Source: an uncultured Candidatus Saccharibacteria bacterium
GTDB lineage: Bacteria; Patescibacteriota; Saccharimonadia; Saccharimonadales; Saccharimonadaceae
Length of the DNA: 64,000 nucleotides
Direction: 5' to 3'
NCBI GenBank assembly: GCA_964483335.1
Contig: CAZAAA010000002.1
Span: 852-64,851 of the forward strand
Part shown: one piece after another, positions 1 to 64,000 of the stretch
Position numbering within the stretch: position 1 is the first letter of the stretch
Layout of the letters: each line of letters opens with the position of its first letter
Notes under the pieces: generated by a model
Told to the model about the DNA's origin: nothing
The model's input: the letters and a program-made list of their open reading frames with translations, nothing else
The model's database searches: none
Position numbers and translations under genes: made by a program

Positions 1-9
1 TATATTATA

Positions 10-555
10 TCAAATTTTCTTAACTTGTAAAGCGTCCAGTTCTACAGGTGTTTCGCGGCCAAACATAGAGACCATGACTTTAAGCTTGCCTTTGACAGAA
101 TCTACCTCAGAAACGGTGCCGTCAAAACCCTTGAATGGGCCGTCTGTGATAGAGACAACTTCGCCAATCTGGTAGTTAATAGAGAATTTAGGATCTTCTA
201 CGCCCATGCGCTTTTTGATTTTAGTAATTTCTTTCTCGGAAACAGGGGTAGGCTGAGTACCGGTACCAATAAAGCCAGTGACGCCAGGAGTATTACGGAT
301 AATATACCAGGTTTCATCAGAGAGCTTCATTTCTACTAGCACGTAGCCCTGGAAAATCTTGCGGTCTACGACTTTGCGTTTGCCATTTTTGATTTCGATT
401 TGTTTTTCTTTGGGGACGATAGCGTCAAAAATCTTCCCAGAAAATTCGGCGCCACCGACGCGAGCTTTGATACTATCTGCAACTTTGTCTTCGTAGCCGG
501 AATAGGTACTGATAGCGTACCATGCGCGGGTGTCATCATAACGGTTTACTGCCAT
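10..555 (-). CDS. nusG: Transcription termination/antitermination factor NusG
   Basis: NGN domain (WYAISTYSGYE, FQGYVLVEM, PGVTGF) plus C-terminal KOW (DGPFKGFDG, VSMFGRETPVEL); follows secE. Confidence 0.97.
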   Translation of the reverse strand: MAVNRYDDTRAWYAISTYSGYEDKVADSIKARVGGAEFSGKIFDAIVPKEKQIEIKNGKRKVVDRKIFQGYVLVEMKLSDETWYIIRNTPGVTGFIGTGTQPTPVSEKEITKIKKRMGVEDPKFSINYQIGEVVSITDGPFKGFDGTVSEVDSVKGKLKVMVSMFGRETPVELDALQVKKI

Positions 556-563
556 AAAACTCC

Positions 564-908
564 TTACTGTCCTAAGACGTTGTTAAAAATTAATGTAAAT
601 AGTGCATCTATTAGCACAATAAAGCCAATAAAGATGGCGGTGTAGACTAGAACGGCTAACACCATAGCCCAAGTGGACTTGCGGGACGGCCAGCGCACCT
701 GACGTAATTCCAGCCAAGAACTGTGAATATAGCGAAAAGGTGCGGTGATAACCCGGCGGAATTTGCCCATGGGTTTTTTAGGTTGTTTTGGCTGCTTAGC
801 CGGTTTTGGCTGAGCTACTTTTTCCGGCTTTTTGGGCTTTTCTAGCTTTTCTGGCTTAGGTTTAGCCTGATGCGGATCGGTAGCTTTGATGCGCGTGATT
901 TTAGCCAT
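564..908 (-). CDS. secE: Preprotein translocase subunit SecE with Lys/Pro-rich N-terminal extension
   Basis: ELRQVRWPSRK motif followed by one TM helix; directly upstream of nusG. Confidence 0.93.
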   Translation of the reverse strand: MAKITRIKATDPHQAKPKPEKLEKPKKPEKVAQPKPAKQPKQPKKPMGKFRRVITAPFRYIHSSWLELRQVRWPSRKSTWAMVLAVLVYTAIFIGFIVLIDALFTLIFNNVLGQ

Positions 909-995
909 AATTTCCTCTCTATTAAAAAATGGTCTCTCGACCTTATGTCAAGTATACCGCATAGTAGCTACGCTGTCAAGCGATACTTGTACGCG

Positions 996-2807
996 CTATT
1001 TAAACAGAAAATTCAAGTAGTCTTTCATCATGCGAGTGCCAGAGATGACTGGGAGATAAGCAGAAAGTTCAGTTTTAATCCAAAGTTCCAGGTCAAAATC
1101 AGAGCCCCAGATGCGAGCAGCCTCATCAATGCGCTGATAAAGGCTTTCGATTTCGGCGGCCTCAGAGTCGCCAGAAACACAGAGGTAGCTATCTGACGGA
1201 GCGTCAGCTACACCGCCGTCGTGAGTGGAAATAAGTAGACCTAGATTAACCACATCTTTCATCCAAGAAGTACCGCAGGCCTCCAGGCCTACAATAGGAG
1301 TGTTAATAGAAGCATTGGAGCCTAGGCTAAGTGCGCGGCCCAGTTCCTCGTCGTAATCTGGCAAATAGTGTACTCGACGGCGCAATACAGGATGCTTATC
1401 TACCATTTCTAGTAGCTCGCGCAGACGAGCTTCCATTCTAGTATCGCCTTCATGGACACGACCGGCCAAGAAATAATGAATATTATGCTGCTCTAAAAGA
1501 TGCGCTAGGCGCTCCGGGCTAGCAAAGGGCAGCCAGGGGCGCTTATAATCAACAAAGCGACGCTTAAAATCAAAGACCAGGGCGTCATCTTCTATGACTG
1601 GATGATTGCCGTATTGGTCGGTGCGGTGTTGCAGGACTTGATTCAGAGTGACACGGCCCTCGGCCTTGAGTTTACGGATATCGGTAGCAGTGATTTGGTC
1701 AACAGCGTCAATATAGTTCTCTGTGGGGAGATAGAATTTATCTAGAATCTGCTTGTCCATGAGGTATTTTACAATGGCAGGGTGAGTCCAGGTAGGAATA
1801 TCAATACCATTGGTAACGGCCCTAAATTTAACCTTATTTCCAGCCAAATCATGATAGTTAGCTACGCGAGCATGAAGCTTAGACACACCAGAACGCAGTT
1901 CGGCAATCTCTATTGTAACGGTAGAGAGACGAATGCGACCATGCTCAAATTTGTCACTAAGCCACTTTTTAACGGCAGGAGACTTAAGGTTAGGAAAAAC
2001 GTAGCGTTCAAACTGATCATAGCCAAAATCAGCTTCGGCAGCCTGGACGAGAGTGTGGTTGGTGTAGAGAGTGTGCTTTCTGGTATAAACGACTGCTTCA
2101 TAAAAATCCATACCATTAGAAGCTAGCTCGTCTAAACGGGCCAGAGCGGCAAAGAAAGTAGCAACTTCGTTTAGCTGCATTATAGCAGGTTTTAGCCCAG
2201 CCAGCTTCAAAGCTTGATAGCCACCAAAGCCTAAAGCAACTTCCTGATAGAGACGGTGGTCGCCACCGGAATCGCCAGAGTAGAGCTCGCCAAAATTTGG
2301 CTCAGTGATGCAGATAATGCGAGTGCTGCCCATAATCTTTTCAATTACATCAAGAGAGCAAATCTGGCCGTTGGCCTTGATATTAACTGTATCCAAAAAA
2401 GTAAAGCCATACTGAGCGTAGTTGACTGCCTCGTGGTAAGCACCATTCTGGAAATTCTCGTAAGTTTGATGCGGCTCCGAGGGATAGAAAGGCGTAATGA
2501 GAGTAAATGGCACAGAGAGTTTTTCCGCCACTCTTCTAGTATCTGCGGCCAAGACGCCCAATCCACCGCCGCCGCGAATACCGTTTTGCTTGTCGTATAA
2601 TTCAATAGTCCAATAAGTGTAGGGGCGCTCCGGGCTAAGAGCCTTGGTAAGATGCTGACGGTTAATGGCAGCATAAAACTCTTCCACATCTTCTATATTT
2701 TCCAAGCGATGATGAATGGCCTGGCTAGTACTCTGGCCAAGATCCTTGAAATTGTCGCCGGTTTTTTTGATGCCCACCGGGATTTTTCTGCCCACTGCTT
2801 TTTCCAT
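996..2807 (-). CDS. glgP: Alpha-glucan/glycogen phosphorylase
   Basis: GGLGVLAAD, HTLVQAAEA, RRFVDYKR and PLP-lysine motif EACGTSWMK. Confidence 0.88.
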   Translation of the reverse strand: MEKAVGRKIPVGIKKTGDNFKDLGQSTSQAIHHRLENIEDVEEFYAAINRQHLTKALSPERPYTYWTIELYDKQNGIRGGGGLGVLAADTRRVAEKLSVPFTLITPFYPSEPHQTYENFQNGAYHEAVNYAQYGFTFLDTVNIKANGQICSLDVIEKIMGSTRIICITEPNFGELYSGDSGGDHRLYQEVALGFGGYQALKLAGLKPAIMQLNEVATFFAALARLDELASNGMDFYEAVVYTRKHTLYTNHTLVQAAEADFGYDQFERYVFPNLKSPAVKKWLSDKFEHGRIRLSTVTIEIAELRSGVSKLHARVANYHDLAGNKVKFRAVTNGIDIPTWTHPAIVKYLMDKQILDKFYLPTENYIDAVDQITATDIRKLKAEGRVTLNQVLQHRTDQYGNHPVIEDDALVFDFKRRFVDYKRPWLPFASPERLAHLLEQHNIHYFLAGRVHEGDTRMEARLRELLEMVDKHPVLRRRVHYLPDYDEELGRALSLGSNASINTPIVGLEACGTSWMKDVVNLGLLISTHDGGVADAPSDSYLCVSGDSEAAEIESLYQRIDEAARIWGSDFDLELWIKTELSAYLPVISGTRMMKDYLNFLFK

Positions 2808-2820
2808 AAGTACTATTATA

Positions 2821-3363
2821 CTATAGTTTCATAATTTCCGCTTCTTTTTCCTTGAAGGCGGCGTCAATTTTATCGGTATATTCGCGAGTTAAATCATCTA
2901 TTTCCTTTTCGGCGCGTTTCCTGGCGTCCTCGGGGAGCTCAGCGGCCTTGATATCTTTTCTGGCATCGTCGCGCACGCCACGGATGGCGACTTTGGCATC
3001 TTCTACTTTGCTACTAGCGGTTTTGACAATTTCTTTGCGACGCTCCTCTGTAAGTGGCGGCACTGGCACGCGAACGACGTGGCCGTCATCAGAAGGGTTA
3101 AGCCCGAGTGACTGGTCTGCGCGAATAGCGGCGGTAATACCAGGAATAGTGGTAGTATCATAAGGAGTAACAACTAGCATTGTGGCGTCGCCAACGGTAA
3201 TATTGGCAATTTGATTAAGCGGCATCCACTGGCCATAGGCCTCGGCTTTGATGCCGTCTAGCATATCGGGGTGCGCCCGACCGGTGCGAACTTTTTTCAT
3301 TTCGCCCATGAAACGTTCAAGGATGGCTTCCATTTGCTGTTTTTCTTCTTTTGTATCGAACAT
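2821..3363 (-). CDS. frr: Ribosome recycling factor
   Basis: VRTGRAHP, LNPSDDG, PPLTEERRKE, KVAIRGVR motifs; AAGGAG RBS. Confidence 0.97.
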   Translation of the reverse strand: MFDTKEEKQQMEAILERFMGEMKKVRTGRAHPDMLDGIKAEAYGQWMPLNQIANITVGDATMLVVTPYDTTTIPGITAAIRADQSLGLNPSDDGHVVRVPVPPLTEERRKEIVKTASSKVEDAKVAIRGVRDDARKDIKAAELPEDARKRAEKEIDDLTREYTDKIDAAFKEKEAEIMKL

Positions 3364-3432
3364 AAGAGACTCCTTTTATCTTATCTTTATTATACACAAT
3401 TTCTGGATTTTATGATATAATGAAAATAGCGT

Positions 3433-3507
3433 TGGGGATTCGCCAAGTGGTAAGGCACTGGGTTCTGGTCCCAGCATTCGGGGGTTCGAATCCCTCATCC
3501 CCAGCCA
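3433..3507 (+). tRNA. trnQ: tRNA-Gln(CTG), CCA encoded
   Basis: Cloverleaf: TGGGGAT/ATCCCCA acceptor stem, CTGGG-TTCTGGT-CCCAG anticodon arm, GGTTCGAATCC T-arm. Confidence 0.97.
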
Positions 3508-3547
3508 ATATATTTGACTAGATGTCAAATATATTTTTTATTATAGA

Positions 3548-4204
3548 TTAATCATAGATACTGTCTTCTACTTTAGCGTGACCGAGCTTATTAGCGGCCT
3601 TGATGACTACTTCTATGTCATCTGTCACAGTGTAAAATTCCGTATCGGCTTGATCGATATAGCCGCCGCCGAGAAGTTGGCCGTTGATGAAGCGATCCAT
3701 GGGCTTCCAGAAACTTTTACCAATCAGGATGACGGGTTGCATTGGCATTTTTTTGGTTTGCATTAGGCAAATTAGCTCCGACATTTCGTCCAAAGTGCCA
3801 AAACCACCAGGAAAACCAACATAAACTTTAGAAGCCATCGTAAGCATAACCTTGCGCGCAAAGAAATAATGAAAATTGAGTTCGTCAGTAAGATAAGGAT
3901 TAGGCTGTTGCTCGTACGGGAGAACTATATTCAGACCAACACTACGGCCGCCATATTCAAAAGCGCCGCGATTAGCCGCTTCCATGATACCTGGGCCACC
4001 ACCGGTAATAACGGTGTGTCCGTTCTGGGCGAGTAAGGCGCCAAGCTCGCGAGCCTTTTTGTAGAATTTATCTTTTTCTGATACTCTGGCAGAGCCGAAG
4101 ATAGTCACACCTTGTGAAAAAGTACGAAGCTTTTTTAGGCCTTGTTCCAGATCTTTTTTATAGGCTTCAGCACGTTCAGCGTCGACATCCAGCAGTTTAT
4201 CCAT
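3548..4204 (-). CDS. LOG family (TIGR00730) Rossmann-fold nucleotide-binding protein
   Basis: VTIFGSAR, TGGGPGIMEAANRGA, PGGFGTLDE motifs; start placed at 4204, 7 nt after a TATAAT box. Confidence 0.92.
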   Translation of the reverse strand: MDKLLDVDAERAEAYKKDLEQGLKKLRTFSQGVTIFGSARVSEKDKFYKKARELGALLAQNGHTVITGGGPGIMEAANRGAFEYGGRSVGLNIVLPYEQQPNPYLTDELNFHYFFARKVMLTMASKVYVGFPGGFGTLDEMSELICLMQTKKMPMQPVILIGKSFWKPMDRFINGQLLGGGYIDQADTEFYTVTDDIEVVIKAANKLGHAKVEDSIYD

Positions 4205-4224
4205 AAGCATTATTATAGCATAAA

Positions 4225-5190
4225 TTAAATACGTTGGATAGGCATGGGGTGCAATTCTTCCTGGCCGGTGAGGATACCAGCTTTAGCGCCAAGATGGTGT
4301 ACAACAGAAGTAGAATTAGCCGAGCCAAAGACTAATGATTCTTCAAAGCTACGCCCGGCAGCATAATGAGCCAAAAAACCAGAGCCAAAGGAATCGCCCG
4401 CACCGGTGGTATCTTTTACTTTGACGTCTTCATAAATGCCAAAACGATAGATTTCCTGCCCATCTGTAGCGATGCCGCCCATAGAGCCATCCGTAATAAT
4501 AACTGTTTTGACATAACTAGTGAGATGCGGGAGTAATTCCTGCAAAATAGTACCAGGAACCAAGCTCATAGCCTCGGTTTTGTTAAGTAGTAAGACGTCT
4601 ACGTCAGAAAGCAAACCCAAGAGTTTTTGACAATCTCTAAGTTCCAAAACACCAGGATTGAACATGATTTTAGCTTTCTGGTCGTGAGCCTTTTCAAAAA
4701 AACGTAGCAAAGTTAGCATATCTCCCCTGAGACTTGTCACATAGAGCCAGTCGGGCTGGATATCATCTAATACGCTGTCGTCTAAGTTGTCAAATCGAGC
4801 GGAAGCGCCACGATGAGTCAGAATAGTACGTTCGCCAGATTTAGCATCCAAAAGCACCACCGAACAGCCAGTTTTGACACGTGGGATAGTCTTAATAAAA
4901 CTGGTATCAACATTTTCCTGATCTAATTTGCTGAGAATAGCCTCGCCAGCCGGATCATGACCGATATTACCGAGAAAAACAGCGTCGTGGCCATGCCGAG
5001 CAAAACTAACCGCCGCATTAGTACCGCCACCGCCAACTTCGTAGGAAATCTTGTCAATATCTACCTTTGTACCGATGATGATATCACCAAAAATCGATTC
5101 GGTTTCGGAGATTTGCTCCGCGGTGAAATCGTCGCGATCAATCAGATAGATATCTTGCAGAGCCGAGCCAAGACTAACAATTTTGCTCAT
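4225..5190 (-). CDS. PfkB family carbohydrate kinase
   Basis: GGGGTNAAVSFARHG and DTTGAGDSFGSG signature motifs. Confidence 0.93.
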   Translation of the reverse strand: MSKIVSLGSALQDIYLIDRDDFTAEQISETESIFGDIIIGTKVDIDKISYEVGGGGTNAAVSFARHGHDAVFLGNIGHDPAGEAILSKLDQENVDTSFIKTIPRVKTGCSVVLLDAKSGERTILTHRGASARFDNLDDSVLDDIQPDWLYVTSLRGDMLTLLRFFEKAHDQKAKIMFNPGVLELRDCQKLLGLLSDVDVLLLNKTEAMSLVPGTILQELLPHLTSYVKTVIITDGSMGGIATDGQEIYRFGIYEDVKVKDTTGAGDSFGSGFLAHYAAGRSFEESLVFGSANSTSVVHHLGAKAGILTGQEELHPMPIQRI

Positions 5191-5837
5191 GCTAGGCGCA
5201 CTCCTCTCTGGTCTGCTTCCTGAACAAGTTGCTGATAGGCTGCGGCCGGATCCTGGGCCTGGCTAATAGCCGAGCCAACATTAATTACATCTATATCCGA
5301 ATGAGCGATGGCACGAATATTGCTCATGTTAGCCCCACCATCCCAACCAATTTCGACGTCCTGTTTAATAGCACGGACAAGTTTAACCTTTTCTATCTGT
5401 AACAAATCGGCCGTACCGCCCTGCTTCCCTAGCGCTCCAGCAAAGAGCAGGACGTAATCAGCGGCGTCAATATAGGGTTTGACGTTGCCAGGATAGGTGG
5501 TTTTTAGTAGAGCTACACCACATTTAATCCCCTGCGCCTTGAGTTGCTGAAAAACTGGCAATAAATTCTCTCCAGACTCGGCGTGAAGAATAACTAGCGA
5601 AGGTTTAAGCTGAAAAATACGCGGAAGATGCTCAGAGGGTTTTAAGACCATCATATGTAAGTCCATTTCTGTACCTTCCGGGAAAGCAAGCTGTTCTACA
5701 GGGACAGTAGCAGTACCGGTAAAAGTGCCATCCATGACATCTATCTGGAGACGATGGCTAAATTTAGAATAGGCCAGGGCCTGCGCCTTGTAAGTGTTTA
5801 AATCTCCGGTCAAGATAGTGGGGACAATACTAGCCAT
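5187..5837 (-). CDS. rpe: Ribulose-phosphate 3-epimerase
   Basis: LQIDVMDG, MDLHMMV, WDGGAN motifs; in pentose-phosphate operon. Confidence 0.9.
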   Translation of the reverse strand: MASIVPTILTGDLNTYKAQALAYSKFSHRLQIDVMDGTFTGTATVPVEQLAFPEGTEMDLHMMVLKPSEHLPRIFQLKPSLVILHAESGENLLPVFQQLKAQGIKCGVALLKTTYPGNVKPYIDAADYVLLFAGALGKQGGTADLLQIEKVKLVRAIKQDVEIGWDGGANMSNIRAIAHSDIDVINVGSAISQAQDPAAAYQQLVQEADQRGVRLA

Positions 5838-6294
5838 AGATATTCTCCTCGTCTAAGCGGCGATTTCTTCTAATATAACGCTCCTCTGGAATGAATTCGG
5901 CAGTAACAAACATAGAAATAGCCCGCTTCATAGCCTCCTCGTCCATAAAATCAGCGGAAAGGCAAAGTACATTAGCGTCCTCGTGCATCCGGCCAATTTT
6001 GACCAGTTCCGGAGTATAGCCACAAATAGCGCGAATACCCCTGAAACGATTAGCTTGCATAGCAATACCATGGGCCGAGCCGCAAATTAAGATGCCTCTA
6101 GAATCTGGATTTTCCCGGACAGCACGAGCTACGGCAATGGCACTATCATTAAAATCGTCATCGGGTTTGAGGTTGGGCGGGCCAAGGTCTACTATTTCAT
6201 AAGTTTTACTGATTTCGGCTTGCTTCAAAAGGCTAACCAGACGCTGTTTTTCTGGAAAACCCCGATGGTCGGCGCTGATGAAGAGCCGCGGCAC
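5830..6294 (-). CDS. rpiB: Ribose-5-phosphate isomerase B (RpiB/LacA/LacB family)
   Basis: SADHRG, GILICGSAHGIAMQANRFRGIRA, HEDANVLCL motifs. Confidence 0.93.
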   Translation of the reverse strand: MPRLFISADHRGFPEKQRLVSLLKQAEISKTYEIVDLGPPNLKPDDDFNDSAIAVARAVRENPDSRGILICGSAHGIAMQANRFRGIRAICGYTPELVKIGRMHEDANVLCLSADFMDEEAMKRAISMFVTAEFIPEERYIRRNRRLDEENIYG

Positions 6295-6296
6295 GG

Positions 6297-7301
6297 TTAG
6301 ACTTCCTTACCAAAATCGGCAGTTAGCTCTACTAGGCGGTTAGAGTAGCCCCATTCGTTGTCATACCAAGCAACGATTTTGACAAGATTGCCACCCACGA
6401 CATCAGTTAGCGGGAGATCAATAACGCAGGAGTGGGAGTTGCCGCGAAAATCAATAGAGACGAGCTCGTCATGCGTGACGTCTAAGATGCCGGTGTAATA
6501 GGGCTCGGCGGCAGCCTTTTCAAAGACTTCGTTTAGTTCCTCTTTGGTAACGTCGCGTTTTAAAACGGCGGTAATATCACTAAGAGAGACAACAGGGGTA
6601 GGGACACGGATAGAAAGACCATTGAATTTACCCTTTAGCTCCGGGATGGTGAGGGCGGCAGCTTTGGACGCGCCAGTGGTAGTAGGGACGATATTTTCAG
6701 CGGCAGCGCGAGCCTCTCTTAAATCTTTAGCCGGGGCGTCTTGGAGACGCTGAGAAGCGGTGTAGGAGTGAACGGTGGTCATCATGGCCTTTTCAATGCC
6801 AAAATTCTTTTCCAAGATGCTCATGACTGGAGCGATACAGTTGGTAGTACAGGAAGCGTTGGAGATAATTTCGTCGTCTGCATTAACGACTTCTTCGTTG
6901 ACACCGAGAACAACGGTTTTGACATTATCACCCTTAACTGGAGCGGAGAGGACGACTTTCTTAGCACCAGCAGTAAGGTGCGCGCGAGCTTCCTCTTCTT
7001 TGGTGAAGCGACCAGTAGATTCTATCACTACGTCCACGCCTAGCTCACCCCAAGGAAGATTTTCCGGCTCGGGGATGCTAAGAACCTTGACCTTGGTACC
7101 GTCAATAATGAGATTTTCTTCGTCATATTCTACGGTACGGTCATAAGTGCCATAAGAACTGTCGTATTTTAGGAGATGAGCAAGGGTTTTGGTATCGGTA
7201 ATATCATTGACCGCGACCACTTCTACGTCCTTACGCTCAAAAGCGATTTTAAAAGCGTTCCGACCGATGCGGCCAAAACCATTGATTGCTATTTTTACCA
7301 T
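6297..7301 (-). CDS. gap: Type I glyceraldehyde-3-phosphate dehydrogenase
   Basis: INGFGRIGR, active site ASCTTNC, WYDNEWGYS; GGAGG RBS before ATG at 7301. Confidence 0.98.
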   Translation of the reverse strand: MVKIAINGFGRIGRNAFKIAFERKDVEVVAVNDITDTKTLAHLLKYDSSYGTYDRTVEYDEENLIIDGTKVKVLSIPEPENLPWGELGVDVVIESTGRFTKEEEARAHLTAGAKKVVLSAPVKGDNVKTVVLGVNEEVVNADDEIISNASCTTNCIAPVMSILEKNFGIEKAMMTTVHSYTASQRLQDAPAKDLREARAAAENIVPTTTGASKAAALTIPELKGKFNGLSIRVPTPVVSLSDITAVLKRDVTKEELNEVFEKAAAEPYYTGILDVTHDELVSIDFRGNSHSCVIDLPLTDVVGGNLVKIVAWYDNEWGYSNRLVELTADFGKEV

Positions 7302-7441
7302 TTTGCCTCCTAAAATATACTTACGCTTATTATATACTCTCTTGACATTTTTTGCAACTTGTGCTATAATCAAAAGATAAGGCGGTTTTTGGTGCCTTAG
7401 TAACTTATTATTTCATCTCTATCTGCAAAGGGGGTAAGTTT

Positions 7442-8155
7442 ATGCAGAATTATTTTGTACTACGGGAAAAGTTGATTAGTTTTGTCAGAAAAACTCTGAA
7501 GCTAAAGAAGGCAGACGGGTTTGAGACTGGGGTGGTGTATCTGGCGGAACTGCTCACGATTATGGTAGAACATGATTTCGTAGAGACGGCGCTGGATGCA
7601 AAGCTGATTGTTTCCTGCCATCTGGACGGAAGCTGGTCAGAAGTAAACCGGGAGATACGGAAGGCAGTAAATTTCGCTTGGAAAAATGGCCGCGTGCCGC
7701 TGTTTTCTAATCTGTACAGTATGCCTAGCACGAGCGAAACCCTGTGTATACTGGCGGCGGAAATGGTAACAAAGCCGGACTTGCTCCGGAAGAATGGTTT
7801 TACCATGGAGTCAGCTAGCGAGAGAACGGCGAGGACACGGATTATTGATTATCTGCATCCGGAAACCGTGCGAACGCCGAAGCTACTGGCGGCATATATC
7901 TTTATGATTAACTCCTGCGAAAAGAAGCTTTCCTGGAGAGGGTACGGCAATTTTTATACTGATGACATCAAGGAGTCGGTTAGCCCGCGCGTAACCAGGA
8001 AGAACGTAGAAAGCCTGTTTAATGCGCAGATGGACTGGTGGGAGATAGAAGACGGAGAAATGTTTGGGCAGGAACTGCCTAGCCCGACGCCGTCGGAGAT
8101 TTACTACCATATCCAAAACTGCATGGCGATTGACTACAAAAAGAGAAAGAGATGA
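7442..8155 (+). CDS. Hypothetical protein with Spo0A C-terminal (effector)-like domain, possibly duplicated
   Basis: GVVYLAELL...SEVNREIRKAVNFAWKNG...PSTSETL resembles Spo0A_C (GYLYLREAI...SRVERAIRHAIEVAW.RG...PTNSEFI); own promoter and AAAGGGGGT RBS. Confidence 0.55.
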   Translation: MQNYFVLREKLISFVRKTLKLKKADGFETGVVYLAELLTIMVEHDFVETALDAKLIVSCHLDGSWSEVNREIRKAVNFAWKNGRVPLFSNLYSMPSTSETLCILAAEMVTKPDLLRKNGFTMESASERTARTRIIDYLHPETVRTPKLLAAYIFMINSCEKKLSWRGYGNFYTDDIKESVSPRVTRKNVESLFNAQMDWWEIEDGEMFGQELPSPTPSEIYYHIQNCMAIDYKKRKR

Positions 8156-8191
8156 AAAATACCCCTGAGGCGCTAGCTTCGGGGGTATTTT
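8156..8191. terminator. Bidirectional intrinsic terminator between the Spo0A-like gene and rpsG
   Basis: AAAATACCCCTGAGG-loop-CTTCGGGGGTATTTT hairpin with A/T tracts on both sides. Confidence 0.85.
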
Positions 8192-8220
8192 CTTGCTGTG
8201 TTTTAGATGTTTTAGCTGTT

Positions 8221-8700
8221 TTAGGCGCGGGCAAAGTGCGCAAAGGCGCGGTTGGCCTCGGCCATACGGTGACAATCTTCCTTCTTCTTGAAGGCGGCAC
8301 CCTGTTCGTTGTAAGCGTCAACGATTTCAGCCTCTAGGCGTTTGCTATATGGCATGCCCTTGCGAGCGCGAGCAGCCTGCACTAGCCAGGAAAAGGCAAA
8401 ATGCTGCTGACGATGGCCAGAAATTGGGAACGGGATCTGATAGTTAGCACCACCAACACGACGGGATTTAACTTCAAAATCTGGAGAAACGTTGGCGAGG
8501 GCTTTTTCAAAGACCTCAACTGGATTCTCGCTCTTTAATTTCTTGGCAGCGCCTTCTAGAGCGGCATAGACAGCACGCTCAGCGGCCTGTTTTTTGCCGT
8601 CTAGCATGGATTTATTAATGAGGCGTTGTACTAGGACGGACTGATATTTACGATCCGGAGCACATTTTCTCTGTAAGCTAGTAGTAGTTTTACGTGGCAT
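8221..8700 (-). CDS. rpsG: 30S ribosomal protein S7
   Basis: MLDGKKQAAERAVY, VKSRRVGGANYQIP, HRMAEANRAFAHF. Confidence 0.98.
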   Translation of the reverse strand: MPRKTTTSLQRKCAPDRKYQSVLVQRLINKSMLDGKKQAAERAVYAALEGAAKKLKSENPVEVFEKALANVSPDFEVKSRRVGGANYQIPFPISGHRQQHFAFSWLVQAARARKGMPYSKRLEAEIVDAYNEQGAAFKKKEDCHRMAEANRAFAHFARA

Positions 8701-8702
8701 AA

Positions 8703-9116
8703 TTAGTTACCCTCCTTTTTAGCGCCGTATTTGCTGCGGCCCTGTTTGCGACCATCAACACCCTGGAGATCCAAGGTACCACGGACGATGTGGTAACGTA
8801 CACCCGGGAGATCCGGTACACGACCACCGCGGACGAGCACAACAGCGTGCTCCTGGAGGTTATGTCCTTCCCCGCCAATATAGGCCCAAACTTCCTGGCC
8901 ATTGGTAAGGCGCACACGGGCGACCTTGCGAAGAGCGGAGTTAGGTTTCTTAGGGGTTTTAGTAGTAACCTTGATACAGACACCGCGCTTCAATGGAGCG
9001 GGCTGGTTATAATAACGAGTCTTCAAGGTGTTTACAATAGAACCAAGAGCCGGAGCCTTGGACTTTTTGGAAGCCTTTTTACGAGGTTTCCGAATCAACT
9101 GATTAATAGTTGGCAC
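8703..9116 (-). CDS. rpsL: 30S ribosomal protein S12
   Basis: [33 protein letters not shown]. Confidence 0.99.
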
Positions 9117-9269
9117 TTAAAAATTCCTCTTTAACTTTATTATCTTTTGCCTATTTATTTACAGCAATAATAAATAAGCATGAAACTCTTATTAGCATTA
9201 TAACGCACTTTGGTAAAAAATGCAAGAGAAAATGCCCTCTTTCAAGGGCATTTTTATAGAGATTATTGC

Positions 9270-9524
9270 TTATTTCTTCTTGATTTCTTCGTTGGCAACG
9301 ATGCTGTCAAAGGCAAGTTTGATGATGGCCCAGACGAGCAGGTTTAGAGCAAAAGCGCCACCAGCGACAGCTGGGACAATCAAAACACTAAGACCGAGTG
9401 GCTGGTTCATCAAAGCGAGGATACCAGAGACGAGCAGTGAAATAATAGCAACGGTGCCGTAGGCCCACTGCAATAAAGCCAAGGAGCGACCGGATTTATA
9501 AAAATTGACAAAGTATTGTTTCAT
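9270..9524 (-). CDS. Small two-TM membrane protein
   Basis: Two hydrophobic stretches; TATAAT 6 nt upstream of ATG; terminator downstream. Confidence 0.7.
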   Translation of the reverse strand: MKQYFVNFYKSGRSLALLQWAYGTVAIISLLVSGILALMNQPLGLSVLIVPAVAGGAFALNLLVWAIIKLAFDSIVANEEIKKK

Positions 9525-9572
9525 GCTCCTATTATATCACACTTATGCTTAAAAGTCAAGAGGATTTATTGG

Positions 9573-10850
9573 CTAGGAATTTTCTTTGACCAAGAAGTTA
9601 ATTGTTTCTTCAATTATGAGGCGGTTCTTGATGTCCTGACGAACGTTAGGATTTTTAAGATTTTCCAAGGCTTCTTTAGAGTTTTTGTAGACTTCTTTTA
9701 GCTCGACGAGCTTAGCATCAACGATGTCATCCGAAACGGTAATCTTCTGTTCCCCAGCCAAAACCTGCAGAACTAGCGAAGCTTTAACGCGAGCCTCGGC
9801 GACAGGGCGAACGCTATCTTCCCAGGCCTTTTCGTCCTGACCAACTTGTTTGAGATAATCTTCAAAAGAAAGTCCCTGGCGAGCGGCGTTGCGGGAAATA
9901 TCATCACGGATAAAGCGGATTTGGTCTTTGACTAAAATTTCTGGAGCAGCAACCTTAGACTTTTCTACCAAGGCGCCCACAAGGTCATCTTTGTACTTTT
10001 CCATGGCCTTAGCCTCGTTCTGAGCCTGGAGATTTTTCTTAATGTCGGCTTTGAGTTCGTCCATGTTCTTGAACGGGCCGCATTTTTTGGCGAATTTTTC
10101 ATCTAAGGCTGGCTTCTTAAGCTCGGAGACTTGTTTCAAGAGCACACTGAAATTGACCTTTTGGCCAGCGAGTTCTTTAGCATGGTAGTCTTTAGGGAAA
10201 GTCAGTTTAAGGTCGAAACGGTCACCGACTTCGTGGCCAACGACACCGTCCTCAAAACCAGGAATGAACTGACCGGAGCCAAGTTTGAGATCAAAATCTT
10301 TGGCGCTGCCGCCCGGGAATTTGACACCGTCTTTAGTGCCTTCAAAGTCAATCTTGACTTCGTCGCCAAGTTTAGCGGCGCGTTTTACGACAGATTTCTC
10401 CGCGTAGGCGTTTTGGATATTTTCTAGAACTTCGCCTACTTCTTTTGCGGCGACTTTAGTGTCTGGCTTCTTAGCCTTGAGGCCTTTGTAGCTGCCAAGT
10501 TTTACATCGGGGAGAATATCAGCGGTAGCTTTGTATTCTAGAGTATCTTCCGGGACGAATTTAGTAACGTCTACCTGCGGAATGACCAGCGGGGACTTCT
10601 TTGCCTCGGTGAAGGCCAATGGGACAGAGCGACGTACAGCAATATCCATAATAGTCTGGCTAAGCTGATTAGGATCAATATGTTTAGCGGCAATATCGGC
10701 AGGAACTTTGCCTTTGCGGAAGCCCTGTACCTTGACTTCTTTGGCAAGGCGTTCGATAGCCTGTTTCTTTGCTGCTTGGAGTTCGTCTTTTTCAAGGACG
10801 ACTTTAATTTCCACCTTGGTATCTGAGATATTTTTTGCTGTAACTTTCAT
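9573..10850 (-). CDS. tig: Trigger factor
   Basis: GFRKGKVP ribosome-binding motif, FKBP domain (GSGQFIPGFEDG); start at 10850 after a TATAAT box. Confidence 0.97.
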   Translation of the reverse strand: MKVTAKNISDTKVEIKVVLEKDELQAAKKQAIERLAKEVKVQGFRKGKVPADIAAKHIDPNQLSQTIMDIAVRRSVPLAFTEAKKSPLVIPQVDVTKFVPEDTLEYKATADILPDVKLGSYKGLKAKKPDTKVAAKEVGEVLENIQNAYAEKSVVKRAAKLGDEVKIDFEGTKDGVKFPGGSAKDFDLKLGSGQFIPGFEDGVVGHEVGDRFDLKLTFPKDYHAKELAGQKVNFSVLLKQVSELKKPALDEKFAKKCGPFKNMDELKADIKKNLQAQNEAKAMEKYKDDLVGALVEKSKVAAPEILVKDQIRFIRDDISRNAARQGLSFEDYLKQVGQDEKAWEDSVRPVAEARVKASLVLQVLAGEQKITVSDDIVDAKLVELKEVYKNSKEALENLKNPNVRQDIKNRLIIEETINFLVKENS

Positions 10851-10938
10851 ACACTGTATTATAACACATCCTAAGAGAGATTTGAAATGTTCCAAAAACA
10901 CTGTTAAATCCATTTTAGTTATGCTAAAATGGATATTA

Positions 10939-12537
10939 GTGAATAAAGTTGTTAATTATTTGAATGAGCAAATTGTAGGGAATGTCTATGACAAAGCCTC
11001 AATTTTGGACGCTTACTCTACGGATCGTTCTATCTTAAAAATTACGCCGCGTTTTGTGGCGGTACCGGAAACTACGGCGGATGTACAAGAGTTACTAAAG
11101 TTTAGTTATGAGCTTTCGCGGCGCAATTTTTCCCTGCCAATTACCGTGCGGGGTTCTGGGCTAGATAAAACGGGGGCGGATCTGGGCTCGGGACTGATTA
11201 TTTCTACAGAAAAATTAAATCAAGTGCAGGAAATAGACGAGCGCAGCCGCCTGGTACGGGTACAGGCTGGTACGACGCTAGGAGATTTAAATCAAGTTCT
11301 GGCAATTTATGGTCTGATGGTGCCGGTACAGCTAGACCCACGGGAGACAATTGGCGGGCTAATTGCCAATTTCCCAACTGACCCAGTAGCAAAGAAATAT
11401 GGTAGCATTTTCTACTTCGTAGATAGAGTGGAAGTGGCGCTGGCGAATGGTGATTTAATTCAGACCACTAGTTATACTGCGCGTGGATTGGCGCGCATGA
11501 AGAAACAAACAAATTTTGAGGGTAAGATTTACCGTGATTTGGAGAAATTACTGAACGAGAAATTTGATTTGATTGATGATTTGTCCGAGGACGACCCTAA
11601 ATCTACGGGCTATCAAATGGTGGCGCGCGTACAAGGAAAGGCACACAAAACTTTTGATCTTTTGCCAGTATTCTTTGCTTCGCAGGGGACACTCGGGGTG
11701 ATTACAGAGGTGATTTTGCGCTGTGAGCCGATTCCGCGTCCATCTGCGCACGTATTAGCTAGCTTCATGAAGATAGATAAGGCGCTGGAGTTTTTGAAGA
11801 AAGTGGAAGATTTAGATCCAGTGCATATGGATATTTACGATGTGCGGATTTTCCGGGCGGCGGCAGAACACGGGAAAAACCTTTCTATTATTTCTAAACG
11901 CATGAAAAGTGGCTACTATGTGCTGATTTCATTTGACGATTTTTCGCTAGCCACTAGAGCAAAGCTGAAAAAATGTATGGAGGCGGCAAAACCGTTGGCG
12001 GCATCAGTTTTGGTAGAAAATGAAGAAAACTCGGCAGATTTTATAGAGTTAGACAGCGTAGTAAATGCTTATCTGAATGATGGCGTGGACGGGGAGAGGG
12101 TGGCACTGATGGACAATGTACGGGTGCCGGCAGAGAATTTGCCAGATTTCCTAAGTGATTTGAAAAAACTAGAAAAGAAGTTTGAACGGGATTTGCCTAT
12201 TTATGGCTCATACGGAACGTCTTCTTACTCAGTGCGGCCAAAATTCCAGTTAGACACTTTAGAAGACCGACAAAAAGTGATGAATTTTCTAAAAACTTAC
12301 TCTGATTTAGTAGTAAAACACGACGGAGAAGTGGCCGGAAGCGGCTCAGAAGGACGAACCAAGGCGATTGTAACTACACCAAAGCTCCGGCGCGAGGAAA
12401 AGGCATTGTATGAAGCTGTAAAAAAGATTTTTGACCCGCAAAATATCTTGAACCCGGAAGTAAAACTAGGGATAGATTTGAAAAACACGGTGCGACACCT
12501 GAGGACGTCGAATAACCCAGGGGTAGTGACGGAATAA
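10939..12537 (+). CDS. FAD-binding oxidoreductase (GlcD/D-lactate dehydrogenase-like)
   Basis: ITVRGSGLD, TIGGLIAN, SQGTLGVITEV, FDPQNILNP motifs; probable GTG start 8 nt after TGCTAAAAT. Confidence 0.85.
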   Translation: MNKVVNYLNEQIVGNVYDKASILDAYSTDRSILKITPRFVAVPETTADVQELLKFSYELSRRNFSLPITVRGSGLDKTGADLGSGLIISTEKLNQVQEIDERSRLVRVQAGTTLGDLNQVLAIYGLMVPVQLDPRETIGGLIANFPTDPVAKKYGSIFYFVDRVEVALANGDLIQTTSYTARGLARMKKQTNFEGKIYRDLEKLLNEKFDLIDDLSEDDPKSTGYQMVARVQGKAHKTFDLLPVFFASQGTLGVITEVILRCEPIPRPSAHVLASFMKIDKALEFLKKVEDLDPVHMDIYDVRIFRAAAEHGKNLSIISKRMKSGYYVLISFDDFSLATRAKLKKCMEAAKPLAASVLVENEENSADFIELDSVVNAYLNDGVDGERVALMDNVRVPAENLPDFLSDLKKLEKKFERDLPIYGSYGTSSYSVRPKFQLDTLEDRQKVMNFLKTYSDLVVKHDGEVAGSGSEGRTKAIVTTPKLRREEKALYEAVKKIFDPQNILNPEVKLGIDLKNTVRHLRTSNNPGVVTE

Positions 12538-12562
12538 AAAGCCACCTTCTAAGGTGGTTTTT
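12536..12562. terminator. Bidirectional terminator; original tRNA-Leu terminator displaced by the integrated element
   Basis: AAAAA-GCCACC-TTCTAA-GGTGGT-TTTT immediately left of the att core. Confidence 0.8.
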
Positions 12563-12565
12563 CTT

Positions 12566-12571
12566 TGGTGC
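12566..12571 (+). repeat. Left att core (TGGTGC)
   Basis: Identical to 18754-18759 and in the same reading frame as recombinase codon 533. Confidence 0.75.
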
Positions 12572-12861
12572 ACCTAGTGCAGGCGAATTGGAACCTAATC
12601 TATAAGGAGTTATTACGCTGGCAAAGCCTACTAGAGGAGTCAGCACTTACGAAACACATCCCCTACTCCCGTGGAACCAGTATGTTGTATGCAAGTGGAC
12701 AGGAGCGGATGCGGGAGAAAACCAACACGAGGGACTGTTCACATCACCAAGCGAAGGGGCAGAGACACGAGAAACCGAGAACGGCCAAATCTGATGAAGA
12801 GGACGAACACGAGGACTCGGACAACGCACACGAACTAAGAAGCGAGGAGCGGTCTCCGTGA
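12568..12861 (+). other. Detached alternative 3' end of the recombinase gene (VHLVQANWNLIYKELLRWQSLL...), rejoined only in the excised form
   Basis: Frame open for 97 codons starting exactly at the att core in the recombinase frame; no promoter or RBS of its own. Confidence 0.65.
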
Positions 12862-12892
12862 GGCAGGTGCAAATGCAACTGACGACACACGA
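12725..12892 (+). repeat. Five ACACGA direct repeats bracketed by an 8-bp inverted repeat
   Basis: ACACGA at 12725, 12765, 12807, 12828, 12887; ACTCCCGT (12665-12672) / ACGGGAGT (12893-12900). Confidence 0.7.
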
Positions 12893-13144
12893 ACGGGAGT
12901 TTTTAAGTTGCGGCGGACGCTCGTTTTTGCGAACGGCGACCGCCTTCTACCTCTATAGTAGCACATATTTTGGAGTTGTTTTTTTGTAGGGTTGGACTTT
13001 TCCACAGGGAGTTGCACTCACCTCTGTTAACCTCAAAACTAATCGGGGGTGGGGTTGCTAAGAGGAGGTGTTTTACACACAAGCACCTGTGCCAACACTA
13101 AAAAACAGGTAGCAATAAGGGGTGAGAAGTGATATAATTAAGTA

Positions 13145-13528
13145 ATGAAGAAACGAGGTAAAATCACTCCAAACGGTGTAGTCTTGAAGACTCACGAGAA
13201 CGCTACTGCGGTTTTTCTGACAGAACAGGGTTTTGATGTTGACCTCATCCCTACTAGTAACATTGAAGGAGTGCACACTCCTGATATTAAGATGAACGAG
13301 CTCAAGTGGGAGATGAAGGCACCACTTGGCGAAGGTAATCAGTTGATGGAGAACACCATCCAGAGAGCACTCAAACAATCGCCAAACATCATCATTGACC
13401 TTCGCCATACGAAGAGACATCAGACAAAATGCTTGAGAGAACTGGAAAAACAGTTTGTAAGCAAGAAGAGCCTAAAACGCCTCAAAATCATCACAAAGAG
13501 CGGAAAAACTCTTGATTTTGAGAAGTAG
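13145..13528 (+). CDS. Stand-alone CdiA C-terminal-like (PD-(D/E)xK, tRNase-type) nuclease
   Basis: THE...TPDIKMNELKWEMKAP...IQRALKQSPNIIIDLR pattern; TATAAT 6 nt before ATG. Confidence 0.78.
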   Translation: MKKRGKITPNGVVLKTHENATAVFLTEQGFDVDLIPTSNIEGVHTPDIKMNELKWEMKAPLGEGNQLMENTIQRALKQSPNIIIDLRHTKRHQTKCLRELEKQFVSKKSLKRLKIITKSGKTLDFEK

Positions 13529-13540
13529 TAGGAGTATAAT
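13512..13540 (+). promoter_or_regulatory. Sigma70 promoter overlapping the 3' end of the nuclease gene
   Basis: TTGATT (13512-13517), 17-nt spacer, TATAAT (13535-13540). Confidence 0.8.
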
Positions 13541-13546
13541 CATAAG

Positions 13547-13620
13547 TAATGAGGGCAGGACCTGCAGTGTAATATGCGGGACACCGCCCTCTTTTAGGTT
13601 GGCTTCTAGCCACCTTTTTT
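13547..13620 (+). ncRNA. Putative small structured RNA downstream of the CdiA-C-like nuclease (candidate RNA antitoxin)
   Basis: GAGGGC-A-GG/CC-GCCCTC outer stem, CCTGCA/TGCGGG inner stem, then terminator hairpin 13596-13615 plus T tract. Confidence 0.6.
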
Positions 13621-13660
13621 GATGAAAAAACTACCACTGAACTAATGCTACAATCAGAGT

Positions 13661-14200
13661 ATGAGAGTAACAAAATATACTGATGACACTAAGGTGAAAC
13701 TGCTTACGCATATCAGGGAGGGTAGAACTGTCAAAGATGCTTGCTCACTAGTTGGCATCTCTGATATGACGCTCACTCGCTGGAGAAGACGTTTTTCTGA
13801 TTTTGATGCAGATTACTTAAAAGCAGTTGAGAGCCAGTGGCAGAACCTTGATGCGACCAAAGAAAGTGGTGTAAGGACTTACAGGCGAAACACCACAAAA
13901 CTCCGTCAAAAGGCAGAAAAACAGGCTAAAATCCAGAAAATGGCAGAAAAAGAACAGGAACTAGCAAGGACTGGCAAACCGCTTACTTACGAAGGCTTAC
14001 GCATCCGTTATGGTAGCATCGCTGATGACGAGCCGCTAATGCCCTGCATTAACCCTAGTAATGGTTTTGTGGAGTATCTGAAACGACAAAGTGGCAACTA
14101 TGTCCAGTTCTCTTGTTCACTTGATGCGTTCCGCAAAAGTAATCCTGCGTGGTATCGCAGGCTAGTGGATGAGAACTCTGCTCTTGATGTTGGTGATTAA
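13661..14200 (+). CDS. HTH protein, terminase small subunit/phBC6A51-like N-terminal domain
   Basis: IREGRTVKDACSLVGISDMTLTRWRRRFSDF helix-turn-helix; TACAAT 6 nt before ATG. Confidence 0.65.
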   Translation: MRVTKYTDDTKVKLLTHIREGRTVKDACSLVGISDMTLTRWRRRFSDFDADYLKAVESQWQNLDATKESGVRTYRRNTTKLRQKAEKQAKIQKMAEKEQELARTGKPLTYEGLRIRYGSIADDEPLMPCINPSNGFVEYLKRQSGNYVQFSCSLDAFRKSNPAWYRRLVDENSALDVGD

Positions 14201-14389
14201 GACGTGATTTTACACGCTCCGCCCCTGTTGATGCTTGCCTTGTTGTCTACCTCAAAGGTTGGACTTCTGGAAAAATCAAAATAGACAGATTGGACACAAG
14301 TAGGGTTTTGACCTGAACAACGTTTTTTGCCGACCTCATATAATATACTCACCAAAAAATGCAAGACCCAAAAGGAATATAATGGACTT

Positions 14390-14719
14390 ATGAGTAGAAA
14401 AATCAAACTAACCGAGAAAAGGACGCAGATTATCGTAAGGGCTATACGAGATGGCTACACAATCACTGATGCTTGCGAGATGGCTTGTATCGGACGGAGC
14501 ACCTACTACAAGTGGCTTGAGGAGTTCCCAGACTTCAATAAGGCGATTGTAGAGGCAACAGATTCGCAATGGAAGTATGCGACTTGGCGAGTGCGACACG
14601 GCTACAGGAGTTATGAGCGGCATCATCTGAACCGCCCATCTGTTAACTACCGAAGTCCAAACAATATGCCTTTTGTGATGCCGCCAGTAGAGGGTTTTAG
14701 TCTTGATGAGAATGGCTAA
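14390..14719 (+). CDS. HTH protein, paralogue of 13661-14200
   Basis: IRDGYTITDACEMACIGRSTYYKWLEEFPDF; shares SQW...G.R.Y.R tail; TATAAT 6 nt before ATG at 14390. Confidence 0.65.
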   Translation: MSRKIKLTEKRTQIIVRAIRDGYTITDACEMACIGRSTYYKWLEEFPDFNKAIVEATDSQWKYATWRVRHGYRSYERHHLNRPSVNYRSPNNMPFVMPPVEGFSLDENG

Positions 14720-14734
14720 AATCTGATGGAAGTA

Positions 14735-14763
14735 TTGACAAAATTAAGCATATGTGCTATAAT
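14735..14763 (+). promoter_or_regulatory. Consensus sigma70 promoter with extended -10
   Basis: TTGACA (14735-14740), 17 nt, TATAAT (14758-14763), TG at 14755-14756. Confidence 0.9.
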
Positions 14764-14769
14764 GGAGTT

Positions 14770-15204
14770 ATCGTCAGGAATGATGATATACGATACTCGC
14801 TGAAGTTGAAGTCTCTGAGCCAAGGCGAAGAGATGGGAGCAACCAAGTTAAAAAGTGGTCTGGAAGATGCAAGCGGAAAATCCGCAAATAAGTTCCCAAA
14901 AGCACCTTAAGAATGCATCTCCACGTATCGTTATTAAAAACCAGTTAGAGGGGCGAATTACTAGCCAAAGTTCTTATATCAACATCCAGCAGAGACTGGT
15001 GAGATGGGAAGTGAACCAAGGCGAAAAGACGGTTTGAGAAGTAGTAGCCAGACGAAATATGCTCAGGTGAACCTGTGAAAAGGGAGTGCGAAATAGCACG
15101 CAAATCTTCCCAAAGCACCTTACACCTTCCATCCTGTAGTTCAATCAAATCTCATATAAGCCCCTATTATCGCCCTGCTCAATTACGAGCAGGGCTTTCC
15201 TTTT
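14770..15204 (+). ncRNA. Putative ~435-nt two-domain structured non-coding RNA
   Basis: Consensus promoter, no credible ORF or RBS, GNRA-capped hairpin, two long-range closing helices, internal sequence repeat, terminator at 15172-15204. Confidence 0.65.
15172..15204 (+). terminator. Intrinsic terminator
   Basis: GCCCTGCTC-AATTAC-GAGCAGGGC followed by TTTCCTTTT. Confidence 0.85.
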
Positions 15205-15243
15205 GTTTGGTTCCAAACGATGCTTTGGTATGGTATAATTAAA

Positions 15244-15369
15244 GTGTTCCATCATTCAAATTTGTAGTAAGTTCACCCCTAACGAGGTGGAGCAAAGAAT
15301 TGAACCCAGAGCGGAGCACCCGCTCCAGTTGGCTCAATCGCTTACTGCAGAAAATGAGTGATGGAACAC
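15244..15369 (+). ncRNA. Putative ~125-nt three-way-junction RNA (ncRNA or cis-leader)
   Basis: 15-bp closing stem GTGTTCCATCATTCA/TGAGTGATGGAACAC, 9-bp TGTAGTAAG/CTTACTGCA stem, two internal hairpins; TGGTATAAT at 15231-15239. Confidence 0.6.
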
Positions 15370-15450
15370 CCATAGCGGGTGTTCCGCTTAGTTTAGGGGA
15401 AGCCCGTGCTTATATTAAACATAATGGCGGGCTTCCCGCTGGAGGAAAAT

Positions 15451-16632
15451 ATGGACAACAAATACGAAGCAACGGGTAATACCGGCCAAAGCAATGCTGA
15501 GACTGGTTGGGAAGGTGTAGCGGCATTGGCTGACGATTTCCAAACCAATAGACCAATAGCAGAAGCAGGGGCACAACAACCAGAGACAATCTCACAGCCT
15601 GAAGTAGTTTTATCTGCCAGTAATAATGTTTATCGTGAAATTGCTAAAGACGCTTTGAAAAATTGGAACGGCTTATCAGATGAAGAAGCCTCAGAAAAAG
15701 TAAATGGAGCATCAGTAGAAGAACTTGAAAGCCAAGTCTATGCTGGAGACTCCATTAAAGCCGCTGTGTCTGGAATTGGAAGTGCACTAGAGAGTAGAGG
15801 TATTACTTGGCAAGGTGAAGAAGACTTACTGAGTTCAGTATTAGACGGAGAGAAACAAGATAGTTCCTTTTCTACCCTCTCTGAATGTTTGGAACGAGTT
15901 GACGACAAAGAGGGGTTTGTCATAGATGTATTGTCAGATATTCATAAGAACTGGGCTGAAACAAATCTCAAGAAGTTTGCAGATGAAAAACGTAGGAACA
16001 AACAATACCAGTTTATGCCTCTTGAGTTGATTGGGAATAAAGAGGCTAGGGCAGACTTATTGTTCCTAGAGCCAATCTTAAAGGCTGGAAACTTTGGAGA
16101 TGAGCACTTTGGTGAACAACTAGACCAGAAATACACTGAACGGCAAAATGAGTTTCTGGAGAAAAATAACTTGCATAGTTTTGGAGACGTAGCATCAGCA
16201 CTTCAAGACCCTGAAAACTGGAATAATGGAAACAATGATGTAATTCCAGAATGGTGGAGCAAACTCCCAGACACCGCTGTTAAAATTGGCGGATGGATTG
16301 GAGATACACCTGCAGGTATTGAAGAAGGCTTAAGATTAGGAAAGAAAGCAAGTGCCGTTAGAATTGCCGCTCAGGTTGAACAGAGAGTTCCTGCTTTGGC
16401 TGATAACGCTCCCGTCAATGGCGAAAACTACCCGTGGCATTATGATGGTGGAGACCGTGATACTTGGCAAACTGGCACAATGCCAGAATGGGTGCTGGGC
16501 AAAATCCATAGAACTTGCGAAGCATACGAACAAAACGGCAAAGTTTTGACTAAGACCGAACTCAGGAAATCAGTTCTAGAGGAGTTTAACTATAGTAGCG
16601 GCTCAGCAATTTGCACCAATGCGATTGTCTAA
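15451..16632 (+). CDS. Acidic hypothetical cargo protein (393 aa), possible RyR-like helical domain
   Basis: Long ORF, GGAGGA RBS before ATG 15451; LSDIHKNW...FMPLELIGNKEARAD segment; terminator hairpin at ~16645-16684. Confidence 0.75.
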   Translation: MDNKYEATGNTGQSNAETGWEGVAALADDFQTNRPIAEAGAQQPETISQPEVVLSASNNVYREIAKDALKNWNGLSDEEASEKVNGASVEELESQVYAGDSIKAAVSGIGSALESRGITWQGEEDLLSSVLDGEKQDSSFSTLSECLERVDDKEGFVIDVLSDIHKNWAETNLKKFADEKRRNKQYQFMPLELIGNKEARADLLFLEPILKAGNFGDEHFGEQLDQKYTERQNEFLEKNNLHSFGDVASALQDPENWNNGNNDVIPEWWSKLPDTAVKIGGWIGDTPAGIEEGLRLGKKASAVRIAAQVEQRVPALADNAPVNGENYPWHYDGGDRDTWQTGTMPEWVLGKIHRTCEAYEQNGKVLTKTELRKSVLEEFNYSSGSAICTNAIV

Positions 16633-16916
16633 TGCGAGTCGTAAGCCCCTTGTAGAGCCTCTCAGAGGCTCACAGGGGCTATTTTAGTGCTACGGGAGTG
16701 CACTTTTACAAGTAGATTGGTGAAGGTCTTGACGTTGGTTCCAAATGGGCTATAATGTAGGTATAGACACCTTATGAGAAAATAGCCTTTTACCGCATCG
16801 GAAAGGATGTAAGCGGTAAAAAAACAAACTCTTGTCCCACTTAGGCAACTGGGAATGACACCTCGTTTTATCTAAGCACTGACGAAGTTGTTAGTGCAGA
16901 AAAATGGCAGGTCTCT

Positions 16917-17156
16917 ATGGCTTCTGTAGCCGATTTGCCCAGTAAACTCACTGCGGCAGAAAGAACCAAGTCGCAAGCCGTCAACTTTATGAGCGTCAAA
17001 GAACTGAGAAAAGTTCTTGGCAAAAATGCTGACGGTATTGACGACCGACACCTCTTAGAAGTTAGTGTTGCCATCGGTAAAATCTCGCTGATGATGACGA
17101 CTAACCCAGAACTGATTGAGAAAATCACCAAATCTTATAACGCCAAGAAAGGTTAA
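16917..17156 (+). CDS. Small protein upstream of the recombinase, putative recombination directionality factor
   Basis: MSVKELRKVLG helix motif; stop 3 nt before the recombinase start; function inferred from position. Confidence 0.5.
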   Translation: MASVADLPSKLTAAERTKSQAVNFMSVKELRKVLGKNADGIDDRHLLEVSVAIGKISLMMTTNPELIEKITKSYNAKKG

Positions 17157-17159
17157 ATT

Positions 17160-18920
17160 ATGGCAAATATGAAAACTCCCGAGCAGGGAGACAAGAAAAA
17201 AGCGGTTGGCTATACCCGTGTGTCAACTGAAGAACAAGTAGACGGGGCTTCTAAAGAAGTGCAGAAACAGGCAATTCTGGAGTATGCGAAGAAATACAAC
17301 CTAGAAATCTCAGAACAAGACATCTACTGGGATGGCGGGTTTTCCGCCAAAAACGCAAACCGACCAGAACTCCAGCGGATGCTGAGTGAAATTGAAGACG
17401 GCACCATCAAGCCAGATGTGCTGATTGTTTACAATCTATCACGCATCTCACGCAACCTAATGTCGTTCTCAGGAGATATTGCTCCAACTCTAGCAAAACA
17501 TAAGGTGGAACTCCGTTCTACCTGTGAGGACATCAACGAAACCCCTCAGGGCAAGTTTATGATGAACCTCTCTATTGCTCTTCATCAATTGGACAACGAC
17601 ACGAAGAGTAAGACTACTTCTGATAATATGAAAATGGTCGCATCTGAAGGCTACTGGCAAAGTTACCCGCCACTGGGAATGGTTAACGACCACGTGCAGA
17701 CGGGCTTAAAAACCAAAGACGGTAAGCCACGCTACCGCACTATCTTGAAGCCAGATTTGCGGAACGACACTGCTCAAAAGGTTAAAGACGTGCTAGACTA
17801 CTACGCACAGGGTGATAAAACTAAGGCTCAGACGCTAAGGTATGCAGGCAAAATCGGGCTCAAGACTAGAGCAGGTAAAGCCCTGACTCTCCAGTCTCTG
17901 ATTGAACTACTCCAGCAACCCGCTCTGGCTGGCTACATCTGTTCACCAACTTTGACTGATGGACAGTATATCAAAGCCCAGTGGGACGGTCTTATCTCAC
18001 TGGAGCAGCATCTGCTGATTTTGGAGTTGCTCCGTGGTGGGAGCGACCCAGATAAAAAGCAGATTTACCGCAGAAATAATCCAGACTTCCCTCTTAAGGG
18101 GACGCTCATCTGTGGATGTTGTGGCTATGCGGCACGTGGCTCTTGTCCACGATGTGGAAGCGGTGCCAAAAGTCCACGCTATCACTGTTCTGAGTGTGTT
18201 GGTGCTGGCTCTATCAAGCCAGAAAAGATGCACGAGAAGTTCATTGACCTTCTTGCTCGCATTACGCCTGTCAAAAGCCTTCTGAGAGCCTTTGGGCTCT
18301 CTATGGGGCGAGCGATGAAACACAGCGTAGAAAAGGCTCAGAAAACGATTGCGGAACAAGAAGCGTTGATTAAAACATATGCAGAGCAAGAAGAGGAGTC
18401 GTTCTTCTTAGCCAGCACGCATCAACGCTCGGAAGCCGACCATAATCGTCTTGTTGCTATCTTGCAAAAGAAAACCAAGCAGGCTGAACAAGCGATTGAA
18501 GAGGCTAAAGAACTTAAAAGCATCAGCGAGCACAAGATTAAGTGCCTTGTAGATTTGATGGAGAACCCCGCCGACTTATGGCGGGGGGCTTCCCTTGAAG
18601 TGCGACAGATGCTCCAGAAGATGATTTTTCCGAACGGACTAAGTGTCAATTTGAAGACTGGAGAGTTTGCAGAAATTGGAACCAACGACATCAGCCCGCT
18701 CTTCTCTGTTATTTGCACCAAAAATGGCTCAAAAGAGCCAGATTATTCAGATGTGGTGCCCGGGACTGGACTCGAACCAGCAAGCCGTGAGGCATATGCT
18801 CCTAAGGCATACGTGTCTACCAATTTCACCACCCGGGCAAGGGTTGGTGGTTACGAGCTTTATTATAGCAGATTTTACTGTGGCTGGCTAGAGTTTTGTG
18901 GCGGCACTGGGGCTGGCTGA
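17160..18920 (+). CDS. Large serine recombinase (resolvase, recombinase and Zn-ribbon domains); integrated-state C-terminus reads antisense through tRNA-Leu
   Basis: GYTRVSTEEQ catalytic Ser motif, YNLSRISRN, PLKGTLICGCCG...YHCSEC zinc ribbon, coiled coil. Confidence 0.93.
   Translation: MANMKTPEQGDKKKAVGYTRVSTEEQVDGASKEVQKQAILEYAKKYNLEISEQDIYWDGGFSAKNANRPELQRMLSEIEDGTIKPDVLIVYNLSRISRNLMSFSGDIAPTLAKHKVELRSTCEDINETPQGKFMMNLSIALHQLDNDTKSKTTSDNMKMVASEGYWQSYPPLGMVNDHVQTGLKTKDGKPRYRTILKPDLRNDTAQKVKDVLDYYAQGDKTKAQTLRYAGKIGLKTRAGKALTLQSLIELLQQPALAGYICSPTLTDGQYIKAQWDGLISLEQHLLILELLRGGSDPDKKQIYRRNNPDFPLKGTLICGCCGYAARGSCPRCGSGAKSPRYHCSECVGAGSIKPEKMHEKFIDLLARITPVKSLLRAFGLSMGRAMKHSVEKAQKTIAEQEALIKTYAEQEEESFFLASTHQRSEADHNRLVAILQKKTKQAEQAIEEAKELKSISEHKIKCLVDLMENPADLWRGASLEVRQMLQKMIFPNGLSVNLKTGEFAEIGTNDISPLFSVICTKNGSKEPDYSDVVPGTGLEPASREAYAPKAYVSTNFTTRARVGGYELYYSRFYCGWLEFCGGTGAG
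18754..18838 (-). tRNA. trnL: tRNA-Leu(TAG), integration target
   Basis: GCCCGGG/CCCGGGC acceptor stem, TATGC-CTTAGGA-GCATA anticodon arm, long variable arm, CCA; TGCTATAAT promoter upstream. Confidence 0.96.
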
Positions 18921-19459
18921 GTGGACTCGGGGGCTGGCTGCGCCGGTTGCTGAGCCGGCTGCTCCGGCTTGGCGGGTTGCTCCGGTTGAGCGGTGGGGCT
19001 TTTGAAGGCGTCAGCAAAAGGAATTTGTTTACCTTTAGCGTAGGCATATTCATATTGCTTACCCATGGCAAGAAACCACATGAAAACCGGGTTTAAAACC
19101 ATCAAGCCGATAGCAAAGCCCTCTTTTTGAGAGAAAGCCTTAGCCAGACCAAGGCACATCCAGACATAAAAGCCAATATTGACAACCGGGACGAGCATAA
19201 GAAGAGAAAGCCACTTATTATAACCAATAATCTGGAACATGATGAACCAGTTGTAGACCGGAATGAGCGCTTTCCATGGTTCATATTTAGCCTTTTTAAA
19301 GACAAACCAGCAAGCGGCAACGTAAATCACATAGAGCACTGCTAGAGTGATAATAATAGGGACGGCGATTTTTGTAATTGCAGCCCAGGTTTCGCCCTGT
19401 TCAAGACATTTTTCGACAGTGGCGCAACCCCTACCAAAGATAACAAAAGCACTATTCAT
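18875..19459 (-). CDS. DUF5684-like membrane protein with Pro/Gln-rich tail
   Basis: FKKAKYEPWKALIPVYN motif, LAKAFSQKEGFAIGL; QPEQPA repeats. Confidence 0.8.
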   Translation of the reverse strand: MNSAFVIFGRGCATVEKCLEQGETWAAITKIAVPIIITLAVLYVIYVAACWFVFKKAKYEPWKALIPVYNWFIMFQIIGYNKWLSLLMLVPVVNIGFYVWMCLGLAKAFSQKEGFAIGLMVLNPVFMWFLAMGKQYEYAYAKGKQIPFADAFKSPTAQPEQPAKPEQPAQQPAQPAPESTQPAPVPPQNSSQPQ

Positions 19460-19492
19460 GCTCTTATTATAGCATAAGCAAGAAGAATCTGT

Positions 19493-19882
19493 CTATTTTT
19501 CTGCTTTGGCTAGAGCGCGGGAAGATACGAAAGTGATCATCATGCCGGCAAGGAGAGCGAACGGCAGAACATCTGCTGGGCCAGTAGTGGGGAGATCTTC
19601 GGTTTTAGTGTCTACCTCGGTCACAACTGGAGTATTAGAGGTCTGCTCCGGAACCTTGGCGGCAGTTTTACCGGCATCTTTGTCGGTGCTAGTAGTCTCT
19701 TCAGGCTTAGTTTCCTGAGTAGTTTCTTGGACGGCAGTAGTTTCTTCGTTATTATTGACACTACTGATAGCGGCAATGATAACCCAAGCACCAATTGCCA
19801 AAACGGCAACAGCGGCAGCAGTAGCAACGGCGATTATCTTTACCCTACGAGCGTGCTCACTGTCATCTTTATAATTATTCAT
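19493..19882 (-). CDS. Small membrane protein with LPxTG-like C-terminal sorting signal
   Basis: N-terminal TM, Thr/Glu-rich linker, LPTTGP followed by hydrophobic helix and basic tail. Confidence 0.7.
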   Translation of the reverse strand: MNNYKDDSEHARRVKIIAVATAAAVAVLAIGAWVIIAAISSVNNNEETTAVQETTQETKPEETTSTDKDAGKTAAKVPEQTSNTPVVTEVDTKTEDLPTTGPADVLPFALLAGMMITFVSSRALAKAEK

Positions 19883-19948
19883 AAAAATAACTCCTAATAA
19901 CTATTCTTACGTCTATTATAGCACACTTTTCCTAAAAAAGCAATACTT

Positions 19949-20536
19949 TTAACACTTTTTCTGCAAAATGCTAATGTTGGCAGCAGCGTAACTCTTAGTA
20001 CGAAGTAGCTCTAGGGGATATTTGGAACCACCAAGAGAAACCGGGTCAAAACCAGCCGGGTGAGAGAGTACAAAATAGCCCTTAGGAGCAAGAAAAGGCA
20101 AGAGAGGTTGCAAAGTCTTCTTAGTGATTTGGCGATAAGGAGGGTCAGCAAAAATTAGCGAAAAAGTAGCTTGGTTAGATTTTGAGAAAGCTTCAACTGA
20201 CTGCTCAAACAATTCCACTCTGGACGAGGGAAGCGGTTCGCCATCTTGGTCGGCGAGCTTCAAAAGTTTAAGATTTCTCCGGATGGCGGCGGCAGCATAA
20301 CGGTCACTCTCTACAAAAACAACACTTTTGGCACCGCGAGAAAGAGCCTCTAGACCAAGAGCGCCAGTGCCAGCAAAAGCATCTAGAACCATAGCGTCAT
20401 CTAGTACGTCCGAACCAAGTGAATTCATTAGGGCTAGGCGTTCACGCGAGCCCATGGGATGAGTAGCGTTATTACGGGGAGAACTAAGCTCTCTGCCACG
20501 ATAGACGCCGGAAGTAATTTTGATAGAACCTTTCAT
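19949..20536 (-). CDS. rsmD: RsmD family 16S rRNA (guanine-N2)-methyltransferase
   Basis: IKITSGVYRGR, LDAFAGTGALGLEALSRGA, FADPPY; ATGA overlap with upstream stop. Confidence 0.9.
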   Translation of the reverse strand: MKGSIKITSGVYRGRELSSPRNNATHPMGSRERLALMNSLGSDVLDDAMVLDAFAGTGALGLEALSRGAKSVVFVESDRYAAAAIRRNLKLLKLADQDGEPLPSSRVELFEQSVEAFSKSNQATFSLIFADPPYRQITKKTLQPLLPFLAPKGYFVLSHPAGFDPVSLGGSKYPLELLRTKSYAAANISILQKKC

Positions 20537-21378
20537 AATGCCGACTCCCAGCCCATCATAACGCAACGGATAATCTCCGGGATGAGAATTTTTTTAGTCT
20601 CTAAGGCTAGTTCAGTAGTCCAACCTTCGTTGCGAAAACGAGTATACATGTCTAGAGCGGCGATAATTTTTAGTGAATGATAGAATTCTTGTTTTAAATC
20701 GATAGTCTCCGGATGTCGCAACTTAGCCTGGTCGGCCGGGGAGAGTTCTGGTACAAAAACGCGGTCTGGGAAAGCAGTCATAGTAATGGCTATGCCGTAT
20801 TCAAAAGCGATATGTTTACTCATATAGCCATCTGCACCCCAGTAAAGCCAGTTATTACGCAGAGTCTCGGTAGCGTTACGGCCATGCATGATACCCTTGA
20901 TTGGTACGCCAAAAACTTTAACAAATTCTTTCTCGGTCATCAATTCACGCTGGGCCTTATTTAAGGGGAAATGGTGGGCTGGAGTGAGTCCGTCGGTAAT
21001 GGCATGGGCCAGCCAGGCTGCCTCAAAAGCCGCCCGTACGGGGTCATGGCAGGGAGCATCTGGGTTTTCGGAATCTTTAGTGGCAGGGCGCAAGGCTTTT
21101 TTAAGATTGTATTGGTGATCTTTAATAAGCTTAATGAGCACTCCATTATCCTGATCCGGTATAATGAAGTGCAGTGGCTCGTCTACGCCAGGGCTTTTTC
21201 TTTTTAGGCCATCCGGACCACGCATCCCCTCAAAATGTAAAATCTCCCGAGTGTTTGGAAAATATTGGCCAGGCTCTAGTGGCAAAGTTTTCCGGGCAAT
21301 CCGGTCTAATTTCTGATGGGTGCCAACGATTTTGCCGGAGATTTTAGAGTTTTTACGGATAGCAAGAGTTGAATACAT
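20533..21378 (-). CDS. Hypothetical protein, Zn-dependent phospholipase C/S1-P1 nuclease-like
   Basis: His/Asp cluster: THQKLD, HF, AWLAHAITDGLTPAHH, HIAFE. Confidence 0.55.
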   Translation of the reverse strand: MYSTLAIRKNSKISGKIVGTHQKLDRIARKTLPLEPGQYFPNTREILHFEGMRGPDGLKRKSPGVDEPLHFIIPDQDNGVLIKLIKDHQYNLKKALRPATKDSENPDAPCHDPVRAAFEAAWLAHAITDGLTPAHHFPLNKAQRELMTEKEFVKVFGVPIKGIMHGRNATETLRNNWLYWGADGYMSKHIAFEYGIAITMTAFPDRVFVPELSPADQAKLRHPETIDLKQEFYHSLKIIAALDMYTRFRNEGWTTELALETKKILIPEIIRCVMMGWESAL

Positions 21379-21379
21379 A

Positions 21380-23446
21380 TTAGTTAAGAGTAGTTAGCTG
21401 TTGATACTTCTTAATAGATTGGGCTAGCTCAGGATATTGTAGCATATTTTCCGGATGTTTAGCAAGCACGGCAGCCTGTTTTTGGGCTAATGCAATTAGG
21501 TGCGTATCAGAGAGGCTAGCAATCCTGAGGTCTAGAGCGCCATGCTGAAGATTGCCGTAGATTTCACCTGGCCCGCGGAGCTTCAAGTCTACTTCCGCCA
21601 GATAGAAACCATCAGTAGATTTTTCTAATTCCCTTAGCCGGCGCGAGGGTTGGTCTTCCCCTTTTGTCAGAAGATAGCAAAAACTCTGTTTCTGGCCACG
21701 ACCAACCCGACCGCGTAGCTGGTGAAGTTGGGCTAAACCATAATTTTCGGCGTCTTGAATCACAATTAGAGTGGCATTGGGGACGTTAACACCAACCTCT
21801 ACTACAGTGGTAGAAACGAGAATTTGAATTTTATTGTCTGCAAAATCTTGCATAATCTGATCTTTTTCTTCCTGCTTCATGCGACCATGGAGAAACTCTA
21901 CCCGATATTTTTGAAAAAGCTCCTTCAATTTAGCAGCTTGGCGTTTTACACTTGCAGTTTCCGTAGTAGGGTTGTCTTCTATAGCTTTACAAATCCAGTA
22001 AATCTGTTCTTTATTTGCTAACTTTTCACGCATAGCCGGATAGAGCTCGTCATTCTGGCTAGCTTCCGTGATAATAGTGGTTTTTATCTGTTGACGGCCT
22101 CTAGGTAATTCATTTAGTACGGAGACGTCAAGATCGCCAAAAATCGTAAGCTGCAGAGAGCGCGGAATAGGGGTGGCGGTCATGGCGAGAAAATGCGGAG
22201 CGAAGCCAGGTCTAGTGATAGCGGTTTTTTCCAGGAGCTTTTGACGTTGGTTTACGCCGAAACGATGTTGTTCGTCAATGATACAGAGAGCCAGGGAGCT
22301 AAAAACAGTGTCGTCGGTGATGAGCGCGTGCGTGCCGATGACAAGATCGATTTTTCCTTCCCTGATTTGCTTTTTGAGTTCTGGCTTATGCTTAGTAGCG
22401 CCAGTAAGCAAGGCAACCTTGATAGAATAGGGTCTGAGAAGCTCTGAGAGGCCGTCGTAGTGCTGTTTGGCTAAAACTGCAGTAGGAGCAAGGATGGCGG
22501 TCTGATGGCCATTCTGGGCGACCTGGTGGGCTGCTATGGCCGCTACTACAGTCTTCCCAGAGCCAACATCACCTTGTAAAAGACGATTCATAGGGGTAGG
22601 CTTCTCTAAATCTTGCAAGATGTCCCAGGCGGCAATTCTTTGGGCATTAGTCAGGCGAAAGGGGAGGCTACTAACCAGCTCTTTGGTGTTTTTAGCCTGA
22701 AATTTGCAGGGGAGGGATTTGAGTTTTTGGTTATCCTGACGATTGAGCTTGGCGGCCAGCAACAGCTCATAGAGCTCTTCATAGGCGAGATACTTTCTCC
22801 CATGTTCTACCTCTGAGGCATTTTGCGGGAAATGAATATTCAACAAAGCGTCAGCACGAGCACCAGGGCTAACGAAATCTGGTGCGGTAGTGGCTTCGGG
22901 CGTAGTCCTATCAGAGGGCAGCACGTCAGGGACGAGAGCAATACTTTCCCGAAGGCTACTTAGTAGCTTTTTGAAAAAGGCGCTATTTAATTTACCCCTG
23001 GCTTTATAGATAGGCTGAAAACCGTTTGCCCCCTGTTCTACCTCTGTAGCGAGAACGGCGGTAGGACTAGTGAGCTGATAACGGTTATATTTAAAATCAT
23101 ACTGGCCAGAGAAATAATAGTCTTTTCCCTCTTGAAACTGCTTAGCGCGGTAGGGCTGATTGAACCAGACTACTCTGACCAGTGCAGTGTCGTCAGAAAT
23201 ACAGCCTTCGGTAATAGTAAAATTGCGGCGCCCGGTATGACGGGTGTGCAAGCCAGAGATTTTCCCTCTGATCATAACTTTGCCTGGCTTTAAATTGCGG
23301 ATTTTGACGGCAGTCTGGTAGTTTTCGTAATCACGAGGGAGATAGTATAAAATGTCGCGCACGGTACGTAGGCCGGCCTTCTCCAAAATCTCGGCTGTTT
23401 TAGGGCCAACACCCTTTAGAGTGGTTACCTCCGCTGATAATTCCAT
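21380..23446 (-). CDS. recG: ATP-dependent DNA helicase RecG
   Basis: LLQGDVGSGKT, IIDEQHRFGV, MTATPIPRSL, QLHQLRGRVGRG. Confidence 0.97.
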   Translation of the reverse strand: MELSAEVTTLKGVGPKTAEILEKAGLRTVRDILYYLPRDYENYQTAVKIRNLKPGKVMIRGKISGLHTRHTGRRNFTITEGCISDDTALVRVVWFNQPYRAKQFQEGKDYYFSGQYDFKYNRYQLTSPTAVLATEVEQGANGFQPIYKARGKLNSAFFKKLLSSLRESIALVPDVLPSDRTTPEATTAPDFVSPGARADALLNIHFPQNASEVEHGRKYLAYEELYELLLAAKLNRQDNQKLKSLPCKFQAKNTKELVSSLPFRLTNAQRIAAWDILQDLEKPTPMNRLLQGDVGSGKTVVAAIAAHQVAQNGHQTAILAPTAVLAKQHYDGLSELLRPYSIKVALLTGATKHKPELKKQIREGKIDLVIGTHALITDDTVFSSLALCIIDEQHRFGVNQRQKLLEKTAITRPGFAPHFLAMTATPIPRSLQLTIFGDLDVSVLNELPRGRQQIKTTIITEASQNDELYPAMREKLANKEQIYWICKAIEDNPTTETASVKRQAAKLKELFQKYRVEFLHGRMKQEEKDQIMQDFADNKIQILVSTTVVEVGVNVPNATLIVIQDAENYGLAQLHQLRGRVGRGQKQSFCYLLTKGEDQPSRRLRELEKSTDGFYLAEVDLKLRGPGEIYGNLQHGALDLRIASLSDTHLIALAQKQAAVLAKHPENMLQYPELAQSIKKYQQLTTLN

Positions 23447-23461
23447 GCCTTTATTATAGCA

Positions 23462-24127
23462 CTAATCTTCCACCTTACCGCAGTGGTCAGCTCGCCATTT
23501 GGCAATTTCTCCATGATTGCCAGAGAGTAAAATATCTGGGACTTTCATGCCACGGAAATCTGCAGGCTTGGTATACTGCGGAAATTCAATGTTGTTGCCG
23601 TCCGAGAAGCTTTCTATCTCCGTAGATTGTTCGCCTCCGAGCACTCCAGGCAATAGACGAGTAATACTGTCAATAATAATTAGAGCAGGGAGCTCGCCGC
23701 CAGTCAAGATGAAACGGCCAAGCGACACCTGGTAGTCAACAATATTCAAGATACGGGCATCGTAGCCCTCGTAGTGGGGGCAGAGGATAATGTAGTGAGC
23801 CGGAGCTGCTAATTCTTCTGCATACTTTTGAGTCCACTGGCGGCCGCCAGGAGTGGGTAAAATCACCCTGGCATTTGGACTTTTAGCTTTAATTTCTTCA
23901 ATAGCGGCATAGACTGGCTCGCAGCGCAGGAGCATACCATCGCCACCGCCATACGGAGTGTCGTCTACGCTTTTGTGTGCGCCAATGCCATAATCGCGCA
24001 AGTTGACGAACTCATATTCTACAATACCTTTTTTTTGGGCTTTGTAGAGCATCGAAGAGTAGAGATAAGGCGCTAGGGCCTCCTGGAAAAGAGTGATTAT
24101 CGTGAATTTTACCAGCGGAGTAGACAT
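23462..24127 (-). CDS. trmD: tRNA (guanine37-N1)-methyltransferase
   Basis: VDDTPYGGGDGM, LTGGELPA, PQYTKP, VPDILLSGNH. Confidence 0.97.
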   Translation of the reverse strand: MSTPLVKFTIITLFQEALAPYLYSSMLYKAQKKGIVEYEFVNLRDYGIGAHKSVDDTPYGGGDGMLLRCEPVYAAIEEIKAKSPNARVILPTPGGRQWTQKYAEELAAPAHYIILCPHYEGYDARILNIVDYQVSLGRFILTGGELPALIIIDSITRLLPGVLGGEQSTEIESFSDGNNIEFPQYTKPADFRGMKVPDILLSGNHGEIAKWRADHCGKVED

Positions 24128-24196
24128 ATTGTGTCTTATTATAACATAAATTTACGACGTTGAAAATGCCGGCAGGGATTCTGCCGGCGAAAAATA

Positions 24197-24331
24197 TTAC
24201 TGCTTGCTCTTTTTATGTTCCTTTTTGTATGCTGCTAAGTCTTCCTTGATGATAATCTTGTCTGCTACCTTACGGATAGATATTTTCAGTTCATCCTGAT
24301 CTACACCAAGTGCTTTTGCCAACTTTTCCAT
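24197..24331 (-). CDS. 44-aa small protein, possibly HTH-like (LAKALGV)
   Basis: Own promoter (TTGATT-17-TATAAT), AAAGGGGGT RBS, terminator hairpin at 24163-24193. Confidence 0.55.
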   Translation of the reverse strand: MEKLAKALGVDQDELKISIRKVADKIIIKEDLAAYKKEHKKSKQ

Positions 24332-24424
24332 AAAAAGACCCCCTTTCAAGAGTAACAATAAGTTGCTTGCGGCTAACCAGCCACATACTTCCATTATAGC
24401 ATAGAAGTTATAAAAAATCAAGCC

Positions 24425-24453
24425 TTGACAAGCAAAATGATTTTGCTTAAAAT
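24425..24453 (+). promoter_or_regulatory. Sigma70 promoter with a palindromic operator filling the spacer
   Basis: TTGACA-17-TAAAAT; AAGCAAAAT-G-ATTTTGCTT palindrome at 24430-24448. Confidence 0.8.
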
Positions 24454-24459
24454 AAGAGT

Positions 24460-24604
24460 AAGCTGAAACGCTTCACAGGGGTTCCACTGAAAGTTTGGTG
24501 GAGTGTGGAGACTTTAAAAAACAAACAGCGGATTAAAACAAAACAATGTGCCCCAGGGTGGGCGCGCTTCAGCGCGAAAAAGAACCCGAGAAATCGGGTT
24601 CTTT
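24460..24604 (+). ncRNA. Orphan structured ncRNA, possibly a compact 6S-like RNA
   Basis: Promoter; 5'/3' ends pair (GCTGAA/TTCAGC, GGGG/CCCC); A-rich internal loop; terminator AAAGAACCCGA-GAAA-TCGGGTTCTTT; no ORF. Confidence 0.55.
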
Positions 24605-24630
24605 GCACGCTATGAAGATACTGCGGTGCG

Positions 24631-26025
24631 CTAATAATCTTCTACTAACGGGAATTCATGCCCAGCAATACTGATAATGCTGTCAGGTTTAGCCCCTTTA
24701 CTAGTGAGCTCAGCACGAATGCCAAGTTTTTTTATAATATCACGAAGGCGATTGAGACTGGCGTAATTATCGTAGTCGGTGCGACGAGCGAATTTTTCAA
24801 TTTTTTCGCCAGTGATGACGAATTTTCCGTCCTGCTCGGTGATTTGCCAGGTGTCGCTTAGTGCGTTGCTAGAGAGAGTAATGGTGGGGATAGTGGGGTT
24901 GCGCACATCAGTGCCCGCGGACGCGCTCGCGACACCCGCCGTCGCGGGGTCGCGCCGTTCGTACTCGGTCGTGACCTGCGCACCGCCGCGGACATCCGAT
25001 GTGCTAGTAGCTGCGCTATCCCCACTCTGTATACTCTCTAGTAATGCACGAAGTAGCTCGTCTAAACCTTGATGAGCCTGGGCGGAGATGGTGTAGATTT
25101 TTGCATCGGGATTCTCCCGCAAAATAGCAGCGGTTTGCATGGCGATAATCTCTGGATCTAGGCCTTCGCACTTGGTCAAAGCAACAATTTCCGGACGAGA
25201 GGCCAGATTAGAATATTTCTCTAGCTCGTTCCGGATAGTCTTGTAAGCCTTACCTGCGTCATCATTATAAACATCTACGAGGTGCAACAAAACGGCAGTA
25301 CGGTCAACATGGCGTAGGAAATCATGCCCTAATCCTTTCCCGTCCGCAGCACCCTCAATTAGACCAGGGATATCGGCGATTAATAGATCATGATTGTCGA
25401 TTGTAGCAATACCAAGATTGGGGGTAATTGTAGTAAAGTGGTAGTTAGCAATTTCTGGTTTAGCATTAGTAACCACAGAGAGAAAAGTAGATTTACCAGC
25501 GTTTGGAAGGCCAACGAGGCCAACATCGGCTAGGAGTTTTAGCTCCAGCTCGGCTTCAAATTCCTCGCCGGGTTCGCCAACTTCATGAATAATAGGAGTT
25601 TGGCGAGTGCTGGATTTAAAATGAGCATTACCAAAACCGCCGGTGCCGCCATGGGCAATAATGGCACGTTGGCCGTGCTCTGTCAAGTCAGCTAATTGCG
25701 TTTTATCAGGGCTCCCGTTCTCTGTGTCACTCCTACGCCAAACTACGGTTCCAACGGGCACCTCTACGATTAAATCGCGACCAGAACGGCCAGCAGCACG
25801 CTGACCGGCACCGTTTTTACCATCTTCTGCAACGAGAATGGGGTTGTAACGAAAGTTGAGCAAAGTATCCGTATCTTTATCAGCTACAAAAACAATATTT
25901 CCGCCGCGTCCGCCATCGCCACCGTCTGGGCCACCCTTAGGAATGTAAATTTCATGCCGAAATGAGACGGCGCCATCGCCACCTTTGCCAGCTTTTAGAC
26001 TAACTTTAGCGGTATCTATAAACAT
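24631..26025 (-). CDS. obgE: GTPase ObgE with GC-rich in-frame insertion before the C-terminal domain
   Basis: MFIDTAK start, GGPDGGDGG, VGLVGLPNAGKST, ADIPGLIEGA; DUF1967-like C-terminus. Confidence 0.96.
   Translation of the reverse strand: MFIDTAKVSLKAGKGGDGAVSFRHEIYIPKGGPDGGDGGRGGNIVFVADKDTDTLLNFRYNPILVAEDGKNGAGQRAAGRSGRDLIVEVPVGTVVWRRSDTENGSPDKTQLADLTEHGQRAIIAHGGTGGFGNAHFKSSTRQTPIIHEVGEPGEEFEAELELKLLADVGLVGLPNAGKSTFLSVVTNAKPEIANYHFTTITPNLGIATIDNHDLLIADIPGLIEGAADGKGLGHDFLRHVDRTAVLLHLVDVYNDDAGKAYKTIRNELEKYSNLASRPEIVALTKCEGLDPEIIAMQTAAILRENPDAKIYTISAQAHQGLDELLRALLESIQSGDSAATSTSDVRGGAQVTTEYERRDPATAGVASASAGTDVRNPTIPTITLSSNALSDTWQITEQDGKFVITGEKIEKFARRTDYDNYASLNRLRDIIKKLGIRAELTSKGAKPDSIISIAGHEFPLVEDY
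24903..25004. repeat. 102-bp GC-rich palindromic element inside obgE
   Basis: 7-bp terminal inverted repeats GCACATC/GATGTGC, about 74% GC, internal hairpins, length divisible by 3. Confidence 0.55.
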
Positions 26026-26027
26026 AA

Positions 26028-27113
26028 TTACTTCTTCCCGTGAACAAATTGCCAAGAGGCCCATTCGCTGCGATCTACCGTCCGAGTGCCAACCCGACCC
26101 CAACCAGCCTGGCCATTCATATCAGTAATAGTAATGGAGCCGTCAGCGTTAACTGAGTTGACGATACCAACATGGCCATAGTAGCCAGCGTAAGAGACGA
26201 AGACGTCGCCATAAGCCGGAGATTTGTCTACGTTATAGCTACTGCGCAAAGAGTTGGCCCAGGTACTAGCGTTGCCAAGACCGCCGGGGAGAGTGTAACT
26301 ATCGCCCATATTATCATGGCGCCACTGCCAGGCGTACCAAGTACACCAGCCCCAAGGCATTTGGTTGGACGAAGTCCAGTAGGTACGAGTAGAGCTATAG
26401 TTGCTTGAGGAAGAACGCGAAGAAGCAGGAGCAGTATATTCTGGACGTTCAGTCTCCGGAAGCTCGCCAGAAGGAATTGTAATAGTCATACCCTCTTGCA
26501 AGCAATCCGTAGTAGCGGGACAGTTGTGAGCCACAATATTTTCCGCGTCAGAATTGTACTTGCTGGCTATAGAGGTAGCGGTTTCGTTCTTCTTGACGAT
26601 ATAGACAATACCTGGGACAGAAGGAATTTTTAGCTGGTAACCCTCGGCGATATTGTCATTCTTGAGACCATTTGACCAGCGCAGCTGGGTAGTAGTGACA
26701 CCACAATGGTTAGCAATGCTCTCTAGAGTTTCACCCGCCTTAACAGTATAAACTTCGTCACAAACTACGTCGGAAACATCTACGATATCAGGTTTTTCCA
26801 GTTTTTCTACGCTAGTCTGACCAGTATCGCGCATCACGGAGAGGGAGTTGTAGTTAACGTTGACTGCCTCAGCGGTAGGAAGAGAAAGCGAGGATGCCAG
26901 TTCTGAGACCATATAGAACTGAGAAATCTGATCTGCGGAGACGTTGAAATTGTCTGCCGCAATAGATTCCATATTCATACTGTTTTCCAGGTCTGGAGAC
27001 TTATCTAATGAGCCGTAAAAAACTAAGCCCAAAATCAAAACGGCAGCAGTGATATAAGGAAAAGCCCGTTTAAAAAACTTTTTCCCTACCTTTTTCTTAT
27101 TGTTCTTTGTCAT
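26028..27113 (-). CDS. LysM x2 + CHAP domain peptidoglycan hydrolase
   Basis: N-terminal TM, two LysM repeats (YTVKAGETL, YIVKKNETA), CHAP GWCTWYA...GHVGIV. Confidence 0.9.
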   Translation of the reverse strand: MTKNNKKKVGKKFFKRAFPYITAAVLILGLVFYGSLDKSPDLENSMNMESIAADNFNVSADQISQFYMVSELASSLSLPTAEAVNVNYNSLSVMRDTGQTSVEKLEKPDIVDVSDVVCDEVYTVKAGETLESIANHCGVTTTQLRWSNGLKNDNIAEGYQLKIPSVPGIVYIVKKNETATSIASKYNSDAENIVAHNCPATTDCLQEGMTITIPSGELPETERPEYTAPASSRSSSSNYSSTRTYWTSSNQMPWGWCTWYAWQWRHDNMGDSYTLPGGLGNASTWANSLRSSYNVDKSPAYGDVFVSYAGYYGHVGIVNSVNADGSITITDMNGQAGWGRVGTRTVDRSEWASWQFVHGKK

Positions 27114-28801
27114 AATCCTACGTTACAGAGCTGCTGGCAATGGTCACGAGCGTTCTGGTTATGCTCAGCCTCTGTGTAACTATAATACATCTTTCCATCG
27201 TCTCCTGTCAAGAAGTAAAGGTAATTCGTCTCTGTAGGATGCGCTACGGCCAGGAGAGCAGAAATGCCAGGATTACTGATTGGCCCAGGGGGGAGACCGT
27301 TATATTTACGAGTATTGTAATAAGAATCTATCTCTAGAATAGCGGCGTTATCGATGTAAGTAATACGTTCCGGATCTAGAAAATCTGCAGCATAAGTAGC
27401 TGTAACATCGGAACCCAGCGGAATTCCCTGTTTCAGACGAGAGAGAAAAACCTGAGCCACAGTGGCCTGATCGTCGGACTTGGCTTCTTTTTGGACGATG
27501 CTAGCAAGAGTGATCCCCTGGTGTAAAGTGAGATTTTGATCTTGATAGAGCTTAATTAGATTATTATCCTGTACTACTTTGTACATTTCGTCTAGAGCGC
27601 GCATAATGATATCTTCTACGGTAGCGTCATTATAGAATTCATAAGTCTCACCAAAGAGATAGCCCTCTAGACGCAGAGAGTCAGGAACGGAACCGTCTGT
27701 CGGGACAGTAGCAAGCACTGGATTGTCATACTTTTTCAGGAAAGCAGCTTCCACCTCTGATTCTTTGTAACCCTGTTTGATAAGTTTTTTCTTGATACTG
27801 GCAAGAGTTTCCCCAGGGAGAATAGTGAAGGTAAAGACGTTGGAATCGGCGGCGCCTTTAACCATTTTGTCGATAATATCAGGGGCAGACATGACCTTTC
27901 TAAGGCTATATTCGCCAACTTTTAGTTCATTATCGTGGCCAGACAGGCGGGCGTTAATTTGGAAAGCTAAGGAATTTTTAATCAAGCCAGCAGAGGCCAG
28001 ATTGTCGGCAATTTGGCTAACTGAGTCGTTATCTTTAACCATAAACTTGACATATTGGCAAGCTTCTGGTATATTATTAGTTTCAGAGTTAGTCTCCGGG
28101 CAGGTTACGCCGGTAACAGGTGCTTCTAGGTTACTAACATACCAGTTATAGGCTACAAATCCACCGGCGCCAAGAGTAACTATTAAAATGAGGAAGATAA
28201 TGACTAATTTTTTCACGAGACTAGAACCTTTTTTCTTACTTTTAGTGGGATGAACCGTGGCTTTTTTATTGGCCTGGGCCAGCTCTTGTTGCTCGGCGGC
28301 TAAAATCTCATTCGCAGCAGTTTCCAGATCTGGCTCATCGTTAAAAGCTTTGGTCATACTCTGGGCCAGAGCAGCAGAATTAGTAGTGCCATGAGACGGC
28401 GGAGCAAAGCTCTCAATAAAATCTTGCAGGATAATAGTGGCAGCCTCAGCGTCGATTTCGCCTTTTTGGTAGGACTTTTTGCGAGCCTTGAGACGCTTTT
28501 CTGCTTCTACGGACGTAAGAGTTTCGTCCTGAAAACGGATACGGGCATGCGGAATAGTGCCTTTTAACCTTTTGGCGAATTCACGGACGTAGGCGGACTG
28601 AGCGGTCTCTACGCCTTTAACATTACGCGGCATACCAATCACAAACAGAGTAGTATTGTAGAGGTTTGACAGGCGCGCTAGTTCAGTGAACTCTTGGCCA
28701 TTGACGATAATTATGCCATCTGGCACCGCTATACGCACCGAGGTATCAACTTTGGCTACGCCGATGCGCTTTGTACCTACGTCTAGCCCAATAATCTTCA
28801 T
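27110..28801 (-). CDS. mltG: Fusion of RuvX/YqgF nuclease and endolytic transglycosylase MltG
   Basis: N-terminus GLDVGTKRIGVA...DETLTSVEA...DAEAATIIL; TM helix; C-terminus LEGYLF, LASIVQKEA, YNT...LPPGPISNPG, YLYF. Confidence 0.9.
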   Translation of the reverse strand: MKIIGLDVGTKRIGVAKVDTSVRIAVPDGIIIVNGQEFTELARLSNLYNTTLFVIGMPRNVKGVETAQSAYVREFAKRLKGTIPHARIRFQDETLTSVEAEKRLKARKKSYQKGEIDAEAATIILQDFIESFAPPSHGTTNSAALAQSMTKAFNDEPDLETAANEILAAEQQELAQANKKATVHPTKSKKKGSSLVKKLVIIFLILIVTLGAGGFVAYNWYVSNLEAPVTGVTCPETNSETNNIPEACQYVKFMVKDNDSVSQIADNLASAGLIKNSLAFQINARLSGHDNELKVGEYSLRKVMSAPDIIDKMVKGAADSNVFTFTILPGETLASIKKKLIKQGYKESEVEAAFLKKYDNPVLATVPTDGSVPDSLRLEGYLFGETYEFYNDATVEDIIMRALDEMYKVVQDNNLIKLYQDQNLTLHQGITLASIVQKEAKSDDQATVAQVFLSRLKQGIPLGSDVTATYAADFLDPERITYIDNAAILEIDSYYNTRKYNGLPPGPISNPGISALLAVAHPTETNYLYFLTGDDGKMYYSYTEAEHNQNARDHCQQLCNVGL

Positions 28802-28802
28802 A

Positions 28803-30482
28803 TTAGTCCTCCTGCTTGATATCTATAGTAATGCGGTTGTCATCTGTAGGGATGGTGCCAACCCAGAAGAAGCTGGTGTCTACGTTGACGTTACTAATGC
28901 CATTGATAGATTTAAGCAAGGTGACGACCCGACCGACTTTCTGGCCTTTAACCTTTTCTAAGATCTCTTCTTCGGTGACCTTAGGGCCGGTCTGATAAGT
29001 GGTTTTGAGTTTAGCACTGTAGCTACCGTTGTTGTCAGTGAAGCGCTCCAAGAATGGGTTGCCGGTGCTGTAGATTTTTTGGTCAGAGGCAAGAGTTTCG
29101 CCAACTTTTTTAGTAATAAACTCGTCCAGAGCGGTCTTGTCTACGCCAAACATGCTATAAATAGTGGTGATAGAAAGCTTAGGCGTGACACCGTCTTTGA
29201 CTTCTTCGCCAACGGCGGGGGTGGAAACGAGATTGCCGGCGGACTGTTTATAGCTGCTATCAATCGCAAGCATGTCTTTGAATTTTTCTTCTAGTTTAGC
29301 CTTACCGTCTCCGGAAGTTTCAAGTTTGGTCTTGGCGGCGTCAACATCTGATTGCTGGACGACGGTGATTTCTTTAGTACTACCACCAGAGAAAGCGTTG
29401 GGATTGGAAGCGGTGACTCCGGTAACTGGAGAATTCCAAGAAGTGTTAGCTGGGATGTTATATTTATCACCCACATCGCTTGCGGTTGCGGGGACGGTAG
29501 CGGTGATTCTACAACCGGCGCCATCGGAGTAGTCATCAGCTGAACAGCCAGTTTCACCCTTGGTACTAAAAGTGATTGCTTTGTCCGTAGTAAAAGCAAG
29601 AGAGGAAGGTGTAGTAAAAGTAGTACCAGCTGAGACAGTAACTTCCTTGCCGGTAGTAGATTCTTTCAGAATAGCAACGAGAGTCAGCGAACCTTTAGCT
29701 TTGTCGCCAACGTCTTTCTTGCCGGTAGCAGTGAATTCCGTAGATGCCGGGTCTTCCACCTTCTGTTCTTCTAGGAAGAACTTGCCGGCAGTATTATCTT
29801 TAGCGTTGGCATCAGTAGTAAACGTGACGTTTTCAGCAAAGCTATTAGAAGTGGTACGGATAGTAGCGGTAATCTTAGCGGACGGAGCGATAAACATGGC
29901 CCAAATCAGAAAACCAATCAAAAACACCACCGCTACGGCGCCAATAATAATCCATTTGCGATATTTTTCTAGAGCTGGGACCTTAGCGTTTTTGTTCTTT
30001 TTCTTGTCTTTTTTATCCTTTTTGTCCTGATCCTGCTCCAACTCCTCGGAATTGAGCTCCGTAGCGTCGTCTTTTTTTGCGGAATTTTGGTCGGAATTTT
30101 CGGAGTTCTCGCCCGCGGTGGAATCAGCCTGCTCCTCAGCAGAGCTTTCGTCATTTTCGTCTATAACGTCTTCGTCTTTCTGGGTAGTTGGGGCATCTTC
30201 TAATTCTTCCGGCATGACTGGGCGCGACTGCAGGGTCTTAGCAATAGGGATGCCGGCAGTAGCAGAAAGTTTAATTAGCGACTGGTCGGTAGTGACCATC
30301 ACAACAGCCTTATCAGCGGATTTGGCAGTTTTAGCAATCAGTTTTGTGTTCACGGCACTACGCAGAACACCAAGTTTTTTGGGCGGAACGAGTGCTACGA
30401 CTTTTTGTTTGGCGGTTTTGATACGGTTAATGATATCAGTAATATCATCTTCCGGCTCTATATAAATCACGTCCTTATTCAT
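28803..30482 (-). CDS. Membrane-anchored protein with baseplate J-like domain (type common in CPR)
   Basis: DVIYIEPEDDIT N-terminal domain, TM helix, ATGKKDVGDKAKG...AGT.F...VPATASDVGDKYNI motifs; start at 30482 after TAAAAT. Confidence 0.7.
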   Translation of the reverse strand: MNKDVIYIEPEDDITDIINRIKTAKQKVVALVPPKKLGVLRSAVNTKLIAKTAKSADKAVVMVTTDQSLIKLSATAGIPIAKTLQSRPVMPEELEDAPTTQKDEDVIDENDESSAEEQADSTAGENSENSDQNSAKKDDATELNSEELEQDQDKKDKKDKKKNKNAKVPALEKYRKWIIIGAVAVVFLIGFLIWAMFIAPSAKITATIRTTSNSFAENVTFTTDANAKDNTAGKFFLEEQKVEDPASTEFTATGKKDVGDKAKGSLTLVAILKESTTGKEVTVSAGTTFTTPSSLAFTTDKAITFSTKGETGCSADDYSDGAGCRITATVPATASDVGDKYNIPANTSWNSPVTGVTASNPNAFSGGSTKEITVVQQSDVDAAKTKLETSGDGKAKLEEKFKDMLAIDSSYKQSAGNLVSTPAVGEEVKDGVTPKLSITTIYSMFGVDKTALDEFITKKVGETLASDQKIYSTGNPFLERFTDNNGSYSAKLKTTYQTGPKVTEEEILEKVKGQKVGRVVTLLKSINGISNVNVDTSFFWVGTIPTDDNRITIDIKQED

Positions 30483-30531
30483 AGTATCTATTTTAGCACA
30501 AATTATAATGTTTGTGTTAAAATAGTAGTAG

Positions 30532-31839
30532 ATGAAATTGCCTAGTATTTTTGGTAAAAAAGAGACTGCAAAGAATCCGGCGGTGCCAGCACAAGATGGC
30601 TTAGCAGACAAGGTGCTGAATTCTATTGGTGAAGGGGTGTTGATTGTTGATGCGCGCAATGTAATCCAGATGATAAACCCGGCAGCAGTGTTGATGACTG
30701 GCTGTGGCGCGGCGGAGAATGCCCTAAATTTAGAGATTGGCACGGTGTTGCATTTTGAAAATGGGCAAGGGATGAAAATTGAAGACAATGCTAATTTAGT
30801 ATTAGCAGCACTTGCGCGCGGAGAAGCTTTTTCGACGAGAGATTATATCATGATTACGGCGCAAGGACAGAAAAAACCAGTGGCGGTAACAATTGTACCG
30901 ATGGGTGGGATTGGGAATGAAAAAATTATTACCTTGCGCGATATCAGCAAGGAACGCGAGGAAGAAGGTGCGCAAATGGAGTTTATCTCTACGGCTAGTC
31001 ACGAAATGCGTACGCCAGTAGCGTCAATCGAAGGGTATTTAGGGCTGGCGCTAAACCCGCAAACAGCGACAATTGATGAACGGGCGCGAAAATACTTAGA
31101 GGAGGCGCACGCTTCATCTAAACACCTAGGTAAGCTGTTCCAGGATCTGCTAGATACGACTAAACTGGATGACAATAAAATAAAGGTACACATGGTGCCA
31201 GTGGAAATGACTGCACTAGTACGGAATATTGTGGATGGGCAGATTCCGGCAATTGGAGCAAAGGGGTTGCAATATTCTTTCGGTTCGCCAGACGCGCGGA
31301 ACGGAATAAATGTAGAACAGCTAATTTATGCGTCTGTAGACGTAGATTTCCTGCGTGAGGTGGTGAATAATTTATTAGAAAATGCTATAAAATATACGCC
31401 TTCTGGAGGGGCGATTTGGGTGAATGTGCGGGGGGACGGCGACAAAGTGCTGATAAATGTGACGGACAGTGGAATTGGGATTTCTCCGGAAGACCTAAAA
31501 CACATTTTCCAAAAATTTTACCGGGTGGACAACTCACAGACGCGAGAAATTGGGGGAACTGGGTTGGGGCTATATCTAGTGAAGCAGCGCGTGGAAGCAA
31601 TGGGCGGAACAGTTTGGGCAGAATCGTCGTTTGGGGATGGTTCGACATTTTATATTTCCCTGCCAAGATTGACTGCGGAAGAGTATGAACGGCGGAAGCA
31701 AATCATGGCAAATCAGCAGATGATGGGCGGGACGGCCGTAGCGATGGCACGGCCAGTGCCAGCCACACCGCAGCCGGTAGCTACAGCTAGTCAAGCACCA
31801 GCGGCAGCCAGTCCGGTGCCGCCGAATGTTGCAAAATAA
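30532..31839 (+). CDS. PAS-domain sensor histidine kinase (cytoplasmic)
   Basis: PAS (SIGEGVLIVD), H-box SHEMRTP, NLLENAIKYT, DSGIGI, GGTGLGL. Confidence 0.93.
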   Translation: MKLPSIFGKKETAKNPAVPAQDGLADKVLNSIGEGVLIVDARNVIQMINPAAVLMTGCGAAENALNLEIGTVLHFENGQGMKIEDNANLVLAALARGEAFSTRDYIMITAQGQKKPVAVTIVPMGGIGNEKIITLRDISKEREEEGAQMEFISTASHEMRTPVASIEGYLGLALNPQTATIDERARKYLEEAHASSKHLGKLFQDLLDTTKLDDNKIKVHMVPVEMTALVRNIVDGQIPAIGAKGLQYSFGSPDARNGINVEQLIYASVDVDFLREVVNNLLENAIKYTPSGGAIWVNVRGDGDKVLINVTDSGIGISPEDLKHIFQKFYRVDNSQTREIGGTGLGLYLVKQRVEAMGGTVWAESSFGDGSTFYISLPRLTAEEYERRKQIMANQQMMGGTAVAMARPVPATPQPVATASQAPAAASPVPPNVAK

Positions 31840-31866
31840 GCAAAAGTGCTATAGAATGGAGATAGT

Positions 31867-32412
31867 ATGACGAAAATAATGCTGGTAGAAGACGACCAAA
31901 GCCTAAGAGAGATTTACAGTATTCGTTTGACGGCGGAGGGATATGAGATTGTTTCTGCCGGTGACGGCGAAGAAGCCCTGGCAATGGCCGTACAAGAAAA
32001 ACCAGATTTGATTTTGTCGGACGTGATGATGCCGAAAATTTCCGGGTTTGATATGCTGGATATTTTGCGTTCTACGCCCGAGACAAAAGACATTAAGGTA
32101 ATCATGATGACTGCACTTTCTTCCGATGACCAGAAAGAGCGCGGAGAGAATTTGGGAGCAGACCGCTACTTAGTAAAGTCACAAGTAGGAATTGAAGATG
32201 TAGTAAATATGGTACATGAAGTACTGGGAGACGGGCCTGCGCCGGCAGCTCAAAATGCCAGTGCCGCTCCGGCTACACCAGCTCCGGTAACACCTACGAC
32301 TACTGCTTCGGTAGCGCCAGCAACCACCGCTCCGGCTCAGCCAACACCAGAGCCAGAGAAACAACCTTCTATGTCCGAACAAATGGATCAGCTCCTCAAT
32401 GGCAGTAAATAA
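31867..32412 (+). CDS. Response regulator receiver with Pro/Ala/Thr-rich tail and no output domain
   Basis: LVEDD, LILSDVMMPKISG, MTAL, YLVK motifs. Confidence 0.92.
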   Translation: MTKIMLVEDDQSLREIYSIRLTAEGYEIVSAGDGEEALAMAVQEKPDLILSDVMMPKISGFDMLDILRSTPETKDIKVIMMTALSSDDQKERGENLGADRYLVKSQVGIEDVVNMVHEVLGDGPAPAAQNASAAPATPAPVTPTTTASVAPATTAPAQPTPEPEKQPSMSEQMDQLLNGSK

Positions 32413-33097
32413 TCGCCCTGAAAAAGTTCGCTTGAACAAGTTTTTAGCAGAGCGAGTGGGCTTGTCCCGGAGAGAGGCTGATGACTTAATTGCAGCCGGG
32501 AAAGTATTAGTAGATGGTAGTCCGGCTACGCTTGGTGCTCGTATTGACAAAAATAGTAAAGTATGCTATAATGGTAAGTATATCCCCTTTGATGTGGGCT
32601 ATTCTTGCCTGATGCTAAACAAGCCGGTCGGCTATGTGTCTTCTAGACGACGGCAAGGTACTACACCAACGCTGTATGAACTACTACCGGGACAATATCA
32701 GTCGCTGAAAACCGTAGGGCGGCTAGACAAAGATAGCTCTGGGCTATTGCTTTTGACTAATGACGGGGATTTCGCCTACCAGATGACGCACCCGAAATTC
32801 GTAAAAGTGAAGGTTTACGAGGTTCTACTAGACCGTCCTTTGGAGCCCCTGCATCAGCAAATGATTGCAGATTTTGGGGTTGATTTACCAGACGGGCATA
32901 GCCAGTTGGGGCTAGTAGCGCTATCTGACGACCGAAGACGTTGGCAGGTAACAATGAGCGAGGGGCGCAATCGGCAGATTAGACGGACTTTTGCGGCGCT
33001 AGGGTATAGCGTAGTGAAATTGCACCGCATAGCTTTCGGGCCATATACGTTAGACGATTTAGCAGAGGGAAAGTACCGGACGGTGAAGAAAATCTAA
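32399..33097 (+). CDS. RsuA/RluB family rRNA pseudouridine synthase
   Basis: S4 domain (RLNKFLA...SRREAD), VGRLDKDSSGLLLLTNDG, EGRNRQIRR. Confidence 0.93.
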   Translation: MAVNNRPEKVRLNKFLAERVGLSRREADDLIAAGKVLVDGSPATLGARIDKNSKVCYNGKYIPFDVGYSCLMLNKPVGYVSSRRRQGTTPTLYELLPGQYQSLKTVGRLDKDSSGLLLLTNDGDFAYQMTHPKFVKVKVYEVLLDRPLEPLHQQMIADFGVDLPDGHSQLGLVALSDDRRRWQVTMSEGRNRQIRRTFAALGYSVVKLHRIAFGPYTLDDLAEGKYRTVKKI

Positions 33098-33098
33098 T

Positions 33099-33929
33099 TT
33101 ATATTGAAAATAGTTTCTCAGCGTTTTTAGTGGTCTGTGTAGCGATTTCATCAATGGTTTTATTAGTTTTTCTTGCCAGCCAAGTGGCAATATCTTTAAT
33201 ATGGGCCGGCTCATTGACTTGGCTGTGAAATGGCACCGGGGTCAGAAACGGCGCATCAGTTTCTAGCAAAATACGTTCTAGAGGAGGAAGCCCGGAAGGG
33301 TATAAGTTCATAAATGTGGCCATGCCGTTGACACCAACGTAGAAATCGTGATCAAGGGTCAGTTCAAGGTTTTTGGACGTGTCAGAAAAACTGTGCACTA
33401 CGGCATTCTTGATGTGCATATTGTCCACAATCGGCCAAAAATCAGCAAAAGCCGCCGAGGTGCGAACATGAAAAATGAGCGGTAAATCGTTCTTTGTTGC
33501 CAGTTCTAGCATTTGTTCTAAAAGTTTAATCTGTTTTCCGCGATTATAGCCTTCGGAATGATAGTCTAAACCAACCTCGCCAATTGCGATAGGGCGACCG
33601 GGCACGTTTTTTTCATGAGGTACGTCAGCGGGTTCCTCACCACCCACGAAGAAGCATGCATCAGTCTTCCGGTCGCACTCCTCAGGGTGGATGCCATAAG
33701 ACCAAAAGACGTTATCGTGCGCGGCGGCAAAATCGCGAGCCAGTAAACTATCTTCATGAGTACAGCCAACACAAACCATTTTTTCTACGTCAGCGGCGTG
33801 AGCGCGGTCTATAATTTTTTCTGGAATAAAATCGGCTGCGGTTTGCTCATTCCCCTGCGCTTGTTGACGAGAAATAGCAAAATTATAAGTATCGCGATCG
33901 TGAATATGGCAATGGGTATCTATTAGCAT
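33099..33929 (-). CDS. TatD family hydrolase
   Basis: DTHCH, GIHP, IGEVGLDY, HSF, LETDAPFL. Confidence 0.93.
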   Translation of the reverse strand: MLIDTHCHIHDRDTYNFAISRQQAQGNEQTAADFIPEKIIDRAHAADVEKMVCVGCTHEDSLLARDFAAAHDNVFWSYGIHPEECDRKTDACFFVGGEEPADVPHEKNVPGRPIAIGEVGLDYHSEGYNRGKQIKLLEQMLELATKNDLPLIFHVRTSAAFADFWPIVDNMHIKNAVVHSFSDTSKNLELTLDHDFYVGVNGMATFMNLYPSGLPPLERILLETDAPFLTPVPFHSQVNEPAHIKDIATWLARKTNKTIDEIATQTTKNAEKLFSI

Positions 33930-33930
33930 A

Positions 33931-35745
33931 CTAGCTTTGGCGAGCCTCGCGTTTGCGCTTAATCGGGTCGAGCTGACGCTTGCGAAGGCGAAGGTTTTTT
34001 GGTGTCACCTCTAGAAGTTCGTCGTCCAGCAAAAAGTCTAAACACTGTTCTAGAGAGAGCTGGGTGTGGGGAGTGAGCTGAATAGCGCCATCGGATGCGT
34101 GTGTGCGCATATTGGTAAGCTGTTTTTCCTTGCAAATATTGATATCTAGGTCATCTTTTTTGTTAGAGAGGCCAACGATCATTCCCTGATAGACATCTAC
34201 TTGCGGCGGGATAAATAGCGTGCCACGAGCCTGAGCTGCATCTAGAGCATACGCCGTGGAAACACCGGACTCGAAGGCGATCAGCGCACCATTTCTTTCT
34301 GGTTTATATTTGCTGTCGGCAGGTTTGTAGCCCATTGGGCGAGACGACATAATGACAGTACCACGAGTAGCAGTGAGGAGGTTATTGCGAAGGCCGATGA
34401 GAGCGGCAGTGGTAATTTCGTAAGTGAAGCGGGTACTACCGGAACTGGTTAATTCCTGAGACTTGAGCTCGGCCTTGCGAATGCCCATCTCTTGAGAAAC
34501 TGGCCCGACGAATTCGCTATCCACCTCTACGGTTAGCTCCTCTACTGGTTCATTTTTAACTCCGTCAATATCTTTATAGACTACCTCTGGGCGACCAGCC
34601 TCTAGTTCGTAGCCTTCGCGACGCATAGTTTCAATTAGTACGGAAAGATGCAATTCCCCGCGGCCGGAGACTTTATAACCTAAGCCATCCGGAACAATCT
34701 TTAAAGCAATGTTGGTCTCTAGCTCCTTTTCTAGGCGCTCGGCAATCTGACGAGAAGTAGTGAATTCCCCCTCTTTCCCCTTCAATGGAGAGGTGTTTGG
34801 GCCAATATAGATACTGAGCGTAGGTGGTTCTAGTTCAATGGTTGGCAAAGCTTCAGGGGTGTCGCCCGTGACAATAGTATCACCAATCATAGCATCAGGA
34901 ATACCGGTAATTGCTACAATGTCTCCGGCAATAGCCTCTTCAGTCTCCTCTTTGCCGAGACCACGATAGGTAAAAATCCGATCAATTTTAGCAGACTTAG
35001 CAGTGCCGTCATGCAGAACTTTGACGGTTTCACCTTTTTTCAATTTACTACGGTTAATACGACCGATGGCATACTTGCCAAGATAACTATCTGCAGCTAG
35101 GGCGGCCACCAAAAGTTGTGCGCCTTTACCTTCGTTCTCATCAATACGCGGAGCAGGTATATCATTAATAATACTCTCAAAAATCACATGGAGATCGTTG
35201 TCTAATTCAGTGGTTTTGCCGGCGCGGCCATCACGAGCAACGGCGTAATAAATAGGGTAGTTTAGCTGAGATTCATCAGTAGCAAGTTCGAGGAAGAGGT
35301 CAGAAATTTCGTCCTTAACTTCTTCTATACGGGCAGCAGGTTTGTCAATTTTATTAATAATAACAACTGGTCTTAGTTTTAAATCTAGTGCTTTCTGGAG
35401 AACAAATTTAGTCTGGGGCATAGGGCCCTCTTGAGCATCTACCACCAGCAAAACGCCGTCTGCCATGTTGAGCGTGCGCTCAACTTCACCGGAGAAATCG
35501 GCATGGCCCGGTGTATCAATAATATTAATTTTATAGCCATCATAAAAAACCGCAGTTTGTTTAGCAGTAATAGTGATGCCACGTTCATGCTCTTGGTCCA
35601 TACTGTCCATAATGAGAGTCTGACTCATCTCTGCCTGGTTATCGCGAAAAGTATGGGACTGCTTAAGTAACCCATCAACAAGAGTAGTCTTGCCATGATC
35701 TACATGTGCAATAATTGCGATATTCCTGATTCTGTCCTGCTGCAT
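33931..35745 (-). CDS. typA: Translational GTPase TypA/BipA
   Basis: IAHVDHGKTTLVD, ERGITITAK, DTPGHADF, GRGELHL, LEVTPKNLRLRK. Confidence 0.97.
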   Translation of the reverse strand: MQQDRIRNIAIIAHVDHGKTTLVDGLLKQSHTFRDNQAEMSQTLIMDSMDQEHERGITITAKQTAVFYDGYKINIIDTPGHADFSGEVERTLNMADGVLLVVDAQEGPMPQTKFVLQKALDLKLRPVVIINKIDKPAARIEEVKDEISDLFLELATDESQLNYPIYYAVARDGRAGKTTELDNDLHVIFESIINDIPAPRIDENEGKGAQLLVAALAADSYLGKYAIGRINRSKLKKGETVKVLHDGTAKSAKIDRIFTYRGLGKEETEEAIAGDIVAITGIPDAMIGDTIVTGDTPEALPTIELEPPTLSIYIGPNTSPLKGKEGEFTTSRQIAERLEKELETNIALKIVPDGLGYKVSGRGELHLSVLIETMRREGYELEAGRPEVVYKDIDGVKNEPVEELTVEVDSEFVGPVSQEMGIRKAELKSQELTSSGSTRFTYEITTAALIGLRNNLLTATRGTVIMSSRPMGYKPADSKYKPERNGALIAFESGVSTAYALDAAQARGTLFIPPQVDVYQGMIVGLSNKKDDLDINICKEKQLTNMRTHASDGAIQLTPHTQLSLEQCLDFLLDDELLEVTPKNLRLRKRQLDPIKRKREARQS

Positions 35746-35874
35746 AACTGGTTTATTTTATCACGCTATGCCCAAAATGTCAATCTGTTATAAAGCTCTT
35801 TGGCGCTGAAATAAATTAATGCTTGAAAAAAAATTTTTTTTAGATATAATAATTAGTATCACATGTTTTTATGT

Positions 35875-35951
35875 GGGCTGGTAGCTCAGTTGGTTAGAGC
35901 ACGGGCCTTTTAAGCCCGGTGTCGAGAGTTCGAGCCTCTCCCAGCTCACCA
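35875..35951 (+). tRNA. trnK: tRNA-Lys(TTT)
   Basis: GGGCTGG/CCAGCTC acceptor stem, CGGGC-CTTTTAA-GCCCG anticodon arm, CCA. Confidence 0.96.
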
Positions 35952-35968
35952 TTTTTGTTGCAAAAAAA

Positions 35969-36009
35969 TCGAACTCTCGTTTACCCCTTGGGACGTTCCG
36001 AGAGTTCGA
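35969..36009. repeat. Hairpin with conserved 19-nt loop TTTACCCCTTGGGACGTTC (copy 1)
   Basis: 11-bp stem TCGAACTCTCG/CGAGAGTTCGA; 23-mer identical to 60577-60599. Confidence 0.75.
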
Positions 36010-36027
36010 CTACGTGTTACGGTGCGA

Positions 36028-36633
36028 CTATTTCTTAGTTTTCTTCTCTGATTCAACCTCTATATCAATATATTTACCACCGTCTTTGAAGAATTTAGAC
36101 ACGGCATCGAGGCGCGAACGAATAGTGAAAAGGTTTACTAAGCTGGCTACTGCATAGATAATTAGCATGATGCCAACATAAACCATAAGGGCGATATTGC
36201 CAGCACCTGGGCGGGCGATAAGCAGGATACCACAGGCCAGAGTGACGACTGGCATAACAGTGGACGCAAAGAAGCTGCTGTTGCTACGGATACTGCCAGC
36301 CAGGCGTAGAGAGAAGACGGAGCTAGCAATCATCCAAGCGCCTAAGACAATTGGAATAATGTCCATGACAGCTGGATACATCGCAATGACTAAGCCTAGG
36401 ACGAAGAGCAATACACCGCCAATACCGCCAGAGAAAGCAGCCGAACGGCGGCTTAAATCATTAACAAACATAAAGAAACCAAGGGCCATCAAGCCAATAG
36501 CTAAGATCCAGCGAATAGCGTCTAGGCTAGTATCTGGAAAGATTAAAAATATCATCCCGAGGATGACCATTAATATTGAGTACCCAATAGCTGTATTGAT
36601 ATAGCTACTAATGGTTTTTTCTAGCTTTTGCAT
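36028..36633 (-). CDS. HdeD/DUF308 family membrane protein
   Basis: Six TM segments with repeated ILGMIFLIFP / LACGILLIARP units. Confidence 0.8.
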   Translation of the reverse strand: MQKLEKTISSYINTAIGYSILMVILGMIFLIFPDTSLDAIRWILAIGLMALGFFMFVNDLSRRSAAFSGGIGGVLLFVLGLVIAMYPAVMDIIPIVLGAWMIASSVFSLRLAGSIRSNSSFFASTVMPVVTLACGILLIARPGAGNIALMVYVGIMLIIYAVASLVNLFTIRSRLDAVSKFFKDGGKYIDIEVESEKKTKK

Positions 36634-36662
36634 TTTACCTCCAAATTTAATATTCGCTGATA

Positions 36663-36739
36663 TGGTGGGCGATACAGGAGTCGAACCTGTGACCTCGTCT
36701 ACGTCAAAGACGCGCTCTAGCCAACTGAGCTAACCGCCC
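36663..36739 (-). tRNA. trnV: tRNA-Val(GAC)
   Basis: GGGCGGT/ATCGCCC acceptor stem, CGTCT-TTGACGT-AGACG anticodon arm, CCA. Confidence 0.96.
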
Positions 36740-36779
36740 GTATACCTTGATTATATCATAGATATACGGGCGAGACAAG

Positions 36780-37439
36780 CTAGTTGCGAGCGTCTTTGTC
36801 TTTATTTTTGCGCATGATATGAATAGCAATCAGGGCTACGAGCATAAATACTACTAAACCGCTTACTACAATATCTAGGCGAGAGATAATTAAATTAGTT
36901 TCTGGAACATCCAGACCGCCAGTATCAGGAGTGCCGGCAGAATCGGAACCGGATTCATCTTCACCTGGGGTATCCGGAACTGGAATGCTGCCCTTGATAT
37001 ACTCAAATGAAACAGCATCTTCTGTGGCAGCGTCGTCATTAATTGTGACATAGAAAACGTATTTACCATAGCCGCCGTAGTTATCAAGATTAAGAGTGAC
37101 ACTATGAGTACCGTTGTGTTCGGTTGGCAAATAATCGAGATCGGTTAGGACAAAAACCTCTCCGGTGGTTTTGTTCACTAGTTTGTGGGTTATCTTATTA
37201 GCTAAAACATAGTTATAGCTAATTGTAATAGAAGACTGATCTATCTCTGTCCCGTCGGCCGGACTGATGATGCGCACACTTTCCGTGCGTTCTGTCACCA
37301 TGACCTGCACCGTGGTATCACTGCTAGCGCTACCAGTAGCGGAAGCTCTTGGCGTCGGCATAGCGACGGCTATTGCAGTAACCGCAGCCACTAGAGCCAG
37401 TCCACAGGCGCCTAAAATGTGTTTTTTGGTTCTTTTCAT
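36780..37439 (-). CDS. Secreted/surface protein with Ig-like core and C-terminal anchor (PDTG + TM + basic tail)
   Basis: Signal peptide, beta-rich core, TPDTGG, C-terminal TM and RKNK. Confidence 0.65.
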   Translation of the reverse strand: MKRTKKHILGACGLALVAAVTAIAVAMPTPRASATGSASSDTTVQVMVTERTESVRIISPADGTEIDQSSITISYNYVLANKITHKLVNKTTGEVFVLTDLDYLPTEHNGTHSVTLNLDNYGGYGKYVFYVTINDDAATEDAVSFEYIKGSIPVPDTPGEDESGSDSAGTPDTGGLDVPETNLIISRLDIVVSGLVVFMLVALIAIHIMRKNKDKDARN

Positions 37440-37514
37440 ATCTCACACTCGCTTTGTTTTTATATTTTATTTTTATGTTGATTTTGTAAGGGGTCTCGCA
37501 GTTGAAATCTTAGC

Positions 37515-38492
37515 TTAGACGATGAGCCGGGATTTCTGCCCTTTACGCATCTTAACTAGGATTATAATCCATACAATCATAATTGTCAAGAGAATTAGCA
37601 TAATTATAATGACAAATAACGGAATAACTAACACAAGCTTGGTTTCGTTGCGGCTAGCATTCATAGCGCTAACAGCAGCAGTGACTTGGAAGATACCAAA
37701 CATCGGTGTATCCGGCCAAGAAAGACTCAAGTGGCGCTCGGTATCAGGAAGTACATCATAAACCTGATTTTTCTCATAAAGTTGCTTGCCAAAGAGGGAT
37801 TTAACTACTAGACTGTAGGTGGACTCAAAATCTGTATTACCAGTGTTTTTAACAGTTGTAGTACCGGAAATGAGACCAGACGTAAGAAATCCTTTAAGGG
37901 TATATTCGGTAATCTCCGCCTCCTCTCTAGTATCACCACCGGTGCGGCCATAGATTACTAGGCCGACACGAGAAACGGTTTTGATGCCACTACCGGTGGT
38001 AGCGCTATCGTTGTCTGACTCGGCAAAAATAGTAGCATACTGGCCACCTTCCGGAATGTCTTCCGGAACAGAGACTTTATAGCGAATAGTCTGTTTTTCG
38101 CCTGGGGCAATAGTAAAGCGTGCAGTGGAAGCAAAGTTATCTCCTTCACTACTTTCGCTAAAAGTAATCCAGCGAGAAAGCTGAGTGCGGTTGGTCTCGC
38201 GAGAGAAGTTAGCATCATAAGTTTCATTTTCTACAGAGTATGGTGCGGCATAGACATGGTAAGAAAACTCTTTTGAGCCGATATTCTCTACGTTGAAAGC
38301 ATATTCCAAAGATTGGCCAGCGACCAAGGAGATACGGTTAGAGACTGGAGAAATCTGCAACCAGACATCTGGCTTTTCCTGGGCAGTATTATTACTGGTA
38401 ACTTCGTCGGCAAAAACTGACGGGGCGGCAGTGGTAATGGCGGACGTAGCCAAGATTGCGGCTAGTGCAATGGTTGATAAACGTTTAAACAT
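37515..38492 (-). CDS. WxL-interacting protein-like (DUF916/DUF3324-type) surface protein
   Basis: Signal peptide, LQISP, LSRWITF, VPEDIPEGGQYATI, VKNTGNTDF, C-terminal TM. Confidence 0.7.
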   Translation of the reverse strand: MFKRLSTIALAAILATSAITTAAPSVFADEVTSNNTAQEKPDVWLQISPVSNRISLVAGQSLEYAFNVENIGSKEFSYHVYAAPYSVENETYDANFSRETNRTQLSRWITFSESSEGDNFASTARFTIAPGEKQTIRYKVSVPEDIPEGGQYATIFAESDNDSATTGSGIKTVSRVGLVIYGRTGGDTREEAEITEYTLKGFLTSGLISGTTTVKNTGNTDFESTYSLVVKSLFGKQLYEKNQVYDVLPDTERHLSLSWPDTPMFGIFQVTAAVSAMNASRNETKLVLVIPLFVIIIMLILLTIMIVWIIILVKMRKGQKSRLIV

Positions 38493-38521
38493 AAAACCTC
38501 CTTAATTGTTTTTATTATACA

Positions 38522-39496
38522 CTATTTTTCGGATTTTTTGGCAATTTTATCCAATTTTGTACCGTGATCAGATTCTTCACGGGCGCGACGTTGGCGAGAT
38601 TTATGGCGAGAAACTAGCCAGAAAGCCATCATGAAGATAAGGGCAATAATAATGATAATAAGCCAGAGTGGGCATAGGATTACCAACTTTTCTTCTCTGG
38701 ACTCCTGATCGGCAATTTTCACAGTTTGTACTACACGGAAAATACCAAAAGAGGGAGAATTTTCCCATTTTGAAGTAATAAAACGACGAGTTTCAGGCAT
38801 TACGATATGTGTTTCTGGCTCTTCCTCGTTAGTATAAAGTTCCTCATCCGAGAAAAGTGGAAAAACTTGCAGAGAATACGACGCGGTTAAATGGACGTTA
38901 CCGTTATTCTCTACAAGGGAGGTAGCGTAGACTGGTGGCTCAAAGAGAAAACTAGGGATTTTATTATCGATAATTTTTGCATCAATTTTAGTTTCACCAG
39001 CAATACTACTGTAGACCAGTGTCCCCACTCGGCTCTTAGAAACGAACATTTGATCTTCGTCGTTATCTATTTCCGCCATAATAGCGGCGTACTGGCCACC
39101 GGCCGGAGCGTCGGCCGGAACATTAATAGTATAAGTAATCTCGTCTTTTTCGCCAGGTTTAAGATTGCCAGTATCCTTGCTGAAAGTAAACCATTTAGAG
39201 ACTGCGGTGTAGGGGCCATCTTGGTCGAAAATTTGACTGTAGTTGTCATTGTTTTCTACAAAAGAGACCATGTAGCCGGAAGCGTAAACACGGTATTTAA
39301 TGTCCGTGTCACCTGAGTTAATTACTTTAAATGTACCAGTATGGGACTCTCCAGGGTTGATAGTATCTGGAATCTCTATACGAGACGGGCTAACCATTAG
39401 CTCTCCATTCTTAGCAAAAGTGGGAGTGGTGATGATAAGCCCACAAGACAAAACTGCCAATAACAGAGCCATTAGTCGTTTGTGTATTTTAGCCAT
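38522..39496 (-). CDS. WxL-interacting protein-like (DUF916/DUF3324-type) surface protein, paralogue
   Basis: LMVSP, VSKWFTF, VPADAPAGGQYAAI, VENNGNVH, C-terminal TM with basic tail. Confidence 0.7.
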   Translation of the reverse strand: MAKIHKRLMALLLAVLSCGLIITTPTFAKNGELMVSPSRIEIPDTINPGESHTGTFKVINSGDTDIKYRVYASGYMVSFVENNDNYSQIFDQDGPYTAVSKWFTFSKDTGNLKPGEKDEITYTINVPADAPAGGQYAAIMAEIDNDEDQMFVSKSRVGTLVYSSIAGETKIDAKIIDNKIPSFLFEPPVYATSLVENNGNVHLTASYSLQVFPLFSDEELYTNEEEPETHIVMPETRRFITSKWENSPSFGIFRVVQTVKIADQESREEKLVILCPLWLIIIIIALIFMMAFWLVSRHKSRQRRAREESDHGTKLDKIAKKSEK

Positions 39497-39584
39497 AAAC
39501 CTCCTTAAATTATGTATATATTATATATGATTAAAGAAAAAAATACCACCCAGGGGATGGTATTTTTATACTGTCTATAGAGGA

Positions 39585-40388
39585 TTATTCCTGAATAGCA
39601 GCGGTGTAGGTGAGGCTAGCTTGATAGAGACCAGCAGCTTGAGTACCACTAGTGGCAACGCCGTAAGTGATAACAGTTTTGTCAGAATCATAAGCCTTAG
39701 CACCAGAAGTGTAAACTAGAGCACCTTTATCTACTACTGGTGGTTCTGCGCTTGGATCACTAGCATCAAGTGGGGCGCCGGTTACTGCAGTAGCATCGGC
39801 AAAGTTAGCGGCTACAGCAGCACCAGTGGTGGTGTCAGCGTTAGCAGCACGAAGACCCCAACCAGCAGTACCCTTAGCAAGAGTTGTAAGAGCGGACACG
39901 GCCGGAATATTCTTATCGGCATCAGTCAAAGCGTCAGCATCAACAGAGGCGTTGGTGTAATGGCGCAGAGCGGTGCTATCATTAGCCTTGACATAAAGGT
40001 TATAACCCTGAAGGCTATTAGTGGTGACATAGACGTTATTATTAAGAGTCTTGAGGTCATTGTTGGTCATTTCGATAGAAGTGATAGGGCCTTCAATCTG
40101 AGTCGCGCCATCAAAGCTAGCTTGGTTGTCCTGAGCGGAAACTACCCATTCTCTATTGGTAGCATCCCAAGTCCAGATTTGCTCAGAGCCGGTGATGCGA
40201 ATAGCGATAGTATCGTCGACCATAACCTGTACGGTTACGTCGTCATCGTCACTAGTAGCCTGTGTAGTGGTAGTAGCACCATTAGCAACAGGGGCTGGGG
40301 TTTCAGCGAAAGCGCCACCAAATGGCAAAGCAGCTACACCCAAAGCAGCAACAATACCGAGACCGGCAATAACTTTTGTTGATTTCAT
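39585..40388 (-). CDS. WxL-like secreted surface protein
   Basis: Signal peptide (MKSTK...AFA), TTNSLQGYNL, GWGL, AGLYQASLTYTA C-terminal motif. Confidence 0.6.
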   Translation of the reverse strand: MKSTKVIAGLGIVAALGVAALPFGGAFAETPAPVANGATTTTQATSDDDDVTVQVMVDDTIAIRITGSEQIWTWDATNREWVVSAQDNQASFDGATQIEGPITSIEMTNNDLKTLNNNVYVTTNSLQGYNLYVKANDSTALRHYTNASVDADALTDADKNIPAVSALTTLAKGTAGWGLRAANADTTTGAAVAANFADATAVTGAPLDASDPSAEPPVVDKGALVYTSGAKAYDSDKTVITYGVATSGTQAAGLYQASLTYTAAIQE

Positions 40389-40564
40389 AGTATTTGTTCC
40401 TTTTTTATTGTTTTTATATATGACCTTTCGGTATTTTCTATTATATGAGGGTTTTACGCTTATGTCAATAAGATTTTCTAGGATTTTTAATAAAGTTTTC
40501 CACAATCAGTGAGTGTTGTATTTTTGTAGCATCTTATGATATAATATATGTATTAACAATCTGG

Positions 40565-40653
40565 GCACCCGTGGTGGAATTGGTAGACACGCTACCTTGA
40601 GGTGGTAGTGGCGACTAAAAGCTGTGCTAGTTCGAGTCTAGTCGGGTGCACCA
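40565..40653 (+). tRNA. trnL: tRNA-Leu(GAG)
   Basis: GCACCCG/CGGGTGC acceptor stem, CTACC-TTGAGGT-GGTAG anticodon arm, long variable arm, CCA. Confidence 0.96.
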
Positions 40654-40692
40654 AAAAATCTCGCTGTTGCGAGTTTTTTGTTGCTTTAAGTG

Positions 40693-41511
40693 TCAACTAT
40701 TTTTTACAGTAACCTGATGATATGGGATGGGGATTTTCTGAGCTTTAAATTCTTTGAGAATTGCTTTACGCATCATGCTTTGGATAGATGAACAATCCGC
40801 AGCGGCGCAAGGGCAGGATAATTTATAAGTTACTCCTTCTGAATCTAGATCGGCAGCTGCCGGGGTAAGTGATATTTCTCCCGGTTTCAAATTCATAGAG
40901 TGCGCGATATGCCTACTAACTTCATTCAAGGCAGTGACAGCTTTATCTAAATCAGTATCATAGGAGGTGCAAACCTCTACGACGGCAAGGGTAGCAAACT
41001 TGCTGTAATTAATGAGGCCATCTATACTATGGTTGGCAATAATTTTAACTTGGCCACCGTCGCTCTTTATTTCAGTAGTCTTTAGTCCAACATTAAGTAC
41101 AGTTCCTTTGAACCCGTTAATTTCTACAATGTCACCAACGCAAAATTGTCCTTCAATTAGAATGGTAACTCCGGCAATAAAATCTTTAATCATATCCTGA
41201 AAAGCGAGGCCAAGCACCGCCGTAAGGATACCTAAGCCCGCAACCAAGGAGGAGATATTCACCCCTAAATCTGCCAAGATGACCAAAAGCGTAAGAACTA
41301 GCATGAGATATTTCAAGACGCTCCTAAGCATCTGAGAAACAGTCCTGATACGTTGTCTCTGTTCAGCGCTAACCTTTTTTCCTCCGGCGCGCTCAAATGT
41401 GACAGTGAGAACACGCCGAATGATTAAATAAATAATAAAAACGAACAAAAGATATAGTACTGAATTTATTATTTTTCTAGTGCTGACTTCTACGCCAAAG
41501 ATATTTAGCAT
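40693..41511 (-). CDS. MscS family mechanosensitive channel
   Basis: LGLAFQDMIKDFIAG, FCVGDIVEING, TVLNVGLKTTEI motifs. Confidence 0.9.
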   Translation of the reverse strand: MLNIFGVEVSTRKIINSVLYLLFVFIIYLIIRRVLTVTFERAGGKKVSAEQRQRIRTVSQMLRSVLKYLMLVLTLLVILADLGVNISSLVAGLGILTAVLGLAFQDMIKDFIAGVTILIEGQFCVGDIVEINGFKGTVLNVGLKTTEIKSDGGQVKIIANHSIDGLINYSKFATLAVVEVCTSYDTDLDKAVTALNEVSRHIAHSMNLKPGEISLTPAAADLDSEGVTYKLSCPCAAADCSSIQSMMRKAILKEFKAQKIPIPYHQVTVKNS

Positions 41512-41524
41512 TGTTTTTCCCTAG

Positions 41525-42472
41525 TTATGATGCAATTAGCTCAGTGCTGTTAACGTCATAATCAACGAGTGCTGCTTTTTTAATGGCCGGATCTTCATAA
41601 GTACTCCAATAATAGGTATTTGTAGCGCTAGAAAAGCCGCCAGTATAAATGGTCTTCTCGTAATCGCCGGTAGCCATCTGGGCGGCGCCGTCAATCATAG
41701 CTACCCCAGTAAGGGTGTGGAAGAGGCGAGAAACATTTTCTTCTTCAGTGGATTTAGTAGGATAATGCGTATTGAGATAGGCAACTCTAACAAAACGTGA
41801 CGGAGAATAGTAATCGCCAGGGAGACCGCGCAGCAAGGAGCCAGAACCAAAAGCAGTCATTTTAGCTTTACCCCAAACGACTTGCCCTGGTTGTGGGCTA
41901 GCAAGATTCATATAGTTGCGAAGGTTTTCCTGGTGCCATCCGTAACCCGGCTGATTGGCAAGTACGTCTACGTCATTATGGAAAATTTGGAGACCTGCGG
42001 CAGTATATTCCACGACGATACTGCGAGTTTTGTCGCCAATGATCCAGTGCAGCAGAGAAACCGGATATTTATCATTAATTGGTTTAGAGACGATAGCTAC
42101 ATCTTTTAGGGCGGCTTCTACTTCATCAACGGTAGCAAAATTCATTGCTACCCAGAGTGGGAATTCATAAGCAGAGACATTAGTTTTTCCATCAATAGCA
42201 TTTGGCGCATATTCAGCATAGCCTGGAAAATTTAGACCAGCAATAGCTAGACCAGCTTCGTTGCCACAATCAAAATAAAGCGGCACATTTTCTTCAATAA
42301 TGCCCATACCAATCAGGGCATATTTAGGAATTATCTCACCAAGAAAAGCAGAGTGATAATGATAACCCCTAGGAGTAACAACAATCTTTTGACCGTAGCC
42401 TACCGACCAGTCTAAGTTTCTCCCAAAATACATATTGCCTTTATCGTCACTAAAACGTATCCCAGTGCACAT
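41525..42472 (-). CDS. bsh: Choloylglycine hydrolase (bile salt hydrolase)
   Basis: N-terminal nucleophile Cys2 (MCTGIRF), GRNLDW, NEAGL, ANQP, PGDYYSPSRFVRVAY. Confidence 0.92.
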   Translation of the reverse strand: MCTGIRFSDDKGNMYFGRNLDWSVGYGQKIVVTPRGYHYHSAFLGEIIPKYALIGMGIIEENVPLYFDCGNEAGLAIAGLNFPGYAEYAPNAIDGKTNVSAYEFPLWVAMNFATVDEVEAALKDVAIVSKPINDKYPVSLLHWIIGDKTRSIVVEYTAAGLQIFHNDVDVLANQPGYGWHQENLRNYMNLASPQPGQVVWGKAKMTAFGSGSLLRGLPGDYYSPSRFVRVAYLNTHYPTKSTEEENVSRLFHTLTGVAMIDGAAQMATGDYEKTIYTGGFSSATNTYYWSTYEDPAIKKAALVDYDVNSTELIAS

Positions 42473-42530
42473 GAAGAACACCTCTTTTATATTTATATTG
42501 ATTTTATCATAAGCATAAGGTCTATGCAAG

Positions 42531-44270
42531 TTATGGAGTGCGGTTTTTCTTGGTTTTTGTAGCAGCCCAATAATAAACGTCTGCAAAACGATCGGTAGGT
42601 TCGGTTAAGCGGTTGTCATCAGAGTAGGTACGTACATTATGATTAAAATAATAAGACATGCTGGATTGGTAAATGCCAATAGCCGGAACATCATCTATCC
42701 AGTATTTTAAGAAGGTTTGATATTTAGCAATACGCTCGTTTTCGTTCATAGTACTGCGAGCAGAAAGAATCATGCCATCTGCTAGCTTATTGCGATAATT
42801 AGAGAGATTTAGCCCGCCACTTTCTGAAGCTTGTGAAGAATGATAATAAGGATACAAATCGGTATCGGGGCCGAGCTCTATTTCGTAAATCAAAATATCG
42901 TACGCCCGATTTTTAATGATATTAGACATGAAATCCTGGTTCGGTTCATATACAGCAGTGGTAGCGCGCAAACCAAGACTAGTAAGCTGATTGGCCATAT
43001 TTTCGGCGAGCTCTGGAAGGTATCCAGCAGAAACCGTAGCAATCGTGATGACATCGTTCTCTCCTAGACCAGCAGCAGCAATAGCTTCTTTAGCTGCGTC
43101 TACATTGTGCTCTGGGAGAGCTGGAAAATTCGAAAAATCTACCTGTGTACTAGTGAATGGATAGTTCAAAGCCGGTGCATTACCTGCTAGTTTACGCAAG
43201 GTGTCAACATCCAAACCTTGGCGAAGAGCCTGACGTAAATTTTTACGATTTAGAACCGGGCTGTCAGTATTAAGAAAAGCATACACTCCAGCAGAGAGCG
43301 TGGACTGTTTTTCATAAATGGTAGCAGATTTAACTTTTTCTCCATCAATCGCTGGGAGAGCGGCAGTAGCAGTAACCGTGCCAGATTGCATAGCGGAAAT
43401 GATGTCATCGGTAGTAAGATAAGCATGTACAACAAAACTATCCAGCATAGGAACGCCATTATAATAATACTTATTGGGAGTGAGATAAACAATCTTTTCC
43501 CCGTCGGAACCGACCGCTTGAGTAGCATTATAATTAAATGGACCGCTAGTAACCGGATTTGTACTAAACGTATGTTCTAGTAGTTGGTCATTTGAAACAT
43601 TTTTCAGAATGTGCTCTGGGAGAACTGGAATCTCTAACTTGGTTGGGAAATTAGCATCAGCTGACGGGAGATTAAAAATCAAATAGCCCTCTTCCTCAGA
43701 AATACTAACATTACGGAGATTTTTGCGATACGGAGTATTAACCTTAGGGTCTTGAATCACTCTTGTGGTATATAAGACGTCGGCATTGGTGATAGGTTCA
43801 CCGTCTGACCACTTCAAATCTTCGCGTAGCTTGATGGCCCAAACCTTACCAGAATTATCACGCGCTTTAACATTATCCGCCAAGTCTAACCCAGTGTGTC
43901 CAGAGTAATCTGGCGCAGTGATAGACGCGAACATTAATTTTGCTAGAGTCTTTTCGGAAGATGTTGTAGCGAATAAGGGATTTAGAGAGTTAACTTTGCC
44001 AAGATTGGCTTCAGTGTAGGTACCACCGGTTGTAAAAGCCTCCGTGGCATAAGATTCGCTGTACCAAAAAGTTTGCGTGATTGCCAGAAAAGTAATAGCA
44101 GCAATTAATAAGACCCATTCTAAAATTAGAAGTCTAACATGCCTGACGTGAGAAATACGCCTAATAAGGTTCTCTTTGATATGTTCCTTGCTTTCTTCGC
44201 TGGCTTTGCGCGAAAATCTAGACCACCGTCTTGCTATTTTTTGCCCACTCTTTTCCAATGTCTTTTTCAT
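42531..44270 (-). CDS. Peptide ABC transporter substrate-binding protein (family 5), membrane anchored
   Basis: SLNPLFA, LREDLKWSDGEPITNADVLYT, PVTSGPF, DDVPAIGIY. Confidence 0.88.
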   Translation of the reverse strand: MKKTLEKSGQKIARRWSRFSRKASEESKEHIKENLIRRISHVRHVRLLILEWVLLIAAITFLAITQTFWYSESYATEAFTTGGTYTEANLGKVNSLNPLFATTSSEKTLAKLMFASITAPDYSGHTGLDLADNVKARDNSGKVWAIKLREDLKWSDGEPITNADVLYTTRVIQDPKVNTPYRKNLRNVSISEEEGYLIFNLPSADANFPTKLEIPVLPEHILKNVSNDQLLEHTFSTNPVTSGPFNYNATQAVGSDGEKIVYLTPNKYYYNGVPMLDSFVVHAYLTTDDIISAMQSGTVTATAALPAIDGEKVKSATIYEKQSTLSAGVYAFLNTDSPVLNRKNLRQALRQGLDVDTLRKLAGNAPALNYPFTSTQVDFSNFPALPEHNVDAAKEAIAAAGLGENDVITIATVSAGYLPELAENMANQLTSLGLRATTAVYEPNQDFMSNIIKNRAYDILIYEIELGPDTDLYPYYHSSQASESGGLNLSNYRNKLADGMILSARSTMNENERIAKYQTFLKYWIDDVPAIGIYQSSMSYYFNHNVRTYSDDNRLTEPTDRFADVYYWAATKTKKNRTP

Positions 44271-44276
44271 AAAAAA

Positions 44277-44501
44277 CTACGGGATTAATAGTAAACCTAA
44301 GATAGATAGTATAAAGACTAGCACAAAGACGATAGTAGCATGGAAGAGCGAACGGTCTAGGCCACGACGGGTGGTGTATAGTTCCCCGCTGGCACCAAAA
44401 CCAGCACCGAGCGAAGCGCCACGCTGTTGCAATAGGACTAGCAAAATACTAAGAATAGCAGAAATCAAAGTAATAGTGCGTAATAATGATCCTAAATCCA
44501 T
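44277..44501 (-). CDS. secG: Preprotein translocase subunit SecG
   Basis: LVLLQQRGASLGAGFG...RRGLDRSL motif, two TMs. Confidence 0.9.
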   Translation of the reverse strand: MDLGSLLRTITLISAILSILLVLLQQRGASLGAGFGASGELYTTRRGLDRSLFHATIVFVLVFILSILGLLLIP

Positions 44502-44502
44502 A

Positions 44503-44874
44503 TTACTTCTTATTATATGACGGAACGAGGAAATTGACAAGACTGTTTATGATAGAGATAACTATTGATGAAAGCGCCACACCCCAGAAACTCATACTGA
44601 CATGTGGCAGAATCCAGATGGTTAGTCCAACCATAGCGATGTTTAAGATTAGAGTAAAAAGCCCCATAGAAAGGATGATTAACGGCAGAGACAGCACGGT
44701 GGCAAGTGGCTTGACGATGGAGTTGACTAGTGAAAAGACTAGGCCGGCAACAACATAAAGCCAAAAACTATTTTCCGTATCGGTGACTTGCCCAAAAAGC
44801 GTGATACAAAGCCACATAGTGGCACTAGAAACTAGCCAACGCAAAAGAAAAACTAGGATTTGTTGTTTTATCAT
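44503..44874 (-). CDS. YvlD/DUF360 ('phage holin family') membrane protein
   Basis: LVNSIVKPL...LPLIILSMGLFTLILN motif, four TMs. Confidence 0.85.
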   Translation of the reverse strand: MIKQQILVFLLRWLVSSATMWLCITLFGQVTDTENSFWLYVVAGLVFSLVNSIVKPLATVLSLPLIILSMGLFTLILNIAMVGLTIWILPHVSMSFWGVALSSIVISIINSLVNFLVPSYNKK

Positions 44875-44878
44875 AAGC

Positions 44879-46132
44879 TTATTTTAGCATAGTTTTACGT
44901 TTTAACAAATTGTGGTAGGTGATAGCAAAACGGTGCGATTCGTCATCTATTCGAGCAATAAGCTTGGCAATATGCGTACTAGAGGGTAGTTCTAAAATTT
45001 CCGGCGTGACCAAAACTACGCGGGCATTACGGGAGTGATTACCAGATTTATCGCGAGCAACTACCGGGATACCAAGTGGCTCCAAAAGTGGCTTAATAGC
45101 GTTAAACTGCGGTAGGCCACCATCTAATATTACTAAATCTGGATAAGGCCATTCGGGGTGTTTTAGGCGGCGCTCAATTACTTCTTTTAGACTTTCGGTA
45201 TCGTTATTCCGTTGTTTATGTAATTTAAATTTTCGATATTCTGCGCGATCGCTGACACCATTTACAAAAACTACCATACTGCCAACTACATTAGATCCGG
45301 ACTGATGAGAGATATCATAGCCCTCTATCCGCTTAGGTGGGTGTTGTAATTTTAACAACGTTTGGAGTTGACGCAAAGCGTAGTCGCTGCTAATATCCAG
45401 AAACTCTTTATCGGAAAAAATGATGCGTTTTTTTAGCTCTAGTAGACCATAATATTGATTACGCGCTTCGGCAGCTTTCTCATATTCCTGGGCAGCAGAA
45501 GCTTGACGCATTTGTTTTTCCAGATCTTTTAGCAATTTCTCGCGGTCTCCTTCTAAATAACGAATTAGCTTGCGCAGATTTCTTTTATATTCGACCGGGG
45601 CGCTTTTGCCGATCTCTATGCCGGGAGTAAGCCCTAAATCAGTATTAAGGGATTTTTTACCGTCATAGGGCTTGTCATAATACGGGAAAATTTTACGCAA
45701 AATTCGAAGGGCTTTCTGGATTGGTAGTCGAGCATAGAATGGGCCGATATAAGTAGCATCGTCGCCTAGTGGCTGGCGCGTCATGGAGACAAATGGGATT
45801 CTTGACTTTAAATCAATCCGGACGTAGCTGACGGTTTTATCATCGCGCAACAAAATATTCCACTTGGGCTTATAACGTTTAATCATCTCACTCTCCAGAA
45901 AGAGCGCGTCCATTTCCGTATCTACTACCAGCCAGTCCGTATCGGCAATCTCTTTAACCAGTGCGGCAGTTTTAGGATCTTTAGGGCAATTCTGAAAATA
46001 CTGGCGTACGCGATTTTTTAGTACGGCGGCCTTGCCAACATAAATAATTTCGCCTTCAGTATTTTTGTGGAAATAAACACCCGGAGCAGACGGAAGGGTC
46101 TTCAGCTTATTTTTGAGCTGTTCTGTAATCAT
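44879..46132 (-). CDS. uvrC: Excinuclease UvrC-like protein lacking the C-terminal HhH domain
   Basis: GIY-YIG (PGVY...YVGKA...RVRQYF), RIEGYDISH, PDLVILDGG, RIDDESHRFA. Confidence 0.9.
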   Translation of the reverse strand: MITEQLKNKLKTLPSAPGVYFHKNTEGEIIYVGKAAVLKNRVRQYFQNCPKDPKTAALVKEIADTDWLVVDTEMDALFLESEMIKRYKPKWNILLRDDKTVSYVRIDLKSRIPFVSMTRQPLGDDATYIGPFYARLPIQKALRILRKIFPYYDKPYDGKKSLNTDLGLTPGIEIGKSAPVEYKRNLRKLIRYLEGDREKLLKDLEKQMRQASAAQEYEKAAEARNQYYGLLELKKRIIFSDKEFLDISSDYALRQLQTLLKLQHPPKRIEGYDISHQSGSNVVGSMVVFVNGVSDRAEYRKFKLHKQRNNDTESLKEVIERRLKHPEWPYPDLVILDGGLPQFNAIKPLLEPLGIPVVARDKSGNHSRNARVVLVTPEILELPSSTHIAKLIARIDDESHRFAITYHNLLKRKTMLK

Positions 46133-46168
46133 ATGTATATTATATAATCATACGGTAGAATAGTCAAT

Positions 46169-47488
46169 TTAGTAGAGGCTGCTATACCTTACCGCTTTAG
46201 CGTAATCACTAGCAAAAGTTTCTACTAGTTCGGTAATATCTTTGGCATCATCAGGGATGGAGACCGTCGTAGCGTTATAGTTAAACTTCAAGTCAACAGA
46301 AACTGTCCCGGCTTTTTTCTCAGTATGGCTATATTGCAAGCTGGTGAGTCGATGGCTCCAGTCATCAATGCCAATGTAAAGGTTTTCAATGTCACTGAGG
46401 TTTTTATCGGCAGCTTTTTTAAATTCTTTCCAATCAGATTCTTTAATATCGGACGGATCAAGTGTATCAAAATCATCAATCTTTTTAAAACAGCTTTGCA
46501 CCCGACTGAAAGTTCCGCTATTTATTGTGCCTTTAGCAAAATCAGTCAGCGCCTCGGCGTCCATATTGATGTTGTAAAGTTTGCTGCCAGACTGCGCCTG
46601 AGCATCAGAACCAGTATATTGTTTTATAGTAATAAACGGATACTGACGATAGAGCGCGCTAATCTCTTTGCTATTGTCTGGATTATCCACCTGCGAAACT
46701 AGACATTTATAAGCAGTTGAGTAGTCGTTATCTATTTCTAGCTCGGTTTCATCATCAATAGAGTTAATCAGTGCTTCTATATCAATTTTCCACCATGTAT
46801 TGTCAATTAAATCAAAAGTATTTTGGAAGTAACTTTTAAAAGTTTTGTACTGTTGCTTCATGGAAGAAGAACTATAATAAGAGCTGGAGTAATCACAAGC
46901 CATCTTTGTACTATAATTTGAATCACATTTATTGTCTTCTAGGTATTTTTGGATATTAGCCTCGTACCATTTATCGAGGGCACCTTCTATACCATTAGCC
47001 TGCAGGTATAATACACCATCACTAGCGACAACGTTGCTAAGTTCTATTTCAAAATCACCGTAAGTGTCAGATTCGACAGCCAGTTTAGCTTTATTAGACG
47101 CAGGAAGAGGACTTGTAGCGATGCTATCAATAGTTAACGTAATACGATTGAACCCAAAATCACTAGCGAATTTTTTATCATATTGCATGTCTATAGTGCC
47201 GGTAACGGAAAGATTTTTAGTATTGACAAGATTGATGGCAGCGTCAGCAGCGACGATATTAGGCTGGCTGCGATAGACAGAAAAAGCACCAGCGCCGCCA
47301 GCTACTACAGCTACACCCGCAACTAAGCCAATAATAAGCCCCTTGTGACTCTTTTTTCCTGCGGACGAGGAAGGCCGCTTGGAGTCCGCCGCCTCTTTGG
47401 TTTTTCTGGAAGACTGCTTAGAAACAGTGGTAGAGTCAGAAGTACTAAATATATCATCGTTGGTGTTGTTAGTGCTATTTGGGGCCAT
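46169..47488 (-). CDS. Hypothetical membrane-anchored extracellular protein
   Basis: Basic cytoplasmic N-terminus, single TM, large acidic ectodomain with Cys pairs. Confidence 0.75.
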   Translation of the reverse strand: MAPNSTNNTNDDIFSTSDSTTVSKQSSRKTKEAADSKRPSSSAGKKSHKGLIIGLVAGVAVVAGGAGAFSVYRSQPNIVAADAAINLVNTKNLSVTGTIDMQYDKKFASDFGFNRITLTIDSIATSPLPASNKAKLAVESDTYGDFEIELSNVVASDGVLYLQANGIEGALDKWYEANIQKYLEDNKCDSNYSTKMACDYSSSYYSSSSMKQQYKTFKSYFQNTFDLIDNTWWKIDIEALINSIDDETELEIDNDYSTAYKCLVSQVDNPDNSKEISALYRQYPFITIKQYTGSDAQAQSGSKLYNINMDAEALTDFAKGTINSGTFSRVQSCFKKIDDFDTLDPSDIKESDWKEFKKAADKNLSDIENLYIGIDDWSHRLTSLQYSHTEKKAGTVSVDLKFNYNATTVSIPDDAKDITELVETFASDYAKAVRYSSLY

Positions 47489-47558
47489 AGTGATTCCTTA
47501 ATTAAACCTTAACTATATAATAGCATACTTTTTAGCATAAGCGTGTTATAATGGTACT

Positions 47559-48845
47559 ATGGATAATATCACAATCAGCGGAATAAAAGCGAGGCAAATT
47601 TTAGACAGTAGGGGGAATCCTACGGTGGAAGCGGACGTGTTTTTATCTTCCGGGCATGTAGGAAGAGCAATCGTGCCGTCAGGAGCTTCCACTGGTAGTG
47701 GAGAGGCACTAGAACTGAGAGATGGGGATCCTAGCCGTTATGGCGGTAAAGGAGTTTTGAAGGCCGTTTGGAATGTAAACAGTAAAATCAGGGATGTCTT
47801 AGTGGGGAATTCCGCAGAACAACAAACCGTAGACCAGATGATGATAGATTTGGATGGGACGGAAAATAAAAGTAGTTTAGGAGCGAACGCGATTTTGGCA
47901 GTCTCTATAGCTACTGCAAAGGCTATGGCGAAAGCTCACCGAATGCATTTTTATGAATATATTGCGGAAATTGCCGGTACAAAAGGAGAAATGTCTCTAC
48001 CGATGCCGATGATGAACGTAATGAATGGTGGCGCTCATGCAGATTGGAGCACAGATTTTCAAGAGTATATGATCGTACCGAAAGGTGCCGAGAATATTTA
48101 TGATGCGGTACGAATGGGGGCGGAAGTATTTCATAAGTTGCATGATGTCCTGCGTGAACGTGGCTATGCCACAACCGTGGGAGATGAGGGTGGCTATGCA
48201 CCTTTTGTACGAGACGGAGATAATGAGCCACTGGATTGTATCGTAGAGGCAATCAGCGCCGCAGGATATAAGCCGGGAAAGGATTTTGGAATTGCGATGG
48301 ACATCGCATCCTCGGAATTTAGAGATGGGGATCATTACGTTTTGCGCACTAATGGAGACTGGAAGACTGCAGATGATTTAATCAACTGGTATACCTGGAT
48401 ATTAGACAACTATCCAGTGGTTTCAATCGAAGACGGTTTGGCAGAGGATGACTGGGACGGCTGGAAGACTTTAACAGCACGGCTCGGAAATCGGGCGCAA
48501 CTGGTGGGCGACGATTTGTTTGTGACAAACACTAAACTATTGTATCGTGGGGTACTAGATAAGGTTGGTAATGCAATTTTGATTAAACCAAACCAGATTG
48601 GCACACTATCTGAAACAATTGAAGCAGTTAACGTAGCAAAAGCTAACGGCTATCGTACAGTGATGAGCCATCGTTCTGGCGAGACAGAAGATAACTCTAT
48701 CGCGCATCTAGCGGTAGGACTGGGCACCGGGCAGATAAAGACCGGCTCCTTGTCTAGAAGTGAGCGGATTTCTAAATATAATGAACTGATGCGAATAGCA
48801 GAAGGTAACCCGCAGTTGGGTCTAGCAAACCCATTCAAGAAATAA
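47559..48845 (+). CDS. eno: Enolase
   Basis: [44 protein letters not shown]. Confidence 0.98.
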
Positions 48846-48898
48846 TAAAAAGAGCCCTAGTGCCATGGAATAAACATCACGGCTAAGGGCTCTTCTTA
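48846..48898 (-). ncRNA. Putative small hairpin RNA downstream of the second CdiA-C-like gene (may double as a terminator)
   Basis: Promoter TTGAAA (48933-48928)-17-TACAAT (48910-48905); interrupted 16-bp hairpin AAGAGCCCU..CCGUG/CAUGG..AGGGCUCUU plus U tract. Confidence 0.55.
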
Positions 48899-48919
48899 TT
48901 TAATATTGTATCATATTTA

Positions 48920-49366
48920 TTATCTTATTTCAATAATAGTACCGTCTTTTCTTATTAAAATCAAATGGCGGATAGTACCGGCGCGTTGCGTGGCCAATTG
49001 CGCAAGTCGTGCCTGAATTTCTTCCACTGAGATAGCAATTTTTCTGGCATCAAAAATAATGCTCCCGGAATACGGGAGCGCACGTTTAATTTGACGTTCG
49101 ATAGAGCGGAAACTTCTACCAATGGGGCTTTTAATCTTCCAAAGCGTATCAAATAATACGATATCGGGAGTGTGGATACGGGGATGCGGAGAAATAAACG
49201 TGATGCTAGTATTATAGTGCGTGGCAATAATACTAGCAGCAGATAATTTCTCTGGGGTCAAAAAAAGCGGATTACAGCCGCTAAGATGGAGACAATAGTC
49301 ATCCTTGCAATATTTTATATTCATTTTATTATAATAATCAATTTTATTGTAGGGTGTAGTAGTCAT
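48920..49366 (-). CDS. Second stand-alone CdiA-C-like nuclease homologue, probably catalytically degenerate
   Basis: HTPDIVLFDTLWKIKSPIG...IKRAL..SGSIIFDAR; expected catalytic Glu positions appear as Lys; AAGGAG RBS. Confidence 0.68.
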   Translation of the reverse strand: MTTTPYNKIDYYNKMNIKYCKDDYCLHLSGCNPLFLTPEKLSAASIIATHYNTSITFISPHPRIHTPDIVLFDTLWKIKSPIGRSFRSIERQIKRALPYSGSIIFDARKIAISVEEIQARLAQLATQRAGTIRHLILIRKDGTIIEIR

Positions 49367-49466
49367 TTTGTACTCCTTTACTACTGTTATTTAATAAAAA
49401 TTGAGAAATAAAAAAGCACCTGCGTGAGGTGTTTTCCATATATATTATAACATAATATATAGTATA

Positions 49467-50198
49467 TTAGCAAGCAGAAAACAGCGTGAGCTGCCGGCTA
49501 GCGGGGAGCTCCACGAAAAAGCTAGTGCCATTACGATGACGAATAGCGCCCACCTCTGCATGCATATATCGAGAGAATTTACTGGCAATATAAAGCCCTA
49601 GCCCGCTACTACCCGGGCGCATAGCAATATCTGTGGGAGCGTCCAGTTCCCCGGATTGAATTTTGCGCCAAATTTTAAGCGGTAAAGCCGGACCATAGTC
49701 CCGGATATCAATACGAACCTTCCCTGCATGATCGCGGACAGAGAGGATGCTAGTACTAGCGGCATCCGAATAATGCATTGCGTTGGCACAAAAATTATAA
49801 ATTACACTATATAGTAGCTCGTGATTAGCTACAACTAAACGAGATTTATTGCTGTAGCGCACCTTGACTTTGCGATTATTCTGACAAAATAATTCAGAAA
49901 GTTCGCGATAAACATCATCACAGATGCTACGTACAGCCACCGGCTCCATGGGAAATAGAGAATAATCTAGCCGGGCGATTTTGGTAAGATCGTTCACTTG
50001 GCGCAAAGCGCGCTCGGATACGTCTACGAGCATTCGTTGAGTCTTTTGGAGTTGTGACAAAGAATCGGCAGTAGGGGCTTCTTCTAGATCCATAGACAAA
50101 GCCAGCTGCCGCATCAAACAGAGCGGGCTTTTTAGTTCGTGTGCGGCTACGGAGATGCCGTCCACGCCAGAAATATAGCTGGTTCCTCCACTTTCCAT
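49467..50198 (-). CDS. Orphan sensorless histidine kinase
   Basis: AHELKSPL H-box, NFCANAMHYS, SGLGLYI; start at 50198, 7 nt after TATAAT. Confidence 0.85.
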   Translation of the reverse strand: MESGGTSYISGVDGISVAAHELKSPLCLMRQLALSMDLEEAPTADSLSQLQKTQRMLVDVSERALRQVNDLTKIARLDYSLFPMEPVAVRSICDDVYRELSELFCQNNRKVKVRYSNKSRLVVANHELLYSVIYNFCANAMHYSDAASTSILSVRDHAGKVRIDIRDYGPALPLKIWRKIQSGELDAPTDIAMRPGSSGLGLYIASKFSRYMHAEVGAIRHRNGTSFFVELPASRQLTLFSAC

Positions 50199-50211
50199 TA
50201 ATACAATTATA

Positions 50212-51006
50212 CTACAGATTGTATTGAACAGTGCTGAGAATCCGATCAAAATCGGCTTTAAAAATTTCTGCGTCGGTCTGCAAAATAGCGGTCTTGTCAC
50301 GAATTCTAATGATAGCGATATATCCACGAAGCTTTGTGCTAATTTGGCCAGCTAGACGAGTAGCGTTTTGACCCCCAATGGGCTCGGTAGTCTCCGTAAG
50401 TTTGCCGTTTTTAACGTTAGATTGGTAGGAAGACATGACCGATTCATAATCTTTATCTTTAATAGAGACGCGCAGGGTGTAAACATTGTCGTTGGCGATA
50501 GCCTGGACTTGGTCCGCAGCAAAATAGGCTTCGAAGTCGCCGCCATTTGCAGCATCTTTAGCAATATATACGCTCCAAGTCTTAGGATATTCAAAAGAGA
50601 GACTACCGTAATCCGCAGGAGCAGTAAACCTTTTATAGGGGTTCTTTTCCCTTTCGGCAAAGTCAGTTTCTAGTTTAGCGGTAACGTCGTGTTCTGCCTG
50701 AGCCACAGCAACATTGATTTTTCCGTCAACATTCTTTTGCGAGTCACTCCAGCCTACAGAGGCCCAAACGAATAAGCCGATAAAAGTGGCGGCGACTAAG
50801 CTGACAATGATTAGCAAAATAGTAATAACCAGGTTTTTATCGGTTTTTTTATGATTTGCCCCCTGCTTCATAGCAGCCTGTCCAGGAACTTGCGGCTGCT
50901 GGAACGGCTGCCCACCGGGATTTCGGTATGGCTGCTCAGCAGTCATGGGGCCAGTGTAAGCTGGGGTAAGAGGTTGCCCAGGAGTAAAGCTCTGATTATT
51001 ATCCAT
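50212..51006 (-). CDS. Hypothetical membrane-anchored protein (coiled coil plus PsbP-like C-terminal domain)
   Basis: Pro/Gln-rich N-terminus, TM, YGSLSFEYPKTWSVY motif. Confidence 0.7.
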   Translation of the reverse strand: MDNNQSFTPGQPLTPAYTGPMTAEQPYRNPGGQPFQQPQVPGQAAMKQGANHKKTDKNLVITILLIIVSLVAATFIGLFVWASVGWSDSQKNVDGKINVAVAQAEHDVTAKLETDFAEREKNPYKRFTAPADYGSLSFEYPKTWSVYIAKDAANGGDFEAYFAADQVQAIANDNVYTLRVSIKDKDYESVMSSYQSNVKNGKLTETTEPIGGQNATRLAGQISTKLRGYIAIIRIRDKTAILQTDAEIFKADFDRILSTVQYNL

Positions 51007-51026
51007 GTTTTTATTATACTTATGTT

Positions 51027-51230
51027 TTATTCCTTTGTAAAGTCTTTTGAGATGAGCTCAATCTCATTTTTAAGACTATTAAGATCTTGTTCTATGTCTT
51101 TGGCAAGTTTAATGGCAGCTTGATATTTCTCACTAGCTTCATCTAGTGAGAAATCGTCACTATAAAACCACTCCACCTTGGTATTGAGTTTGGTTATTTT
51201 GTCACTGATATTTGCTTTTTCCTTAGTCAT
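51027..51230 (-). CDS. xseB: Exodeoxyribonuclease VII small subunit
   Basis: FSLDEASEKYQAAIKL helical motif; overlaps xseA stop. Confidence 0.85.
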   Translation of the reverse strand: MTKEKANISDKITKLNTKVEWFYSDDFSLDEASEKYQAAIKLAKDIEQDLNSLKNEIELISKDFTKE

Positions 51231-52323
51231 GACGACTCCTTTCTTTAACTTGCTTAATTTCGGCGGAAAGTTCTTGGGTTGATGTTGTAATTTTTACAAC
51301 ATTTCCAATGGTAATTTTGCCAGAGATAATAGCATAGCCTTGCTGCAAAATCTTTTCTGGGCTAAGATGCTCCAGGAGTTTAGTTGCCTCCTGAATTTTA
51401 GCTTGTTCCGCGGAAAGATTTTGCGTGATGAGGCGCCCAGTATCGGTAATTGTGCGCAAAACCAGCATGCTTTGGTTGTTGATAGCGGTATAAATTTGGT
51501 CTTTTACTCTAATAAGATTATTTTTAATTTTAGAAATTTCTGCAGCACGATCAGGAGTCAGCATTTGTGCGGCGTTAGACGGAGTAGAGGCGATAATATC
51601 TGCGGCAAGATCGCAAAGACTCTCATCAATTTCGTGACCGATTCCGGTAATAACGGGAATTTTACTGGCGGCCACTGCCCGAACTAATTTTTCGTCATTA
51701 AATACTGCCAGGTCATCAGCCGAACCACCGCCGCGCAAGATGGCAATAATTTGTACTCGGTTTTGCTCATTAAAATAATTTAATGCATTGATAATTTGGT
51801 CAGCGGCAGAAAGACCTTGTACGCTAGTATGGGCCACGGAAATTTTTAGTCCGCCCCAACGTTCACCGAGAATTTTGATAAAGTCCGCATAGCCCGCGGC
51901 TTGAGTAGAAGAGATGACGCCAATATTTTGTAAGTTCTCCGGGATACTGCGTTTTTTCAGCGGATCAAAGAGGCCCTCCTGGTCCAATTTCTTTTTTAGC
52001 AGTTCAAAACTTTTCTTAATAGAGCCTTCCCCTACCGGCATAATTTTCTGCACAGTAATGGAAAATCGCCCAGTGCGAGTGAGTTTTGGTATACCGCGTA
52101 CGACTACTTTCATGCCGTCTTCTAGGGGCGTGCGCAAATTCCAAACCGCCATGAAACACCCAATACTACTTGTTTCATCTTTGAGATCGAAAAAGACCCA
52201 TTTACCCTGATTGATTTTGAAGCTCGCCACTTCCCCTTCTATATCGACCGCGGAAAAAGAATATTCTAAGGTCTGATTGCAAACTTCAATAAACTCCGAA
52301 ACGCTAAATTTAGGATTTTCCAT
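51223..52323 (-). CDS. xseA: Exodeoxyribonuclease VII large subunit
   Basis: OB fold (EGEVASFK..WVFFDLKD), RGGGSADDL, TGIGHEID, STPSNAA. Confidence 0.95.
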   Translation of the reverse strand: MENPKFSVSEFIEVCNQTLEYSFSAVDIEGEVASFKINQGKWVFFDLKDETSSIGCFMAVWNLRTPLEDGMKVVVRGIPKLTRTGRFSITVQKIMPVGEGSIKKSFELLKKKLDQEGLFDPLKKRSIPENLQNIGVISSTQAAGYADFIKILGERWGGLKISVAHTSVQGLSAADQIINALNYFNEQNRVQIIAILRGGGSADDLAVFNDEKLVRAVAASKIPVITGIGHEIDESLCDLAADIIASTPSNAAQMLTPDRAAEISKIKNNLIRVKDQIYTAINNQSMLVLRTITDTGRLITQNLSAEQAKIQEATKLLEHLSPEKILQQGYAIISGKITIGNVVKITTSTQELSAEIKQVKERSRHD

Positions 52324-52341
52324 TGGTTCTATTATAGCACG

Positions 52342-54117
52342 CTAGCGTTTAATTAAGGCATCAGCATTAGCAACGAGGCGAGTATGAAAAGCAGTGCGAG
52401 CACGTTCGGCGTTTTCATTATTTCCTTGCCAGACATCTAAGGCTGGGCCTTGTAAGGCCCTAGCAAAGGAGAATGTCACCGGCCAGGGGAATGGGCCGTT
52501 GTTAATCACTTGTTGCAAATTAGAAGTAGCTTGCTCCACACCCTGTCCACCAGACAAAAATACTACACCGGCAAGTTCAGCTGGAACATGCGCGCGCAAG
52601 GTAGCAGCAGTCATCTGGCCAACTTCCTCCGGAGCAGACTGAGTAATATGCTGTTTTCCAGCTAAGACCATATTGCACTTCAGGATGCAGGCCGAGAGGT
52701 CTACATGTTTTTTGACGAGCTGACGGAATAGCTCATCCAGAATCTTCCCGGTCACCTCTGCGCATACTTCCACGGAATAATTGCCGTCGTGCACAACTTC
52801 TGGCTCTACGATTGGAACGATCAAGGCATCCTGGCAATCTTTAGCATATTGCGCTAGGATTTCACAGTTTTTCTGGATGGCCATATCAGATGGCGGAACA
52901 ACCTCAAACGCTGCGCGCCATTTAGCAAAGCGCAGGCCCATCTCATGATATTCCTCTAATCTTTCCGGCAAGCCGTCTAGACCTTTAGTGTATTTTTCGT
53001 CTGAGTCAGGGAAATTAGCGAGGCCTTGGTCTACCTTGATACCAGGAATGATCCCTTTGCTAGTTAGAAAATCAACAAAATTACTACCATCGTCCGCACG
53101 TTGACGGGCGGTTTCGTCAAAAAGAATTACACCAGAGACATACTTTTCTAGCTCTTTAGTGGTAAAGAAAATATTACGATAGTCACGCCGATGGGCCTCA
53201 TCATCTGGTATACCAGCCTGCTCAAACTTTTTATGGATGCTGCCCCCACTTTCATCTGCAGCTAAGATACCTTTACTAACAATGCTATCGGCAATTAGGC
53301 GGAGATTTTTTAGATTCTTCTGATATTCCATGACCATTTGATCAAGTTTTTCTAGCGGTAGGATGGTATTAAGTGTGGCATTTTCAACGTTAATCTTCGC
53401 TAGTAGCAAAGCATCACGAATGTTGCGGCCATCTGTCAGCGCGGCAAAAACTGTTCCGGCAATCACTGAATATAATGTGAGGTGAGTCATTAGCCCAGTA
53501 CGAGTTGGGGTTTGGCGCCAAGACTGCTCTACTCCTTCTATGACAATATTATTCATAGAGATATGGCAGAAAAGACCCTGATAACCTGGAATATCTTGTT
53601 TTTTCAGGCTGTCATCCGCAAAAACTAGCATAGACACACGAGCCAGTGATTCTTCAATGCTATTCATGTTAGCATGGGCATAGTAGGCTAAACGAGTACG
53701 CGGGGAAATTGCCATGTAGGCTAAAATATTCTGAGCTAATTCCACACTGACATTAGCGGAGCGATCTACGTAGATCCAGTCGTAAGTTTCTATAGGAGCC
53801 TGCCAAATTGTTTTCTTGTGTTCATCGGGAGCAAGATAAGCAATTTGATGATCCTTGCAAAGAATATAGCGATAATCCGAAGCGGGTTGACCCTCGGCAG
53901 TAAGTTTAACTTTGTGATGAAAACTTTCTATGATTTGCTGAGAAATTTTTACTCCGCCAAAAACAGCAGTACGTTTAAAGAAATTATGCTTGCTGCCATC
54001 AAAAGATAGGTCTAGCCAATTTACACCAGCGTCGTCCGTTTCAAAATTATTCCGCTCGGCGTCGAGGTTTAAATAAACATCCTTGATAACATTTCCCACT
54101 ACCAAGATTTTGCTCAT
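52342..54117 (-). CDS. Class I fructose-bisphosphate aldolase fused to an N-terminal degenerate PfkB-like domain
   Basis: C-terminus GILAADES, PGIKVDQG, FAKWRA, LKCNMV, FLSGGQ, FSFARALQ; N-terminus MSKILVVGNVIKDVYL resembles PfkB. Confidence 0.88.
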   Translation of the reverse strand: MSKILVVGNVIKDVYLNLDAERNNFETDDAGVNWLDLSFDGSKHNFFKRTAVFGGVKISQQIIESFHHKVKLTAEGQPASDYRYILCKDHQIAYLAPDEHKKTIWQAPIETYDWIYVDRSANVSVELAQNILAYMAISPRTRLAYYAHANMNSIEESLARVSMLVFADDSLKKQDIPGYQGLFCHISMNNIVIEGVEQSWRQTPTRTGLMTHLTLYSVIAGTVFAALTDGRNIRDALLLAKINVENATLNTILPLEKLDQMVMEYQKNLKNLRLIADSIVSKGILAADESGGSIHKKFEQAGIPDDEAHRRDYRNIFFTTKELEKYVSGVILFDETARQRADDGSNFVDFLTSKGIIPGIKVDQGLANFPDSDEKYTKGLDGLPERLEEYHEMGLRFAKWRAAFEVVPPSDMAIQKNCEILAQYAKDCQDALIVPIVEPEVVHDGNYSVEVCAEVTGKILDELFRQLVKKHVDLSACILKCNMVLAGKQHITQSAPEEVGQMTAATLRAHVPAELAGVVFLSGGQGVEQATSNLQQVINNGPFPWPVTFSFARALQGPALDVWQGNNENAERARTAFHTRLVANADALIKR

Positions 54118-54199
54118 GTTTATATTATAGCATAGGGCTTAATATTTTAGTACAAAAAACTCCCATATTGCTTGACAATACGGGAGTTTTATTATATAG

Positions 54200-54472
54200 C
54201 TATCGTACTTCTACGCGGACGCGCGGCAAGGAGCGACCGGAGAAATGAGTCTTTTTGGTTTTTACAAAGGTAACGGTGCCATCTTTAGCTGCGTGGATGG
54301 TGAAGTTGCGTGACATATAAGTACCAGGGCCAGCAATCTTTGTAGCACCAGTCTGACGAACAATAATCTCGCCATTTTTGACCTTTTGGCCACCGAAACG
54401 CTTTACGCCGAGGCGCTGACCGGCGTTGTTGTGGATGTTCTTGGCGGTACCGCCAGCTTTCACATGTGACAT
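54200..54472 (-). CDS. rpmA: 50S ribosomal protein L27
   Basis: MSHVKAGG, RLGVKRFGGQ, IIVRQTG, FTIHAAKDG. Confidence 0.96.
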   Translation of the reverse strand: MSHVKAGGTAKNIHNNAGQRLGVKRFGGQKVKNGEIIVRQTGATKIAGPGTYMSRNFTIHAAKDGTVTFVKTKKTHFSGRSLPRVRVEVR

Positions 54473-54473
54473 A

Positions 54474-55601
54474 TTATTTCTTCCTTAAAACTATTATTTC
54501 TCGAGCTACGACCTGTCCCTCTCTGTGATAAAGCAGGCTACCATCACCCGAGTTACTATACTTCACTACATTATAGCCCAGATTTGTGATTTCGTCAAGG
54601 ATATTTAGCCGCGAGTAACTACGATCCGGACGCAGCCAAGCTGGAACGGCAATCGTTACTGGTGTGCCGGTTTTTAGTTGACTAGCAAGATTTTTGAGAA
54701 AGCCCAGGATGATATTTTGGCACTCCTGTTTAGCTTCTTTTAATTTAATCTCGGCTGGGGGAAGAGACATCGGCGGACCTAAATATGTTTCACACGCCAC
54801 AGCATCAATTGGTTGCTGCCACTGAGCGTTGGTGGCATCGGCAACGAAAGTTTTACAAGCGCCGTTTACCCGTGAAGACGAGCTGGATAGGCGCAACCCA
54901 GATAGTGCTTGCAAATTTCGTTTGGTATATTCCACCATTCGCTCGCTTTTATCAGTACCATAAGCATGATAGTCCATCAACAAGGCTTCTTGCAAAACTA
55001 CACCAGTGCCACAAAATGGATCTAGTACCGTAGCGTTTGATTTTAGTGGGCCGCAAAGATTGATTAAAATCTGAGCGAGCTTGGGCGGAAGCATGCCGAC
55101 TTTAGCATCCCTAGCCGGACGCGCCTGATCACGAGCAGCATAGGCGTCGATATCTTGTACGCCGATTACGAGATAGTTTACTTGGTCGACAATAATTAAC
55201 TCTATGTGATTTTTCTTTTTGCCTAGACCATTATGTAAGGCAGCAGCAGTAGAAATGGTAGTAGATTTATTGGGCAAAGTTCTGACGCTACGACCAATTT
55301 TAGCAAGAGATTTTTTAAGTTTGATGGCAGCCTGCGTAGCAGTACGAATGCTAGCCCGGCGAGAATAATCAGATACACCAAGGGTAATTTTTCCATCTGG
55401 CAAATTTGACAAAAAAGCTAATGGCTCTTGACCTAATTCGCGAGCAAGCTTAAGGCTGCCGCCCAGGCGATTAATTTCAGGGATATTATTCGATTCAAAA
55501 ATCGCCAAACTCGGCCCTAGCATCTGAACATTTTTAAATTGAGCTCTAAGTTCGGCATAAGATATATCTGGTTGTCTTCCTAATACAGCAAGATACCTCA
55601 T
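54474..55601 (-). CDS. Class I SAM-dependent methyltransferase (TRM11/UPF0020-like)
   Basis: GMLPPKLAQILINL, VLDPFCGTGVVLQEA, ETYLGP. Confidence 0.85.
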   Translation of the reverse strand: MRYLAVLGRQPDISYAELRAQFKNVQMLGPSLAIFESNNIPEINRLGGSLKLARELGQEPLAFLSNLPDGKITLGVSDYSRRASIRTATQAAIKLKKSLAKIGRSVRTLPNKSTTISTAAALHNGLGKKKNHIELIIVDQVNYLVIGVQDIDAYAARDQARPARDAKVGMLPPKLAQILINLCGPLKSNATVLDPFCGTGVVLQEALLMDYHAYGTDKSERMVEYTKRNLQALSGLRLSSSSSRVNGACKTFVADATNAQWQQPIDAVACETYLGPPMSLPPAEIKLKEAKQECQNIILGFLKNLASQLKTGTPVTIAVPAWLRPDRSYSRLNILDEITNLGYNVVKYSNSGDGSLLYHREGQVVAREIIVLRKK

Positions 55602-55632
55602 AATTCCATTATATCACACTTACGTTAAAAAG

Positions 55633-58661
<3,029 letters not shown>

Positions 58662-58681
<20 letters not shown>

Positions 58682-59540
58682 GCTCGAGCCTCTCGATACG
58701 TTTTTCTATGGGCGGGTGAGTACTGAATATATTGCTAAAGAAGCCTTTCTTTAGAGGGTTATTGATATACATGGCTTCGGTGGCGGCATTCTGGCGTTTC
58801 ATCGGACGTGTATGAGTATCGAGTTTTTTCAGGGCAGCTATCATGCCCTCCGGATAACGTGTAAGATGGGCGGCGGACATATCGGCTAAATACTCCCGCT
58901 CGCGACTAACCGCCATCTGCGCAATGGAGGCAGCAATAGGTGCCAGGATAGATGTAATAACAACTACGATCAGACCGATTGGGCTGCGATCATCGTCACT
59001 GCGCCGATTATTAAAATAGAGCATTCGAATGCCTAGGTCAGAGATGTAGCCCACAATACAAACTAGGCCAAACGTAATCATTGTGACACGGATATCATAA
59101 TTTTTAATATGAGAAAGCTCGTGCGCCATGACAGCGGTGAGCTCTTTGTCATCCATGATATCTAGGAGGCCAGTTGTAGCAGCAACTATAGCGTGCGCTG
59201 GGTCGCGGCCGGTAGCAAAAGCATTGGGTGCGGGATCGTCTATGATGTAAACTTTTGGCATAGGCAGACCAGCAGTAAGAGAAAGATTTTCTACGATATT
59301 ATAAAGTCGCCGGTTGTCTTTTTTCTCTATTTCTTTAGCACCAGTCATAGCAACGGCTAGAGAACCAGCCAGAAAATACTGAATGACGGCATAGATTGTA
59401 GCAACTACTAGTGTCCAAACAGAAATAGTCCAATCGCCAAAAGCATAGGCAAACGCCGCACCGACAGCCGCAATCAGGATGATAAACCCAGCCATAATCA
59501 GTACGGTGTTACGCTTATTGGCGGCGATTTGCTTATACAT
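58662..59540 (-). CDS. htpX: Zinc metalloprotease HtpX (M48)
   Basis: PNAFATG, AHELSH HExxH, SREREYLAD, STHPPIEKRI. Confidence 0.95.
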
Positions 59541-59556
59541 CTAAGACCTTTAGCAA

Positions 59557-60117
59557 TTAAAACTTGACCTCTGGGGCTTTGTCGATTTTAGCCTTCTCAG
59601 ATTCTTCTACTTCGTAGTATTCACGAGGCTTAAAACCGAAGCCGCCGAAAAGATTAACCGGGAAGACCTTAATTTTAGTATTAAGCTCTTTAGCACCAGC
59701 GTTATAGAAACGACGAGCAGCTTGAATTTTGTCTTCGGTGTCCTGAAGCTGCTGCTGAAGTTCTTTGAAGTTTTCATTGGCTTTTAGTTCCGGATAAGCT
59801 TCAGCAATGGCAAAGACTTTACCAAGAGCGGCCTCCATGGATTTTTCAGCCTTGGCTACGGATTCTACGCTTTTCGCGCCCATGATAGCAGAGCGAGCTT
59901 CGGTCACTTCCTTAAAAACCCCCTCTTCGTGTTTAGCGTATCCTTTAACGGTTTCTACGAGATTAGGGATAAGATCGGCGCGATACTTGAGCTGAACTGT
60001 GATATCAGACCATGCCTCATTAACACGCTCGTTAGTGCGAACGAGACCGTTATAAGTGCTCCAGATGAAGACAATTATAACTAAAACTACGCATCCTATA
60101 ATAATAAGTGGTACCAT
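59557..60117 (-). CDS. lemA: LemA family protein
   Basis: YNGLV, LIPNLVETVKGYA, EAYPELKA, ARRFYN. Confidence 0.95.
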   Translation of the reverse strand: MVPLIIIGCVVLVIIVFIWSTYNGLVRTNERVNEAWSDITVQLKYRADLIPNLVETVKGYAKHEEGVFKEVTEARSAIMGAKSVESVAKAEKSMEAALGKVFAIAEAYPELKANENFKELQQQLQDTEDKIQAARRFYNAGAKELNTKIKVFPVNLFGGFGFKPREYYEVEESEKAKIDKAPEVKF

Positions 60118-60197
60118 AAAAATCTCCTTAATTATATATATTTATTATACGCTAGTTTAGTGGTTTTTGGTAGAGCTTTTCGTGTTTTTATATAAAA

Positions 60198-60240
60198 ACC
60201 AGAGTTCCGCAGCCAAGGGGGGTTAGCTGCGGAACTCTGG
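60198..60240. repeat. 15-bp perfect inverted repeat abutting the tRNA-Gly 3' end, CCCCTTG-type loop
   Basis: CCAGAGTTCCGCAGC / GCTGCGGAACTCTGG with loop CAAGGGGGGTTA. Confidence 0.7.
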
Positions 60241-60314
60241 TGCGAATGAAGAGACTCTAACTCTCGACCTCTTCCTTGGCAAGGAAGCGCTCTAAACAAC
60301 TGAGCTACATTCGC
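60238..60314 (-). tRNA. trnG: tRNA-Gly(GCC)
   Basis: GCGAATG/CATTCGC acceptor stem, CTTCC-TTGCCAA-GGAAG anticodon arm, variant T-loop TTAGAGT, CCA. Confidence 0.93.
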
Positions 60315-60474
60315 AAATCATTAGAATGCCTAGTTTTATTTTAGCAAAAATCGTTTCGGTAGTCAAGTAATTGCTTAGTAAGCGATACGCGTTTGTTTGG
60401 TAAGAGCTACGCTCTTTCCACGCGGCGCTCGCAACAGGAAAAACGCAAGCGTTTTCCTTACTTGCTCGCTTGCG

Positions 60475-60559
60475 TGGTAGCCGGGACGGGACTTGAACCC
60501 GTACGAGTTTCCTCATTCGATTTTAAGTCGAACGCGTATACCAATTCCGCCACCCGGCC
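60475..60559 (-). tRNA. trnL: tRNA-Leu(TAA)
   Basis: TTCGA-CTTAAAA-TCGAA anticodon arm, long variable arm, GGTTCAAGTCC T-arm, CCA. Confidence 0.95.
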
Positions 60560-60566
60560 GATATCA

Positions 60567-60624
60567 GTGGAGGCACCGTTTACCCCTTGGGACGTTCCGG
60601 TGCCGGAACGTAGTGGAGGCACCG
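60567..60624. repeat. Copy 2 of the 19-nt loop element, flanked by a 12-bp direct duplication of the tRNA-Cys 3' end
   Basis: GTGGAGGCACCG at 60567-60578 and 60613-60624; 23-mer identical to 35978-36000. Confidence 0.75.
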
Positions 60625-60687
60625 ACCGGAATTGAACCGGTGTACGCGGTTTTGCAGACCGCTGCGTAACCACTCCGCCACAGTGCC
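60614..60687 (-). tRNA. trnC: tRNA-Cys(GCA)
   Basis: GGCACTG/CGGTGCC acceptor stem, GCGGT-CTGCAAA-ACCGC anticodon arm, CCA. Confidence 0.96.
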
Positions 60688-61056
60688 ATATAAATATATA
60701 TTACCAAAAAAGACAAAATACGTCCAGGAGAACACTTAAAACAACCTGGGCGTATTTTGTTTTTATTTCTAGGTAGAGACTTCTAAAACTGTGATAACTG
60801 CGAGATTATACAATTTCGAAGTTAGTAAATAGCCTCTTCAACTACACTCTCCCACCCGGACTTGGGCGTCTCTCAACTCCGTCCAAATCCTTACCTCTAT
60901 TTTAGCATAGGCAGATTCTATGTCAAGATTGATTTTTGACGTTTTTGTGGTTTTATCCACAGGCTAGTTGTTCGGTTTTAGAAAATTTTGTTCGGTTTTA
61001 TAGGGGTAGCCTTATTTCTGTCATGAAAAAGCGGGCCATAATGACCCGCTTTACCT

Positions 61057-61905
61057 TTAGAAACCTACACTGACATCGCTGCCGGGATTAGCTATCGCTT
61101 CGGTGGTGTTAGAAATTCTATATTTCTTAGAAGTATAGAATTCTACCTTTCTAGTAGCCAGTGGCTTTTCGCCTTTCTTCTTAGCCTTGGCATTTTTGTA
61201 TGCCGGAAGATAGGTAGTTAAGCGATCGTACCAGATGCCGTCCTGAGAGAGGGCATTCTTGCTGATGTTCTCCACTACAGAATTGTCAAACGCCATCTTT
61301 AGCCAGGGTGGGCAAACGAAGTAATCGTCGTAATCGTAGTTACCGAGCCACAGATATGAATCGGTGTTGAGCTTCAATTTCTTCGTGGTTACCTTCTTGC
61401 CATCAGAGTCATAGACCGGAATCATCACGGTAGTAGACTTTTTGCTGACTTTAAAACCAGCCTTGGGATAGGCATTAGCAAACCAGTAAGGCACGCGTAC
61501 ACGAAACTTTACACCTTTCTTCTCTATCTTGCCAATATAGCTGGCATTATAAGCGAAGTTAGTGCTAGTCGTGCTAGTGGCGTCCTCGTCGTTGCCTTCT
61601 GTAGAAGCCACGGATGCTGAGGCTAATTTTACACTCTCCGCAGGGAGAAGTAAATTCTCTTCAGTAGCCTGGCCGTCCACAATGATGCCGTCCCACTCAG
61701 TACTGTCTAGTGTAACATAGTCCGCTTCAGTCTCAGAAGTAAGACCAGCTTCTTCCGCAAGATTCTCCGAAGCAACCTCAACGCCGACAAGGTCAGCCGG
61801 AATCTCCTCAGCCATTGCAGCTAAGGGCGACAGAGCGCTTACGACTAAGCTCGTCGCTATTATCAGTGACAGTTTCTTAAAAGCTATTTTAATGTTCTTT
61901 CTCAT
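61057..61905 (-). CDS. Secreted protein of unknown family, paralogue 1
   Basis: Signal peptide (MRKNIK...AMA), acidic linker, conserved domain STNFAYNASY...CPPWLK...YKNAKAKKK; AAAGGGGGT RBS. Confidence 0.8.
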   Translation of the reverse strand: MRKNIKIAFKKLSLIIATSLVVSALSPLAAMAEEIPADLVGVEVASENLAEEAGLTSETEADYVTLDSTEWDGIIVDGQATEENLLLPAESVKLASASVASTEGNDEDATSTTSTNFAYNASYIGKIEKKGVKFRVRVPYWFANAYPKAGFKVSKKSTTVMIPVYDSDGKKVTTKKLKLNTDSYLWLGNYDYDDYFVCPPWLKMAFDNSVVENISKNALSQDGIWYDRLTTYLPAYKNAKAKKKGEKPLATRKVEFYTSKKYRISNTTEAIANPGSDVSVGF

Positions 61906-62097
61906 AATCTTTACCCCCTTTACGAGAAATAGTGTTTGGGAAAAATCCCATCTAGGAGTAGCCCTATTGCCACTCCATGATTCCATTATAGCATACTTTG
62001 TTAAAAAAGTCAATACTTTTAACGCTTTTTTGAGTTTTGGCAAGGGGGCTCATAGACCAGGAAAAAGCGGGCTATAAGAGCCCGCTTGCTGAATAAC

Positions 62098-62919
62098 TTA
62101 GTCGCAAAGACCAAAGCCACCTTTATGCGTATAGTTTGCAGTCTCTATAGCAGAGACGTTATATCTTTTAGGAGTGCAATACTCTATTACGCGAGTGATG
62201 ACCGGGGAGTCCTTCTTTTTGGCCTTGGCATTTTTGTACACCGGAATCCAGGTGACTAAATAATCATAACTCATCCCATTCTCCGATATAGCATTTTTGG
62301 CAATTTCTTCTACCACAGCATCGTCAAACACCTTTTTTAACCAAGGTGGGCAGGTGTAATAGTCGTCACGAGTATAGTCCCCGAGCCACAGAGCAGAGTC
62401 TGTACTGAGTTTGAGTGACCGAGTAGTTAATTTTTTGCCGTCGGGATTGCAGACAGGAATGACGACTTTAGTGGTTTTCTTCCCAACTTTAAACTTGGCC
62501 TGGGGAAAAGTATTAGCAAACCAGTAAGGTATCCGCACGCGGAATTTTACGCCTTTCTTTTCTATCTTACCAACATAGCTGGCATTATAAGCGAAGTTAG
62601 TGCTGACCGCCGGCCGATCACTACTGTTTTCGGAAGCGGTAAAAACCGGAACGTCGTCTGCAGTAATGGGCAGACTTTCATTAGCAGATTTCCCATCTAC
62701 GGTGATACCCGCTTGAGGAGTAGCTTCCGGCGCTTCGGCTTCAGAAGTGAGCTCCGCACACGGCTCTTCCTCTGTAATTTCTGCTATGCCTACTTCCACC
62801 ACATCCGCTTCTGTCACGTCTTCCGGAATTTCTTCGGCAAAAACAACCAGTGGCGTCATGATGCTTATAGCCAAAATTACTAATAAGTTATTCAGTTTTC
62901 TAAGGTTCTTTTTTCTCAT
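62098..62919 (-). CDS. Secreted protein of unknown family, paralogue 2
   Basis: Same architecture and domain; duplicated promoter, leader hairpin and terminator. Confidence 0.8.
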   Translation of the reverse strand: MRKKNLRKLNNLLVILAISIMTPLVVFAEEIPEDVTEADVVEVGIAEITEEEPCAELTSEAEAPEATPQAGITVDGKSANESLPITADDVPVFTASENSSDRPAVSTNFAYNASYVGKIEKKGVKFRVRIPYWFANTFPQAKFKVGKKTTKVVIPVCNPDGKKLTTRSLKLSTDSALWLGDYTRDDYYTCPPWLKKVFDDAVVEEIAKNAISENGMSYDYLVTWIPVYKNAKAKKKDSPVITRVIEYCTPKRYNVSAIETANYTHKGGFGLCD

Positions 62920-63054
62920 GGTCTAGCCCCCTTTACGAGAAAAACTATCAGAAGTGGCCCTATTGCTACTTCACAGCCCCATTATGGCATGCTTTGTTTA
63001 AAAAGTCAAGCATCAATGTTTTCTGTTAGGCTGTTGTCGTGGTATAATTGAGAT

Positions 63055-63639
63055 ATGTTTAAGAGAGGTAAACGGCTGCTTACGAAATGGCAAGACGAGT
63101 GGAAAATGACCTTTATGGGGCTAGTTTTAGCCACGAAGAAGCTGCGATTTTGGGCGGTGTTCGTCCCGAGCTTTGTGATTTTTGGGACTTTGCTCGTACT
63201 GCTCGCGCCGGGGCTGGCTGGGGTGCAACTGATTGGAACATTAGGATTTCCGGAGGGGCTAAAGGTAATCTTTGATGCGTTTTTGGGACTGTTTGGGGTG
63301 AACCAGAACTTTACGGATTGGATTATTGTTTTTAGCATTTCCCTGTTGCAGGCCATATTGATAGCACTACTTACGATTGTCTGGAAGAAGCGAAAAAGTG
63401 CCGCGGAAGTGCAAAATACAGGGATTGTGGCGGGGCTGGCGATACTGGGGTCGGGCTGCCCGACCTGCGGAACAGCGCTAATGATGCCTTTGCTTACAGG
63501 GGTGTTCGGCACGGGCGCGCTGGGATTTGCGGGGGCGCTCTCGGGAGTTGTGACGGTGGCGGCGGTGATTGTGGCGCTATTTACGCTGAAAAAACTTGGC
63601 CCGGAAGTCTATGTTATAATGATGGAGGAGAAGCTATGA
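63055..63639 (+). CDS. Four-TM membrane protein with GSGCPTCG motif
   Basis: Hydrophobic helices, CxxC; TATAAT 6 nt before ATG; translationally coupled to the DsbA-like gene. Confidence 0.75.
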   Translation: MFKRGKRLLTKWQDEWKMTFMGLVLATKKLRFWAVFVPSFVIFGTLLVLLAPGLAGVQLIGTLGFPEGLKVIFDAFLGLFGVNQNFTDWIIVFSISLLQAILIALLTIVWKKRKSAAEVQNTGIVAGLAILGSGCPTCGTALMMPLLTGVFGTGALGFAGALSGVVTVAAVIVALFTLKKLGPEVYVIMMEEKL

Positions 63640-64000
63640 TTGGAAAAATTGTGCGAATAGTGGCGATTATTGGGATTTCGGGATTTTTCTTGGCCCTGAT
63701 GATTTTTAGCATAACCAATAAGCCAGCGGCGGGGGAAAGCGTTTGGGACGAGGGGACGACGGTTGGTTCGCCGGAGGCAAAAAAGCATTATATTCAGTAC
63801 ACTGATGTGATGTGTCCATATTGCGACGTGTATTCGCGGCTCGTAATGGAGCACCAGGACGAGTTTGAGAAATTTATTGAGGATAATGATATTTTGTACG
63901 AGCTTAGAGTAACGGATTTCTTGTACGAATATGGGGCGCACCAGACGGAGTATTCGCGGCAGAGCGCGGAGGCGGTATATTGTGCGCGGAATGAGGGGAA
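63636..64000 (+). CDS. DsbA/thioredoxin-fold protein (truncated by window edge)
   Basis: N-terminal TM, VGSPEAK...YTDVMCPYC motif, SAEAVYCA; ATGA overlap with upstream gene. Confidence 0.85.
   Translation, partial: MIGKIVRIVAIIGISGFFLALMIFSITNKPAAGESVWDEGTTVGSPEAKKHYIQYTDVMCPYCDVYSRLVMEHQDEFEKFIEDNDILYELRVTDFLYEYGAHQTEYSRQSAEAVYCARNEG

Follow-up and report, generated by a model that had tools for sequence, protein, structure and literature searches.

How can an integrative element keep its attachment site within the reading frame of its own recombinase, and what becomes of the protein when the element enters or leaves the chromosome? These questions are raised by a locus in a 64,000-nucleotide stretch of DNA from an uncultured Candidatus Saccharibacteria bacterium, referred to here as the window. 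We read positions 12566-18759 as an integrative element of 6.2 kb that has entered the chromosome at the CCA end of a tRNA-Leu(tag) gene, with attP located in its own integrase gene (int), so that integration swaps the C-terminus of the enzyme. We assign this reading a probability of roughly 80%; the architecture of site and reading frame in this Saccharibacteria element is well supported. The coordinates of the features are collected in Table 1.

Table 1. Features of the element and its attachment sites, in window coordinates.
Feature	Coordinates	Strand	Remarks
B arm of the original attB	12537-12565	-	Contains a hairpin and T-run, terminator-like on the tRNA strand
Core TGGTGC, attL copy	12566-12571	+	Reverse complement of tRNA GCACCA (first acceptor-stem base, discriminator base and CCA)
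Displaced native-tail coding segment, HLVQANWNLIYKELLRWQSLLEESALTKHIPYSRGTSMLYAS	12572-12696	+	No start signal of its own; translation would require fusion to codon 533, as in the attP form of a circle or tandem
P' arm motif, GCGAATTGGAAC	12583-12594	+	Family consensus TCGAATTGGAAC; encodes (S/A)NWN
Charged low-complexity tail extension (GQERMREKTN...SEERSP) and stop	12697-12861	+	Only in the subclade of the window, L002, L003 and L005
CdiA_C-like nuclease domain protein	13145-13528	+	Recurs in L002 only
Helix-turn-helix proteins, small-terminase-subunit-like	13661-14200, 14327-14719	+	Recur in 8-9 related elements
408-aa protein of unknown function	15406-16632	+	Recurs in L002 only
79-aa ORF directly 5' of the recombinase	16917-17156	+	Position and sequence kept in at least 10 related elements
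Recombinase ORF, integrated form	17160-18920	+	586 aa, runs antisense through tRNA-Leu(tag)
Recombinase core, codons 1-533	17160-18758	+	Catalytic domain (S22), recombinase domain, zinc ribbon with coiled-coil insertion, flexible linker to conserved V533
Terminator hairpin TGGCTCTTTTGAGCCA (18740-18725) and TTTTT (18724-18720)	18720-18740	-	P arm, in linker codons; 13 nt past the tRNA CCA
Core TGGTGC, attR copy	18754-18759	+	Covers recombinase codons 532-534
tRNA-Leu(tag), integration target (B' arm)	18754-18838	-	Intact, CCA encoded
Substitute C-terminus, integrated form	18759-18920	+	53 codons and a stop (18918-18920), antisense to the tRNA and to the promoter region preceding it; not conserved

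The hexamer TGGTGC is present at both borders, and its right copy, read on the other strand, is the CCA end of tRNA-Leu(tag), as a preliminary description of this DNA had stated. The repeat has no statistical weight of its own, because the hexamer occurs 38 times in the window (about 23 expected); the weight rests on comparison with relatives. In the related element L002, which has the same target tRNA, the same host synteny and a 94% identical recombinase, homology runs from precisely 12566 to 18838. The two elements differ by ~17% in DNA and by only 6% in recombinase protein. We searched relatives for an empty site by way of the FAD-oxidase flank, and only the congener G022, at species-level distance, gave an unoccupied tRNA-Leu(tag). 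The borders proposed earlier thus withstood the comparison.

In the reconstructed empty site, a hairpin with a T-run (12542-12557) lies 8 nt from the CCA position and scores as a minus-strand terminator, in agreement with the earlier proposal that rejoining the site places a terminator behind the tRNA. It is probably the native tRNA-Leu terminator, which is now 6.2 kb away from the tRNA. Hairpin and T-run sequences are also frequent in the B arms of other elements. A search against Rfam over 12400-19000 returned the tRNA as the sole match, and a conserved stretch of the tail, used as an exact pattern against metagenome and viral contigs, matched two integrated L003-like copies and no circle. 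The synteny of the FAD-oxidase flank differs among relatives, and the oxidase is inverted in the window; neither a core-like sequence nor a matching inverted repeat was found at the left border of the inversion.

The 586-aa ORF contains resolvase, recombinase and zinc-ribbon domains. The catalytic domain matches PF00239 (E 8.5e-27, residues 15-165) and PF07508 is matched above its cut-off, while the zinc ribbon (PF13408) scores 18.6 bits, under its cut-off of 25.3. Residues Y18, R20, V21, S22 and T23 are invariant in an alignment of 22 homologues, and the zinc-ribbon cysteines C318, C321, C343 and C346 are conserved. We ran AlphaFold2 on P0025, a natural full-length homologue, using an alignment of 66 sequences. 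The body of the model, which includes a long helical hairpin (residues 392-488), has pLDDT values >90 up to about residue 530 and is followed by a disordered linker and a C-terminal helix. The best matches in the PDB are the large serine integrases of SPbeta, Bxb1 and phiC31 (E 1e-19 to 1e-14). Judged by its domains and modeled fold, the protein is a large serine recombinase. The tail is undocked in the model at a pLDDT of 38-57, a low confidence caused by the small number of alignment rows with a native tail, and the model therefore gives no structural hint of tail contacts.

In the recombinase frame, the right core is read as GTG GTG CCC (codons 532-534) and the left core as TTG GTG CAC. The core T occupies codon position 2 at both copies, so attL and attR join in frame. 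The preliminary description had located the core inside the recombinase ORF at codon 533, with an in-frame continuation at the left core, a 586-aa integrated form ending antisense to the tRNA, and a 629-aa form predicted for the excised state. Each of these points is borne out: the core spans codons 532-534, the continuation has 96 residues, the ORF at 17160-18920 gives the integrated form, and the predicted joined frame (533 + 96 residues) runs to a stop at 12859-12861.

The same layout recurs in related elements, as we found by classifying 91 homologues by their C-terminus, aligning 22 of them and comparing 47 Saccharibacteria loci. In 41 of the 47 loci, the CCA end of a minus-strand tRNA meets the recombinase ORF, the targets being tRNAs for Glu (22), Arg (9), Leu (6), Lys (3) and Met (1). 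A displaced tail (LVxSNWN...YPTNYIP / ...LLRW...KHIPY) is present in 36 loci, 3-11 kb upstream on the same strand, and all 36 tails open in frame with an xTG-GTN core. Identity between attL and attR extends over just 6-12 bp, beginning with TGGT (32 elements), and the related elements are 3.1-11.2 kb in size. V533 is invariant among the 22 aligned homologues, and the tails beyond it are tRNA antisense (GxxGLEP...), except in P0025, which has the native tail MVHLVQSNWNIIYNELLRWETLLEKSSLIKHIPY. The substitute tails of relatives have 6-60+ residues, dictated by the sequence of the targeted tRNA, and their GLEP, GIEP, GVEP and GFEP motifs are the antisense of the T-arm.

The full-length protein P0025 (589 aa) is encoded at locus L052, where two 100%-identical copies of an element stand in tandem with a period of 6313 bp. 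It is the first of the two recombinases, located at the inner junction; the second ends in tRNA-Arg. The L052 element is just 40% identical to that of the window, and its joined form may represent either a genuine tandem or an assembler path through circle and integrated reads. Remnants of tandems occur elsewhere, as a 65-nt piece of the P arm at attL (L014) or as two tails per locus (L029, L032 and L023). The resemblance of homologous recombinases to the VHLVQANWN...LLRW tail, which the preliminary description had named as a test, is seen in P0025 and in carriers of an NWN..EL motif (P0030, P0046, P0072 and L030), next to the displaced tails of the 36 elements. In P0030 and P0046 an intact tail is found in apparently chromosomal contexts with no tRNA, and the tail is therefore not intrinsically bound to the split layout. 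A word search with the tail region matched P0025 alone; an exhaustive profile search with the tail returned 40 proteins, none of them full-length and nearly all of them small orphan ORFs located at attL.

The displaced tail bears the marks of a coding sequence. Its frame is open for 28-46 codons in the 36 elements, and divergence saturates directly past the stop. Three clades were compared by codon position, with per-site divergence at positions 1/2/3 of 0.28/0.16/0.34, 0.25/0.16/0.38 and 0.10/0.05/0.24 (3>1>2 in the clade of the window), a periodicity that is absent beyond the tail stop. Over codons 11-38, pN/pS is 0.41, 0.42 and 0.18 in frame in the three clades, as against 0.86-4.5 in shifted frames; the corresponding values for the window clade are 0.41 in frame and 0.86 and 1.87 in the shifted frames. 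These substitution patterns indicate that the displaced tail is truly coding and under purifying selection at the protein level. The conserved part, ~40 residues, is predicted to be largely helical and has invariant W, N, R, I, P and T positions within a segment of ~35 residues, whereas the tail varies most at its very C-terminal end, which lacks an AA-type ending. In the charged extension, the frame and the ...SP* stop are retained across diverged lineages and indels comprise whole codons, with a pN/pS of 0.2-0.6 that reflects weaker constraint. In clade C, similarity runs a few codons beyond the stop, so there is some nucleotide-level constraint downstream as well.

The segments that flank the core serve as att arms, the P arm being the last ~45 nt preceding codon 533 and the P' arm the ~30 nt with which the tail-coding segment opens. 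The P' arm motif is almost invariant, third codon positions included, and is probably a DNA recognition motif of the recombinase; the conservation of the SNWN stretch is partly at the DNA level, as an att-site motif. The motif resembles the antisense of the tRNA T-loop, TCGAACC, with GGAAC lying 5 bp farther out than the CGAAC of the tRNA arm, and identity between P' and B' peaks at offsets of -1 and +4/+5. A 5-bp shift between attP and attB has been described for the zinc-ribbon-domain motif (PMC3783163), and we infer by analogy that the shift seen here may belong to that motif.

All 26 distinct P arms carry, on their opposite strand, a hairpin that is separated from a following T5-6 run by at most 1 nt. 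Folded sequence by sequence, these hairpins have a mean MFE of -7.6 kcal/mol, compared with -3.3 kcal/mol in shuffles. There are 13 different stem sequences among the 26 hairpins, and RNAalifold found no consensus because the stems sit in different registers. The P-arm hairpin would replace the displaced terminator of the tRNA after integration, and one stretch of ~75 bp would then be protein linker, recombination site and opposite-strand tRNA terminator.

We propose the following cycle. The gene would be whole in the circular form, and also where two tandem copies meet, and would there encode the core, the linker, the conserved ~40-residue tail and the charged extension (629 aa). Recombination with the tRNA end would restore the tRNA exactly, leave the tail-coding segment at attL, at a distance of 6.2 kb and devoid of expression signals, and join the recombinase core to 53 arbitrary residues (586 aa). 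At the same time, the P-arm codons would provide, on their other strand, the hairpin and T-run that become the terminator of the tRNA. Because the tail is under selection, yet can be made solely from the attP form, we infer that it serves a task in the free state.

The state-dependent C-termini may affect directionality, activity or stability of the enzyme. The reading that we favor, held with less than even confidence, is that the tail favors integration by the enzyme or prevents excision, and that the tail-less prophage form excises with the help of an accessory factor. The 79-aa ORF is a candidate for this factor and may encode a directionality factor or else a regulator: tblastn matches to it are located just 5' of int in L002-L008, L031, L032 and L045, and domain searches returned no family match for it. 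The cargo region of the element (13145-16632, plus strand) lies farther upstream. A more far-reaching version, which we consider rather doubtful, is a self-toggling serine integrase, in which each DNA state encodes the isoform that catalyzes exit from that state. The full-length enzyme of the circle would integrate, and the prophage enzyme, freed of a block imposed by the tail, would excise. In that case, direction would be set by where the att site lies within the gene, and a separate directionality factor would not be its sole determinant; the features read by the enzyme would be universal to tRNAs (the CCA end and the T-loop), which would explain how close relatives switch targets between tRNAs for Leu, Arg, Glu, Lys and Met.

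The tail could instead be necessary for activity, in which case its loss on integration would inactivate the enzyme and exit would need full-length enzyme in trans, from an incoming circle or an upstream tandem copy. Purifying selection on the tail is consistent with such a one-way lock, as are substitute tails of arbitrary length and sequence, and tandem arrays and decayed remnants are common (the five loci described above), as repeated integration without excision would leave them. However, the integrated recombinase cores are almost all intact and strongly conserved, which is unexpected for enzymes dead on arrival, and the small protein difference between the window and L002 recombinases at much larger DNA difference points the same way. 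The family also occupies five tRNA identities and many species, which requires repeated exit from the chromosome, and we consider the lock somewhat unlikely.

A further alternative is that the half-life of the protein depends on whether the native tail is present, so that the level of the enzyme and not its chemistry differs between the states. There is precedent for the loss of a C-terminal end on integration through an attP within a gene (PMC9934374, PMC6109161), the tail is tethered via a disordered linker, and the window subclade has an additional long, charged and disordered extension. The conserved part of the tail, in contrast, is a segment of ~35 residues that is predicted to be partly helical rather than a short terminal tag, and conservation is lowest at the extreme C-termini, where an AA-type ending is absent. 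This makes regulation of stability an unlikely role.

It is improbable that the tail is dispensable, with its conservation due to constraint at the DNA level (the att arm and downstream regulatory DNA) and the residues past V533 needed in neither state. The C-terminal ends of large serine recombinases are often dispensable, the nucleotides of the SNWN stretch are conserved including third positions, and a second RGAAC motif ~84 bp downstream persists beyond the stop in clade C. Past NWN, however, synonymous changes are 2-5 times as frequent per site as nonsynonymous ones, in the recombinase frame only; the frame stays open in all 36 elements up to the point where divergence saturates, and relatives with an uninterrupted gene retain the same motif. 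The last alternative, a chance extension of the ORF or a misassembled metagenome-assembled genome with a coincidental 6-bp repeat, could draw on the 38 copies of TGGTGC, on the T-poor stretch at 12700-12860, which favors chance long open frames, and on the 26-contig assembly, but is refuted by the recurrence of the architecture in 41 independently assembled loci with different tRNAs, the in-frame core of 36/36 tails, the break of L002 homology exactly at the core, the coding selection and the shared short att identity, and its likelihood is negligible.

A serine integrase with a state-dependent C-terminus, as we propose here, has parallels in other systems. In the SSV1-type archaeal integrases (fusellovirus and pTN3-type), attP lies within int, the target is a tRNA, and the complete protein is made from the excised form only. 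The Saccharibacteria element likewise has the attachment site within its own recombinase ORF, targets a tRNA and partitions int upon integration. In contrast to the SSV1-type enzymes, which are tyrosine recombinases that lose a large part of the gene and leave no intact enzyme, the domains and fold here are those of a serine recombinase, and integration exchanges no more than the final 40-96 residues, leaving the parts for catalysis and DNA binding whole. The shared core is also different, with tens of bp of tRNA in the SSV1-type and 6-12 bp here.

In the mycobacteriophages BPs, Brujita and Charlie (clusters MabN/MabB), the attP core lies near the 3' end of a coding sequence, and in this integration-dependent immunity the prophage protein lacks C-terminal residues of the viral form, again with a tRNA as target (PMC9934374, PMC6109161). 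The two DNA states encode different C-termini in both cases. Integration-dependent immunity, however, involves a split repressor, a tyrosine integrase and a short ssrA-like tag, whereas here the recombinase itself is split, the exchanged part is a module of ~40 residues and there is no repressor. The element is thus analogous to these systems and not a member of them, having a split serine recombinase and no ssrA-like tag.

Canonical phage large serine integrases have attP outside the int ORF, a single protein in both states and a separate directionality factor. The enzyme described here shares with those of phiC31, Bxb1, A118/LI, TP901-1 and SPbeta the domain order, the fold and an att identity of few bp, and possibly a distal motif that lies 5 bp farther out in attP than in attB. 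The canonical enzymes mostly target protein-coding genes (PMC6109161). The Saccharibacteria family, unlike them, uses the CCA ends of five tRNA identities. Islander-type islands with tyrosine integrases insert at the 3' part of a tRNA gene, which stays functional, and carry a copy of the tRNA 3' fragment. Here, nothing beyond GCACCA is rebuilt, and the element instead supplies a terminator antisense within int.

A full-text literature search, with most subscription journals outside its scope, found no serine integrase with attP inside its ORF and no description of this Saccharibacteria element family; we therefore provisionally regard the state-dependent tail swap in a serine integrase as undescribed so far. 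For one-way insertion of DNA, large serine integrases are the principal tools, and the control of their direction is an active structural question; the complex structures of SPbeta, Bxb1 and phiC31 among our PDB matches were released in 2026. A natural case of a C-terminus that depends on the DNA state raises the question whether a tethered C-terminal module can tune integration versus excision, and the family shows that serine integrases can use tRNA CCA ends.

To our knowledge, few mobile elements have been described in Saccharibacteria, which carry an abundant family of integrative elements of 3-11 kb. Gene callers give the recombinases false C-termini, and the displaced tails appear as orphan proteins of 40-160 aa. 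Annotation or integrase mining that takes the prophage form at face value would therefore lead to synthesis of the wrong protein. In two elements resembling AICEs (actinomycete integrative conjugative elements; L091 and L092), the far ends show 6-mer matches only, and there is one candidate tail ORF with its own ribosome-binding site; on the self-toggling reading, the similar layout would hint that its principle is widespread.

The int gene, which encodes the large serine recombinase of the 6.2-kb element, has different 3' ends in the two DNA states, so that the C-termini encoded before and after integration differ. The right copy of the core is the reverse complement of the GCACCA end of tRNA-Leu(tag) and covers int codons 532-534 (GTG GTG CCC), and the frame at the left copy reads TTG GTG CAC. 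Because the T of the core TGG lies at codon position 2 in both copies, joining of the two ends gives an unbroken int gene of 629 codons; attP sits in the 3' end of the recombinase's own gene. The predicted circle (attP) junction is ...CAGATGTGGTGCACCTAGTG... and the predicted empty site ...TTCTTTGGTGCCCGGGAC... In the integrated form, the ORF runs antisense across the entire tRNA gene and on into its promoter region. On its own the hexamer carries no weight as evidence, because the window contains 38 copies of it. When checked on the window sequence, the numbers given in the preliminary description for the core copies, codon position, ORF and tRNA end were right, as were all its other figures but one: it had taken the whole substituted C-terminus as tRNA-antisense, but of the 53 residues in it only about 28 are.

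Features of the attachment system and their coordinates in the window
Feature	Coordinates	Strand	Basis or remark
Core TGGTGC	12566-12571 and 18754-18759		
tRNA-Leu(tag)	18754-18838	minus	ARAGORN and Rfam
int ORF, 586 aa	17160-18920		Resolvase, Recombinase and zinc-ribbon domains
Hairpin followed by T-run	18740-18725 (hairpin), 18724-18720 (T-run)	minus (tRNA strand)	last int codons before the core
tRNA's own terminator	12542-12557	minus	terminator scoring
79-aa ORF	16917-17156		upstream, abuts int start; position and sequence conserved in at least 10 related elements

A search of databases found about 70 close members of the family, and those that are named come from Saccharibacteria. V533 is invariant in an alignment of 22 homologues, and the sequence that follows it, GxxG(L/I/V/F)EP..., corresponds to the acceptor stem and T-arm of a tRNA in antisense reading. 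The one clear exception, the homologue P0025 (589 aa), goes on as MVHLVQSNWNIIYNELLRWETLLEKSSLIKHIPY, which matches the window's predicted continuation VHLVQANWNLIYKELLRWQSLLEESALTKHIPY; an NWN...EL tail is also found in P0030, P0046, P0072 and the recombinase of locus L030. In 41 of the 47 genomic loci examined, the conserved V codon marks the point where a minus-strand tRNA adjoins the ORF (Glu 22, Arg 9, Leu 6, Lys 3, Met 1). The displaced tail segment is present upstream on the same strand in 36 loci, as (L/M/V)V-x-LV-x-SNWN-...-YPTNYIP or, in the window's clade, ...LLRW...KHIPY, and always starts with xTG-GTN in frame. The 32 elements with both ends span 3.1-11.2 kb, and the identity between their attL and attR is limited to 6-12 bp beginning with TGGT. 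A small subclade with GWD..GIEP tails has the TGG in another codon phase, and the arrangement therefore persists with variation. P0030 (locus L053, 10001-15678) carries an uninterrupted NWN-type tail in a chromosomal-looking context without a tRNA, adjoining an Mrr-like nuclease gene and, on the other strand, two more large serine recombinase genes; this could be the ancestral layout, or else a nested element that remains in the attP configuration.

The borders are defined by comparison with locus L002, which has a recombinase 94% identical to that of the window, the same tRNA-Leu(tag) and the same host synteny (rpsL-tig-oxidase ... rsmD-recG). The two elements are homologous at the DNA level from precisely 12566 up to 18838. 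The same tRNA is unoccupied in the congener G022, where it ends in CCA. The joined form is found in locus L052 (202-12836), with two 100%-identical tandem copies at tRNA-Arg(ccg) and a period of 6313 bp. The upstream recombinase crosses the junction between the two attP half-sites, P and P', and is the full-length P0025, and the downstream copy ends in tRNA-Arg. The contig may be a true tandem or an assembler's path through reads of the circle and the integrated form; in either case the sample contained the attP junction. The attL of this locus also has a duplicated TGGTACACC. A 65-nt P-arm remnant is retained at attL in L014, and remnants or second tails are present in L014, L023, L029, L030 and L032; the L014 remnant and the two-tail loci indicate repeated or tandem integrations, and together these loci suggest that tandem or serial events are frequent.

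Next to the element, a FAD-linked oxidase gene (11017-12537) is in inverted orientation with respect to the neighbouring tig, unlike in 12 same-genus genomes and L002, where oxidase, tig and rpsL follow each other on one strand. The stop codon of the inverted gene overlaps the T-run of the displaced tRNA terminator, and a check of the inversion's other border found nothing that resembles the core. Within the element, a CdiA_C-like nuclease-domain protein is encoded at 13145-13528, with no immunity gene identified beside it. Elsewhere in the window, at 49043-49231 on the minus strand, there is a partial match to this protein with 31% identity.

The displaced tail is under selection at the protein level. 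Divergence at codon positions 3/1/2 is 0.34/0.28/0.16, 0.38/0.25/0.16 and 0.24/0.10/0.05 in three clades, and is flat and saturated (0.57-0.72) directly past the tail stop. With the first ten tail codons left out because they overlap the att site, pN/pS (Nei-Gojobori) is 0.41, 0.42 and 0.18 in the int frame and 0.86-4.5 in the two shifted frames. In most elements the tail ORF is 28-46 codons long. In the window's subclade it is followed by a charged extension of about 52 codons, which is under weaker constraint (pN/pS 0.2-0.6) and retains its frame and ...SP* stop across diverged lineages, with whole-codon indels. From this in-frame constraint on the tail and its extension, the selected product is the full-length protein, and the prophage ORF is a truncated version with an arbitrary sequence fused to its end. 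Dozens of 37-161-aa 'proteins' in public protein sets (P0094-P0133) are no more than the displaced tails, called as genes in the host DNA at attL, and catalogued recombinases bear false tRNA-antisense C-termini; both are a systematic annotation artefact.

As the tail is selected and yet translatable only from the attP form, its job would belong to the free state. The tail-less form is probably still active in excision, because integrated copies keep an intact, conserved core and members of the family occur across many hosts and at five tRNA identities. We prefer a role of the tail in directionality, at roughly one chance in three. A lock model, in which loss of the tail inactivates the recombinase, is unlikely, and a switch of recombinase stability is improbable. 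A neutral tail, set beside the constraint on its reading frame, is very improbable. For the directionality reading, the 79-aa ORF, which matches no known family, is a candidate accessory factor, either a directionality factor or a regulator.

Integration shifts the tRNA's own terminator to attL, and with the hairpin and T-run in its P arm the element appears to bring a replacement intrinsic terminator, written antisense in linker codons (NKKE...S.S). All 26 distinct P arms have a tRNA-strand hairpin of 5-9 bp, located 11-14 nt past the CCA and at most 1 nt before a T5-6 run (at the matching position in L002-L042). The hairpins comprise 13 different stem sequences, with a mean MFE of -7.6 kcal/mol, versus -3.3 kcal/mol for shuffles. 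An AlphaFold2 model shows a confident body to approximately residue 530, a disordered linker, which fits a terminator written in these codons, and finally, over NWNIIYNELLRWETLLE, a helix of low confidence that is not docked.

Part of the tail conservation lies at the DNA level. The codons TCG AAT TGG AAC are near-invariant, wobble positions included, and resemble the tRNA T-loop antisense TCGAACC; the P' arm carries the putative recognition motif TCGAATTGGAAC. Identity between P' and the target-side arm B' peaks at offsets -1 and +4/+5. In LI integrase sites, the motif for the zinc-ribbon domain is shifted 5 bp outward in attP relative to attB (PMC3783163), and by analogy this rule may carry over to the Saccharibacteria family. 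A second conserved motif, RGAAC, lies ~84 bp downstream of the P'-arm TGGAAC (12673-12678 in the window, GGA ACC). It matches codons 37-38 of other tails, continues past the tail stop codon in clade C, and could serve as an accessory binding site or reflect another DNA-level constraint.

SSV-type integrases also have attP within int, but are tyrosine recombinases. In mycobacteriophage integration-dependent immunity, which likewise uses a tyrosine recombinase, attP lies within the repressor gene and integration strips a C-terminal tag. Canonical serine integrases have attP outside the gene and target mostly coding regions, in contrast to the attP inside int and the tRNA target observed here. 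A search of full-text literature, with incomplete coverage, found no description of a serine recombinase with attP inside its own gene or of this element family, and we provisionally regard the arrangement as new for serine recombinases. More distant large serine recombinases (653-707 aa; L091 8001-10124 and L092 8001-9962) lie at the end of AICE-like conjugative elements with TrwB/FtsK-like, Replic_Relax and methyltransferase genes. Their ORFs end within tRNA-Leu(gag) and tRNA-Ser(tga), and the CCA-end TGG is at codon position 2, the phase seen in the window. Because these recombinases also terminate in tRNA genes, the layout is apparently not confined to Saccharibacteria.

Follow-up and report, generated by a model that had tools for sequence, protein, structure and literature searches.

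A stand-alone CdiA_C-type nuclease gene is paired with a predicted hairpin RNA gene in Saccharibacteria: a candidate RNA-antitoxin module

A fundamental question raised by this locus is what partner accompanies a nuclease of the CdiA_C family when its gene stands alone, with neither a delivery domain nor an immunity gene beside it. The window, by which we mean the whole 64,000-nucleotide stretch of DNA that was analyzed, comes from a genome of 643 kb that is 97.5% complete, and near-identical matches to the proteins it encodes are found in records of Candidatus Saccharibacteria, Nanosynbacter and Nanosyncoccus. To our knowledge, almost nothing is known of toxin-antitoxin biology, small RNAs or defense in Saccharibacteria. 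A preliminary description of this locus held that an open reading frame (ORF) encodes a stand-alone PD-(D/E)xK nuclease of 127 residues and that a promoter overlapping the end of this ORF drives a small RNA built of an interrupted hairpin and a terminator, and it proposed that the two constitute an RNA-regulated toxin or abortive-infection module in which the hairpin may act as a tRNA-like decoy. Here we ask how far comparative analysis bears these claims out.

The nuclease itself can be assigned to a known family. The 127-residue protein (pI 9.8) encoded on the forward strand at 13,145–13,528, a putative toxin that we refer to as copy 1, matches the Pfam CdiA_C family (PF18451) with an E-value of 2.9e-11 and a score of 43.8 bits against a cut-off of 26.6, and the motif described as intact is indeed in place (H17-E18, P46-D47 and W55-E56-M57-K58). 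Among 35 diverse CdiA_C homologues, D47 and K58 never vary, and conservation of E18, E56, A75, Q78 and S79 is 90% or higher; for this reason, the PD-(D/E)xK active site of the stand-alone proteins is, as judged from the alignment, under selection. From 55 sequences AlphaFold2 yields a confident model (pLDDT 92.9, pTM 0.85), and a Foldseek comparison of this model with the PDB gave a sole match at E ≤ 0.001, namely 4g6v_A (E 8.5e-7, TM 0.72). This chain is the CdiA-CT tRNase toxin of B. pseudomallei 1026b, in complex with CdiI, and a PDB search with the copy-1 sequence finds the same entry weakly (E 0.48). The CdiA_C nuclease is probably an RNase or a tRNase, and from homology we infer that the stand-alone proteins are toxic. 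PADLOC and NCBIfam searches with the nuclease gave no match.

The stand-alone proteins are very basic, with a median pI of 10.0 and a net charge of +11.6. The family comprises about 1,800 cluster representatives at 50% identity, and among the best 150 of 1,766 such representatives nearly all are 75–183 residues long, one being 303. Copy 1 and a second copy in the window encode proteins of 127–148 residues, each from its own promoter, such that the toxin domain is not the C-terminus of a large CdiA protein. No delivery domain was found in the stand-alone CdiA_C proteins, and the 45–130 nt that separate the genomic copies from the next gene hold no ORF and thus no downstream immunity gene, in agreement with what had been read from the copy-1 locus. 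The copy-1 gene is preceded by an extended −10 box (TGaTATAAT, 13,130–13,138, forward strand, read directly from the sequence) that ends only 6 nt 5' of the ATG, and on this basis a leaderless nuclease mRNA is predicted. A direct repeat at both ends of copy 1, GAGAAGT...TATAAT...TAAGTAATGA, was considered as a duplicated promoter, but a repeat search does not list it as a family and it is missing at other loci.

What lies at the 3' end of this gene? A promoter scan finds a sigma70-type promoter, TTGATT-17-TATAAT, at 13,512–13,540 on the forward strand (10 of 12 matches), and its −35 box falls inside the last codons of the nuclease (L-D-F), exactly as described. An interrupted hairpin (13,551–13,591) begins 10 nt past the −10 box. 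Folding and a covariance model place a hairpin RNA, of what we term class A, at 13,548–13,595 on the same strand, in which helix P1 would pair 13,551–13,559 with 13,585–13,591 and helix P2 would pair 13,561–13,566 with 13,575–13,580; the apical loop is GUGUAAUA, an ACA bulge lies on the 3' side, and a U-run (13,592–13,595) follows. A second, canonical intrinsic terminator (GGUUGGCUUCUAGCCACC and then U6) was identified by terminator scan and folding at 13,597–13,620, also on the forward strand. The predicted transcript that holds both the interrupted and the terminator hairpin (13,541–13,622) folds at −32.1 kcal/mol (z = −3.9), and the class A covariance model R1 scores 73.7 bits at the copy-1 RNA (E 3.6e-21). 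The existence of this RNA, its transcription start and both of its ends are predictions from the sequence. The hairpin and the terminator of the preliminary description therefore stand, and its estimate of about 75 nt becomes one of two candidates: the RNA may be about 45 nt long if it ends at the U-run, or about 75 nt if it ends at position 13,620.

The same layout was said to recur at an unlinked homologue at 48,846–49,366, and the analysis supports this in each of its parts. A second CdiA_C paralogue, copy 2, lies on the reverse strand at 48,920–49,366 (148 residues; 27 bits, above the cut-off), and its protein is 31% identical to that of copy 1 over 75 residues (E 1e-12). Sequence reading and the genome scan place the promoter of its RNA, TTGAAA-17-TGaTACAAT, at 48,905–48,933 on the reverse strand, with the −35 box in the nuclease codons I-E-I, and an interrupted hairpin RNA with a U-run is predicted at 48,847–48,897 on that strand (−28.1 kcal/mol, z = −5.7). 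Copy 2 is convergent with the enolase gene, and its hairpin lies directly 3' of the enolase stop codon on the opposite strand; in every other genome of the genus both the hairpin and the CdiA_C gene are absent after enolase, and the enolase terminators of related genomes are ordinary and unrelated to the copy-2 hairpin. Two more stand-alone paralogues on another contig have promoters (TTGACA-17-TGcTAAGAT and TTGAAA-17-TGaTATTAT) at the same position and a hairpin of the same type. The genome thus carries four stand-alone CdiA_C genes, all of which score above the PF18451 gathering cut-off, all of which have the promoter and hairpin, and three of which sit at convergent gene junctions. It has four RNA units, one per toxin gene, and no orphan unit. 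A relaxed scan of 1.29 Mb (both strands) for a promoter, a hairpin within 14 nt and a U-run returned only 40 sites, and four of these lie exactly at the four CdiA_C stop codons. This coincidence is far beyond chance, and the earlier judgment that the recurrence was unlikely to be accidental is borne out on the scale of the genome.

How general is this arrangement outside of a single genome? ORFs of family PF18451 are present in 32 of the 37 genomes of the genus at 1–6 copies each, in 3 of 24 genomes that represent the order's other families, and in 5 of 401 genomes sampled across the phylum. The preliminary description had proposed that stand-alone homologues be collected and inspected for a conserved promoter overlapping their 3' end and a covarying hairpin, and had stated that a general lack of these features would count against it. 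We assembled 150 homologue loci, 148 of which have enough downstream sequence, and applied a strict automated test that calls for a promoter at the ORF's 3' end scoring 9 or more matches out of 12, a hairpin at most 14 nt past the −10 box, and a U-run. The test is passed by 132 of the 148 loci, and by eye the layout is present in about 143, since inspection reveals an RNA at most of the 16 loci that failed; those that truly depart from the layout are pseudogenes, carry frameshifts or belong to very distant members. Across the 132 passing loci the promoter spacer is 16–18 nt, and it is 17 nt in 119 of them; the commonest boxes are TTGATT, TTGACA and TTGAAT together with TATAAT, and the base of the hairpin lies 9–10 nt past the −10 box. 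The −35 box coincides with the codons for a conserved C-terminal h-[D/E]-h motif of the nuclease. The −10 box is found at a fixed distance for any position of the stop codon (−33 to +5 relative to the stop), and at one locus the entire RNA promoter is downstream of the nuclease stop. Because the −10 spacing is fixed wherever the stop codon falls, the RNA promoter is not a by-product of coding sequence.

Members from other Patescibacteria families keep the layout, as do contigs that bear the labels Lachnospiraceae, Clostridiales and Saccharofermentans; the cultured isolate Ruminococcaceae KHP2 has it too, with a frameshifted toxin gene beside an intact RNA. The family is concentrated in Saccharibacteria and occurs also in rumen Firmicutes. 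No CdiA_C homologue was found on plasmids, and the module is rare on viral contigs. No protein family is conserved as a neighbor across 70 loci, and an antisense protein within the nuclease ORF finds no support, the best antisense frame being fully open in just 10 of 150 loci.

If the hairpin specifies an RNA with a function of its own, its sequence and structure should carry the marks of selection. In pairs of loci whose RNAs are at least 80% identical, the ORFs share 49–75% of their nucleotides and the flanks about 40–50%, which is the level of unrelated sequence; these pairs were chosen by RNA identity, such that the figures describe a pattern and are not an unbiased estimate of rates. Locus L028, for example, matches the window copy at 100% in the RNA, 71% in the ORF, 74% in the protein and 44% in the flank, and loci L062 and L068 share 91% of the RNA and 47% of the protein. 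In these comparisons the hairpin RNA appears better conserved than the nuclease ORF. Covariation was measured within classes because a MAFFT alignment of all RNA classes had ragged 3' ends. In class A, to which the window copy belongs and which holds 29 distinct sequences, 93.6% of the cells are paired and double compensatory changes are seen in 10 of 14 pairs; in none of 500 shuffles was the paired fraction or the covariation score as high as that observed, and in slid controls pairing amounts to 40–59%. In the main RNA class, compensation is seen in 13 of 15 pairs. The covarying hairpin that the preliminary description had sought is thus present.

The sequence of P1 varies freely with compensation, and sequence conservation falls in unpaired parts, namely a bulged A, an internal-loop A and ACA, and an apical loop of the UGGAUAUA type. 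The single-stranded parts amount to a 5' leader of 2–3 nt and the U-tail, with almost no variable segment. A separate canonical terminator follows the hairpin in the window copy, the C6 copy and others; at several loci a single predicted transcript holds two or three units in tandem, or two that differ in class, and closes with one terminator, and some hairpin units have no U-run. Together these features suggest that the hairpin RNA is a gene and more than a terminator. Mapped on the protein tree, RNA class requires 16 changes for 16 states, compared with a mean of 60.7 and a minimum of 53 for shuffled labels; this congruence fits cognate pairs, yet physical linkage alone explains it. Searches for a known identity of the RNA led nowhere. 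Rfam has no match at its gathering thresholds, the weak matches, to RAGATH-23 on the opposite strand (21.6 of 92.6 bits) and to the rnk leader, being at chance level, and reading frames within the RNA are of 3–7 codons only and not conserved, which excludes a conserved encoded peptide. The tRNA-like decoy had to be given up as a matter of sequence: in local alignments of the four RNAs with the 40 tRNAs of the genome, none exceeds the 95th percentile of shuffled controls. Since P1 varies freely with compensation, any mimicry of a tRNA would be one of shape only.

At some loci the two genes are found apart. A search of 61 genomes with the class A covariance model gave 10 matches. Six of them immediately follow a CdiA_C ORF, one comes second after a unit of another class, and three have no nuclease gene. 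At one of these three orphans the toxin ORF has been deleted but for its last 16 codons while the promoter and RNA are perfect; the two others consist of promoter and RNA only. A similarity scan of the collected loci found 147 RNA sites, 130 of them cognate and 17 elsewhere, and all 17 sites away from toxin stops have a −10 box of their own; some stand upstream of a different toxin gene in divergent orientation, and one adjoins a tRNA gene. Among the 148 loci, hardly any intact nuclease gene lacks the RNA. The RNA is therefore tolerated alone and the nuclease almost never is, which is the pattern expected of an antidote and a toxin.

Copy 1 sits between an FAD-oxidase gene and tRNA-Leu. The element it belongs to also holds a pair of ORFs of the HTH or small-terminase-like kind, as well as the gene for a large serine recombinase, and the 3' end of that recombinase gene overlaps the tRNA. 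What follows enolase differs among genomes of the genus, and only in the genome of the window is it copy 2. A reverse transcriptase gene immediately precedes one C6 copy, and about 15 of 70 loci adjoin target proteins of the kind served by diversity-generating retroelements. The integrative element, the variable enolase region and these neighbors place the module in variable or mobile DNA.

We hypothesize that the RNA has taken the place of an immunity protein. That the conserved nuclease gene and RNA gene form a real functional pair is very probable given their conservation across loci. The further step, that they are a toxin and an RNA antitoxin with type III-like logic, is the reading we favor with moderate confidence; co-occurrence, an RNA better conserved than the ORF, covariation, orphan RNAs and the lack of a conserved protein partner are the comparative evidence in favor of this part of the preliminary description, from which the tRNA-like decoy is dropped. 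Within the toxin-antitoxin reading, direct binding of the RNA to the protein is the most likely mechanism. In its fullest form, which we advance tentatively and rate as slightly short of probable, the proposal is that a hairpin of about 45 nt replaced a CdiI-type immunity protein by binding and blocking a stand-alone CdiA-CT-like (t)RNase, that the cognate pairs fall into at least 16 classes, and that these pairs make up a previously unrecognized class of toxin-antitoxin or immunity system.

How would such a module work? The first gene would supply a cytoplasmic PD-(D/E)xK nuclease of the CdiA-CT(II) Bp1026b type, small (about 130 residues) and very basic, expressed from a modest promoter and mostly as a leaderless mRNA. 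The second would supply an RNA of 45–75 nt from a promoter close to consensus, with its −35 box set within the last codons of the toxin; transcription would start 2–3 nt before the hairpin, which consists of P1, an asymmetric internal loop, P2 and the conserved apical loop. In 58 of 68 loci the RNA promoter is nearer consensus than the toxin promoter (mean 10.05 versus 7.9 of 12), and in 34 of the 68 the toxin −10 box ends 6–7 nt before the ATG, which implies leaderless mRNAs. The hairpin would usually terminate both transcripts, such that each toxin mRNA has one copy of it in cis, and the strong RNA promoter would provide free copies in excess. The RNA would then neutralize the nuclease by direct binding, possibly by lying in the active-site cleft as a pseudo-substrate. 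If the module were lost, or if transcription were shut off, the toxin would become free, and this would either stabilize the mobile islands that harbor copies or kill infected cells. The abortive-infection role contained in the latter outcome is pure conjecture.

Several other explanations of the same gene pair have to be weighed. The simplest is that the hairpin is a mere terminator of the nuclease gene, acting bidirectionally at convergent junctions, and that the promoter is a by-product of C-terminal codons and AT-rich sequence. After all, the conserved h-[D/E]-h codons themselves spell the −35 box, three of the four genomic copies lie at convergent junctions, and a U-run directly follows most hairpins. 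Nevertheless, the −10 box is found 16–18 nt past the −35 box in 132 of 148 loci for any stop position, and ORF-less orphans keep both promoter boxes. A terminator would not be expected to be conserved far better than the ORF or flanks (80–100% for the RNA versus 49–75% for ORF nucleotides), the tandem units and units without a U-run have a separate terminator downstream, and related genomes end their enolase genes with ordinary, unrelated terminators. With its conserved loops and bulge, its promoter in 132 of 148 loci and its units without a U-run, the hairpin does not look like a plain intrinsic terminator, and we regard this explanation as very improbable. We give equally little credence to a function at the level of DNA, in which the hairpin would be a single-strand or cruciform site for cassette mobility (compare attC, REP or IS200/IS605 ends) and the nuclease the mobility enzyme. 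Copies do occur in variable regions and beside tRNA genes, and a DNA hairpin would keep covariation too. It would not need a near-consensus promoter 9–10 nt before the hairpin base, which nearly all loci have; only one end of the unit bears the hairpin, and the closest fold to the nuclease is that of an RNase toxin. Strand asymmetry also speaks against this idea and for structure at the RNA level, although the effect is modest: among 101 distinct hairpins, which are not independent sequences, the sense strand folds better in 59, and G-U pairs number 151 in the sense and 84 in the antisense strand.

If the hairpin is an RNA gene, does it control the expression of the toxin rather than its activity? 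Transcriptional interference or occlusion, stabilization of the 3'-UTR, or type I-like pairing of a small RNA would each suit a promoter that overlaps the 3' end of the ORF in the same orientation and a hairpin that doubles as the 3' end of the toxin mRNA. However, an antisense mechanism was rejected, since the RNAs show no excess complementarity to the toxin mRNA (RNAduplex against shuffles: the mean z is −0.2 when the 5' region is the target and −0.1 when the whole mRNA is, and a z below −2 occurs at 1 of 64 loci). Moreover, orphan and tandem units act away from any toxin gene, and neither interference nor stability needs a conserved apical loop or bulge; control of expression is for these reasons improbable. 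The main rival to the toxin-antidote reading is that the RNA is a partner of the nuclease of another kind, whether a cofactor or activator, a substrate with an active cleavage product, or a specificity subunit, for instance of an RNA-dependent defense effector. Co-occurrence, co-diversification and conserved loops fit any obligate protein-RNA pair, the nuclease is basic, and an activating, substrate or regulatory RNA would equally be co-inherited with it. What tells against such a partner is the asymmetry of loss: the RNA and its promoter outlive a deleted or frameshifted nuclease gene, and an intact nuclease almost never occurs without the RNA, which is antidote-like and not cofactor-like behavior. 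The RNA also has almost no single-stranded variable segment that could be used as a guide. We consider this rival unlikely, and it is the toxin-antidote reading that we carry forward.

Should the RNA indeed neutralize the nuclease, the module would represent a new and large RNA-antitoxin family on a fold that has so far been known only with protein immunity, and would indicate that the domestication of polymorphic-toxin domains can proceed with an RNA as the "immunity" partner. Orphan RNAs and mixed RNA arrays would then be counterparts of the clusters of orphan immunity genes at polymorphic toxin loci, and the toxin-antidote reading would explain why Saccharibacteria keep a multi-copy family of 4–6 copies in genomes of 0.6–0.8 Mb. 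A protein-RNA recognition pair of only ~500 bp, with many natural variants that would be orthogonal to one another, would lend itself to studies of specificity and to use as a tool. The placement of a promoter within the stop-codon region, together with leaderless toxin mRNAs, would make for a compact regulatory design. Full-text literature searches found no published description of a nuclease-hairpin module of this kind.

How does the module compare with systems that are known? With type I toxin-antitoxin systems that have nuclease toxins (RalR/RalA, SymE/SymR) it would share the control of a nuclease-type toxin by a small RNA; those RNAs base-pair with the toxin mRNA, whereas here there is no antisense overlap with the toxin gene. 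The protein component is closest to CdiA-CT(II) of B. pseudomallei 1026b, with which it shares the domain family (PF18451), the fold, the catalytic acidic residues and a Q-S motif. Unlike that system, the nuclease here is a stand-alone protein of ~130 residues with no CdiA delivery region, no CdiB and no downstream CdiI-like ORF, and the position of the immunity gene is occupied by the RNA gene. The parts that define contact-dependent inhibition, a delivery protein and a CdiI gene, are absent from the module.

A further comparison may bear on origins. In Streptococcus Javan prophages and three IMG/VR contigs, phage proteins that we take to be MuF polymorphic toxins have a CdiA_C-like C-terminal domain (26–31% identity), and an interrupted hairpin with a bulge on its 3' side overlaps or follows their stop codon. 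The domain is there fused to a head-morphogenesis protein of 400–480 residues encoded after the portal gene, unlike the stand-alone nucleases, and no −10 box occurs 17 nt past the −35-like codons, such that these loci have no separate RNA gene; the small ORFs that follow may be protein immunity genes. This suggests that the association with a hairpin may predate the dedicated promoter.

The closest parallel in logic is with type III toxin-antitoxin systems (ToxIN, CptIN, TenpIN), of which ToxIN-type systems are described in PMC12283969. As in those systems, a nuclease toxin gene lies beside a small noncoding RNA gene with no protein antitoxin, there is no antisense complementarity, the RNA is predicted to be in excess, and a few loci have two or three tandem RNA units per transcript. 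The differences concern the parts and their arrangement. The toxin has a PD-(D/E)xK / CdiA-CT fold and not a ToxN/AbiQ-like one, and it belongs to none of the ToxN/AbiQ/CptN/TenpN endoribonuclease families (Pfam gives CdiA_C only, and the fold search 4G6V only); the RNA is normally a single hairpin of 40–45 nt, whereas theirs is an array of 36-nt-type repeats processed by the toxin; it lies downstream and not upstream of the toxin gene; and it has its own promoter in the last codons of the toxin, whereas theirs is co-transcribed through a leaky terminator. One mark of a type III system is an adjacent noncoding RNA gene in place of a protein antitoxin, and that is the arrangement predicted here.

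The nuclease gene of copy 1, the first of the two stand-alone CdiA_C genes of the window, lies within an apparent integrative element (12540-18920) that is bordered on one side by an FAD-linked oxidase gene ending at 12537 and on the other by a tRNA-Leu gene (18754-18838, minus strand). Inside this element are two HTH / Sf6 small-terminase-like ORFs (13661-14200 and 14327-14719), a 408-aa ORF that has no Pfam match, long non-coding stretches and a gene for a large serine recombinase of 586 aa (17160-18920), the 3' end of which overlaps the tRNA-Leu gene. An exact 15-nt repeat, TTTGAGAAGTAGTAG, was also observed. Its first copy (13517-13531) covers the nuclease stop codon and the codons just before it, while the second, 1.5 kb downstream at 15033-15047, is located inside a non-coding stretch that starts with a promoter (TTGACA-17-TGcTATAAT, 14736-14764). 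The family hairpin was not found after this second copy.

How do transcription and translation of the nuclease begin? The sequence at the start of copy 1 (13130-13147) and of its counterparts at 68 homologue loci suggests leaderless nuclease mRNAs. In half of the homologue loci (34 of 68), the ATG comes 6-7 nt after the end of the extended -10 box (TGnTAnnnT), and no Shine-Dalgarno sequence is present. The motif GTAGGGGGTTGAAAA, repeatedly seen 5' of many putative toxin genes (homologue loci L012, L020, L106 and L117), corresponds in reverse-complement orientation to the promoter region of an orphan hairpin RNA that belongs to another class and is transcribed divergently, and some putative toxin genes therefore have RNA genes on either side. 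Mixed or repeated RNA arrays also occur within single predicted transcripts: L088 and L089 each join a class A hairpin (the class of copy 1) to one from a different class, and at L103 one promoter is followed by three tandem class-A-like units.

Elsewhere in the same genome, outside the window, near-consensus promoters lead directly to a short simple hairpin and U-run at C9:15451, C6:30187, C20:390 and C1:75626 (contig:position), and no CdiA_C gene is near these four sites. They may represent additional tiny RNA genes or chance matches.

The module is also present in a cultured Firmicutes isolate, Ruminococcaceae bacterium KHP2 (L153 1440-1990, FWXP01000007.1), in which the nuclease ORF is frameshifted and the promoter (TTGACT-17-TACAAT) and class A hairpin are intact. 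More distant CdiA_C-like domains are found in Streptococcus phage Javan513 (L188 2860-2950) and in three IMG/VR contigs (L189-L191, about 3290-3370), where each is the C-terminal part of a head-morphogenesis protein of 400-480 aa encoded beside the portal gene. An interrupted hairpin with a 3' bulge of 5-7 nt lies 3' of each of these phage and viral domains, its 5' arm overlapping the stop codon; no -10 box is present at these four hairpins, and small ORFs come next.

Directly 5' of one paralogue in the same genome (L002 1-1450; contig C6, about 40400-41850) is a reverse-transcriptase ORF (RVT_1, YVDD motif), followed by ~630 nt of non-coding DNA with many GTT/AAC-type repeats. A reverse transcriptase adjoins 3 of 70 homologue loci, and a protein like the targets of diversity-generating retroelements adjoins about 15 of the 70. 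Together, the reverse transcriptase and repeat-rich DNA beside the C6 paralogue resemble a diversity-generating retroelement.

Follow-up and report, generated by a model that had tools for sequence, protein, structure and literature searches.

What is encoded at positions 14735 to 15204 of this Saccharibacteria contig, where a promoter and a terminator enclose some 430 nt? The window (the whole stretch of DNA that was analyzed, 64,000 nt) was taken from a host genome of 643 kb that is 97% complete. The gene appears to span ~14768 to ~15200 on the plus strand and, judged from its sequence, to encode an independently transcribed noncoding RNA of ~430 nt. We infer its transcription from the promoter and terminator signals only. 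These signals were the following.

14735 to 14763, plus strand: promoter TTGACA and TATAAT, with a 17-nt spacer that carries TG at -15/-14; it matches the sigma-70 consensus at 12/12 positions and has an extended -10.
15172 to 15204, plus strand: intrinsic terminator GCCCUGCUC/GAGCAGGGC with a U-rich tail; three pairs are changed on both sides.

The promoter was the sole 12/12 sigma-70 site within 13000 to 17500 in a promoter scan. The form TTGAC[AT]-17-TGn-TA[TC][AG]AT was found upstream in 9/9 homologues whose upstream sequence could be read. The terminator stem (15172 to 15195) has 9 bp, 7 of them G-C, and is followed by the T-run TTTCCTTTTG; its changes among homologues are compensatory. 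Both signals had been proposed in an initial annotation made from the letters alone, and both held. The positions given there were right for AACCAAG (14841 and 15014) and 1 to 3 nt off for several other features. The terminator, the 5' hairpin, and both domains are retained in every full-length copy. The copies lie in unlike contexts, and their homology starts a few bases 5' of the -35 element and stops at the U-tract. The conserved unit runs exactly from the extended -10 promoter to the intrinsic terminator.

Relatives of the RNA were recovered from Patescibacteria genomes by the homologue search that the initial annotation had proposed, and compensatory pairing is conserved among them. Beyond the window copy, there were nine full-length homologues (64 to 96% identical), two copies cut by contig ends, and two decayed remnants. 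The lowest pairwise identity between full-length copies was 64%. The carriers are confined to two Saccharibacteria genera and about a dozen genomes. The copies on L012 (95.4%) and L015/L016 (90.7%) were found beside relatives of a 393-aa protein that is encoded 3' of the RNA in the window. A motif pattern scan of metagenome contigs returned eight loci. One of them, L025, is a homologue clipped by a contig end, and the other seven were chance matches. G412 (78% identical, from the other genus) and a 3' remnant in G442 were retrieved by BLAST from 400 genomes of the family. A search within the genus of G412 retrieved a remnant with an internal deletion in G502. A sequence profile retrieved the G737 copy from a class-wide sample of 401 genomes. 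It also retrieved G884, G980, G976, G1047, G1041, and the contig-clipped G788 from 369 genomes of the window's own genus, with strong matches in 8 of the 369. Of 95 genera in the family, only two gave profile matches, and of 186 genera in the class sample, one did. The frequency in the own genus is ~2% of species, and a second genus carries the RNA as well. The gene is sporadic and decays in some genomes, with remnants in G442 and G502.

BLAST missed the 64 to 72% identical copies that the profile later recovered. With the RNA as the query, it returned nothing in phages, elsewhere in the own genome, or in 100 relatives. A pattern scan of viral contigs for the RNA motifs also returned nothing. 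Six weak profile matches (L052 to L057; E values of 1e-4 to 1e-2) were rejected; the two examined, L052 and L053, read as coding, and the others were presumed spurious. The family size is probably underestimated, because public Logan/ENA contigs were reached only via neighboring proteins.

The stretch does not appear to encode a protein. The open reading frames between the promoter and the terminator are short (52 to 67 aa) and unsupported. The longest open frames change frame and strand between copies, and none is common to them. In pairwise comparisons of the window copy with six other lineages, 60 of 67 indels were not multiples of 3, and because indels are almost never multiples of 3, we take 14735 to 15204 to be noncoding. 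The annotated lack of an ORF led by a ribosome-binding site was thus borne out, with no conserved ORF and no frame shared by homologues. Coding-type conservation, which had been named as grounds for dropping the RNA reading, was not seen.

The structure was examined by comparing the copies. The 437-nt transcript has a minimum free energy (MFE) of -121 kcal/mol (z = -3.2 against dinucleotide shuffles). A helix model was derived from an all-column-pair scan for stacked conserved pairings and from a comparison of the two domains. It contains 102 pairs in 21 helices and was evaluated on a 12-sequence MAFFT alignment. Standard pairs fill 96.0% of the cells against 36 to 44% when the 3' partners are slid by 1 to 3 columns; the model was tested on the same sequences that it came from, and the slid control is a partial safeguard. 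Pairs changed on both sides number 29/102 against 0 to 5 in the slid controls, counts that rest on few events because the family is small, with ~6 independent lineages. None of 500 shuffles matched the observed paired percentage, double-change counts, or covariation score. At least one double-changed pair is present in 17 of the 21 helices, and three or four helices are invariant, among them P2a, P2b', and P3a'. The unpaired columns number 206, and 77 of these are invariant. G-U/U-G cells number 56 and A-C/C-A cells 14 in the model; therefore, the plus strand alone fits. Compensatory substitutions beyond those in controls point to a structured noncoding RNA. The predicted elements are as follows, all on the plus strand.

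14769 to 14788 (14769-76/14781-88), plus strand: P0, an 8-bp hairpin UAUCGUCA/UGAUGAUA at the transcript 5' end; 98.7% of cells paired.
14790 to 14931, plus strand: module 1, a three-way junction closed by P1; helices 92 to 100% paired.
14790-96/14925-31, plus strand: P1, ACGAUAC/GUAUCGU; two pairs changed on both sides.
14799-801/14846-48, plus strand: P2s, module 1 arm A; two pairs changed on both sides.
14805-08/14840-43, plus strand: P2a, module 1 arm A; invariant.
14811-15/14830-34, plus strand: P2b, module 1 arm A.
14835 to 14839, plus strand: 5' strand of pseudoknot PK1, GGGAG, in the arm A bulge between P2b and the P2a 3' strand; 100% of cells pair.
14855-58/14921-24, plus strand: P3a, module 1 arm B; one pair changed on both sides.
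14866-70/14915-19, plus strand: P3b, module 1 arm B; two pairs changed on both sides.
14873-76/14882-85, plus strand: P3c, module 1 arm B; two pairs changed on both sides.
14893 to 14897, plus strand: 3' strand of PK1, UUCCC, in the arm B internal loop, followed by conserved AAAAGCACCUUA; the motif is repeated in module 2.
14951 to 15163, plus strand: module 2, on the plan of module 1 with extra elements; a domain 1 covariance model matches here.
14951-54/15160-63, plus strand: P1', GGGC/GCCC, an extra outer helix of module 2 with P1''; two pairs changed on both sides.
14956-61/15136-41, plus strand: P1''; two pairs changed on both sides.
14964-66/15020-22, plus strand: P2s', module 2 arm A; two pairs changed on both sides.
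14970-73/15013-16, plus strand: P2a', module 2 arm A; one pair changed on both sides.
14986-89/14996-99, plus strand: P2b', module 2 arm A; invariant.
15006 to 15011, plus strand: 5' strand of pseudoknot PK2, GGGAAG, in the arm A bulge of module 2; pairs with CUUCCC.
15028-31/15130-33, plus strand: P3a', module 2 arm B; invariant.
15036-39/15150-53, plus strand: candidate pseudoknot PK3, GAGA with UCUC in the 3' tail of module 2; 100% of cells pair.
15047-51/15064-68, plus strand: P3x', a hairpin inserted in module 2; three pairs changed on both sides.
15080-83/15125-28, plus strand: P3b', module 2 arm B; two pairs changed on both sides.
15086-89/15096-99, plus strand: P3c', module 2 arm B; one pair changed on both sides.
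15106 to 15111, plus strand: 3' strand of PK2, CUUCCC, followed by invariant AAAGCAC (15112 to 15118).

The 8-bp 5' hairpin P0 is kept. Both sides of one pair change (C-G to U-A), and two more pairs change on one side. The GNRA cap that the initial annotation saw on it is not conserved, and the loop in homologues is GGAA, GAAA, AAA, GAAU, AAAA, or GUUU. The closing helices proposed for the two domains both stood with compensatory changes, domain 1 as ACGATAC/GTATCGT and domain 2 as GGGC/GCCC.

Each module is predicted to be a three-way junction with its two arms tied by a 5- to 6-bp pseudoknot. PK1 and PK2 are, at the level of sequence, the most telling structural evidence. Four sequences have GGGAG/UUCCC as PK1, and six have GAGAG/UUCUC. 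The variants of PK2 were read straight from the sequences. They are GGGAAG/CUUCCC, GGGGAG/CUUCCC, AGUAAG/CUUACU (the G737 group), and GGGAGA/UUUCCC (G1041). G412 has GGGAG/CUCCC, a paired deletion. PK2 is 88.7% paired in the alignment, which is an undercount because MAFFT misplaces one gap in the G737 (AGUAAG) group. PK3 changes from GAGA/UCUC to GAGG/CCUC in seven sequences; it stays a candidate because it is short and has a single covarying column.

Several other pairings were considered. A kissing contact between the domains (AGUCUCUG/CAGAGACU), suggested in the initial annotation, was rejected, since in homologues it pairs in only 65% of the cells and AGUCUC already forms the 5' strand of the conserved hairpin P2b. 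The MFE hairpin ACCA/UGGU, a long RNAalifold helix of module 2 (GAAG/CUUC, UUUG/CAAA), and an 11-bp pairing (GAUGGGAAGUG/CACCUUCCAUC) are each disrupted in the G737 or G1041 lineages. In module 1, GAGAUG/CAUCUC and GGAA/UUCC, and in module 2, CCU/AGG, are fully paired with little or no double change. They are possible alternative conformers.

Sequence comparison shows the two modules to be homologous. The window contains the ordered pattern CCAAGGCGAA..TTCCCAAA(N)GCACC exactly two times, and none of 100 shuffles contained it. The covariance model of domain 1 picked domain 2 as its best secondary match in 6/6 other sources that contain it (10.7 to 20.9 bits). When searched against the whole own genome, it matched domain 2 at 22.5 bits (E value of 0.019). 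The repetition of the same ordered motifs in both domains, as first annotated, was thereby confirmed. The reading of the locus as a structured RNA of two related modules was upheld by the covariation and by the match of the domain 1 model to domain 2. Conserved unpaired nucleotides are common to both modules: AAAAG separates the arms, AAAU precedes the pseudoknot strand, and AAAGCAC follows it. Both pseudoknots join a G-rich bulge (GGGAG or GGGAAG) to a UUCCC strand that is followed by conserved AAA(A)GCAC. The modules are ~140 and ~215 nt long and only distantly alike. No single-module relatives were found with the module 1 covariance model in 40 genomes. A 31-bit match of the single-module model in G017 was spurious and lies inside an 880-aa ORF, and the matches in G024 and G068 (~23 bits) were poor and partial.

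The RNA does not match known families. A cmscan search of 14735 to 15204 with Rfam 15 (4,227 models) returned nothing at the gathering score, as the initial annotation had anticipated. At E values of ≤10, it returned only chance matches of 13 to 18 bits to unrelated models with thresholds of 35 to 90. The set includes GOLLD, ROOL, OLE, raiA, HEARO, RNase P, SRP, 6S, tmRNA, riboswitches, and ribozymes. Since every Rfam model fails, the RNA belongs to no described family. ARAGORN found no tRNA or tmRNA in the RNA stretch. No account of such an RNA in Saccharibacteria or Patescibacteria came up in full-text literature searches. With no counterpart in Rfam or the literature, it is therefore filed as a new RNA family. 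We are highly confident that this structured RNA family is both real and new. Orphan large structured RNAs are a familiar category, and this family is a narrow one.

Its traits also set it apart from known classes. Housekeeping RNAs (RNase P, tmRNA, SRP, and 6S) occur in essentially every genome of a clade, whereas this RNA is in 8/369 genomes of the genus only. ToxI-like antitoxins consist of tandem direct repeats of ~34 to 36 nt beside an endoribonuclease toxin gene; TRF found no tandem repeats in 14600 to 15300. A riboswitch lies in the 5' untranslated region of a conserved gene class and has an expression platform in competition with its aptamer. Here, the downstream genes vary, the terminator is separate from the modules, and the next gene has its own promoter. 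Csr/Rsm sponges carry several conserved GGA motifs in hairpin loops and accompany CsrA in the genome. No CsrA (PF02599) was found in the 97%-complete own genome, and control genomes were positive. The absence of CsrA excludes such a sponge; the GGA of the 5' loop is also not conserved. Guide and bridge RNAs (omega-RNA and the IS110 bridge RNA) are obligatorily linked to a partner enzyme gene. The element has no TnpB, IscB, or IS110 genes. It has a large serine recombinase, with a homologue in 1/8 RNA-carrying genomes.

In plan, the RNA is most like a tandem aptamer, the tandem glycine riboswitch (RF00504). Both have two homologous junction modules head to tail with conserved unpaired junction nucleotides. 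The glycine riboswitch serves as a 5' leader and includes an expression platform; the RNA here is flanked by a promoter and a terminator of its own, and no gene downstream of it is conserved. Its modules (~140 and ~215 nt) are each pseudoknotted, and there is no covariance match to the glycine riboswitch. Aptamers of the THF-I and SAM-I type have a multihelix junction with arms held parallel by a long-range pseudoknot from a bulge or loop to an internal loop or junction. This principle of topology is shared. The resemblance is one of design only, with no sequence or model match and no expression platform in the RNA here.

In life-style, the RNA appears closest to the stand-alone orphan RNAs raiA and ROOL/GOLLD. 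The raiA motif is found in Firmicutes and Actinobacteria, and its covariance model does not match the RNA here. Internal duplication is a feature of the RNA here, and we know of no report of it for ROOL or GOLLD. ROOL and GOLLD are likewise orphan large structured RNAs, often on prophages or mobile elements. The RNA here is about half their size or less and has no covariance match to them. According to one preprint, cages are formed by ROOL and GOLLD, which are RNAs of mobile elements (bioRxiv 10.1101/2024.12.08.627333). The raiA motif RNA is described as a stand-alone, pseudoknotted RNA with its own promoter and terminator and an unknown function, found in >2,700 species (PMC12968392). By that account it is like the RNA here in being stand-alone and pseudoknotted and in having its own promoter and terminator. 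It differs in being a single module and widespread, whereas the RNA here has two modules and occurs in two genera and ~2% of species.

The RNA of the window sits in a 6.3-kb block (12563 to 18839). The block contains two HTH proteins (HTH1 and HTH2) that match small-terminase PHROGs. It contains a large serine recombinase gene that abuts tRNA-Leu. A second structured leader, the gene for the 393-aa protein, and a 79-aa ORF lie 3' of the RNA. Two genes of the block figure in the readings weighed below.

13145 to 13528: CdiA_C-domain nuclease of 127 aa, 1.2 kb upstream of the RNA, with no visible immunity gene.
15451 to 16632: gene for the 393-aa protein, which has no Pfam match.

The same block, 97% identical, lies between other flanking genes on contig L012. 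The RNA is absent from the syntenic elements L006/L007, L017/L018, and L019, which contain the nuclease, both HTH genes, the leader, the gene, and the recombinase. The gap from HTH2 to the next gene is only ~270 nt in these elements. In an alignment, positions 14709 to 15201 of the window replace ~45 nt of L017 (the stop-codon region and a small terminator). The HTH2 of L017 is 89% identical to that of the window. Metagenome assembly ERZ28019015 contains RNA-plus and RNA-minus variants of the element together. The surroundings of the copies are as follows.

Window, L012, and L015: 3' of HTH2 and 5' of the 393-aa gene.
G884: 3' of HTH1-HTH2, then other genes.
G788: 5' of a 344-aa relative of the 393-aa protein.
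G737, G980, G976, and G1047: convergent with a conserved gene of 206 aa that lies next to ftsH; the genes on the other side vary.
G412 and G1041: amid unrelated genes.

No neighbor gene is constant across the copies, which speaks against cis regulation and against a dedicated protein partner encoded alongside. The initial annotation had placed the RNA inside an integrated element. This is true of the window copy, and other copies are in ordinary chromosomal contexts. It had also offered the HTH proteins as partners. An HTH2 homologue is absent anywhere in 6/8 intact-RNA genomes (G737, G980, G976, G1047, G1041, and G412), and syntenic elements with a near-identical HTH2 lack the RNA. The partnership fails because the HTH is missing from most carrier genomes. 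A related recombinase is present in just 1/8 RNA-carrying genomes. By these comparisons, the RNA is an independent promoter-to-terminator cassette that enters and leaves a small serine-recombinase element.

Other functions were weighed against this setting. An RNA-only machine is unlikely; it would be a self-assembling homo-oligomer (as ROOL, GOLLD, and OLE) or a ribozyme, with the modules as an internal pseudodimer. The RNA is large, ornate, pseudoknotted, stand-alone, and partly borne by mobile elements, and many of its unpaired nucleotides are invariant (77 of 206 unpaired columns). The mobile-element RNAs ROOL and GOLLD form cages, according to the preprint cited above (bioRxiv 10.1101/2024.12.08.627333). 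However, no ribozyme or large-RNA model of Rfam matches, and the kissing pair, the sole proposed loop contact of an intermolecular type, is not conserved. A base-pairing regulatory RNA or an RNA antitoxin is quite unlikely; it would act against mRNAs or the CdiA_C-like nuclease in the style of type III toxin-antitoxin systems. A strong promoter and a terminator without an ORF are typical of small RNAs (sRNAs), and the nuclease upstream is without a visible immunity gene. The nuclease is nonetheless retained without the RNA in L006, L007, and L017, and L006 has two nucleases. No CdiA_C-like ORF was recognizable by eye within ~5 kb of the G412 copy or in the 1.5-kb flanks of G737, G980, G976, G1047, and G1041. 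TRF found no repeat array of the ToxI kind. At ~430 nt with 102 conserved pairs, the RNA is far more structured than seed-pairing sRNAs, and there is no CsrA available to sponge.

Three further readings are contradicted by tests in this analysis. A cis-regulatory leader or tandem riboswitch for the 393-aa gene is very unlikely. The RNA does lie directly 5' of this gene family in the window, L012, L015, and G788, and its two tandem aptamer-like modules recall tandem riboswitches. Its strong terminator, however, stands ~8 nt from the modules with no overlap and no alternative pairing. The 393-aa gene has its own TGGTATAAT promoter and a conserved leader 3' of the RNA, which are retained in RNA-less elements. 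In G884, G412, and G1041, other genes lie downstream of the RNA, and in four genomes the RNA and its neighbor are in convergent orientation. It is extremely improbable that the motifs are DNA-level repeats, such as a pac site or an operator array for the two small-terminase-like HTH proteins. HTH1 and HTH2 do match small-terminase PHROGs, pac sites are usually within or beside terS, and the repeated motifs are ordered. It is nonetheless base pairing rather than sequence that is conserved (29 pairs changed on both sides), G-U tolerance is strand specific (56 versus 14 cells), the promoter and terminator are conserved, and six carrier genomes are without any HTH2 homologue. We give almost no credence to the encoding of small proteins, for example from 25-codon frames that start at two GAGAUGGGA motifs. 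In the window, AUG GGA followed by ~24 open codons is present in both modules, and ORFs of 52 to 67 aa exist. The frames are broken or shifted in homologues (a stop follows after 15 codons in G412), the module 2 AUG is missing from the G737 group, indels are nearly all 1 to 2 nt, and no Shine-Dalgarno sequence lies at the proper distance.

We favor a new, sporadic, partly mobile, stand-alone structured RNA that probably acts in trans via two folded binding modules. Action in trans is suggested because the RNA has no expression platform; it would act as a stable folded RNA. In view of 5'-end-dependent RNA decay, the 5' hairpin and the terminator hairpin should shield both ends and yield a long-lived RNA. 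The two modules may be paired binding sites for a small ligand or for a protein that is dimeric or present in two copies. Their arrangement would be that of the two aptamers of the tandem glycine riboswitch, without its expression platform. The output would be sequestration or scaffolding, without control of a downstream gene. That the RNA is specifically a two-site binding platform is proposed tentatively. A more speculative and rather unlikely proposal is that an RNA-only gene cassette provides an accessory function in these ultrasmall epibiotic Saccharibacteria. The module pseudodimer would then sense or sequester a ligand or protein in trans, or form an RNA-only complex. One possible role in that case is as a decoy in conflicts of the satellite-like integrative element, phages, and the host cell.

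To our knowledge, almost no noncoding RNA biology has been described in Saccharibacteria, with genomes of ~0.6 to 1 Mb, beyond housekeeping RNAs. For genomes this small, an RNA gene of 430 nt under a consensus promoter therefore represents a considerable investment. The new family extends the small set of large orphan RNAs known from bacteria (OLE, GOLLD, ROOL, raiA, and HEARO), several of which later showed unexpected architectures or partners. For the present, this small family offers a well-founded lead, not a solved mechanism. Its two-module design is an immediately testable structural hypothesis, and the ~140-nt module is amenable to probing, ligand screens, and cryo-electron microscopy (cryo-EM). 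If the proposal of an RNA-only cassette is true, the mobile structured RNAs of the Candidate Phyla Radiation would include a new functional class.

The entire element, including its tRNA-Leu end, is 97% identical between the window (12563-18839) and a second copy that carries the RNA (L012:2115-8388). The flanking genes differ on both sides. This combination is consistent with recent mobility of the element. The features considered here are as follows.

Window 13661-14200: first HTH protein gene
Window 14327-14719: second HTH protein gene
Window 15231-15450: second structured leader, upstream of the 393-aa gene
Window 15451-16632: gene for the 393-aa acidic protein

The 393-aa protein has at least 75 relatives (homologues P0001-P0075), almost all of them metagenomic. 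The family is acidic and has no Pfam or PHROG match, and a TGWEGVAA motif is conserved at its N terminus. It is found on the element and in chromosomal settings alike.

The second leader has its own TGGTATAAT promoter and contains a long stem (GTTCCATCATTCAAA...TGAGTGATGGAACAC). Counterparts were located in the syntenic elements without the RNA (L006:4779-5000, L017:2240-2483, and L019:~650-889) and at two further loci (L010:4774-5000 and L011:4775-5000). The leader is also present at ordinary chromosomal copies of the 393-aa gene family, for example, beside infB or yebC, and its conservation is far wider than that of the ~430-nt two-module RNA. It looks like a 5' UTR element specific to this gene family.

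Two decayed copies of the RNA were found. The copy at G502:C65:301-532 (L039) has lost its middle to a deletion, leaving ~113 nt of the 5' end and ~112 nt of the 3' end. The copy at G442:C1:121470-121592 (L040) consists only of the last ~100 nt and the terminator.

In the g54 genus, a dispersed intergenic repeat (TATATACAATATTCCATCCTTTATATCCTCCCTATACAATGTTAAAACCTGG...) makes up the 100-200 nt 3' of the RNA terminator; there are at least 5 copies of it per 17- to 20-kb stretch. It occurs at several places in L038 (G412:C20) and L040 (G442:C1) and at 345-540 of L025, a metagenome copy of the RNA.

The best PHROG matches of both HTH proteins are small terminase subunits (E values of 2e-8 and 3e-9). 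Genes for a large terminase, a capsid, or replication are absent from the element. With this small-terminase-like pair and without those genes, its predicted content recalls phage satellites that redirect packaging. In L006, the stretch after the RNA-less element variant (8546-9740 of that contig) holds another CdiA_C-domain gene and a type IV restriction-like (GmrSD_C) gene, which suggests that defense or conflict cargo adjoins this element family.

Follow-up and report, generated by a model that had tools for sequence, protein, structure and literature searches.

The stretch of DNA analysed here, called the window (64,000 nucleotides), belongs to a genome of 643 kb (26 contigs, 97% complete) whose proteins have few named relatives, these being found in Candidatus Saccharibacteria and Nanosyncoccus assemblies. 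Within the window lies an island of about 6 kb, a 6.2-kb integrative element, which encodes a CdiA-C-like nuclease, two HTH proteins, a protein of 393 amino acids and a large serine recombinase of 586 amino acids whose reading frame runs into a tRNA-Leu gene. The structured RNA that is the subject of this analysis is part of the island and forms the leader of the 393-aa gene.

The 393-aa protein has 75 homologues that share its helical core (residues ~55-255), the closest of which (P0001-P0003) are 80-98% identical to it. It has no match in Pfam, PADLOC, PHROGs or NCBIfam, and the ESM Atlas gave no lead. The AlphaFold model of the core is confident; Foldseek returned no PDB match for it and VIA-align no clear one (best Z 4.6), with a weak similarity (Z 3.4) to a bacterial RyR-type domain (6uhs_A) that we regard as a lead only. 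No homologue was found among 400 order-level genomes outside the window's own genome, and a scan of genome contigs added one partial relative, in a Candidatus Nanosyncoccus MAG (L006), which is without the RNA. None of the neighbouring genes tested, in the window and in eight homologous loci, encodes a reverse transcriptase domain; a retron msr-msd or other RNA associated with reverse transcriptase, for which an adjacent reverse transcriptase gene is the criterion, was therefore rejected.

The preliminary description of this DNA had listed a -10 box, a three-way junction and a hairpin close to the ribosome-binding site (RBS), and reading the sequence confirms each of them in its place (Table 1), the -10 box being of the extended type and the junction forming a Y-shaped RNA on the plus strand. 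The closing stem P1 has 15 bp, one of them G-U, and an A-rich internal loop of AA opposite AAA sets it apart from P2. P2, the coaxial stem that had been given as 9 bp, measures 12 bp with three G-U pairs. P3 and the P4 arm complete the Y; P3 is variable in sequence among the members of the family described below and is missing in one genome, G770, so that the three-way junction, which can be seen in the window, is dispensable rather than essential. The 211-nt stretch folds with a minimum free energy of -90.8 kcal/mol, compared with -55.8 +/- 4.6 kcal/mol in dinucleotide shuffles (z = -7.5). Hairpin 2, a helix of 10 bp that ends 3 nt upstream of GGAGGA, is common only to the window and the L007-L015 lineage of metagenome contigs; it is thus a local trait of the RBS region, confined to leaders of the 393-aa gene family. 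Two features that the preliminary description did not list are a terminator-like hairpin (15363-15385) and a 16-bp complementarity between 15309-15324 and 15374-15389.

Table 1. Features of the leader and of the gene that follows it, in positions of the window.
Feature	Positions	Strand	Sequence	Basis or remark
Extended -10 promoter	15231-15239	+	TGGTATAAT	Sequence; TGnTATAAT
Y-shaped RNA domain	15244-15369	+		
P1, 5' arm	15244-15258	+	GTGTTCCATCATTCA (RNA GUGUUCCAUCAUUCA)	Flank contested between its outer 7 nt and the tail
P1, 3' arm	15355-15369	+	TGAGTGATGGAACAC (RNA UGAGUGAUGGAACAC)	Fold and covariation
P2, 5' arm	15261-15272	+		Fold and covariation
P2, 3' arm	15340-15351	+	GCUUACUGCAGA	Fold and covariation
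P3 hairpin	15273-15277 with 15286-15290	+	TCACC/GGTGG (RNA UCACC, loop CCUAACGA, GGUGG)	
P4 arm	15299-15303 with 15334-15338	+	ATTGA/TCAAT (RNA AUUGA/UCAAU)	Encloses the apical region and the local P5 hairpin
P5, local hairpin	15309-15326	+	GGAGC/GCTCC	Alternative register GAGCGG/CCGCTC
Apical strand of the antiterminator (AT) helix	15309-15324	+	GAGCGGAGCACCCGCU	Overlaps the local P5 hairpin
Terminator-like hairpin	15363-15385	+	GGAACACCC, loop AUAGC, GGGUGUUCC	Consensus terminator scan and flank:tail energies
Tail strand of the AT helix	15374-15389	+	AGCGGGUGUUCCGCUU	Shared, switching segment
Weak U-rich tract	15386-15396	+	GCUUAGUUUAG	
Hairpin 2	15397-15406 with 15428-15437	+	GGGAAGCCCG with CGGGCTTCCC (RNA 3' arm CGGGCUUCCC)	10 bp
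Shine-Dalgarno sequence of the 393-aa gene	15441-15446	+	GGAGGA	Sequence
Start codon of the 393-aa gene	15451-15453	+	ATG	Sequence
393-aa gene	15451-16632	+		Conserved helical core, residues ~55-255

Scanning metagenome contigs with an alignment of the 393-aa protein recovered nine contigs (L007-L015) whose proteins are ~51% identical to that of the window; upstream of the gene all nine have the same RNA, in which P1, P2, P3 and P4 show compensatory changes. Two covariance models (R1 and R2) were built and then used to search genomes and metagenome contigs. With ~336 genomes of the same family searched, the RNA is found in the window and in 14 other genomes (G042, G593, G659, G606, G710, G680, G770, G772, G753 and five genomes of genus g66), which together span six genera; G770 contains two copies. 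Among metagenome contigs the models detect it in nine. Under strict filters, no member appeared among the 150 genomes searched from other families of the order or in a sample of 150 genomes of the class. Phage and plasmid collections contained no match to the RNA, and neither the RNA nor the 393-aa protein was found in IMG/VR, where 20 pattern matches proved to be chance matches. A blastn search with the RNA against 200 genomes of the family returned chance matches of 22-24 nt only. One further match (G658/L054, 17 bits) was excluded because it covers a bidirectional terminator only.

No family in Rfam matches the RNA, either in the window or in ten member loci. At gathering thresholds, Rfam 15 identifies only tRNAs in the whole window; in the region 14700-15700, searched at E <= 10, the best match that overlaps the RNA reaches 14.5 bits, where the gathering score is 52. 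The ten member loci, searched at E <= 1, yielded tRNAs and one weak, unrelated match to a miRNA family (23.9 bits against a gathering score of 61). We likewise found no description of this RNA in the literature.

Comparison of the homologues bears out the fold proposed in the preliminary description, all four helices P1, P2, P3 and P4 (helices 1 to 4) covarying in an alignment of 20 members (A5). In P1-P4, standard pairs fill 91.3% of the cells, a share that drops to 33-40% if the 3' partners are shifted by 1-3 columns, and both sides have changed in 32 of the 45 pairs of the alignment; none of 500 shuffles reaches the observed values, a result that is not a true probability because the members were aligned by fitting to the model and come from related lineages. 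Changes on both sides affect 11 of the 15 pairs of P1 (90.8% paired), nine of the 11 pairs of P2 (94.9% paired), all five pairs of P3 and five of the six pairs of P4. P5 (helix 6, GGAGC/GCUCC) shows no covariation in this alignment.

The promoter is fixed relative to this fold. TGnTATAAT stands 4 nt before P1 in most members, with L012 and one of the two G770 copies (G770b) departing from this arrangement, and the upstream 40 nt of 15 members all end in TATAAT, TATAGT or TAAAAT plus one base, followed by the start of the model. A consensus promoter scan recognised no -35 box. The transcript likely starts at a conserved G (15246 in the window), two bases into the 5' arm of P1.

Every homologue combines a -10 box on the plus strand with a co-oriented downstream gene, and all 15 copies examined (13 lineages) precede a co-oriented ORF, the start of which lies 18-66 nt past the modelled RNA in most copies; the first plausible start is harder to place in the g66 group. 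The genes themselves differ from lineage to lineage. Members of the 393-aa family follow the RNA in the window and L007-L015, EcoRI-type adenine methyltransferases that apparently head two-gene operons in G606, G753 and G659, a Fic protein in G680, small TM2 proteins in G678 and G772, and membrane or unknown proteins in G042, G593, G710 and G770. The two copies in G770 are identical from the -10 box through the RNA, the terminator, the RBS and about six codons, and their flanks are unrelated, which indicates that the inherited unit is a cassette of promoter, leader and RBS. Given the variation of the downstream genes and the duplication in G770, this cassette is portable and not the partner of one gene. 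The claim of the preliminary description that the RNA controls the cargo gene has to be amended, as the RNA is not bound to the 393-aa gene. Its expectation that homologous cargo genes should share a conserved upstream structure was borne out in part: close homologues of the 393-aa protein keep the structure, while distant ones lack it, the leaders of the relatives in G692 and G760 being short and plain, and the metagenome loci L016-L044, which are more distant, being without the RNA.

The cassette occurs in accessory islands. The copy in G042 has a nearby serine recombinase gene that runs into a tRNA gene, as in the window, and the copy in G710 has a recombinase gene 3 kb away; tRNA genes are found near several member loci. 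L007-L015 have tRNA-Met and ruvA on either side of a segment made up of the cassette, its gene and a Fic gene. No recombinase homologue is found near these copies or near most of the genome copies with checked surroundings.

The segment that follows P1, here called the tail, can pair in two ways. A duplex scan that paired the 22 nt following P1 with the inside of P4, no segments being picked by hand, identified a long-range helix (the AT helix) that in the window comprises 16 contiguous bp (GAGCGGAGCACCCGCU with AGCGGGUGUUCCGCUU, -33 kcal/mol) and in 12 of 13 lineages, L012 being the exception, 14-18 contiguous bp at -21 to -33 kcal/mol. Apical segments and tails of the same lineage pair with a mean energy of -25.5 kcal/mol, compared with -16.8 kcal/mol for apical segments combined with the tails of other lineages, and none of 20,000 permutations reaches the matched value. 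The cores of the matched helices read GGAGCACCC:GGGUGUUCC in the window, GGAGCACUC:GAGUGUUCC in G593, G710 and G770, GGAGCACCUC:GGGGUGUUCC in L007, AGAGCAUCC:GGGUGCUCU in genus g66, GGGCACCG:CGGUGUCC in G042, GGGCACCAC:GUGGUGUCC in G772 and GGGCACUCU:GGAGUGUCC in G753. They form a compensatory series in which CACCC:GGGUG is replaced by CACUC:GAGUG, CACCUC:GGGGUG, CACCG:CGGUG, CACCAC:GUGGUG or CACUCU:GGAGUG. Counted over the type-A rows of the alignment, 90.4% of the AT positions are paired, versus 34-61% after sliding, and six of the 15 pairs have changed on both sides. In a search of the whole 643-kb genome, the apical segment found no better non-self complement than the tail.

In its second pairing the tail folds back locally. 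The 5' arm of the terminator-like hairpin consists of the outer end of the P1 3' arm (from 15363) and the next 2 nt (to 15371), and its 3' arm is part of the AT tail strand; in the family generally, the tail pairs with the 3' end of P1 and the next 2-3 bases. The bases outside P1 covary with the tail (CC:GG becomes UC:GA, CG:CG or UUC:GGA), and matched partners again surpass mismatched ones in energy, at most one of 20,000 permutations doing as well. A U-tract (U5-U6 or a U-rich run) directly follows the hairpin in six lineages (G680, G770, G042, G606, G772 and G753), which identifies it there as an intrinsic terminator. The site in the window was flagged as terminator-like by the consensus scan (15362-15386 followed by CTTAGTTTAG), with a weak, interrupted U-tract (GCUUAGUUUAG) of the kind seen in four other type-A lineages; in these five, termination may be inefficient or absent. 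The lineage L012-L015 has lost most of both alternative pairings and retains the gene.

Since the long-range helix covers the 3' arm of the terminator, and part of the U-tract where there is one, it has the layout of an antiterminator, and the covariation of both pairings makes an antiterminator/terminator switch likely. A GC-containing hairpin with a U-tract lies between promoter and start codon in six lineages and, in weaker form, in the window, and it is accompanied by an exclusive alternative helix that shares a terminator arm, both alternatives being conserved. In the seven members tested, structures in which the terminator is enforced lie 1-13 kcal/mol above the nested minimum-energy structure, and full P1 together with the AT duplex is approximately the lowest-energy state when no penalty for the pseudoknot is applied. 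As a pseudoknot, the AT helix joins a loop to a strand emerging 22-27 bp away, so that the P4 arm must fold back along the rod formed by P1 and P2. By our estimate the lengths fit, P1 plus P2 amounting to ~20-27 bp and P4 plus the AT helix to ~20-24 bp and linkers.

On balance, we consider it probable that 15231-15450 is a self-contained expression cassette whose ~160-nt leader acts in cis as a two-state transcription attenuator. With a likely start two bases into P1, the 5' end of the transcript would close a rod of 22-27 bp (P1 and P2), from which the P4 arm would present the apical segment. In the ON state, tail and apical segment would form the pseudoknotted antiterminator of 14-18 bp, P1 would be fully zipped, the terminator would be absent and transcription would read through into the gene. 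In the OFF state, the tail would pair with the outer P1 3' arm and the adjoining 2-3 bases to form a hairpin followed by the U-tract (strong in six lineages, weak in the window), ending transcription and at the same time unzipping the 5' end of the transcript. We infer that termination and read-through take place and that the choice between them is regulated rather than fixed. The suggestion of a novel cis-regulatory leader in the preliminary description thus gains support from the lack of an Rfam match, the covariation, the TGnTATAAT-type start, the co-oriented gene and the mutually exclusive helices.

As the antiterminator state is the more stable by calculation, ON would be expected as the default, and expression would be turned off when some factor covers the apical segment or the 5' arm. 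Candidates for this role are a protein, a small molecule, an attack on the 5' end or another RNA, which might be the attenuated leader itself acting in trans. Several features make a classical metabolite pocket improbable: the RNA can do without P3, its unpaired core is poorly preserved, with few conserved positions, and the genes it would regulate are of mixed kinds. A conserved unpaired pocket next to pathway-linked genes, as in metabolite riboswitches, is not evident, and no common function of the downstream genes points to a signal. In the 643-kb genome, no second RNA complements the apical segment better than the leader's own tail. The consensus scan of 14600-15800, which requires a -35 box and would miss an extended -10 promoter, detected no promoter on the minus strand. 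Pairing with tRNA 3' ends in the manner of a T-box, mimicry of the Shine-Dalgarno or anti-Shine-Dalgarno sequence and slippage at the start site were each dropped as holding in only one or two lineages. We put forward tentatively, and with considerable doubt, that the leader could represent a new sensor class that gates cargo genes (defence, toxin-like and effector-like) on mobile islands of Saccharibacteria. It could then be an orphan riboswitch or a switch that responds to a protein, in either case with a pseudoknotted antiterminator of unusual size, or else a self-sensing device in which attenuated leaders (apical segment and tail) would act in trans on nascent copies, so that expression would be set by the dosage of the cassette.

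An unlikely alternative, which nonetheless deserves weight, is that the RNA is an autonomous sRNA gene of ~150 nt with its own promoter and terminator that acts in trans by base pairing or protein binding, the downstream genes being expressed by read-through or from promoters of their own. The RNA has the strong promoter and stable structure expected of such a gene, in six lineages also a proper intrinsic terminator, and it sits beside tRNA genes in mobile islands, where sRNA genes are common, and precedes genes that are unrelated to one another. Yet all 15 copies stand before a co-oriented ORF, most of them within 18-66 nt and with no recognisable promoter between, and no complementary target stands out in the genome. 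The AT helix would moreover suppress the very terminator that such a gene needs. Inclusion of the RBS and first codons in the unit duplicated in G770 speaks against this reading and also against the processed sRNA considered in the preliminary description.

We regard as quite unlikely a constitutive 5'-UTR module that does not switch, in which the paired 5' end, rod and pseudoknot would form a compact cap that protects the transcript from 5'-end-dependent decay or fixes its expression, and the terminator would dispose of misfolded transcripts. The inferred start within the first bases of P1, which would leave the 5' end paired, agrees with this, as do the calculated stability of P1 with the AT helix (the most stable state in all seven members tested), the portability of the cassette, RBS included, and the failure of our searches to find a ligand pocket or a trans-acting partner. 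A mere stabiliser, however, needs no competing helix kept by selection, and the terminator pairing covaries precisely at bases that lie outside P1 and have no role in the compact fold; six lineages also keep a canonical U-tract right after the hairpin.

The near-perfect duplex of 22-27 bp, with its internal loop, resembles phage RNase III sites, and the preliminary description had proposed a ribozyme. That the element is a self-cleaving ribozyme or an RNase III processing site separating a stable RNA from the mRNA is nevertheless very improbable, as no ribozyme family matches, the junction bases are poorly conserved, P3 is dispensable, the comparison shows no conserved cleavage site and processing would leave a covarying terminator and antiterminator unexplained. 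It is scarcely credible that the element works at the level of DNA, as a hairpin promoter, single-strand origin or recombination site of the 6.2-kb integrative element: the minus strand of the leader region does fold about equally well (z = -8.4), the window's island is bounded by the large serine recombinase gene and a tRNA gene, and recombinases lie near the copies in G042 and G710, but G-U pairs occur on the plus strand only (five in P1-P3 of the window), the compensatory changes preserve G-U, A-U and G-C geometry on that strand, recombinase homologues are missing near L007-L015 and most checked genome copies, the hairpin does not include the promoter, and there are no flanking direct repeats or att-like cores.

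Read as an attenuator, the leader can be compared with several known systems. In the rep mRNA leaders of pT181, pIP501 and pAMbeta1, antisense RNA drives attenuation through a choice between preemptor and terminator. Those leaders and the one described here are both promoter-proximal and carried by mobile elements, and in both a segment lying upstream pairs with one arm of the terminator and so pre-empts it; if that segment were masked, the terminator would be free to form. Here, however, the pre-empting segment pairs with the 3' arm and the U-tract of the terminator rather than the 5' arm, the downstream genes are accessory genes and not rep, there is a second level of competition through P1, and no countertranscript was found, nor any antisense promoter in a scan that requires a -35 box. 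In pyrG-type attenuation and 5'-terminal stabiliser hairpins, too, termination is prevented by pairing between the very start of the transcript and the 5' arm of the terminator, and a paired 5' end would be expected to slow 5'-end-dependent decay; unlike the pyrG type, the leader has no homopolymeric start for reiterative transcription, its pairing being encoded in the sequence and not added.

The ZTP/pfl, fluoride, preQ1-II and SAM-II riboswitches share with the leader a folded domain, a long-range pseudoknot that sequesters a terminator strand and covariation of both alternative helices. The leader differs from them in matching no Rfam riboswitch, in the size of its pseudoknot (14-18 bp) and rod (22-27 bp), which far exceed those of known aptamers, and in having no conserved pocket, a dispensable P3 and controlled genes that share no pathway. 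T-box leaders likewise combine a long rod (stem I) with an antiterminator/terminator choice upstream of the regulated gene, but the RNA described here has no specifier loop, T-box sequence or UGGN bulge, leaves the Rfam T-box model unmatched and precedes genes other than aminoacyl-tRNA or amino-acid genes. In phage HK022, the put RNA acts on RNA polymerase and is not complementary to the terminator. With put and the EAR element the leader has in common a structured RNA just past the promoter, on a mobile element as in put, and read-through of a terminator; its antitermination would be explained by direct pairing, and its shape and size differ. Terminator/antiterminator leaders are thus already known as a kind of element, and what is new is the family, a ~160-base leader undescribed before and absent from Rfam, together with its dimensions and its portability in Saccharibacteria.

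To our knowledge, almost nothing is known of gene regulation in Saccharibacteria and other ultrasmall episymbionts. The cassette is a natural, compact unit of ~200 bp comprising promoter, leader and RBS, with a clear architecture of two competing helices that are both under selection, and the bacteria themselves have moved it before methyltransferase, Fic, membrane and unknown genes. For inducible expression in these organisms, leaders of the riboswitch type have been named in a recent perspective as the route with the most promise (PMC11665869). Should a trigger be found, the leader would be the first native regulatory switch described for the group and a possible genetic tool, and it would show how tiny genomes control accessory genes that are potentially harmful. 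For RNA biology, it adds a well-supported structured family to those outside Rfam, with a loop-to-tail pseudoknot of unusual length.

A neighbouring RNA upstream of the leader (14772-15210), for which we found no convincing complementarity to the leader, folds marginally better than its shuffled counterparts (z = -2.1).

Leader RNA copies outside the window stand before genes of several kinds (see table). In two genomes of the same family (G753 and G659), the leader is followed by an EcoRI-type adenine methyltransferase gene and then by a conserved gene of 364-375 aa, the product of which starts MKIELHKIKIKD...; the pair is probably a restriction-modification-like operon controlled by the leader. 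In a lineage of metagenome contigs, the gene immediately 5' of a Fic/DOC gene encodes a 333-aa protein homologous to the 393-aa gene product of the window; these two genes may work together, for example as toxin/partner or effector/immunity.

Sequence comparison also revealed a common N-terminal pattern in several otherwise unrelated proteins encoded 3' of type-A leaders, the class that includes the window copy. It reads M-D/E-x-K..., then an N/G-rich stretch, then W/F-E/I-x-x-A-A-x-A/V-P/x-x-F, and is carried by the 393-aa family, a protein behind one of the two leader copies of G770 (at least 486 aa, ending at the contig edge) and the 378-aa Fic protein of G680. By its sequence, the pattern could serve polymorphic effector-like proteins as a common leader for targeting or secretion.

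In G680, the leader copy is 1.5 kb away from a gene homologous to that of the CdiA-C-like small nuclease in the window; nuclease and leader, both accessory modules, thus tend to co-occur in islands.

In four metagenome contigs (L012-L015; e.g. L012:960-1176), both alternative pairings of the leader tail (GGAGUAUUAC), antiterminator and terminator, are mostly lost, the closing stem P1 has additional mismatches, and the Shine-Dalgarno sequence is weaker (AAGAG); the downstream ORF is still open. Judged from these sequences, this lineage may have a switch that is locked or in decay.

Upstream of the window leader, a perfect promoter heads approximately 430 nt, in which we found no convincing ORF. 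The sequence UUCCCAAA(A)GCACCUUA is present twice in this predicted unit (near 14893 and near 15108), and the fold of the stretch beats shuffles just marginally (z = -2.1).

The G042 island is a second Saccharibacteria island with the layout of the window island. The 90%-identity cluster of the window serine recombinase has near-full-length members of 548, 568, 586, and 667 aa.

Coordinates of features in the window and in other loci
Feature	Location	Remark
EcoRI-type methyltransferase gene, then conserved gene	L073:8101-10202 (G753); L074:5419-7948 (G659)	behind leader
Fic/DOC gene, 200 aa	L014:6372-6974; L010:5899-6501	directly 3' of 333-aa homologue
Shared N-terminal pattern	window 15451-15560; L065:1034-1270; L056:1682-1920	
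CdiA-C-like small nuclease gene	window 13145-13528	
Nuclease homologue	L068:9623-10012 (G680)	
Predicted upstream unit	window 14735-15205	
TTGACA-17-TATAAT promoter	window 14735-14763	perfect
Terminator + U-tract	window 15172-15195	clean; closes ~430-nt unit
Serine recombinase	window 17160-18920	
G042 serine recombinase ORF, 547 aa	L050:8774-10450	antisense into tRNA-Val (cac) gene
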